NCBI GenBank assembly: GCA_041572575.1
Contig: JBFFSH010000060.1
Location: 1 to 15,900, forward strand
Source of the DNA: Thermodesulfobacteriota bacterium
GTDB lineage: Bacteria; Desulfobacterota_D; UBA1144; Nemesobacterales; N074bin48
Length of the DNA: 15,900 nt
Direction of reading: 5' to 3'
The stretch's first letter is position 1. The number at the start of each line of letters is the position of its first letter. The position numbers and the translations under genes were made by a program. Under the pieces are notes generated by a model that saw only the letters and a list, made by a program, of their open reading frames with translations, was not told the origin of the DNA and did no database searches. Positions 1-15,900 of this stretch are shown here, in pieces.

Positions 1-137
1 CATCTCTTGCATGTCTTGTTTTTTCCATATTTTGCGTGTGAAAAAATTCGTGATATTTTTCCCACTGTTAATTGCCATGAATACCGCTTTATCATTGCTC
101 TTTATCATATATACTACTCCTAACAACGTCTAATGCC
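1..137 (-). mobile_element. Possible end of a degenerate IS5-like insertion sequence (tentative)
   Basis: Kinase similarity stops right at CTAG (138-141). On the minus strand the following sequence starts GGCATTAGAC and has AGGAG (121-117) plus ATGs at 108 and 95. Fragments in different frames (QWEKYHEFFHTQ; YGKNKTCKR) loosely recall IS5-family transposase N-termini. The second end is not in the window. Confidence 0.25.
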
Positions 138-1267
138 CTAGTTTAATATCAGAATGACTCTTGTCATATGTATCAAATATTGTATTTGCCAGCTTGTTTA
201 TATATTCTGAAAATATAATCTTATTTAGATTATCGGATTCGTAAAGATGTTCATGTATTAAAGCCATGGAATATATTCTGTTCTGGCTTTCTTTAAACTT
301 TTTAGAAATAAATTCATTATTTAAATTATTTGACTGCAGACTTAGAAGACTTGATATTATCTGAAGGTTATTTTTTACTCGGTGATGTATTTCTCTTAAC
401 AGTATCTCTTTTTCTTCGAGTGAGTTCTTTATTTGATCCTGAATTCTTTTTCTTTCCTCAATTTCTTTGGATAGTTGGTAATTAATATTTGATAACTGCA
501 GAGTTCTCTCAGTAACTTTAGATTCAATTTGTTGCTTGAATTTATTTAATTCTTCTTCTATTTGTCTGGATTGTGAAATATTCTCACAGTTTATTTGTGA
601 ATATAAAATTCCAGATTTATCATGAATAGATATTATTTGTACTTGTACCCACAACGCTGAGCCATCTTTTTTAATCAATCTTATTTTACAAGCATGCTTA
701 GTATAAGGAGTACTTGTAGAATTTGTTAAGTAGGTATTGAATATATCTTTGTCTTTATCATGTATATAGTCGTGTATATTTTTGTTGATAATATCACTTC
801 TTTCATAACCTAGCTGTTCTAAGCAAATATTATTAACAGAAAATATTTTTTTATTGTAGTTAAATGCAATGATCAAATAATCATTATGAGTAGGAGGAAT
901 TAGTATGTAATCATTATTTATTTGTTTTTGTAGTTTGTTAACATGTATTGTTATTTCTATACAGTTATACAACTGCCCTATATTTAATGGTTTTGTTAAA
1001 ATATTATATTCTTTTAATTTATTTGTTTTATTGTTACTTAAATAGATGTATGGAATGACATATTTTTGTAATTTCTTCGATTTACTAATGTTATCTTTTA
1101 AGCCAATATCTACTATTAATAGATCAGGACTATATTTTTTTATTGATTTTGAAGTATCATCATCTATATTGAGAACCGCAGGAACAATATGATTTAGTCT
1201 CTAATGATGATTTTAAGTTATCTGAGATTGATTTATCTACCTGTATTATAATATTGTATTTTTTCAT
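130..1267 (-). pseudogene. Disrupted receiver-PAS-HisKA_2 sensor histidine kinase
   Basis: H-box [24 protein letters not shown] (HisKA_2) and a PAS/PAC region ([17 protein letters not shown]...[12 protein letters not shown]). The same frame is open upstream from 972 to 1200 and encodes receiver motifs [19 protein letters not shown]. It is closed by TAG at 1203-1201, while the N-terminus MKKYNIII...LKSSL starts at ATG 1267 in another frame. Stop at 130 comes before any HATPase N/G boxes. Confidence 0.75.
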
Positions 1268-1477
1268 AAAAATATAATTATTTGTAGATTATAAATTGAT
1301 AAGATGATGTTAAGTGATGAATATTAACAATTATTAGTCCAATATTACTAATATTCAACAAACTTGTTGAAAAATCATAAATATTAGTGTCAGTTTGTTA
1401 TAACAAGATATTAATATTTTATCAATAAACAATATTTATTGATCAACATAGAAGGATATATAAAAGATAATAATAAT

Positions 1478-4400
1478 ATGCATAAGAGTCTGTTGGAAAT
1501 ATTATTAAAAGAAAGAATCTTAATTCTAGATGGTGCCATGGGCACCATGATACAGAGATACAAACTGGAAGAAGAAGACTTTAGGGGCAATTTGTTAAGA
1601 GACCATCATTCAGACCTTAAAGGCAATAATGATCTACTTTCACTTACACGACCAGATATTATCTCAGAAATTCACAGACAATATTTTGAAGCAGGTGCAG
1701 ATATTGTTGAAACTAATACTTTTAGTGCCACAACCATAGCTCAGGCAGATTACGGATTACAGCACATAGTTAAGGATATAAATAGAGAATCTGCAAAATT
1801 AGCCAAAAATGTTGCCAGTGAAATCATGAACGAATATCCAGATCGCAAATGTTTTGTAGCAGGGGCAATAGGACCAACAAATAGAACAGCTTCAATGTCA
1901 CCAGATGTAAATAATCCGGCATTCAGGGCAGTGAGTTTCCAGGAGCTTGTAGATGCATATACAGAGCAGGTTGAAGCTCTTGTTGAGGGCGGGGTGGATA
2001 TACTTCTTCCAGAGACTACTTTTGATACACTGAATTTAAAAGCTGCAATATATGCTATTGAGCAGTTCTTTGATAAATCCGATAAGAGACTACCCGTGAT
2101 GCTATCAGTAACAATTACCGATAAATCAGGGAGAACACTTTCCGGACAGACAATTGAAGCATTTTGGAACTCTGTTAGACATGCAAAGCCGCTTAGTGTT
2201 GGAATAAACTGTGCACTTGGAGCCGAAGACATGCGCCCTTATATTGAAGAACTATCAAATATTGCAGATTGTTATATTAGCTGTTACCCAAATGCCGGGC
2301 TTCCAAATCCTCTTAGTGAAACGGGTTATGATCAAACCCCTGAAATAACTTCAACATTATTGGATGAATTTTGTAGTAGTGGTTTTATTAATATAGTAGG
2401 CGGATGTTGCGGGACTACACCCGATCATATTGGTGTCATTGCAAAAAAAGTTAAAAACTATAAACCTAGACAAGTTCCCCGGATAGAACAAGCGACAAGG
2501 CTAAGCGGCCTGGAAGCTCTGAGTATAGGATCTGAAAAAGAATCTCCCTTTATAATGGTTGGTGAAAGAACCAATGTGACTGGCTCACCAAGATTTGCAA
2601 AACTAATAAAAGAAGATGATTTCGATACTGCACTTAGCGTTGCTCGACAGCAGGTGGAAAACGGAGCAAATATAATAGACATAAATTTTGATGAAGGTCT
2701 TTTAGATAGTGAAAAATGTATGGAACGTTTCTTAAACCTCATTTCTTCAGAACCGGATATCGCAAAAGTTCCAATAATGATAGACAGCTCCAAATTTTCT
2801 GTTATTGAAGCAGGTCTCAGGTGTGTTCAGGGTAAATGCATAGTAAACTCCATAAGTCTTAAAGAGGGTGAAGATATATTTATAGAACAGGCCCATAAGG
2901 TTAAACGCTATGGGGCATCAATGGTAGTTATGGCCTTTGATGAAAAAGGTCAGGCAGCAAACAAAGAAGATAAAATAAGAATTTGTGAAAGAGCATATAA
3001 AATACTTACTGAAAAAGTCGGGATTGAACCAGAAGACATTATTTTTGATCCAAATATTCTCACAGTAAGTACCGGTATTGAAGAGCACAACAACTATGCT
3101 GTTGATTTTATAGAAGCTGTAAGAGAGATAAAGAAGAGATGCCCGGGGGCTCTTACAAGCGGTGGAGTAAGTAACGTATCGTTTTCATTTAGAGGTAATA
3201 ACATAGTAAGAGAAGCCATGCACAGTGCGTTTCTCTATCATGCAATAGAAGCAGGCCTTGATATGGGAATAGTCAATGCCGGTATGCTCGCAGTATATGA
3301 CGACGTAGAAAAAGAACTCTTAGATAAAGTAGAAAATGTTCTTCTTAATAAACACCCTGAGGCTACAGATGAGCTTATAGATTTTGCTGAGCAGTATAAA
3401 GGAGTAAAAAGTACTGAGAAGAAAGAAGATAAGAAATGGCGAAATCAAGATGTAAACAAGAGAATACAATATGCACTTGTAAATGGTATCACCGATTTTA
3501 TAGAGGAAGATACAGAGGAAGTGCGAGCATCATTAAACAAGCCATTAGATGTTATAGAAGGTCCACTTATGGACGGCATGAAGGTAGTCGGTAAATTATT
3601 CGGTGATGGAAAGATGTTTTTGCCGCAGGTAGTAAAAAGCGCTCGCGTGATGAAAAAGGCAGTAGCATATCTTGAACCATTTATGGAAGAAGAAAAGAAG
3701 AAGAATAAAGATACAAAAGGACAAGGTAAATTCGTGATAGCTACGGTTAAAGGAGATGTGCATGATATTGGAAAGAATATCGTTTCTGTAGTACTTGCAT
3801 GTAACAACTACGAAGTAAAAGATCTTGGGGTAATGGTTTCATGTGATGATATATTAAAGACAGCAAAGGAATTAAATGCAGATTTTATTGGTATGAGCGG
3901 ACTCATTACGCCATCCTTAGATGAGATGATGTATAACGCTTCAGAGATGGAAAGGCAGGGCTTTGATACTCCGCTTCTTATAGGTGGGGCAACAACCAGT
4001 AATGCTCACACCGCAATAAAAATAGCCCCTAATTATAGTGGTGTCGTATCTCACGTGCAGGATGCATCTCTTGTAGTAAACGTTTGCAATAATTTACTGA
4101 ATCCCAATTACTCCAAAAAGTATATAGATGAGATTAAAGCGGAACAGGAGAAACTGAGAAAATTACATTTAGACAAAACAAATTTAAAAAAATATTTGTC
4201 TATTAAAGAAGTAAGAGAAAAAGGTTTAAAAACTAATTGGACTAAAATGAACATTCCTAAACCTGAATTTACAGGGATTAATGTCTTTGAGAATATAAAA
4301 ATGGATGAAATAGTAGATTACATCGATTGGTCTCCGCTGTTTTGGGTTTGGGAACTTAAGGGAAGCTTTCCAAAGATATTGAAGCATAAAAAATATGGTG

Positions 4401-5179
4401 ATCATGCTGAAAAGTTATATGATGAAGCCATGAGTCTGCTTAAGGAAATTATAAAAGATAACAGATTTAATCCAAGAGCTGTCATTGGACTCTTTCCTGC
4501 TAATTCCATAAAGGATGATATAGTGCTTTATTCGAATGAAGATAGGAATGAGAGTATTTATACATTACATTTTTTAAGGCAGCAAGAGTACCGTGGAGAA
4601 AAAGCTCAGTATCTTTGCCTATCAGATTTTATTGCTCCAGCAGATACGGGGATTAAAGATTATATTGGAGCATTTTGTGTTACTGCTGGTGAAGAGGTAG
4701 ATGAATTTGCATCATATTTTAAAAATAAAAATGATGATTATAACTCTATAATGGTACAGGCTCTTGGAGACAGAATTGCAGAAGCACTTGCAGAAATGAT
4801 TCATAAAAAAGTAAGAGACTATTGGGGCTACGGAAAAGACGAGAAATTAACAAGCGACGAGTTGATAAAAGAAAAATATATTGGAATAAGACCAGCGCCA
4901 GGTTATCCGGCATGCCCCGACCATACAGAGAAAAGAACAATCTGGAACCTGCTTAAGGTTGAAGATAATATCGGTGTTAAACTCACTGAAAACTGTGCAA
5001 TGTATCCTCCAAGCTCAGTATCAGGTCTATACTTCTCTCATCCAAAATCAAAATACTTCAATATTGGCAAGATTAATAATGATCAAATAGAAGATTATGC
5101 ATTAAGAAAAGGAATGACCATTAAAGAGGTCGAAAAGTGGCTTCATCCTAATTTGGGTTATGATCCAACAGATAATTAA
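1478..5179 (+). CDS. metH: Cobalamin-dependent methionine synthase
   Basis: LDGAMGT, GINC and GGCCGT (Zn/homocysteine domain), GERTN (folate domain), DVHDIGKN (B12-binding DxHxxG), [10 protein letters not shown] (AdoMet activation domain). ATG 1478 is preferred over TTG 1439 because homology starts at ERILILDG; the start is uncertain. Confidence 0.98.
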
Positions 5180-5187
5180 ATAATTTT

Positions 5188-5520
5188 ATGGCATATAGTG
5201 AAATCCTAGCACAAAGACTCACTAAAATATTAGAAACTAAAAAAGGAATTTCAAACAGAAAAATGTTTGGTGGCCTATGCTATATGCTAAATGGCAATAT
5301 GTTATGTGGTATAGTTGATGACAAACTTATGGCCAGGGTAGGGCCTGAACAATATGATAATGCTTTAAAGCATGAATATTGCACAGAGATGGATTTTACC
5401 GGAAAGCCTTTAAAGGGAATGGTTTATGTATTACCAGAAGGGATTGAATCTAAAAGATCACTAAAGAAATGGATAGATATGTGTATAGCATTTGCAAGTA
5501 TATTGCCTAAGAAAAAGTAA
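5188..5520 (+). CDS. TfoX/Sxy N-terminal domain family protein
   Basis: RKMFGGLCYMLNGNMLCGIVDDKLMARVG and MDFTGKPLKGMV are typical of stand-alone TfoX_N proteins. Starts 8 nt after the metH stop. Confidence 0.85.
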   Translation: MAYSEILAQRLTKILETKKGISNRKMFGGLCYMLNGNMLCGIVDDKLMARVGPEQYDNALKHEYCTEMDFTGKPLKGMVYVLPEGIESKRSLKKWIDMCIAFASILPKKK

Positions 5521-5521
5521 T

Positions 5522-5710
5522 TCATTCGGTACAGCTTCTGATAAAATCTTTCCACTTTTGTGGTAGTTCATCTTCTGAAATTAGGTATTCAAGGTTTTGT
5601 GGATCAGAACAAATGCTACACTCATCACATTCATCTTTTTCGAGTGGACACAAATCGGGGCAGGCTTCACCATAGACAGTTACACATAATTTCTTTATAT
5701 CTTCTTTCAT
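5522..5710 (-). CDS. Small acidic Cys-rich hypothetical protein (possible Fe-S or Zn binding)
   Basis: Fills the gap between the AbfD-like gene (stop at 5717) and the convergent TfoX gene. Seven Cys, including CPDLCP and CDECSIC. Start is ATG 5710 or TTG 5716. Confidence 0.7.
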   Translation of the reverse strand: MKEDIKKLCVTVYGEACPDLCPLEKDECDECSICSDPQNLEYLISEDELPQKWKDFIRSCTE

Positions 5711-5716
5711 TACCAA

Positions 5717-7153
5717 TTAACCATCAAGTCCCGTAATTTTTGCAACAAGTGATTTTCTTTCTTCAAAATCATATTTTCTCATCATTTCAATTCTCTGTGC
5801 TTCGGGTGATCCACCACCGTGTATTCCAATTATAGAATACCATCCGCCTTGATATGAGGCCGTAATGTCCTCAAGTAGTCTTGCCATCTTAAGGCGTTTA
5901 TCTGATGGAATGTCTTTGTTTGCAGTGAGATAGGATGATAATTTCTCTCCTACTTCTGGTATTTCCATATCCTCAGGATATGGAGACGCAACGAGTATCC
6001 CACCTGATACCTCGTGGGCTACTTTATACATATCATAAATGTGGGTGCCCTGAAGGAGTTTTCCTATATTGGCATATACCGGGTCGGGACTGAAATTTCC
6101 AGCAGGGGTTTCCTTCCCAAATACTGCCGATGTGACGCCGCAGGCATAGAATGATTCAACATATTTAATTAGTTCTGTAATGCTTTGTCTTATATGTCCT
6201 ACTTTATTAGGATTTAATCCATTAGCCTCAGCCATGGTTGTAGAAGCTCCTATAAGCATATCACCAAGACCAGCTCTAGCCCCTATACAGCTTACCCTGT
6301 GATGAGTTGCAAAGGATTCTGTAAGGAGTCCAGCAAACTGCCATTCTCCTGCAAGAAATACTCTGTTCCACGGAACAAACACATCATCAAAAAGTATTTG
6401 TGCAGTTGCCTGACCGTATTTATTAGATAACTCGGCAGAACTTTGATCGGGTCTCCCTGCTTCTCTAGTTACCATTTCTACTCCCTTTGTATCAATGGGT
6501 ATGGCGAATGAAACAGAATAATCAGAATCTTTCTCTGTCATTGTCCTGCATGGAAGCACAATTATTTCATGTGTATAAGGAGCGCCGGTTACGATAGCCT
6601 TGATTCCTCTTACAGTAATACCTTTTTTTGTTCTCTTTACTATTCTTAAGTATAAATCAGGGTTTTTCTGTTCATGTGGTCTTTTGGTTCTGTCACCTTT
6701 AGCATCAGTCATGGCAACACATGTGGTTAAATCTTCATCCTGTAAATACTCAAGATATTCTAAAAACTTAGAATAATAATCAGAACCTGTTTTTAAATCT
6801 ACAAGATGCGTGTTCTCATATAGAGCATTTAAGGCATCATGACAGAGATATCTTTGAGCACAACCTGTTGTCCTGCAAAGAAGTCTTGTTGTCATTTCAA
6901 GTTTTTTTAACAGATCATCCGTATTAGTATTTATATGTAGCAGCCGGCTAACTTTATTTCCGGTAATATGCGATGTTGCAAGCATAATATCCTCATAGTC
7001 TGGGTTATGAGAATATTCGTATGTTAGAGAAATAGCATTAACACCAGGAAAAAGTTTTGGCTCATCGGCAACACTTTTTATTCTTTTTCCTTTTAAATAG
7101 ACAACAGGTTTTAGTTCTCTAAGGCTTTGTACAAACTCTTCGGGTGTTTTCAT
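5717..7153 (-). CDS. 4-hydroxybutyryl-CoA dehydratase (AbfD)/HpaB-family flavoprotein, atypical active site
   Basis: MKTPEEFVQSLR N-terminus, AMTDAKGDR, VRGIKAIVTG, FDDVFVPWNRVFL and HGGGSPEAQR match the AbfD branch of the HpaB/acyl-CoA dehydrogenase-fold family. Several catalytic positions differ (see findings). Confidence 0.9.
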   Translation of the reverse strand: MKTPEEFVQSLRELKPVVYLKGKRIKSVADEPKLFPGVNAISLTYEYSHNPDYEDIMLATSHITGNKVSRLLHINTNTDDLLKKLEMTTRLLCRTTGCAQRYLCHDALNALYENTHLVDLKTGSDYYSKFLEYLEYLQDEDLTTCVAMTDAKGDRTKRPHEQKNPDLYLRIVKRTKKGITVRGIKAIVTGAPYTHEIIVLPCRTMTEKDSDYSVSFAIPIDTKGVEMVTREAGRPDQSSAELSNKYGQATAQILFDDVFVPWNRVFLAGEWQFAGLLTESFATHHRVSCIGARAGLGDMLIGASTTMAEANGLNPNKVGHIRQSITELIKYVESFYACGVTSAVFGKETPAGNFSPDPVYANIGKLLQGTHIYDMYKVAHEVSGGILVASPYPEDMEIPEVGEKLSSYLTANKDIPSDKRLKMARLLEDITASYQGGWYSIIGIHGGGSPEAQRIEMMRKYDFEERKSLVAKITGLDG

Positions 7154-7192
7154 AACATATAGCTATAATGTTTTATGAAAGACAGTTTAATA

Positions 7193-7486
7193 TCAGCAAT
7201 CAGCAATATCCAAAAATCTTCTGCTTGGCTTTCCTGCAAGGAATGACCTAAGTTTGTCTAAAGTTCCAGAAGAGACTCTCCACTCGTGATATTTATGATA
7301 ATCATCAGGGGTACTCCATTTTTCAACAAGCACCATTAAATCAGAATCCTCTTCATCAAAACAAACATCGATCCCTTCATTACCCTCAAATGCTCTTGTA
7401 TCAGGTAAGATTTCTCTCATATAAGATACTAGTTCTTCTTTTGTTCCTGGTTTTATTTTAACTTCAGCTATTAATACTACACTCAT
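7193..7486 (-). CDS. Antibiotic biosynthesis monooxygenase (ABM) domain protein
   Basis: 97 aa. The pattern VKIKPG...TRAFEGNEG...VLVEKWST...Y..W fits the ABM dimeric alpha/beta barrel. SD AAGGAG overlaps the upstream stop codon. Confidence 0.85.
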   Translation of the reverse strand: MSVVLIAEVKIKPGTKEELVSYMREILPDTRAFEGNEGIDVCFDEEDSDLMVLVEKWSTPDDYHKYHEWRVSSGTLDKLRSFLAGKPSRRFLDIADC

Positions 7487-7498
7487 GATTAATTCTCC

Positions 7499-7933
7499 TT
7501 ATTTTTTGAATAAATTTTCATTTATATTTTTAAAAGACTTAAATTCAAGTGCATTGCCACTAGGATCTAAGAAAAACATAGTTGCTTGCTCTCCTGTCTT
7601 TCCCTTAAATCTTATATATGGTTTTATCACAAATTCCATATTTTTTCCAGTCAGTTTATCTGCAAGCTTTTGCCAGTCACTCATTTCTAAAACTACCCCA
7701 GCATGAGGCACAGGGACAGAATGTTTATCAACAGGGTTGTAATGTAGAGTTACTTTGCCATCTTTACCTAAATCAGGATTTAGATGACACACAAACTGAT
7801 GACCATACATATTATAGTCAACCCAGTTTGTATCACTTCTACCTTCCTCTAGGCCAAGTATTTGCCCATAGAACTCTCTTGATTCTTGTATATCTCTTAC
7901 TTGTACAGCAATATGAAAAGGGGTTAATTTCAT
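7499..7933 (-). CDS. VOC/glyoxalase family protein (putative extradiol dioxygenase-like)
   Basis: PFHIAVQVRD...FYG..LG..EGRS, VPVPHAGVVL and EQATMFFLDPSGNALEFK provide the His/His/Glu metal-ligand pattern of VOC proteins. Confidence 0.9.
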   Translation of the reverse strand: MKLTPFHIAVQVRDIQESREFYGQILGLEEGRSDTNWVDYNMYGHQFVCHLNPDLGKDGKVTLHYNPVDKHSVPVPHAGVVLEMSDWQKLADKLTGKNMEFVIKPYIRFKGKTGEQATMFFLDPSGNALEFKSFKNINENLFKK

Positions 7934-8037
7934 GATTTATATAGGTTATAATATATAGTTAAAGTATTTTATTACTTGAATTAAAGTGTTTTCTAGGTAC
8001 ATATTATATCAGTAATTCTTTATATGGAGTAATAATT

Positions 8038-8487
8038 ATGATCAAAAAATCATTAAATGTGTATCTTGCAGGTGAAATTCACTCAGACTGGCGAGAAAGA
8101 ATTATAGATGGCACAAAAGCAAAGGGTTTAAACGTTACATTTACCTCTCCTGTGACAGACCATGAATCCAGCGATATGTGCGGAGTAAATATACTTGGAG
8201 ATGAAGAAAAGCCTTTCTGGCGAGACAGAAAAGGCGCAGGGCTTAATGAGATCAGAAGAAAGACCATGATTAACGACGCCGATCTTGTAGTAGTAAGATT
8301 TGGTCCTAAATACAAACAGTGGAATGCTGCATTTGATGCGGGCTATGCAAATGCACTAAATAAATCAATAATCACACTCCATGACGAAGAACACGACCAT
8401 GCTTTAAAAGAAGTAGATGCCGCTGCTAATGCTTCAGCAAGAACCCCTGAGCAGGTTGTAGAGATATTAAGTTATGTACTTTCGTAA
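8038..8487 (+). CDS. YtoQ family protein (nucleoside 2-deoxyribosyltransferase-like fold)
   Basis: VYLAGEIHSDWR, PVTDHESSD, VVVRFGPKYKQWNAAFDAG, HALKEVDA. SD GGAG at 8026-8029. Confidence 0.9.
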   Translation: MIKKSLNVYLAGEIHSDWRERIIDGTKAKGLNVTFTSPVTDHESSDMCGVNILGDEEKPFWRDRKGAGLNEIRRKTMINDADLVVVRFGPKYKQWNAAFDAGYANALNKSIITLHDEEHDHALKEVDAAANASARTPEQVVEILSYVLS

Positions 8488-8590
8488 AGTTTAAAATCTT
8501 TTTATCAAACCACCCTATTATTCAAAATTTAGGCTATAACTATATAAAACTGGTATAGTAGAGTTCTATTTTTATTAAAGGATTAAAGTT

Positions 8591-9313
8591 ATGAACTTAT
8601 CAAACATAAAAGCTATATTCTTCGATGCTGCTGACACTTTGTTTTTTATAAAAGATGGACTGGGTAAGACGTATGCTGCGCCTGCAAGGAAGTATGGGAT
8701 AGATCCTGATCCTCAAGAATTAAGAAATGCATTCTCTAAACATTTTCCATCCGCTCCGCCTCTTGCATTTGGTGGTATTTCAAATTCTGAGAGAAAATCA
8801 CTAGAAAAAGAATGGTGGTATCAGGTTGTAACAAAAGTATACAATGATGTTGGAATGTTCGATGAATTTGATGATTATTTTGACGATTTATTCGAAGTAT
8901 TTAGAACTACCGCATGGAAAATCTTTCCGGAAACAAATAATGTGCTAACTGAAATAAAAAATTTGGGATATGCCATAATAGTCGTATCCAATTTTGATTC
9001 GAGAGTTTATGATGTTTGTGGAAGTCTTGGAATTATAGACCATTTTGATGACTTTATCATTTCGAGTGAGGCAGGATATGCAAAACCCGATCCTGAGATA
9101 TATAAATTAGCCTTAAAAAGAAACAACCTTGTTCCTGAAGAATGCGTATTTATAGGTGATAACTATCTAAATGATTATGTAGCACCAACCAAACTTGGGT
9201 TAAAAGCAATACTACTTAATAGAGAAAATGAGAACCAGGAGCATGAAGTATACAAAATATCAAACCTAAATGAATTACTCTCAATTTTAAATAATAATGG
9301 AGAACAATCATGA
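8591..9313 (+). CDS. HAD-superfamily hydrolase, subfamily IA (REG-2/HDHD3-like)
   Basis: Motif I IFFDAADTL, motif II VVSNFD, motif III KPDPEIY, motif IV FIGDNYLND. Confidence 0.9.
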   Translation: MNLSNIKAIFFDAADTLFFIKDGLGKTYAAPARKYGIDPDPQELRNAFSKHFPSAPPLAFGGISNSERKSLEKEWWYQVVTKVYNDVGMFDEFDDYFDDLFEVFRTTAWKIFPETNNVLTEIKNLGYAIIVVSNFDSRVYDVCGSLGIIDHFDDFIISSEAGYAKPDPEIYKLALKRNNLVPEECVFIGDNYLNDYVAPTKLGLKAILLNRENENQEHEVYKISNLNELLSILNNNGEQS

Positions 9314-9744
9314 CAGTAACTCTTTTAGCATTACTTGTTGCCTTCATGTGGGGCATAAATCCTATAATGGAAAAATTAAGCCTTGTGAAGGCCTCTCCTC
9401 TTAGTGTTATGACCGTACGATTCATTATTACTTCAATCGTACTTATAGGTCTTGCTTCATACCATGGGAAGTTTCAGGAAATAAATAATCTGGATACTAA
9501 AACTTATATATACATTTTTATTCCAGCAATACTGGCTGGGGTAGGGCTATATGTTTATTTCATTGCTCTTGGAATGGGAGAATCATCCAAAGTCGTACCT
9601 ATAGTTGCTACATTTCCACTTTTTACTGCAATATATGCATTCCTGATTTTAAAAGAGAGTTTTACAACACCTAAATTAATTGGAACATTTCTTATTGTTG
9701 CAGGTCTTGTAATACTAAACTGGAATAGTGTGGCTAAAAGCTAA
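9310..9744 (+). CDS. EamA/DMT family small membrane transporter
   Basis: About five hydrophobic segments, WGINPIMEK, SKVVPI, LKESFT..KLIG. ATGA overlap with the HAD gene suggests translational coupling. Confidence 0.88.
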   Translation: MTVTLLALLVAFMWGINPIMEKLSLVKASPLSVMTVRFIITSIVLIGLASYHGKFQEINNLDTKTYIYIFIPAILAGVGLYVYFIALGMGESSKVVPIVATFPLFTAIYAFLILKESFTTPKLIGTFLIVAGLVILNWNSVAKS

Positions 9745-9746
9745 AA

Positions 9747-9935
9747 TTAGTGTTTGAGATCATCATTTTTAGTGAAAAGTATAAACGCCATAGCGGGTCT
9801 TTTTGAGGCGTCTCTCATAGCAAACTGTATTGTATCAAGCACCCAGTCCTGATTTACCCACTCATTTATCACTTTTTCAATCTCTTCATCGGTGACCGTG
9901 GTTAGTTCTACTACTTTATAAATTGTCTTACTCAT
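9747..9935 (-). CDS. Small DUF4177-like protein
   Basis: YKVVEL...IEKVINEWVNQDWVL...AFILF pattern. Starts 5 nt after the hemB stop. Confidence 0.7.
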   Translation of the reverse strand: MSKTIYKVVELTTVTDEEIEKVINEWVNQDWVLDTIQFAMRDASKRPAMAFILFTKNDDLKH

Positions 9936-9940
9936 GAATT

Positions 9941-10915
9941 CTACTTGTTTAAGGACTTTGCAATTTGTTTTGCAAAATATGTGATAATTAAATCAGCTCC
10001 TGCTCTTTTAATTGAAATAAGTATTTCATTTACTACCTTGTCTTCATCTATCCATCCCATCTTTGAAGCTGCCTTCACCATTGAATATTCACCGCTAACA
10101 TTATACGCGGCAAGTGGATGATTAAATTCTTCTCTTACAGCGCTTATTACATCCAAATAAGAAAGCGCAGGCTTTACCATCACTATATCCGCACCTTCTT
10201 CAATGTCCTGCTCAATTTCCCTGATTGCTTCTCTTACATTAGGTGGGTCCATTTGATAGGACTTTCTATCTCCATACTGAGGTGCGGACTGTGCAGCATC
10301 TCTAAAAGGACCATAGAAAGCTGAGCAATATTTAGCCGAATAAGACATGATGATTTTATTGTGAAATTCGTTATCATCCAGTACTTCGCGTATTTTAGCC
10401 ACTCTTCCATCCATCATATCCGATGGCGCTATAATATCAGCTCCGGATTCTGCATGCGAAAGAGCAGTTAATGATAATAACTCAAGCGTCTCATCATTAT
10501 CAACATAACCATCGTGAATAACACCGCAGTGGCCGTGATCGGTATATTCACAAAGGCACAGATCAGTAATAACAACTAACTGTGGAAATTCCTTTTTTAT
10601 GGCCTTAACTGCTGTTTGTATAATACCTTTTTTGCTATAGGCCCCTGTTGCAATATCATCCTTTTTGTCGGGAATACCAAAAAGAAGAATAGCCTTAATA
10701 CCATAATTAGTTATTTCTTCAATCTCTTTTAAAGCATTGTCAACTGAGAGCCTGTAAATATCAGGCATGGATTCTATCTCCTGAGATTTATTGTTACCTG
10801 CTACAATAAACATCGGATATATTAGATCATTTAAAGAAATCTCTGTTTCTTTTACAAGATCACGAATGTTTTGGTTAAGCCTCAGTCTTCTTAGTCGTGT
10901 TATTGGGAAAAACAT
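9941..10915 (-). CDS. hemB: Porphobilinogen synthase (delta-aminolevulinate dehydratase), Zn-binding type
   Basis: RLRRLR N-terminus, [14 protein letters not shown] (three Zn Cys), [17 protein letters not shown] and VMVKP (Schiff-base lysines), AYNVSGEY. Start placed at ATG 10915 because the track's TTG 10939 lies within the terminator U-tract. Confidence 0.98.
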
Positions 10916-10937
10916 AGTATTTATAAATAATTTAATC

Positions 10938-10972
10938 AAAAAAAAGGGTGTTATAAAAATATAACACCCTTT
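10938..10972 (-). terminator. Intrinsic terminator of the nitroreductase operon
   Basis: Perfect 13-bp inverted repeat AAAGGGTGTTATA (10943-10955) / TATAACACCCTTT (10960-10972) with a 4-nt loop. A8 at 10938-10945 gives a U8 tract on the minus strand. Confidence 0.9.
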
Positions 10973-11014
10973 CGTTTAATTTTTAATTAAGAATTAATAA
11001 ACTTTCTGAAAATA

Positions 11015-11209
11015 TTAGTCCCAAGGTTGGGTATTATTTTCAGGAGTTGCTGAATTCTTAAGCCATTTTTCTGATTTATAATAAGCAGGTCCGTAAATAA
11101 GAATAGTATTTACAGCAATAATACCCTCTGGGGTATTACCAACCTGCTCGGCTCTTCTTTTTATGTTTTCAAATATTGGATCTGGAATCTGAATTGTTAC
11201 TTCAGCCAT
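11015..11209 (-). CDS. Small hypothetical protein with ribbon-helix-helix-like N-terminus
   Basis: Strong SD AGGAGG (11223-11218), 22 nt after the nitroreductase stop and just before the terminator. EVTIQIP-DPIFENIKRRAEQ-GNTPEGIIA resembles strand-helix-turn-helix. Confidence 0.8.
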   Translation of the reverse strand: MAEVTIQIPDPIFENIKRRAEQVGNTPEGIIAVNTILIYGPAYYKSEKWLKNSATPENNTQPWD

Positions 11210-11231
11210 CTTATTTGCCTCCTAATTTATA

Positions 11232-12263
11232 TTAATCTGCGTCTCCGATACCTTTTTCTTTCCTGTAATTTTCAAGAACCTCTCTTCTAACTGTAGGTGT
11301 AAGCTGCATTTCTACAGGTACATCACCTGGTACAGTAGCTTGAAATTCTTCATCGGTTAAAGGTACTGGTTTTGTATCAGCACATGTTACAGTATCGGTA
11401 TCAGTCTGAGATGGAGCAAGTTTCCAATCGGTCATGTGTTCTTCGCCAAGACCAAATCTCTTTGTGAGTCTGTTGATCTCTTCGAGTCTTCCTGGTAGAG
11501 GACCTGGAGCCTGGATTAAGTTAAGCTCTTCTAGGAGTTTTACTGTTTTTTCATCTCTTTTAAATGAATTACCAACCTGTTTTTCAAAAAACATTCTTTC
11601 AAATGGTGGTCTTGGTCTTGTACCGCCGCCATCCATTTTTTCAGCAGGATAACCAACTGTCATAAGCCAAGAAAATACATATGTATTTGGCAGGTTGAAT
11701 TTAGTTTTTACATTCCTTCTTGCACCACCGCTTGCACCATTTAGGCATGTAGCAAGTCCTAGAGCTGAAGCAGCTATCATAGAATTCTGAATTGCATTAC
11801 CAAGGTCAATTGCAGCAAGTCTGTGCATAATAAAATCTGGAAGCATAGCAGGGAGAGGGAAAAGTTTATTAACCCTTTCATATTCCCAACCATGTGCCTT
11901 ATCAAGAGCACCTGTTCTCATGAGGTCGTGAATACTTTGTCCCTGTACGTCATAACCTGACATATCGTAGCACCAGAAAAATAGTATTGGAGCCATCTGG
12001 GTTGTAATCTGACTCCAGTCTGAAATGAACTCCCAAATATCTGGGTCTTCATCTCTGTATACAACAATAGCTCTCTGTCCATTAAAGTTTCCTGCAGAAG
12101 GAGCTATTCTTGCAGCTTCAAGCATGGCTTGTACTTTCCATCTTTCAACAGGTTTGTTAGGTTCATACCATCTGATGGATCTTCTTATTCCCATTGCATC
12201 CAATGCATCTCTAACTTTGACTTCACTGGAATTGGGAACGCTGTCTATTAACAAATCACTCAT
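11232..12263 (-). CDS. Nitroreductase-family flavoprotein with C-terminal extension
   Basis: RRSIRWY (FMN phosphate binding), LEAARIAPSAGN, DLGNAIQNSMIAASALGLATC, VGYP, R.RPP. SD AAGGAGGT at 12277-12270. Confidence 0.9.
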   Translation of the reverse strand: MSDLLIDSVPNSSEVKVRDALDAMGIRRSIRWYEPNKPVERWKVQAMLEAARIAPSAGNFNGQRAIVVYRDEDPDIWEFISDWSQITTQMAPILFFWCYDMSGYDVQGQSIHDLMRTGALDKAHGWEYERVNKLFPLPAMLPDFIMHRLAAIDLGNAIQNSMIAASALGLATCLNGASGGARRNVKTKFNLPNTYVFSWLMTVGYPAEKMDGGGTRPRPPFERMFFEKQVGNSFKRDEKTVKLLEELNLIQAPGPLPGRLEEINRLTKRFGLGEEHMTDWKLAPSQTDTDTVTCADTKPVPLTDEEFQATVPGDVPVEMQLTPTVRREVLENYRKEKGIGDAD

Positions 12264-12302
12264 TTTATTACCTCCTTAATAATTATAAATCACCTTACTA
12301 AT

Positions 12303-12331
12303 TTTTTATAATATTCTTAAATAAATGTCAA
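12303..12331 (-). promoter_or_regulatory. Putative sigma70 promoter for the nitroreductase operon
   Basis: Perfect TTGACA (12331-12326). TAAAAA follows at 17 nt spacing or TATAAA at 15 nt, so the -10 element is imperfect. Confidence 0.5.
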
Positions 12332-12473
12332 GCAAAATAATAGCCTTTATATAGAAAAATTAAATAATTTTGATTTATTTTTTCAAAATTCTATATATAA
12401 TGGTTTTGTTGATAGATAATAGACAAAACTATAGAGCTTTTTTACAGGTCATAGTTTATTAAGGAGGGAATTT

Positions 12474-13625
12474 ATGAGAGATGTATATATTATAGGAGTT
12501 GGTACCACTAGCTGTGGCCGTTTTCCTGACAAAGGAGCACATGTACTTGGCAGTGATGCCGCTTGGAAAGCAATTTTAGATTCAGGAATACATGCAAGAA
12601 AGATCGAAATTGCATTTTGCGGCCATGTGTATCAGGGTATGGGAGTAGGACAAAGGACATTTAAAGAGATTGGTCTTGTAGGCCAGCCTGTTGTAAATGT
12701 AGAGGGAGCATGCGGAAGCGGAACACTTTCATTATGGGAAGCATGGAGATCTATTGCTTATGGTCAGTTTGATGTTGCCCTTGCGCTTGGTGTAGAAAAT
12801 TTAAGCAGAATCCTTTCAGGCGGTCCACTACCTCTCGAAGATGATGATATTGAAGTTGCACTAGGAATGGGAATGCCTGCACTTTATGCAATGAGAGCCA
12901 AGAGATATATGGCTGAATATGGAACAACCGAAGAACAATTTGCAAATGTAGTTGTTAAAAGCAGAAAACACGCAGCACTAAACCCAATTGCACAGTATAG
13001 AAAACAGATATCCGTTGAAGAAATTTTAAATTCACCAATGATCGCCGACCCACTTACCAGAAATCAGTGCTGTCCGGTAGGAGACGCGGCAGCAGCAGCT
13101 GTTCTTTGTTCAGAAGACAAAGTAAAAGAACTGGCAACTAAGCAGCCTGTTAAAATTCTTGGATGTATTTCACAATCTGGTAAATACAACACACCCGATA
13201 AATTAATATGTGATCCTTCAGAAAATGTTGCAAGAACCTCATCTATGGCATATGAAATGGCAGGCCTGGGCCCAGAAGACATGGATCTTGCTGAAATACA
13301 TGATGCATTTACTGTTGCCGAGATGATTGTTGTTGAAGCACTTGGTTTTTGCAAGAAAGGAGAAGGTGCAGAACTTACAGATAGCGGCCGTACATCTTTG
13401 GGCGGGGATAGTGTTTGTGTAAATCCAAGCGGTGGACTTCTTTCAAGAGGACATCCCATAGGAGCAACAGGTCTGCTGCAGACCGCAGAGCTTGTATGGC
13501 ACTTAAGAGGTGAAGCAGGAGACAGACAGGTTCCTGGCGCAAAAGTTGGAATAATTGAAACTATGGGTGGCGCACAACCTGCAATGGATGGTATAACCTG
13601 CGTAGTTGCAATTCTTGGCGTCTAA
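12474..13625 (+). CDS. SCP2/SCP-x type thiolase family protein
   Basis: NVEGACGSG (nucleophile Cys80), EIHDAF, VNPSGGLLSRGHPIGATG. SD AAGGAGG at 12461-12467. Confidence 0.93.
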   Translation: MRDVYIIGVGTTSCGRFPDKGAHVLGSDAAWKAILDSGIHARKIEIAFCGHVYQGMGVGQRTFKEIGLVGQPVVNVEGACGSGTLSLWEAWRSIAYGQFDVALALGVENLSRILSGGPLPLEDDDIEVALGMGMPALYAMRAKRYMAEYGTTEEQFANVVVKSRKHAALNPIAQYRKQISVEEILNSPMIADPLTRNQCCPVGDAAAAAVLCSEDKVKELATKQPVKILGCISQSGKYNTPDKLICDPSENVARTSSMAYEMAGLGPEDMDLAEIHDAFTVAEMIVVEALGFCKKGEGAELTDSGRTSLGGDSVCVNPSGGLLSRGHPIGATGLLQTAELVWHLRGEAGDRQVPGAKVGIIETMGGAQPAMDGITCVVAILGV

Positions 13626-13657
13626 ATAATATAAGATAATAAGGAGAAATATGAAAA

Positions 13658-14053
13658 ATGAGCGAAGATAAAGAATTATTTTTAGCTGAACTTTTTGGAA
13701 CAAAACCACATGTGCATCTTATAGGTGGTAAATGTAATAAATGCGGAAAATATACATTTCCAAAATATGTTGCATGTCCTCACTGTTTTTCTGATGACAT
13801 AGTAGAAGCTCCACTTAGTAAAACAGGTAAACTACATTCCTTTACAATGGTAAGAAGAAGTATGCCGGAATTTGTAGTTCCATATGGTCTTGGTCTGGTT
13901 GATTTCCCAGAAGGAGTAAGGGTTATGGCGCAAATAGATAAGGACTATATCGAAGACCTAGAGCTGGAAGCTGATATGGAAGTAGAAATTGGTCCTGTAA
14001 GAAAAGGTAAAGACGGTAAGGATCTACATTCTTATAAATTTAAGCCTGCATAA
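13658..14053 (+). CDS. DUF35 zinc-ribbon/OB-fold protein (thiolase partner)
   Basis: CNKC...FP...CPHC zinc ribbon, G.LHSFT, PYGLGLVDFPEGVRVMAQI OB-fold. Directly follows the thiolase. Confidence 0.92.
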   Translation: MSEDKELFLAELFGTKPHVHLIGGKCNKCGKYTFPKYVACPHCFSDDIVEAPLSKTGKLHSFTMVRRSMPEFVVPYGLGLVDFPEGVRVMAQIDKDYIEDLELEADMEVEIGPVRKGKDGKDLHSYKFKPA

Positions 14054-14084
14054 AAAAAAATAAAAATAAAAGTTGTATTAACAG

Positions 14085-14124
14085 ACCTCTTTTGGATAAT
14101 ATAAAGTCCAAAAGAGGTTTTTTT
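14085..14124 (+). terminator. Intrinsic terminator of the thiolase-DUF35 operon
   Basis: 12-bp stem ACCTCTTTTGGA (14085-14096) / TCCAAAAGAGGT (14107-14118), 10-nt loop, T7 run at 14118-14124. Confidence 0.88.
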
Positions 14125-14152
14125 ATATCAAATTATTAATTCTTATAAATCT

Positions 14153-15900
14153 ATGCTTAAAAAACCTGCCATAAAACCATTTAATAAAATCCTTGTTGCC
14201 AACAGAGGCGAAATATCAATAAGAATATTCAGGGCATGCTCTGAGCTTGGAATAACCACTGTAGCTATATATTCAGAAGAAGATTCTTTTTCCCTGCACA
14301 GAAACAAGGCGGACGAAGCTTACTTAATAGGAAAAGACAAGGGCCCTGTAGAAGCGTATCTGGATATAGAAGGAATAATACAACTTGCAAAGGACAAGAA
14401 TGTAGACGCCATTCACCCTGGATATGGCTTCCTGAGCGAAAATGCACATTTTGCCAGGGCCTGCGAAGAAGCTGGTATAAGTTTTATAGGTCCATCACCT
14501 GATTCTATAGCGCGTATGGGTGATAAGGCCGAGGGCAGAAAAATAGCTCAAGAGGTAGGGGTTCCCGTTGTACCGGGAACAGAGGGTTTTGTTGAGACAC
14601 AAAAACAAGCCTTTGATTTTGCAAAGAAAAGCGGGTTTCCGGTGATGGTAAAAGCAGCAATGGGCGGGGGCGGCAGAGGCATCAGGATTTGCAGAGATAA
14701 AAAATCACTTATAGAGAATTTTAAACAATCAAGATCAGAAGCAAAAGCTGCTTTTGGGGATGATTCTGTTTTACTTGAAAAATATATTGAAAATCCCAAG
14801 CATATTGAGGTACAGATACTTGGTGATAAGCATGGAAAAGTAATACATCTTTTTGAAAGAGACTGCTCTGTACAAAGAAGACATCAAAAAGTAGTTGAAA
14901 TAGCTCCTTCATTACATTTATCAACTGATTTAAAGAATAGGATTTACGATTCTGCTGTAAAAATAGCAAAAGAAGTAGGTTACTTTAGCGCTGGAACAAT
15001 AGAATTTCTGGTAGAGGGTGAAAATTACTACTTTATTGAAATGAATACCAGAATACAGGTAGAACACACTGTAACCGAGATGGTAACGGGTGTAGACCTC
15101 ATTCAGGCACAAATAAGAGTTGCCGAAGGATATAAACTCTCTGACAATAAATTGTCAATTCCCAAATCTCCACGAATTAATGGCTATGCCATGCAGTGCC
15201 GTATAACAACTGAAGATCCTACTAATAATTTTCAACCTGATATAGGAAGGCTTACGGCTTACAGGTCTTCAGGTGGTTTTGGCGTAAGGCTCGATGCAGC
15301 AAGCGCATATGTCGGTGCGGTTATTACTCCTTATTATGATTCTATGCTGGTTAAGATGACCACATGGGGAAATTCATTTGAGCAGTGTATCCTAAAAATG
15401 GACAGGTCATTGCGCGAGTTCAGGATAAGGGGTGTTAAGACCAACATTCCTTTTTTACTAAATGTAATAAGGCATGAAATATTTAAAGACGGACAGTGCA
15501 CGACTACTTTTCTCGACACCCATAAAGAACTTTTTGATATAAGAGAGCCTAAGGACAGAGCAACAAAGCTTTTTAGTTATATTGGCGATACTATAATAAA
15601 TACTTCTCTTAAAAAACCTGATATATGGAAAGACAAACCTCCGGCTTTACCAAAAGTTCCTGAAATAAATGGTATCGGCAAGAAAGTTAAGCCAGTTCAC
15701 AGGGAGATATTCGAAAATAACGGCCCCAAGGCCCTTAGTGAATGGATACTTGAACAACAAAAACTCCTAATAACCGACACGACTTTTAGAGACGCTCATC
15801 AGTCTCTTCTTGCAACCCGCATGAGGTCACACGATATTTTAAACATCGCAGAGGCCACATCCAGGATTGAAAACGACGTGTTTTCGTTTGAGATGTGGGG
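14153..15900 (+). CDS. pyc: Pyruvate carboxylase, single-polypeptide type (partial, runs off the window)
   Basis: Translated by hand: MLKKPAIKPFNKILVANRGEISIRIFRA, IHPGYGFLSEN, GGGGRG, ERDCSVQRRHQK, EMNTRIQVEH (biotin carboxylase), then in the same frame ITDTTFRDAHQSLLATRMR...FEMW (carboxyltransferase). Confidence 0.97.
   Translation, partial: MLKKPAIKPFNKILVANRGEISIRIFRACSELGITTVAIYSEEDSFSLHRNKADEAYLIGKDKGPVEAYLDIEGIIQLAKDKNVDAIHPGYGFLSENAHFARACEEAGISFIGPSPDSIARMGDKAEGRKIAQEVGVPVVPGTEGFVETQKQAFDFAKKSGFPVMVKAAMGGGGRGIRICRDKKSLIENFKQSRSEAKAAFGDDSVLLEKYIENPKHIEVQILGDKHGKVIHLFERDCSVQRRHQKVVEIAPSLHLSTDLKNRIYDSAVKIAKEVGYFSAGTIEFLVEGENYYFIEMNTRIQVEHTVTEMVTGVDLIQAQIRVAEGYKLSDNKLSIPKSPRINGYAMQCRITTEDPTNNFQPDIGRLTAYRSSGGFGVRLDAASAYVGAVITPYYDSMLVKMTTWGNSFEQCILKMDRSLREFRIRGVKTNIPFLLNVIRHEIFKDGQCTTTFLDTHKELFDIREPKDRATKLFSYIGDTIINTSLKKPDIWKDKPPALPKVPEINGIGKKVKPVHREIFENNGPKALSEWILEQQKLLITDTTFRDAHQSLLATRMRSHDILNIAEATSRIENDVFSFEMW

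Follow-up and report, generated by a model that had tools for sequence, protein, structure and literature searches.

What enzyme is encoded by the AbfD-like flavoprotein gene at positions 5717-7153 (minus strand) of the window, the whole stretch of 15,900 nucleotides that was analysed? Genome surveys use the label "4-hydroxybutyryl-CoA dehydratase" (AbfD) to mark carbon fixation (PMC8139981 and PMC8406227, in their accessible parts), and many relatives of this gene carry that label in their sources. The original prediction was that the active site has been systematically remodelled, that a metal is bound by C98, C104, H285 and C289, and that the reaction differs from those of both AbfD and the HpaB monooxygenases. 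We find that the gene is a relative of 4-hydroxybutyryl-CoA dehydratase and that it belongs to a distinct clade that is neither canonical AbfD nor HpaB.

Results

The product has 478 residues and matches the Pfam domains HpaB_N and HpaB; within its clade it is a tail-less member of the C104 type. Its best solved relatives are the AbfD structures 1u8v (phmmer E 4e-103) and 6vjr, with HpaB behind at E 3e-39, and its scores against the NCBIfam HpaB models fall below the cut-offs (161 against 480.2 bits for TIGR02309; 82.4 against 885.2 for TIGR02310). The host genome (2.6 Mb, 96% complete) has a single match to PF11794, which is this gene. It also has two heme-copper oxidase subunits I, one methylmalonyl-CoA mutase and, elsewhere, one flavin reductase; no AbfT-type CoA-transferase was found in this 96% complete genome. 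A protein that is 90% identical has the source label Candidatus Dadabacteria. Within the phylum the gene is present in 33 of 120 genomes, which belong almost entirely to two families.

Two alignments, one pairwise with 1u8v (phmmer) and one profile-profile against nine canonical AbfDs, give the same residue register. They agree with the substitutions that the original prediction had tabulated by eye, and the ORF translation places its four motifs at the residues it gave. The [4Fe-4S] cluster of AbfD is held by C99, C103, H292 and C299, and the catalytic residues are T190 (the flavin-N5 threonine), E257, Y296 and E455 (bioRxiv 10.1101/2020.02.05.935528, accessible part); the ligands and catalytic residues named in the prediction match this list. 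In the 478-residue protein, C99, T190 and H292 are kept as C98, T189 and H285, and R90 is also retained. The cluster ligand set is incomplete, with Y102 at the position of C103 and A292 at that of C299. T189 is all that is kept of the catalytic set: Y296 is C289, and the two glutamates E257 and E455 are T250 and I442. The alignments thus bear out the loss of two ligands and both glutamates, and they show that Cys and Tyr have been exchanged between two positions (C103 to Y102, Y296 to C289). Further changes are G105 to C104, M106 to H105 and K300 to R293.

The codons concerned are all on the minus strand. Codons 90-106, the N-terminal half of the remodelled site, lie at 6836-6886 and include R90, C93 (6875-6877), C98 (6860-6862), R101, Y102 (6848-6850), C104 (6842-6844), H105 (6839-6841) and D106. 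Codons 285-293 lie at 6275-6301, with H285 (6299-6301), R286, C289 (6287-6289), A292 (6278-6280) and R293. T189 is encoded at 6587-6589, T250 at 6404-6406 and I442 at 5828-5830.

The register against HpaB did not come out as proposed. The catalytic triad of HpaB is Arg100-Tyr104-His142 (PMC10537072, accessible part). Y102 had tentatively been placed at the conserved Tyr of HpaB, with the Arg and His partners said to be absent. No alignment puts Y102 there; Tyr104 aligns to A107 or L103, in a loop of low-confidence register. The Arg is in fact present (Arg100 aligns to R101), and the absence of the His holds, since His142 aligns to V146.

One feature is private to this copy. A tandem ACA ACA at 6887-6892 (minus strand) adds one Thr directly before R90, in the helix that bears R90 and C93, and it occurs in 1 of 319 clade sequences. 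There is no gap at this position in full-length contigs from the runs X1, X7 and X15, of which X1 and X7 are possibly the source of the same DNA. An assembly error is unsupported, because contigs of three runs carry the codon. The extra residue could impair this copy.

The remodelled residues define a clade. We assembled 319 distinct sequences, each 440 residues or longer and 48% or more identical, drawn from three protein searches (best 120 each), a representative search and two locus scans (best 80 each of 587). All 319 have R90, C93, C98, R101, Y102, D106, T189, H285, R286 and C289, and R293 (318), I442 (317) and H105 (305) are nearly invariant; the 80 loci of one locus scan were picked with patterns that include Y102, H105, D106 and R293, which favours these residues among them, and the protein searches carry no such bias. 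The position of E257 holds T in 281 sequences, V in 37 and L in 1. The signature of the clade is C93-x4-C98-x3-Y102-x2-H105 together with H285-x3-C289, in which C93 and H105 had been overlooked in the original prediction. The substitutions reflect neither chance nor decay, given Y102 and C289 in every clade sequence and a dN/dS of 0.03 for the gene against a 93% identical relative (L103); dS is saturated against a 90% identical one (L104).

Source names and titles place clade members in Dadabacteria, Alpha-, Beta- and Gammaproteobacteria, Bacilli, Dehalococcoidia (Chloroflexota), Eremiobacterota, Verrucomicrobia, Streptomyces and a Bathyarchaeia MAG. Many of the named hosts are presumably aerobes. 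A contig titled as a Nitrosopumilus sp. MAG (L078) carries a clade gene in a PrpD/CitE/MaoC cluster of the Halieaceae type, and this copy branches with gammaproteobacterial ones. This probably results from a binning error, and it illustrates how the gene could be misread as an archaeal abfD. In one genus of the host's own taxonomic order, three genomes (G034, G037 and G040; loci L010, L011 and L013) have, in place of the tail-less form, a tail-bearing, TetR-linked proteobacterial form of 52-53% identity that branches near Bradyrhizobium copies.

A FastTree phylogeny built from 111 proteins gives the clade a support of 1.0 and a long stem and places it within a Cys-bearing radiation (0.96). All four canonical ligands are still present in its nearest outsiders (40-46% identity), so the Cys/Tyr swap marks this clade. 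Many of these outsiders already have C93 and lack E455. Particular to the clade itself are thus the reciprocal exchange of Cys and Tyr and the residues H105, T250 and R293. Altered sites are found in many other AbfD paralogues of the same tree, and remodelling as such is common. A separate Cys-free group, one cluster of which has a Vulcanisaeta member, retains the His and in most cases E257; the tree holds no named type-2 reference.

We also collected a large set of other AbfD paralogues (L134-L182, P0124-P0266) with varied site patterns, one group of which has the four ligands and C93 without E455. Two tandem paralogue copies are found in each of L148, L157 and L160. AbfD genes with the full canonical residues occur on plasmids of Bradyrhizobium elkanii (L098:5950-7506) and Sphingomonas paeninsulae (L102:5917-7437), where they adjoin CoA ligase or CoA-transferase genes.

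The proposed metal site fared unevenly. C289 is universal in the clade, and C104 is found in only 44 of the 319 sequences, so C98/C104/H285/C289 does not describe the site of the family. C104 does alternate with C292, itself present in 42 sequences, and the two never occur together (0/319). Among the 70 tail-less members, 68 have exactly one of them (C104 in 37, C292 in 31) and 2 have neither. The remaining 249 members have a Cys-rich C-terminal tail, of the form CCxxGC in 221 and LxC..CxxC in 28, and 231 of these have neither C104 nor C292 (11 have C292 and 7 have C104). A further cysteine source is therefore present in 317 of 319 sequences, P0015 and P0018 being those without any. Early-branching clade members keep C292, the equivalent of AbfD C299. 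A test for co-evolution of C104 and C292 was not significant, with about three changes each on the tail-less tree and one independent pair on well-supported branches. The pattern suggests that one further thiol may be needed, with C104 perhaps among three alternative sources of it.

The AlphaFold model of the 478-residue protein (pLDDT 90.5) has 1u8v as its top match (Z 48.2, rmsd 1.6 Å over 429 residues) and HpaB as the next (Z 38.5); the acyl-CoA dehydrogenase superfamily fold is also matched (Z about 21-22). In the model, H285, C289, A292 and R293 are on one helix (271-310) at i, i+4, i+7 and i+8, and Y102 and H105 are at the start of another. A homodimer is predicted with a score of 0.84 (best of three controls 0.00), with at least 99% contact agreement between runs and pLDDT of at least 91; 20 of 30 solved pairs and 1 of 23 single chains attain the mark used. 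This predicted score likely reflects likeness to solved AbfD and HpaB. A homologue with a tail, modelled without an alignment, reached a pLDDT of 32, which is uninformative on how the tail docks. A query of the ESM Atlas through the homologue P0068 yielded HpaB-family clusters alone, under automatic names.

Upstream of the gene, on the same strand, are an ABM-domain gene (Pfam ABM; 7193-7486, 39 bp away) and then a Glyoxalase/VOC gene (7499-7933), the latter kept only in the two closest relatives. The ABM gene is adjacent in L103, and in L104 another ORF stands in its place: an opposite-strand ORF of 534 residues between the VOC and AbfD-like genes. The ABM gene is possibly co-transcribed with the AbfD-like gene here and is not a conserved partner. 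A promoter and terminator scan gave no more than chance would (7 found against 10.6 expected; 0 against 1.8). Contigs from RNA libraries, with flat depth over genes and spacers in X15 and two short pieces only in X18, do not demonstrate transcription.

Other parts of the window hold a thiolase-like gene followed by an OB-fold/zinc-ribbon gene (12474-14053; a ChsH2/BbsA-type pair, with scores all below NCBIfam cut-offs) and a nitroreductase-family protein of 343 residues (11232-12263) with about 130 extra C-terminal residues past its Pfam match. Housekeeping genes lie at 1439-5179, 9941-10939 and 14153-15898 (B12-dependent methionine synthase and pyruvate-carboxylase-type biotin carboxylase, by eye; ALA dehydratase). 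In several Dadabacteria, a 460-residue protein with no Pfam or NCBIfam match is encoded directly upstream of the clade gene (L017:6113-7504, plus strand), and the host genome has three paralogues of it, of 83, 55 and 48% identity (contigs C28, C27 and C18 of G000).

We counted neighbours at 117 loci with our own ORF calling, leaving out duplicates (L001-L005, L009) and fragments of less than 400 residues. The neighbours were TetR (40), acyl-CoA dehydrogenase (29), PrpD (29), CitE (29), GntR (25), an isochorismatase-like protein (20), class III CoA-transferase (20), TauD (17), a RipB-like MaoC (16), a DSBA-like thioredoxin (13) and an NtaA/DmoA-family monooxygenase (11). At least one acyl-CoA gene (dehydrogenase, PrpD, CitE, class III CoA-transferase or MaoC) was found at 46 of the 117 loci and none at the other 71; these are raw counts without a background rate, and many of the positives are close kin (Halieaceae, Roseococcus). 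The association with CitE, PrpD and CoA-transferase recurs on several branches. The neighbouring monooxygenase is nearest to the desulfurisation enzyme DszA, PrpD is nearest to iminodisuccinate epimerase among solved structures, and the MaoC- and CitE-type neighbours score under the NCBIfam RipB and RipC cut-offs. None of the 18 tail-less Dadabacteria loci, some of which have short flanks, has acyl-CoA neighbours, and searches of the host genome for PrpD, CitE, class III CoA-transferase, TauD and a DszA-like monooxygenase gave no match.

Two candidate partners were rejected. Of the 41 genomes in the order, a single one has PrpD, and the clade gene is missing from it, so the PrpD cluster is not an obligate context. 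In Bacilli, 3 of 4 full-length loci have TetR, the clade gene and then an isochorismatase-like gene. The isochorismatase-like protein is not an obligate partner, because in two families (f2 and f7) it is found in 27 of 32 carriers of the clade gene and in 13 of 16 non-carriers, and it was not found in the host genome. Two reductase queries (tblastn) found a flavin reductase near 5 of 112 clade loci, all five beside a luciferase-like monooxygenase. An AbfT-type CoA-transferase was found at none of the 112, whereas the canonical AbfD of locus L097 has one next door.

Discussion

The reading that we prefer, and hold tentatively, is that the clade protein is an FAD-dependent, redox-neutral acyl-CoA lyase or isomerase with a relocated Cys/His metal site and a substrate other than 4-hydroxybutyryl-CoA. 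FAD is very probably bound, judging from the flavin loop (residues 147-155) and T189, which are as in AbfD. In place of the canonical [4Fe-4S] cluster, the Cys/His site probably binds a metal, most simply Zn, mononuclear Fe or a [2Fe-2S] cluster. C98, H285 and C289 would be ligands, joined by one residue from among H105, C93 and the variable cysteine, which is C104 in this protein and C292 or a tail Cys in other members. The site would be shifted towards the old position of Y296. C93 need not be a ligand, as relatives with the full canonical cluster carry it too. Y102, at the old position of C103, could replace Y296 as the phenol of the active site.

A CoA-thioester substrate is somewhat favoured. 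The PrpD, CitE, MaoC, CoA-transferase and DszA-like neighbours of the relatives point to an acyl-CoA lyase or isomerase, and the loss of both glutamates makes an AbfD-type elimination of water unlikely. Elimination of a group that leaves more readily would fit, as would a double-bond shift. We identified no replacement general acid or base for E257 or E455. The reaction might be a C4 elimination or a double-bond shift on a substituted succinyl- or butyryl-CoA, with a sulfur-linked leaving group bound by the thiophilic site. The sulfur is a guess, made from that site and from the DszA and TauD neighbours.

The invariant residues could also work without a catalytic metal. The protein might be a metal-free or structurally metal-bound flavoenzyme with catalytic Cys, His and Tyr, for example a thiol-based lyase, an isomerase or an enzyme that detoxifies electrophile-thiol adducts, acting alone under a TetR repressor. 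Such a role would suit the commonest context, a lone gene with TetR, an isochorismatase-like gene or a DSBA-like thioredoxin, the arrangement in Bacilli, and the single, partnerless copy of the host genome. The isochorismatase-like gene, however, does not track the clade gene, and five invariant Cys, His and Tyr residues at or beside the old cluster positions, together with Cys-rich tails of two different forms, argue for a metal. We consider this alternative unlikely.

Could the clade have re-evolved HpaB-like chemistry from AbfD, as a new FADH2-dependent two-component monooxygenase in which R101 stabilises a peroxyflavin and the substrate is non-phenolic, perhaps an organosulfur compound? 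The alignment of invariant R101 with Arg100 of HpaB invites the idea, as do the two heme-copper oxidases and the flavin reductase of the host genome and the ABM and VOC genes upstream. But AbfD carries the same Arg, Tyr104 and His142 of HpaB are lost, the TIGR02309 score is far below its cut-off, and the few flavin reductases near clade loci all stand beside a monooxygenase of another kind, the luciferase-like one. A monooxygenase is, in our judgement, quite unlikely.

Retention of the ancestral activity, as 4-hydroxybutyryl-CoA dehydratase or vinylacetyl-CoA isomerase, would call for a shifted [4Fe-4S] cluster on C98, H285, C289 and C104, C292 or the tail, with new acid-base residues. A set of three Cys and one His can be counted in 317 of 319 sequences, R90, T189 and H285 are kept, and the early-branching members retain the equivalent of AbfD C299. 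Against this, E257, Y296 and E455, reported as needed (bioRxiv 10.1101/2020.02.05.935528, accessible part), are all replaced, and an AbfT-type CoA-transferase was found neither at the 112 clade loci nor in the host genome. This makes retained activity decidedly improbable. An acyl-CoA dehydrogenase-type oxidoreductase with net two-electron chemistry and the Cys/His site as an electron relay is highly improbable, since, for all its superfamily fold and acyl-CoA neighbours, neither position to which the catalytic glutamate maps holds one and a conventional acyl-CoA dehydrogenase is already encoded in the clusters.

Returning to the lyase or isomerase, we can sketch a fuller scenario, which is unlikely to hold in every part. 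The clade would be an air-adapted offshoot of AbfD in which the exchange of a Cys and a Tyr between two helices gave a new Cys/His metal site in place of the oxygen-labile [4Fe-4S] cluster, with its last ligand supplied by C104, C292 or a mobile C-terminal Cys tail. By flavin-radical chemistry the enzyme would eliminate a sulfur-linked group from substituted succinyl- or butyryl-CoA, in an undescribed catabolic route spread over bacterial phyla. If the metal site is real, the clade would illustrate the rebuilding of a radical flavo-iron-sulfur enzyme in aerobic hosts, and its cultured hosts make the reading testable.

The Cys/Tyr-swap clade is a common, strongly conserved group of enzymes with a clear signature, and that signature can filter out false carbon-fixation calls. 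The alignment, the NCBIfam scores, the absent AbfT and the conservation of the clade support the original prediction that the protein is not canonical AbfD, is not HpaB and does not mark a 4-hydroxybutyrate cycle; by its residues, a clade gene should not be counted as a carbon-fixation marker. Our literature search, with most subscription papers and bioRxiv supplements outside its reach, found no description of the clade, which appears to be a real, widespread and uncharacterised variant of the AbfD family.

Several known systems invite comparison. In Pseudomonas and Cupriavidus, the CoA route for itaconate and methylsuccinate uses PrpD, an acyl-CoA dehydrogenase, a MaoC hydratase, a CitE lyase and a CoA-transferase (PMC12290011, accessible part), and the same gene families surround proteobacterial clade members. 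Unlike that route, whose description names no AbfD-like gene in the part available, the clade has neighbours below the RipB and RipC cut-offs, and the set is missing from the host genome. BbuA, the gamma-butyrobetainyl-CoA trimethylamine lyase, performs a flavin-dependent C4 elimination and belongs to the acyl-CoA dehydrogenase superfamily (bioRxiv 2021.01.25.428109, accessible part). It offers a working analogy for the redox-neutral C4 elimination from an acyl-CoA that we propose, by description alone: the same source gives about 10% identity between BbuA and AbfD, and BbuA is no close homologue.

HpaB, TftD and TcpA (2yyg, 3hwc, 4g5e) share with the clade protein the HpaB_N and HpaB domains, the fold (Z 34-38) and the Arg. 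They differ in sequence (18-24% identity) and in the Tyr and His that the clade protein has not kept, and the clade gene has no dedicated flavin reductase alongside.

The original prediction also suggested a possible kinship with the type-2 paralogues of 4-hydroxybutyryl-CoA dehydratase, and this suggestion is not supported. Both are uncharacterised AbfD homologues with an incomplete canonical cluster set and the equivalent of His292 (H285 in every clade sequence). The type-2 proteins are described, however, as conserving His292 and lacking the cysteines (PMC4681859, accessible part, citing Berg et al. 2007), whereas the clade keeps C98 and has invariant C93 and C289, and that description would set it apart. 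The type-2-like Cys-free group with the Vulcanisaeta cluster, which mostly keeps E257, is on another branch of our tree.

The system most like the clade is AbfD itself, from Clostridium aminobutyricum (1u8v) and Nitrosopumilus maritimus (6vjr). The clade departs from it in having C103 as Y, Y296 as C, C299 as A (C in 42 of 319), E257 as T or V, E455 as I, K300 as R and M106 as H, in the missing AbfT neighbour, and in its added C93 and, in 249 of 319 members, Cys-rich tail. It shares with AbfD the fold (Z 48, rmsd 1.6 Å, 36-37% identity), the flavin-binding loop, the equivalents of R90, C99, T190 and H292, and a homo-oligomeric state, which for the clade protein is predicted.
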